From: an archaeon
GTDB taxonomy: Archaea; Iainarchaeota; Iainarchaeia; Iainarchaeales; CSSED10-239
DNA: 8,003 bases
Reading direction: 5' to 3'
Assembly: GCA_041677685.1 (NCBI GenBank)
Contig: JBAYPN010000028.1
Span: 1-8,003 of the forward strand
Position 1 is the first letter of the stretch. Each line of letters starts with the position of its first letter. A program made the position numbers and the translations under genes. The notes beneath the pieces were generated by a model that made no database searches, was not told the origin of the DNA, and saw only the letters and a list, made by a program, of their open reading frames with translations. Positions 1-8,003 of this stretch are shown one piece after another.

Positions 1-710
1 AAAAAGCAAAAGAAAATGCCGAAACAAATTTAAAAAATTCAAAAGAAATATTTGAAAGTTATTTGAATGATGTCTTTGAAAAAATTAGAAAAAATAACTC
101 TATTGTTAAATTTGGTAGTGTTTGTAATTTTGTAAGAGGCCCTTTTGGGGGTAGTTTAAAAAAATCTTATTTTGTGCCTGTTGGTTTTGCTGTTTATGAG
201 CAACAACATGCAATTAAAAATCAATTTTCAAAAATAAGATATTTTATTACTGAAAATAAATTTGAAGAGATGAAAAGATTTGAATTAAAATCAGGAGATC
301 TAATTATGAGTTGTTCTGGAACAATGGGTAAAATTGCTATTGTTCCTAATAATATTAAGAAAGGAATTATTAATCAAGCTTTATTAAAATTAACTCCTAA
401 AAATATATTAAATATAAATTATTTAAAACATTGGATGGAAAGTAATGATTTTCAGAATGAATTAATAAAGCTTTCTAAAGGTGCTGCAATTAAAAATGTA
501 GCATCAGTAAAAATTTTAAAAGAAATTAAATTGCCACTTCCTGAACTAAAAAAGCAAGAAGAAATTATTACTATAATTAATAATTTATACATTAAAACTA
601 AAAAATTAGAAGAAATATATAATAAAAAATTAAAATCTTTAGAAGAATTAAAAAACTCTATTTTAGAAAAGGCTTTTAAAGGAGAATTAACAAAAGATAT
701 TTATGAATGA
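1..710 (+). CDS. hsdS: Type I restriction-modification specificity subunit HsdS, 3' portion (5' end lies upstream of the window)
   Basis: The frame (codon phase from nt 3) is open from the window edge (KAKENAETNLKNSKEIFESYLNDVFEK...), so the TTG at 63 in the ORF track is probably internal. The translation shows an HsdS target-recognition-domain pattern (FGSVCNFVRGPFGG ... SGDLIMSCSGTMGK ... INQALLKL ... GAAIKNV). It is followed by the conserved C-terminal helix (LPLPELKKQEEI ... LEELKNSILEKAFKGEL). The TGA stop at 708-710 overlaps the hsdR start (ATGAATGA). Confidence 0.85.
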   Translation, partial: KAKENAETNLKNSKEIFESYLNDVFEKIRKNNSIVKFGSVCNFVRGPFGGSLKKSYFVPVGFAVYEQQHAIKNQFSKIRYFITENKFEEMKRFELKSGDLIMSCSGTMGKIAIVPNNIKKGIINQALLKLTPKNILNINYLKHWMESNDFQNELIKLSKGAAIKNVASVKILKEIKLPLPELKKQEEIITIINNLYIKTKKLEEIYNKKLKSLEELKNSILEKAFKGELTKDIYE

Positions 711-2994
711 AGCAGAAACAAGAGCCGAACTAATAGACCCTAAATTAAAAGATAGTGGTTGGGGTATTGTAGAAGGCACAAAGATACTTAGAGAACATAA
801 TATTACTAAAGGTAAATTACAAACAGGTATCGGTAGAGCAAAACCTTTAATAGCAGATTATATTTTAACATATAATGGAAAAAAATTAGCAGTTATTGAA
901 GCAAAATCTGTTGAAAAAGAAGTTGGAGAAGGTGTTGCTCAAGCAAAAGAATATGCTAATAAATTACATTTAGATTATACTTATTCAACTAACGGAAAAG
1001 AGATATACCAAATATGTATGAAAACAGGAGAAGAAAAACTAATTAAAAATTATCCCTCTCCTCAAGAATTATGGAATAATATTTTTGATATTAAAAATAA
1101 TTGGAAAAATAACTTTACAAAAGTTCCAAATGGTGGAAATTATCAACCTTACTTTTATCAAGAAATTGCAATTAATAAAACATTAGATGCAATTGCAGAA
1201 GATAAAAATAGAATATTATTAACTTTAGCAACAGGAACTGGAAAAACATTTATTGCTTTTCAAATAGCTTGGAAATTATTTTATAGTAGATGGAATTTAA
1301 AAAAAGATCAATCAAGAAGACCAAGAATACTATTTTTAGCAGATAGAAATGTATTAGCAGATCAAGCATTTAATTCTTTTTCTTCTTTTCCAGAAGATGC
1401 ACTTGTAAGAATTAGACCTGATGAAATCAAAAAGAAAGGATTTGTACCTACAAACGGAAGTATATTTTTTACAATATTTCAAACTTTTATGTGTGGTCCT
1501 AATGATTCTCCTTATTTTGGAGAATACCCAAAAGATTATTTTGATTTAGTTATTGTTGATGAATGTCATAGAGGTGGGGCAAATGATGAAAGTAATTGGA
1601 GAGCTATTTTAGAATATTTTTCTCCAGCAGTGCAAATAGGATTAACTGCAACACCAAAAAGAAAAGATAATATAGATACATATAGATATTTTGGAGAACC
1701 TGTATATATTTATTCTTTAAAAGAAGGAATAAATGATGGTTTTTTAACACCTTTTAAAGTAAGAAAGATAAATACAACTTTAGATGAATACACTTATACT
1801 TCAGATGATGAAATTATTGAAGGTGAAGTAGAAGAAGGTAAAATATATGTTGAAACTGATTTTAATAGAATAATAGAAATTAAAGAAAGAGAATCAATAA
1901 GAGTTGATATTTTATTATCTGAAATTGATCAAAAACAAAAAACAATTGTTTTTTGTGCAACACAAGATCATGCATTAGCTATAAGAGATTTAATTAATCA
2001 AAAGAAAGAAAGTAATAATCCAAATTATTGTGTTAGAGTTACAGCAAATGATGGTAAATTAGGCGATCAATATTTAGAAGACTTTAAAGATAATGAAAAA
2101 AATATACCTACTATCTTAACCACATCTCAGAAGTTGTCTACTGGGGTTGATGCTAGAAATATAAGAAATATTGTTTTAATGAGACCAATAAATTCAATTA
2201 TTGAATTTAAACAAATTGTTGGTAGAGGTACAAGATTATATGAAGGTAAGGAGTTTTTTACAATATATGATTTTGTAGATGCCTATAAACATTTTAATGA
2301 TCCTGAATGGGATGGAGAACCTTTAGAACCAGAAACAATAGATACTTCAGAAGGTTCTGTTTTAAAGAGTCCTAAGAAAAAAATTTGTTTAGAAATTGAT
2401 GATGACAAACCAAAAAAAATAAAATTAAAAATTAAACTAAAAGATGGAAAAGAAAGAGAAATTCAACATATGGCACAAACAAGCTATTATGATTCAAGTG
2501 GAAAACCTATCTCTATAGAAGAGTTTTTACAAAAAATATATGGAAAATTACCTTCTTTCTATAAAAATGAAGAAGAATTAAGAGAGATTTGGTCAAATCC
2601 AATTACTAGAAAATCATTTTTAGAAAAATTATCTAATGCTGGATATGATTTAAATAAATTAAAAGTTTTACAAGAGTTAATTAATGCAAAAAATAGTGAT
2701 TTATTAGATGTTTTAGAATATTTTTCTTTTGCAATAACACCAATTACTAGAGAACAAAGGGTTGCTAAAGCACAATCAAGAATTTTTAGTTCATTAGATT
2801 TTAATCAAAGAGAATTTTTAGATTTCGTATTATCTAAATATATAGAAGTTGGAATTGAAGAGTTAGATCAAGATAAACTACCTGATTTATTAAAGATTAA
2901 GTATTATGCTATAAAAGATGCTGTTAATTCTTTAGGTGGAGTAAATAAAATTAAAGATACGTTTATTAATTTTCAAAAGCATTTATATTTGTGA
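703..2994 (+). CDS. hsdR: Type I restriction enzyme R subunit HsdR (EcoAI/EcoEI-like architecture: N-terminal PD-(D/E)xK nuclease, SF2 helicase/translocase, EcoEI_R_C-like tail)
   Basis: The N-terminus is AETRAELIDPKLKDSGWG with nuclease residues D52 (ADY, nt 856-858) and E66-A-K68 (VIEAK, nt 898-906). Helicase motifs are present: I ATGTGKT (nt 1231-1248), II VIVDECHRG (DECH nt 1558-1569), III GLTATPKR (nt 1645-1656), STGVDARNIRNIVLMRP, and VI QIVGRGTR (nt 2212-2235). The C-terminal segment (REIWSNPITRKSFLEKL ... LDVLEYFSFAITPITREQRV ... REFLDFVLSKYIEVGIEELD) matches my memory of the EcoEI R-protein C-terminal domain. At 763 aa, it overlaps hsdS by 8 nt. Confidence 0.93.
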   Translation: MNEAETRAELIDPKLKDSGWGIVEGTKILREHNITKGKLQTGIGRAKPLIADYILTYNGKKLAVIEAKSVEKEVGEGVAQAKEYANKLHLDYTYSTNGKEIYQICMKTGEEKLIKNYPSPQELWNNIFDIKNNWKNNFTKVPNGGNYQPYFYQEIAINKTLDAIAEDKNRILLTLATGTGKTFIAFQIAWKLFYSRWNLKKDQSRRPRILFLADRNVLADQAFNSFSSFPEDALVRIRPDEIKKKGFVPTNGSIFFTIFQTFMCGPNDSPYFGEYPKDYFDLVIVDECHRGGANDESNWRAILEYFSPAVQIGLTATPKRKDNIDTYRYFGEPVYIYSLKEGINDGFLTPFKVRKINTTLDEYTYTSDDEIIEGEVEEGKIYVETDFNRIIEIKERESIRVDILLSEIDQKQKTIVFCATQDHALAIRDLINQKKESNNPNYCVRVTANDGKLGDQYLEDFKDNEKNIPTILTTSQKLSTGVDARNIRNIVLMRPINSIIEFKQIVGRGTRLYEGKEFFTIYDFVDAYKHFNDPEWDGEPLEPETIDTSEGSVLKSPKKKICLEIDDDKPKKIKLKIKLKDGKEREIQHMAQTSYYDSSGKPISIEEFLQKIYGKLPSFYKNEEELREIWSNPITRKSFLEKLSNAGYDLNKLKVLQELINAKNSDLLDVLEYFSFAITPITREQRVAKAQSRIFSSLDFNQREFLDFVLSKYIEVGIEELDQDKLPDLLKIKYYAIKDAVNSLGGVNKIKDTFINFQKHLYL

Positions 2995-3033
2995 TTTTTT
3001 AAAAAATTATTATTAGGATGTTAAAGAATATAT

Positions 3034-4242
3034 ATGACTGATAATATATATAAAATTAATCCGAATAGGTTAAATTATTTAATTAAGCAATATAATTTAA
3101 CTGAAAACGATTTGTTAGATAAGTTAAACATCACTTCTAGTGGTAAGTATAGAAAGAGAAACATTATTACTAAAGATATTTTTACAAAAATACTAGAAGG
3201 TACAATTAATGTTAGTTTAGATTATCTTAAAAGATTTGATTCTATTTTTGAAAAAGGATTAACATGGTATATTACTACTAGAAATATCCCTTTTAATAAA
3301 AATAACAGTATTTTTTTTAGAAAAGATAAATTTAATGCAGAAATGGATTTAGAAACTAAAAAGAAAATTGATTTTTTTGAACAAAAAAAGTTTGAAATAT
3401 CTTATCTAAGTAATCTTGTAGATTATAATTTAGAAAGGAAGATTGAAAGATATAATTTAAAAGATAACCCTTATGTAATTTCTAAAAAAATACATTCTAA
3501 TTTTGAAAAATTAAACTTAAAGGTTAATAAAAATCAAGATAAAGATAGATATTTTCTAGAATGGTTAATTAGAGTTATAGAAAGTCATAATGTTTTTGTT
3601 TTTGAATTTATTGAAAATCATAATGTTAAAAATCCTGTTAATTTTAGTGGTTTCTTTTTAAAACCAAATTTTATTGTTTTAAAAAGGCAAAAACAGTTAA
3701 GAAGAGAGATTTTTACACTATTACATGAGTTTGCACATTATTTATTAGATTGTGAAGATATAGATAATGATTTAGATCATTCTAAACCTAATACTGATGT
3801 TGAAAATTGGTGTAATAATTTTGCATATTGTTTTTTAGAAAAAGATTCTTTTTCAGAATTTGAAAGAGTTAATTTTGTTAAAAATAATTCTAATTTGAAA
3901 AATTTTGTAAATAATTTACATAATAAAACTTATTTAAGTTATAAAGCAATATATACAAGATTAAAAATAGAAAATAAAATTACAGATAAAGATTACGAGC
4001 ATGCTTTAGATGAAATTCAAAAAAGTATGGATACCAAAAAAGAAAAAGCCAAAAGGGATAGAGAATTATTAAAAGAACAAGGTAAAATTGTTGGTTTTGG
4101 AAAACCTAAAGCAATTAGATCTAATTTATTTGCTAGTATATTAAAAGAAAACTATTTTAGTGGAAATGTAGATGAAAATAGAATTTGTTCTAGTTTAAAT
4201 TTAAAAGGAAGGGATCAATTTGACAAATTTATCTACTCCTAA
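3034..4242 (+). CDS. ImmA/IrrE-family (COG2856, Peptidase_M78-like) Zn-metallopeptidase with HTH-like N-terminal region
   Basis: HEFAH sits at nt 3724-3738 (H231-E232-x-x-H235). About 25 residues later comes DVENWCNNFAYCFLEK, completing the HExxH...E..(A/C)NxFA..FL signature of ImmA/IrrE peptidases. The N-terminus (NRLNYLIKQYNLTENDLLDKLNI) looks like an Xre-type helix-turn-helix. A possible weak SD (AGGA) lies about 15 nt upstream of the ATG. The 3' end overlaps the next gene by 23 nt. Confidence 0.8.
   Translation: MTDNIYKINPNRLNYLIKQYNLTENDLLDKLNITSSGKYRKRNIITKDIFTKILEGTINVSLDYLKRFDSIFEKGLTWYITTRNIPFNKNNSIFFRKDKFNAEMDLETKKKIDFFEQKKFEISYLSNLVDYNLERKIERYNLKDNPYVISKKIHSNFEKLNLKVNKNQDKDRYFLEWLIRVIESHNVFVFEFIENHNVKNPVNFSGFFLKPNFIVLKRQKQLRREIFTLLHEFAHYLLDCEDIDNDLDHSKPNTDVENWCNNFAYCFLEKDSFSEFERVNFVKNNSNLKNFVNNLHNKTYLSYKAIYTRLKIENKITDKDYEHALDEIQKSMDTKKEKAKRDRELLKEQGKIVGFGKPKAIRSNLFASILKENYFSGNVDENRICSSLNLKGRDQFDKFIYS
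4207..4213 (+). promoter_or_regulatory. Shine-Dalgarno-like site for the DUF4411 gene, embedded in the peptidase coding region
   Basis: GGAAGGG lies 6 nt upstream of TTG 4220. It is one of the few G-rich strings in this AT-rich stretch. Confidence 0.5.
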
Positions 4243-4798
4243 AGTTATTATTGATACTAATAGTATTTCTAACTTTTTTAAATATTATTATTTCTGTGAA
4301 AATAAATATAAAAAAGAAGAATCTAAATTATTTGTAGATTTATGTAATTTTTTTGTTAATGAAATAAATAATGATAATATCATTGTAATTGATAAAGTTC
4401 ATGATGAGATAAAAAATAATTGGGGGTATAAAGATTTCATATACCCTAAAATTAAAAATAAAATATTTAAAACAGAATATCTGTTTCTTTCAGAAATTAC
4501 AGAATTAAGTAAAAATGTTATTGAGAAAAATAAAAAAAAACATTCCCCTGAAGTAATAGAAGCAGAAATTAACAAATTTGAAAATAAATATGCAGATTTA
4601 TATTTAATTGCTTATTCTATGAAAAATAAAGGCACTATATTAATTACTGATGAAACTAGTAATGAAAACCATAATAATAAGTTATTTCCTAAAATACCTA
4701 ATTTGTGTAAAGAATATAATGTTAAATGGGGTAATATTAGTTACTTATTGTTTAATATTTATGGTTCAAGATTAAAGTTTTCATTAAAAATAGATTAA
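4220..4798 (+). CDS. DUF4411-family protein (PIN-like fold, putative nuclease/toxin component)
   Basis: The N-terminal strand KVIIDTNSISNFF, the IIVIDKVHDEI segment and the C-terminal ADLYLIAYSMKNKGTILITDETS ... KIPNLCKEYNVKW match the DUF4411 pattern as I remember it (xxLDxNVFI ... ID.V.DEL ... ADPxLIAxA...VVTxE...KIPDVC). It starts at TTG 4220, preceded by GGAAGGG (4207-4213) with a 6-nt spacer, and lies inside the 3' end of the peptidase gene. Confidence 0.8.
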   Translation: MTNLSTPKVIIDTNSISNFFKYYYFCENKYKKEESKLFVDLCNFFVNEINNDNIIVIDKVHDEIKNNWGYKDFIYPKIKNKIFKTEYLFLSEITELSKNVIEKNKKKHSPEVIEAEINKFENKYADLYLIAYSMKNKGTILITDETSNENHNNKLFPKIPNLCKEYNVKWGNISYLLFNIYGSRLKFSLKID

Positions 4799-4814
4799 AT
4801 CAAATTAAAATACA

Positions 4815-4846
4815 CTTTTTATCTAGTCTTTTTATGTACTTTTTAT
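4815..4846 (+). repeat. Three direct copies of CTTTTTAT in the intergenic region upstream of the small RHH-like ORF
   Basis: CTTTTTAT occurs at 4815-4822, 4828-4835 and 4839-4846, spaced 13 and 11 nt apart (roughly one helical turn). No GC-rich hairpin accompanies the T-runs. Confidence 0.3.
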
Positions 4847-4894
4847 TTTAATTAAATATTAACTGTTTTAAATCTAATAACCTATAAATTATAT

Positions 4895-5110
4895 ATGGCT
4901 AGACCTAAGAAACTTGAGAAAAACAAGAAGATTTTTGTTCCAATTACCCTGGATAAAAATATATATTTTTACTTAAAAAAGAGAGATGTTAAGATATCTA
5001 CATACATTAACAAAATGCTCAAAGTCGCTTTAAACAAAGGATCTAGAGAGAATGACGATTTTTATGACCCTAACCTTTTAACCTTGGTAAGTTTAAGTAT
5101 ATTAAATTGA
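4895..5110 (+). CDS. Small hypothetical protein, possibly ribbon-helix-helix (CopG/Arc-like) DNA-binding
   Basis: This 71-aa ORF has a basic N-terminus (MARPKKLEKNKK). A beta-strand-like segment (IFVPITLDKNIYFYL) and then a helix-like one (ISTYINKMLKVAL) give the usual RHH layout. There is no SD. TATAAA lies 6 nt upstream of the ATG, so the mRNA may be leaderless. The C-terminal third is low-information and coding status is uncertain. Confidence 0.35.
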   Translation: MARPKKLEKNKKIFVPITLDKNIYFYLKKRDVKISTYINKMLKVALNKGSRENDDFYDPNLLTLVSLSILN

Positions 5111-5135
5111 TTTATAAATATATATCTAATATAAA
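5107..5135 (+). promoter_or_regulatory. Candidate sigma70-type promoter for the 5154-onward operon
   Basis: TTGATT (5107-5112), a 17-nt spacer, then TATAAA (5130-5135). The predicted start site would fall at or within the SD, and such hexamers arise easily by chance at this AT content. Confidence 0.2.
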
Positions 5136-5141
5136 TATATA
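5114..5141 (+). repeat. 11-nt direct repeat ATAAATATATA x2 upstream of the methyltransferase gene
   Basis: Exact copies lie at 5114-5124 and 5131-5141 (17-nt period), overlapping the candidate -10 element and abutting the SD. Confidence 0.3.
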
Positions 5142-5145
5142 GAGG
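5141..5145 (+). promoter_or_regulatory. Shine-Dalgarno-like site for the methyltransferase gene
   Basis: AGAGG lies 8 nt upstream of GTG 5154. Confidence 0.5.
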
Positions 5146-5153
5146 TTATGTAA

Positions 5154-5864
5154 GTGAATAAATTATATAAATATTATCATCAAAGTTATGATGAATTATT
5201 TAATTATAAAAATTATAATTTTGAATCTGATCTGATTTTAAAAAATATATCTGTTAATAAAAACAATTCGATTTTATCTTTAGGTTGTGGTACAGATAAA
5301 CATGGTTTTTCATTAAGAAAAAAAATAAATTATAATAAATATATAGGAATTGACATTAATAAAGAAATGTTTTCTAATATAAATAGAGATAAAAAAACAA
5401 ACTATTATTGCTATAATATTATTAATTTTCCGAAAAATTTTGTTTTAAAAAATAAAAATACTTTTGATGTTATTTTTGCATATGGAGGGGTTTTTAATTA
5501 CATCTCTTTAAAAGATCTTAAAAAGGTTTTAAACATTTGTAAGTTATTATTGACTAAAAATGGAATATTAGTTTTTGACATTCCATATAATTTTGAAAAT
5601 TATTCTAATAATTATATAGATATTCAAAATTCAAATAATGTAATTAAATTATCTTTATCTAGTAAACAAAATAATATTGGTTTCTATCAAACTATTTTTT
5701 TTGAAAAAACAAAAACAAATAAAATTATAAAAATAGATTATGATTCTGAAGAAATACATTTACATAAGCAAAAAGAATTAGATAATTTAGGATTTAAATT
5801 TAAAAAATATGATTCAAAAGGATTAACTAAGAAACCTTTTGTTTATTATATATATAAAAAGTGA
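5154..5864 (+). CDS. Class I SAM-dependent methyltransferase (substrate unknown)
   Basis: Motif I is ILSLGCGTDKHG (G44 at nt 5283). It is followed by IGIDINKEMF (acidic loop, motif II) and FDVIFAYGGVFNYISLKDLKKVLNICKLLLTKNGILVFDI (motifs III-V of the Rossmann MTase fold). The start is GTG 5154, the first codon after an in-frame TAA, with SD AGAGG (5141-5145) 8 nt upstream. Confidence 0.8.
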   Translation: MNKLYKYYHQSYDELFNYKNYNFESDLILKNISVNKNNSILSLGCGTDKHGFSLRKKINYNKYIGIDINKEMFSNINRDKKTNYYCYNIINFPKNFVLKNKNTFDVIFAYGGVFNYISLKDLKKVLNICKLLLTKNGILVFDIPYNFENYSNNYIDIQNSNNVIKLSLSSKQNNIGFYQTIFFEKTKTNKIIKIDYDSEEIHLHKQKELDNLGFKFKKYDSKGLTKKPFVYYIYKK

Positions 5865-6439
5865 TTAGTATGATTTTTTTATTTGATAATATTACTGATA
5901 AAATTGATTTTGCATCTATATTAATTAGTGTTTTTGAATCCCCGAAAGATCATAAATTTATTTTTTGTGGTAAAGAAAAAGAATTTTATCAGAGTTTAAT
6001 AAAAACTCAAAAAGTAAAATCTTATCTATTTACATATTATCCAAATTTAAGCGTAGACTTTGAGAAAATAATTAATAAAAAAATATTTTTTAGACCAGAT
6101 TATGAAAAAACAATTAATTTTCTTAAAAAGAAAAATTATAATTTATATGGTACAACTCCAAGTAAACAATCTAACAGTGTTTTTGAATTAAAGTTAAAAG
6201 AAAAGAGTGTGTTTGTTTTTGGTTCTGAAAATGGATTGTCTAAGAAAAAATTAGAATTATTGACTATGTTAATACATTATCCATTAAATAAAGCTAGTTT
6301 TTTAAAAATTAGAAATATATTTCCAATTGTTCATGGAATAATTTCTGAAAAAAATTTTGCATTAAAAAAAAATAAAATGGTTGACAGATCAATAAAACCC
6401 AAACCAAAAAATACTGTTAAAAGATTTAAAAGACGATAA
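5861..6439 (+). CDS. Divergent SPOUT (SpoU/TrmH-like) methyltransferase-fold protein with basic C-terminal tail
   Basis: IFLFDNITDKIDFASILISVFES aligns by eye with SpoU motif 1 (vLenv.DP.NlGaIlRtA.afG). VFVFGSENGLSKKKLELL (nt 6212-6265) matches motif 2 (lvfG.E..Gls). LIHYPLNKASFLKIRNIFPIVHGIISE matches motif 3 (i.IPm.g...SLNvs.Aa.i..yE). The start is either GTG 5861 (a GTGA overlap with the upstream stop) or ATG 5870. The tail is KKNKMVDRSIKPKPKNTVKRFKRR. Confidence 0.62.
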   Translation: MISMIFLFDNITDKIDFASILISVFESPKDHKFIFCGKEKEFYQSLIKTQKVKSYLFTYYPNLSVDFEKIINKKIFFRPDYEKTINFLKKKNYNLYGTTPSKQSNSVFELKLKEKSVFVFGSENGLSKKKLELLTMLIHYPLNKASFLKIRNIFPIVHGIISEKNFALKKNKMVDRSIKPKPKNTVKRFKRR

Positions 6440-6441
6440 TA

Positions 6442-7008
6442 ATGATTTCTTCTAAAATATACAAAATAGTTATTATTGGTGGGGGTCCTGCTGCCATGGG
6501 TGCTATTAAATATTATGATGGACCTAAAGATGATTTATTACTAATTTCTAATAATGAGATTGGTTTTTTTGCATATAATTCAATAAAAACACATAAAACT
6601 ACAGATGGGTTATTTTTTGCAGATAATAAATCTCCAGATTATTTGATAAAAGAATATAAAAAGTTATTATTAGAAAAAAAAACAATTATATTAAAAGATT
6701 TTGTTAAAAAAATAAATAAACTAGATAATTATTTTGAAATTATTTGTTCTAAAAAAATTTATACCGAATTTGTAATTGTATGTACTGGAATGAATAGTAA
6801 GATATTAAAAGATTTTAATAAATTTAAAAATGTATATAATTTAGCAGGCACCTTTAATGATTTAAAAAATAAGAATTGTGTTGTAATTGGTGGTCGAAAT
6901 TCAGGAACAAGTGCCGCTATATATTTGTCTAAAATTTCTAAAAAAGTATATTTATTAGAAAAAAATAAAGAATTACCTTGTAAAAAAAATATTTTGAGAG
7001 ATTGTTAG
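6442..7008 (+). CDS. Thioredoxin-reductase-fold FAD/NAD(P) oxidoreductase, N-terminal fragment (frame-disrupted; lacks CxxC)
   Basis: It has an FAD dinucleotide motif (KIVIIGGGPAAMGA), a TGMNSK segment, and a second Rossmann motif (CVVIGGRNSGTSAAIYLSKISKKVYLLEK) that is collinear with E. coli TrxB [30 protein letters not shown]. The frame ends at TAG 7006-7008 shortly after an A8 tract (6982-6989). The homology continues in another frame. Confidence 0.8.
   Translation: MISSKIYKIVIIGGGPAAMGAIKYYDGPKDDLLLISNNEIGFFAYNSIKTHKTTDGLFFADNKSPDYLIKEYKKLLLEKKTIILKDFVKKINKLDNYFEIICSKKIYTEFVIVCTGMNSKILKDFNKFKNVYNLAGTFNDLKNKNCVVIGGRNSGTSAAIYLSKISKKVYLLEKNKELPCKKNILRDC
6982..6989 (+). other. A8 homopolymer at the frame-change point of the TrxR-fold gene
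   Basis: The sequence reads TGT AAAAAAAA TAT TTT GAG. Homology to TrxB runs in frame 1 up to the tract and in frame 3 after it. An A9 tract would give one continuous ORF of about 303 aa. Confidence 0.7.
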
Positions 7009-7352
7009 ATTGTAAAAATGCAGATTATTTTTGTGATGTTAAAGAAATTAAAGTATTAGAAAAAAAAGGATCCAAAATTTCTAAAATTAAATTTATTTTT
7101 AACAATAATTTTAAAGAAGTTAAAGTAGATTTAATTTTTGTATATATAGGTTTAATTCCAAATTCGAATATAGTAAAATCAATTTGCAAATTAGATTCTA
7201 ATGATTATATATTAGTTGATTCTAAAAATGAAACCTCTTGTAATAATTTATTTGCGGCGGGCGATGTTACTGGGAAAATACCTCAAATTATAAGTTGTCA
7301 TGGAGATGGATCAAATGCAATCTATTGGATACAAAAAAGAATTAAAATATAA
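7002..7352 (+). CDS. Thioredoxin-reductase-fold oxidoreductase, C-terminal fragment (continues 6442-7008 after a -1/+2 frame change)
   Basis: This frame is open from 6984 (KKYFERLLDCKNADYF...), and the TTG at 7002 is only the ORF-track start. (K)YFERLLDCKN aligns with TrxB EKILIKRLMDK. DLIFVYIGLIPNSNIV aligns with GLFVAIGHSPNTAIF. NLFAAGDVTGKIPQIISCHGDGSNAIYWIQKRI aligns with [34 protein letters not shown]. Confidence 0.8.
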   Translation: MLDCKNADYFCDVKEIKVLEKKGSKISKIKFIFNNNFKEVKVDLIFVYIGLIPNSNIVKSICKLDSNDYILVDSKNETSCNNLFAAGDVTGKIPQIISCHGDGSNAIYWIQKRIKI

Positions 7353-7356
7353 ATTA

Positions 7357-7881
7357 ATGGTTATTGGCCCCTCTGATTTAAATAAAATATTTAAAAATAC
7401 TGATCTTTCTAAAATAAAATATAAATCTATTTTAAAATCAACCGCAAAATATCTATCATTAAAGTTTAAAGAATTATATATTATTCCTGATAATGGTGTT
7501 TTTTTAGATTTTGCAATAGAATTTAAAAAATATAGACCTGTCTATGCATATTTACCAGATAAAAAAGAAATTAAATATAAAGAATTACTAAATAATGTTA
7601 AAAAATATGATTTCAAACCTATTTATACTAAGCAGAATTGGATGTACTTAAATAATATACCTATAAGAAATATAGATTTTGTATATTGTTTAGGATACAG
7701 TTCTGGTGTTTTTATAGAAATTGGAAATATCAAAATAGCTAATGTTTGGAATAATAAAAAAATAAAATTAATAATAGATGAACGTTTTATTAGTTCTAAA
7801 TTACCTTTTGAAATAAATATGGATTTGCCAGTATTATATATAAAATCATTAAATGAATTAAAAAATGTGTTTTGTTTATGA
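7357..7881 (+). CDS. Hypothetical protein, possibly a divergent LOG/TIGR00725-like (SLOG-superfamily) Rossmann-fold protein
   Basis: The ORF is open from 7300, but ATG 7357 is preferred. It lies 5 nt after the upstream stop and avoids overlapping the conserved GDGSNA region of the flavoprotein. The layout resembles TIGR00725/LOG: MVIGPSD (beta1), YIIPDNGVFLDFAIEF (where GGxxGvMeA would be), YAYLP (GILP), and IRNIDFVYCLGYSSGVFIEIGN (ADavIaiGGGxGTlsEi). The glycine motifs are largely replaced, so the functional call is weak. Confidence 0.5.
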   Translation: MVIGPSDLNKIFKNTDLSKIKYKSILKSTAKYLSLKFKELYIIPDNGVFLDFAIEFKKYRPVYAYLPDKKEIKYKELLNNVKKYDFKPIYTKQNWMYLNNIPIRNIDFVYCLGYSSGVFIEIGNIKIANVWNNKKIKLIIDERFISSKLPFEINMDLPVLYIKSLNELKNVFCL

Positions 7882-8003
7882 AAGTAATTTATATATTAGT
7901 TTCTTCTGCTAAAAAAATTGAATTTTTACCTTATATTTATAAAAAATTAAAATTATTTAATATATATTTTATATTCACTCCTAATACGGTAAAAATTTTT
8001 AGT
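7878..8003 (+). CDS. 5' end of a flavoprotein-family (UbiX/CoaC/HFCD-like) gene, truncated by the window edge
   Basis: The ATG at 7878 overlaps the upstream TGA (ATGA), and the frame stays open for 42 codons to the window end. MKVIYILVSSAKKIEFLPYIYKKLKLFNIYFIFTPNTVKIF resembles the N-terminus of flavin-binding decarboxylases/prenyltransferases (MKkIllGvtGSIAaYKa.eLvR.L.k.GaeV.vvmT..A.kFi). This rests on only 42 residues. Confidence 0.35.
   Translation, partial: MKVIYILVSSAKKIEFLPYIYKKLKLFNIYFIFTPNTVKIFS

Follow-up and report, generated by a model that had tools for sequence, protein, structure and literature searches.

The window, by which we mean the whole 8,003-nt stretch of archaeal DNA that was analysed, holds the end of a type I restriction-modification (R-M) operon, a pair of overlapping genes for an ImmA/IrrE-type zinc peptidase (the putative antitoxin) and a DUF4411 PIN-like protein (the putative toxin), and a short RHH-like open reading frame (ORF) (Table 1). 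For hsdS the reading frame stays open as far as base 3, and hsdR is of the EcoAI/type IB class (NF046051 at 797 bits); the Pfam matches over this operon end were Methylase_S, ResIII, EcoEI_R_C and HSDR_N. The window gave no Rfam match and contained no tRNA gene, promoter-like sites occurred in it at chance level, intrinsic terminators were not found, and the repeats between positions 2900 and 5200 look like AT-rich chance matches. A 58-aa minus-strand ORF inside the toxin gene (4399–4575) was taken as spurious. All sequence features that an earlier note on this DNA had listed were present where it had placed them, including the segments KVIIDTNS, VIDKVHDEI, ADLYLIAYS, ILITDETS and KIPNLCKEYNV, each of which was found in the toxin ORF.

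Table 1 Features of the window, with residue numbers referring to the protein encoded by the respective gene
Feature	Position	Strand	Basis or remark
End of type I R-M operon: hsdS (cut by window edge, to 710) and hsdR (703–2994)	1–2994	+	
Block moving together in close relatives: gene pair and RHH-like ORF	3028–5097	+	blastn
Putative antitoxin gene (ImmA/IrrE M78 zinc peptidase)	3034–4242	+	402 aa, ATG start
N-terminal five-helix domain, divergent XRE-like (aa 1–80)	3034–3273	+	AF2 model; hhalign to VapB52
F94-F95-R96-K97, predicted counterpart of the VapB52 'FR motif' at the linker between N-terminal domain and peptidase (probable self-cleavage site in VapB52)	3313–3324	+	
HExxH (HEFAH) zinc-binding/catalytic motif: H231, E232, H235	3724–3738	+	
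E241-D242-I243-D244 loop	3754–3765	+	D244 at the position of the VapB52 auto-inhibitory 'cysteine switch' C229
E257-N-W259-C260: predicted third zinc ligand and conserved Cys	3802–3813	+	aligns to VapB52
C-terminal helical domain (aa 361–402)	4114–4239	+	predicted counterpart of the VapB52 domain occluding the toxin active site
Gene junction: GGAAGGG 4207–4213, TTG 4220, 23-nt overlap	4207–4242	+	read from sequence
Putative toxin gene (DUF4411 PIN-like nuclease)	4220–4798	+	192 aa, TTG start
Predicted catalytic residues: D12 4253–4255, D58 4391–4393, E63 4406–4408, D126 4595–4597, E145 4652–4654		+	
71-aa RHH-like ORF	4895–5110		

Profile searches bore out both family assignments of the earlier note. 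The first protein matched Pfam Peptidase_M78 with 31.4 bits (cut-off 22, E 1.8e-7, aa 210–268) and the second matched DUF4411 with 57 bits (cut-off 23.5, E 2.6e-15, aa 11–173); NCBIfam offered no model for either, and a viral structure library returned nothing useful for the two proteins. AF2 models of antitoxin and toxin had pLDDT values of 88.4 and 91.8, respectively. When these were searched with Foldseek against PDB entries to April 2026, a set without 9VZY, the top matches were IrrE, PprI and PrpR for the antitoxin and the PIN proteins PRORP, FitB and VapC for the toxin, all with E-values above 0.001. Residues H231, E232, H235, E257, W259 and C260 of the peptidase are invariant in 61 homologues, the last three belonging to the segment ENWCNNFAYCFL (aa 257–268). 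The acidic active site predicted for the PIN domain is likewise present, D12, E63, D126 and E145 being invariant among homologues and D58 occurring in 41/44. Purifying selection acts on both genes (dN/dS about 0.25; 0.25–0.28 for the antitoxin gene, 0.26–0.29 for the toxin gene).

The GGAAGGG sequence at the gene junction lies 6 nt before the TTG, which is the sole standard start of the toxin gene because no ATG or GTG occurs between it and D12. Three relatives (L001, L093 and L094; 87–99% identical overall) have exactly the same junction sequence. Tight coupling of the two genes, as the earlier note had proposed, is a conserved trait: in 74 related loci the peptidase/DUF4411 junction falls between −61 and +3 nt, most commonly at −4, so that the genes overlap or abut. 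What the note called a clear Shine-Dalgarno sequence does exist, but since it lies within the upstream coding sequence and the host probably belongs to the DPANN archaea, we treat its role as putative.

A PDB sequence search with the family profiles matched both chains of entry 9VZY: the peptidase family matched chain A, an HTH cro/C1 protein (E 4.6e-6), and the toxin family chain D, a DUF4411 protein (E 0.016). This complex is VapBC52 (Rv2515c/Rv2514c) of Mycobacterium tuberculosis (PDB 9VZY, 9VZZ; Singh et al., NAR 2026, PMC13273310), for which crystal structures, toxicity, neutralisation, tRNA targets and a phage phenotype were published in June 2026 (PMC13273310). VapB52 binds and blocks VapC52 and, upon encountering ssDNA, cuts itself, thereby freeing the tRNA-cleaving toxin (PMC13273310). 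Direct comparison of family profiles with hhalign aligned the peptidase family with that of VapB52 (98.9%, E 3.1e-17, 343 columns, aa 45–399 against 26–382) and the toxin family with that of VapC52 (97.7%, E 1.9e-12, 137 columns), although identity in these profile alignments is only 15–20%. Gene order is the same, with the antitoxin gene first and the DUF4411 toxin gene directly downstream. The toxins are homologous across the whole PIN domain and have the acidic residues in common, D12 aligning with VapC52 D6, the residue mutated to inactivate that toxin (PMC13273310); the window toxin is, however, about 40 aa longer. The solved VapBC52 complex contains one antitoxin per two toxins (PMC13273310), so the sub-stoichiometric toxin expression that the earlier note had read from the junction does not follow and is not implied by this homologue.

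The antitoxins appear to share their architecture over aa 45–399 of the window protein, which spans the second half of the N-terminal domain, an FR-type linker, the HExxH-plus-Glu zinc site with a Cys after the Glu, an HTH-like motif and the C-terminal domain. In VapB52 the N-terminal domain is the main toxin-binding part, and the C-terminal domain occludes the toxin active site (PMC13273310). The model of the window protein has N-terminal helices at 10–19, 24–31, 47–55, 62–72 and 76–80. In the full-length hhalign comparison, aa 45–80 align with VapB52 26–61, including E55-G56 against the E35-x-G37 region. The HTH-like N-terminus claimed by the earlier note is only partly borne out, as no more than its second half aligns to the XRE-type HTH of VapB52; Pfam HTH models matched this domain in 0/35 family members, whereas the VapB52 domain matches HTH_3 and HTH_31. 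A profile of the N-terminal 135 aa found no match in the PDB and gave no stand-alone alignment with the VapB52 N-terminus, and the XRE proteins listed by Foldseek for the antitoxin had non-significant E-values. The N-terminal domain of the window clade appears, at the level of sequence, to have lost any recognisable HTH signature. The ~44 leading residues, moreover, do not align to VapB52, and with HTH models matching nowhere in the domain we doubt that it binds DNA or takes part in autoregulation.

At the linker, where the FR motif of VapB52 is the probable self-cleavage site (PMC13273310), hhalign sets F94-F95-R96 on VapB52 F75-R76-R77, an agreement within one residue. Conservation is high on both sides: F94 and R96 are found in 61/61 homologues, F95 in 58/61 and K97 in 60/61, while in the VapB52 clade F75 is kept in 34/36 and R76 in 36/36. 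H231, E232 and H235 align with VapB52 H216, E217 and H220, which bind zinc in its crystal, E257 with the zinc ligand E245 and C260 with C248. The model has C-terminal helices at 364–375, 381–388 and 393–401, and hhalign aligns aa 361–399 with VapB52 345–382. The clearest departure concerns the residue that sits on the zinc of VapB52 at rest, the auto-inhibitory 'cysteine switch' C229 (PMC13273310). This residue is Cys in 35/36 of the VapB52 clade and is replaced by Asp or Glu in 61/61 of the window clade (position 244: D in 41/61, E in 20/61, Cys never), with E241 invariant. The window clade may therefore use another regulatory switch than VapB52 and perhaps also answer to another trigger. Directly after D244 the antitoxin model is poorly defined (aa 247–250, pLDDT below 50).

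We surveyed the distribution of the pair by seeding a search with the peptidase alignment and then reading the downstream gene, counting loci with room downstream. A DUF4411 gene follows the peptidase gene on the same strand in 76/78 window-clade loci, usually with a 4-nt overlap, and in 71/72 loci of the VapB52 clade; all 7/7 individually examined contigs carry the pair. The synteny that the earlier note had made a test of its proposal is thus found almost throughout. At least 422 relatives of the window clade occur in species-representative genomes of DPANN archaea, Patescibacteria, Cloacimonadota and Bacteroidota, whereas the hosts of VapBC52 are Actinobacteria. Six loci have only a truncated toxin gene or none, and in a seventh an inserted ORF separates the genes; the antitoxin gene is intact in 7/7. 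Such damage beside an intact antitoxin gene is TA-like decay. Phage genomes yielded no match to the module. Among 132 flanking genes, no neighbour family turned up more than three times. The two genes form a module that is conserved and autonomous.

Millman and colleagues are said to have described the RosmerTA anti-phage systems in 2022. These (RmrT/RmrA) resemble the window pair in joining an antitoxin composed of an HTH and an ImmA-type zinc peptidase to an exchangeable toxin, but validated RmrT toxins have other folds, for example membrane-depolarising ones. Five PADLOC RmrA models matched the antitoxin weakly (best E 7.5e-7, model positions 36–323 of 383), with an RmrA score of 26.3 bits over aa 45–348. 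No PADLOC toxin model matched the DUF4411 protein at E up to 1, so PADLOC would not call the pair a Rosmerta system. CapP/CapH of CBASS and IrrE/DdrO of Deinococcus share with the window antitoxin the COG2856 peptidase fold and zinc site (25.9 bits for the PADLOC capP model) and a protease switched on by a DNA-damage or ssDNA signal. They differ in that a separate repressor is cleaved and transcription is controlled, whereas VapB52 and, by homology, probably the window antitoxin unite protease and substrate in one chain, the output being the release of a bound toxin. The pairing itself is not uncharacterised, contrary to what the earlier note had believed. Matelska et al. (2017; PMC5499597) predicted three-component HTH/DUF955/PIN-like systems in which, as here, DUF4411 (group DUF4411.1) lies downstream of a fused HTH-DUF955 (COG2856) gene, in bacteria and with 13 archaeal proteins, although theirs was a computational prediction alone and gave no mechanism. 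In a further computational description in 2023, PIN-like partners were noted for the NetFlax node D25 antitoxin (PMC10440598), and the homologous VapBC52 was studied experimentally in 2026.

Taken together, these comparisons suggest a type II toxin-antitoxin module of the same kind as VapBC52, belonging also to a broader RosmerTA-like class whose antitoxins are ImmA proteases, a reading to which we assign a probability of roughly 0.78. On the homology described, the system appears to be explained already by VapBC52, the window pair being a distant archaeal relative. The idea of a protease-gated PIN-like nuclease put forward in the earlier note would by analogy agree with what has been found for this studied homologue (PMC13273310).

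Aligned by blastn to its close relatives L093 and L094, the window is 87% identical over just the block listed in Table 1, which stands in three distinct flanking contexts. Its left breakpoint lies 6 nt before the ATG of the antitoxin gene, and the window lacks the native leader of ~95 nt that L001, L093 and L094 have in common. Here the native leader of the pair is replaced by the end of the type I restriction operon; GC content is 0.25–0.28 in the R-M genes versus 0.19–0.21 in the pair. This movement between contexts as a 2.07-kb block would suit a plain addiction module, in which post-segregational killing stabilises a mobile block or island without virus defence and the peptidase merely makes the antitoxin labile. 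So would the tRNA 3' fragment in which the block ends in relatives, the integrase adjoining it in L093, and the TA genes HicA, PemK and Fic among the neighbours in L001 and L093. For VapBC52, moreover, the phage phenotype was obtained by overexpressing the toxin VapC52, which is weak evidence for a native defence role (PMC13273310). We nevertheless consider the addiction reading unlikely. Plasmids hardly ever carry the module (matches in 2 of 72,556 records), it is rare in viral contigs (7 loci), the surroundings at many loci are housekeeping genes without element genes close by, and RosmerTA systems with the same type of antitoxin protect against phages (PMC10440598). This alternative alters the biological role of the pair and leaves its molecular mechanism as it is.

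The position directly behind hsdR invites comparison with PrrC/EcoprrI, that is, with a pair captured into the type I operon as a restriction back-up whose toxin is freed when a virus inhibits the restriction enzyme. In the window the hsdR 3' end stands in place of the native leader, with a spacer of 39 nt and all genes on one strand; at three further loci, type I R-M genes are found no more than 4 kb away, and one plasmid copy adjoins a restriction endonuclease gene. However, the linkage of the module to R-M genes raised in the earlier note did not hold up, as those loci make up only 3/78 and the flanking-gene survey revealed no recurrent family. In the 99.4%-identical L001 the native leader is retained and hsdR is missing from the 211 nt upstream, a T6 run after the hsdR stop could end the hsdR transcript, and VapBC52 works without an R-M partner (PMC13273310). 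A conserved embedding in R-M operons was rejected on the 3/78 count and on the native leader found in L001 instead of hsdR, and we regard a restriction back-up as very improbable.

In ImmA/ImmR and IrrE/DdrO the peptidase cleaves a separate repressor. An anti-repressor of this type, acting for instance on the 71-aa RHH protein to switch an element on, with DUF4411 as an accessory nuclease, could draw on the RHH ORF, which the four closest relatives conserve together with the pair. Outside this narrow lineage, however, the RHH ORF has no homologue beside the pair, and the peptidase/DUF4411 pair is conserved without a third gene across 78 loci. The peptidase is, in addition, fused to N- and C-terminal domains of its own, which in VapB52 bind the toxin, and no separate XRE-family repressor gene lies beside it in the window or recurs among the 132 flanking genes. 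We find this explanation barely credible. The RHH ORF was also considered as a general third component of the module and rejected, its homologues being confined to the window's own lineage.

For the toxin-antitoxin reading that we prefer, we infer toxicity, neutralisation, self-cleavage, trigger and RNA target of the window pair by analogy with VapBC52. The antitoxin would consist of an XRE-derived helical N-terminal domain, the F-F-R-K linker, an IrrE/CapP-type peptidase with an HTH-like motif and a C-terminal helical domain, and the second gene, probably coupled to the first in translation, would encode a DUF4411 PIN-domain nuclease. At rest, one antitoxin would clamp a toxin dimer, with the N-terminal domain holding it and the C-terminal domain covering the active site, while a loop residue placed on the zinc would hold the peptidase in an auto-inhibited form. 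The peptidase would be opened by a signal of stress or infection, which in VapB52 and CapP is ssDNA, and would then cleave itself in the linker, at the FR motif or close to it. With the N-terminal domain lost, the freed PIN toxin would cleave tRNAs or other RNA, leading to cell arrest or aborted infection.

A more specific version of this mechanism, which we hold only tentatively and think improbable in full, would make the window clade a VapBC52 variant. Its zinc would be capped by an invariant carboxylate (D/E244 in an E-E-[IV]-[DE] loop) instead of the cysteine switch, its N-terminal domain would have abandoned DNA binding and serve as a toxin clamp only, its trigger might be other than ssDNA or thiol chemistry, and here it would be wired into the 3' end of a restriction operon. 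If true, the trigger might be a metal, a pH change or a viral protein, and in the window genome the pair might form a second line of defence behind type I restriction.

Because the family of the pair has a solved structure and mechanism, an anonymous archaeal pair can be annotated, in place of 'ImmA/IrrE peptidase' and 'DUF4411', as a probable self-cleaving protease antitoxin with a PIN toxin of the tRNase type. The relatives found across DPANN archaea, Patescibacteria, Cloacimonadota and Bacteroidota suggest that the VapBC52 design is by no means peculiar to mycobacteria. The exchange of the cysteine switch for an acidic residue would offer a concrete comparison for how protease sensors are held inactive and become activated.

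The 8-kb window has a G+C content of about 20%, and all of its genes lie on the + strand. Every motif quoted in the earlier note, including HEFAH and GGAAGGG, was found at the position given there, and the family assignments held: the first protein of the pair scores 31.4 bits against Pfam Peptidase_M78 (cut-off 22), and the second 57 bits against Pfam DUF4411 (cut-off 23.5). The two ORFs overlap by 23 nt.

Features of the window around the antitoxin–toxin pair
Feature	Position	Strand	Remarks
hsdS end	1-710	+	type I R-M gene; 215-aa ORF
hsdR, complete, EcoAI-class	upstream of pair	+	type I R-M gene
T6 run	2995-3000		after hsdR stop
Spacer	2995-3033		39 nt
Antitoxin/peptidase ORF	3034-4242	+	402 aa
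HEFAH motif	3724-3738	+	sequence reading
GGAAGGG	4207-4213	+	sequence reading
Toxin ORF	4220-4798	+	192 aa, TTG start
Three CTTTTTAT-type runs	4799-4860		behind toxin stop codon
Small ORF	4895-5110	+	71 aa
Two methyltransferase genes	downstream of pair	+	
Thioredoxin-reductase-like gene	6442-7352	+	overlapping ORFs 6442-7008 and 7002-7352
Poly-A run	~6981-6989		within thioredoxin-reductase-like gene

Because its reading frame stays open as far back as base 3, the hsdS ORF represents only the latter half of a gene truncated at the edge of the window, with hsdM presumably further upstream. The poly-A run in the thioredoxin-reductase-like gene is one A short compared with the 99.4%-identical relative L001, where the gene is intact (303 aa), and the split is due either to an error in sequencing or assembly or to a genuine frameshift. 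Because oligo-T runs, as found after the hsdR and toxin stop codons, are typical archaeal termination signals, the pair may form its own transcription unit.

A PDB search with the two family profiles matched both chains of 9VZY, a 393-residue 'HTH cro/C1-type domain-containing protein' and a 'DUF4411 family protein', which together are VapBC52 of Mycobacterium tuberculosis (Singh et al., NAR 2026, PMC13273310). The VapB52 antitoxin and VapC52 toxin sequences were reconstructed from database fragments plus a Mycobacterium contig. Profile–profile comparison aligned the antitoxin families over 343 columns (98.9% probability, E 3.1e-17; window residues 45-399 with VapB52 26-382) and the toxin families over 137 columns (97.7% probability, E 1.9e-12). 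The VapB52 zinc ligands H216, H220 and E245 correspond to H231, H235 and E257 of the window antitoxin, and C248 to C260; the FR motif (F75, R76) falls within one residue of the window FFRK, and the VapB52 domain that covers the toxin's active site is matched by the C-terminal helices of the window antitoxin. VapC52 D6 corresponds to D12 of the window toxin. Gene order is likewise shared: among 80 metagenomic loci of the VapB52 clade, DUF4411 lies downstream of the peptidase in 71 of the 72 with room. The pair is a distant archaeal relative of the already known VapBC52 system.

The earlier note had taken the pairing to be uncharacterised, a view that is out of date: DUF4411.1 genes 3' of fused HTH-DUF955 genes were predicted to be three-component TA systems in 2017 (Matelska et al., PMC5499597), and the structure and mechanism of VapBC52 were published in 2026. 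Its proposal of a protease-gated toxin is right in kind, judged by homology to VapBC52. The NetFlax study (PMC10440598) tied the ImmA/Rosmer antitoxin node to PIN-like toxins, and RosmerTA systems with a window-type antitoxin are validated phage-defence systems. The window peptidase gives a weak match to RmrA, the PADLOC model of the RosmerTA antitoxin, and the window DUF4411 protein matched none of PADLOC's toxin models.

The peptidase belongs to a large family, with 130 hits to full-length homologues of ~400 aa, and a 99%-identical copy in NCBI is assigned to an archaeon MAG; fewer relatives could be detected for the toxin, namely 65 representatives with E of 0.001 or below. DUF4411 is the next gene in all seven distinct contigs reached via peptidase homologues (31-99% identity). 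Scanning a single genome for each species yielded 422 peptidase relatives, of which the best 80 were analysed; 78 of these loci had room downstream, and 76 carry a same-strand DUF4411 gene there. The genes are tightly coupled, the junction lying between -61 and +3 nt in 74 of these loci, most commonly at -4 (40 loci). Hosts include the DPANN archaea Woesearchaeota, Pacearchaeota and Ainarchaeum, as well as Patescibacteria, Cloacimonadota and many Bacteroidota, cultured strains among them. Both genes are under purifying selection (dN/dS 0.25-0.29 against 87%-identical relatives). The toxin gene is truncated in L013, L023, L048 and L070, and absent in L061 and L068; in L058 an intervening 290-aa minus-strand ORF (5281-6153) separates it from the peptidase gene. 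The antitoxin gene is intact in all seven loci, which is the decay pattern expected of a TA pair. The Woesearchaeota chromosome of L004 and L075 has two or more additional DUF4411 genes, including L004 10802-11242 (minus strand), one of them partnered by a 451-aa peptidase, so several module copies can share one small genome.

Residues D12, E63, D126, E145, K158, P160 and C163 are invariant among 44 toxin homologues, and D58 nearly so. Among 61 peptidase homologues, H231, E232, H235, E241, E257, W259, C260 and the stretch S92-I-F94-F95-R96-K97 are invariant or nearly so. Confident AlphaFold models (pLDDT 91.8 for the toxin, 88.4 for the peptidase) gave as best structural matches, with weak E-values, the PIN proteins PRORP, FitB and VapC for the toxin and IrrE, PprI and PrpR for the peptidase.

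Homology to the three closest relatives (L001, L093 and L094) begins at 3028, 6 nt ahead of the ATG. These relatives share a ~95-nt leader 5' of the pair (L001 119-217, L093 1395-1493, L094 944-1042), in place of which the window has the hsdR 3' end and 33 nt. The native leader is still present in the 99.4%-identical L001, so the neighbouring R-M genes are a recent feature, specific to the window's genome. G+C is 0.25-0.28 in the R-M genes versus 0.19-0.21 in the pair, and in 3 of 78 loci the pair has type I R-M genes no more than 4 kb away. Among 132 immediately flanking genes, each Pfam family is seen at most three times; a minority of these neighbours are defence genes (ResIII, GmrSD, Eco57I/MmeI, Panacea antitoxins), the rest being housekeeping.

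Of 72,556 plasmids, 2 carry the module, in one case within a small cluster of defence genes; it also occurs in 7 viral contigs, and a search of phage genomes found none. The small ORF 3' of the toxin gene weakly resembles CcdA/MazE-like (RHH) families (E ~0.02) and is multi-copy in the window's lineage at 84-91% nucleotide identity (L001 6874-7167; L093 456-809, 3288-3611, 7010-7132; L094 2908-3141); no homologue was found in pair neighbourhoods of other lineages. All the other copies run into a tRNA-3'-end-like sequence, GGTCGCGGGTTCAATTCCCGCCAGAAGC, with no complete tRNA there (L001 7076-7103; L093 658-685, 3553-3580; L094 3110-3137), and in L093 a Phage_integr_3 integrase gene directly follows it. 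The window copy lacks this fragment, and homology to two of the three closest relatives stops at 5097. The fragment resembles what remains of an integrative element's attachment site. In the close relatives, other toxin-type genes (HicA, NYN, Fic, PemK) lie within a few kb of the pair (L001 7409-8861, L093 5248-6951), which points to a variable, TA-rich region in this lineage.

In VapBC52, a single VapB52 binds each VapC52 dimer; binding requires the N-terminal domain, the C-terminal domain occludes the toxin active site, and C229 caps the zinc at rest. On an ssDNA trigger, HExxH-dependent self-cleavage removes the N-terminal domain, and freed VapC52 cleaves tRNA in the anticodon or variable loop; its overexpression renders M. 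smegmatis resistant to phage D29 (PMC13273310). By homology, the window antitoxin would bind and neutralise its toxin until a trigger induced self-cleavage, freeing the toxin onto its target; what the analysis shows for the pair is homology, residue conservation, synteny, gene coupling and selection, whereas toxicity, neutralisation, self-cleavage, trigger and target are all inferred from VapBC52. The window's clade differs from VapBC52 in its hosts, which belong to other phyla and another domain of life, and the window toxin is ~40 residues longer than VapC52. The first ~44 residues of the window antitoxin gave no alignment to VapB52, and none of 35 clade members matched HTH models in the N-terminal domain. 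The cysteine-switch position is Cys in 35 of 36 VapB52-clade members, whereas in the window's clade it is Asp in 41 and Glu in 20 of 61, set in an invariant E-E-[IV]-[DE] loop, where the acidic residue could possibly cap the zinc. This acidic-for-cysteine substitution is the sole feature that merits follow-up.
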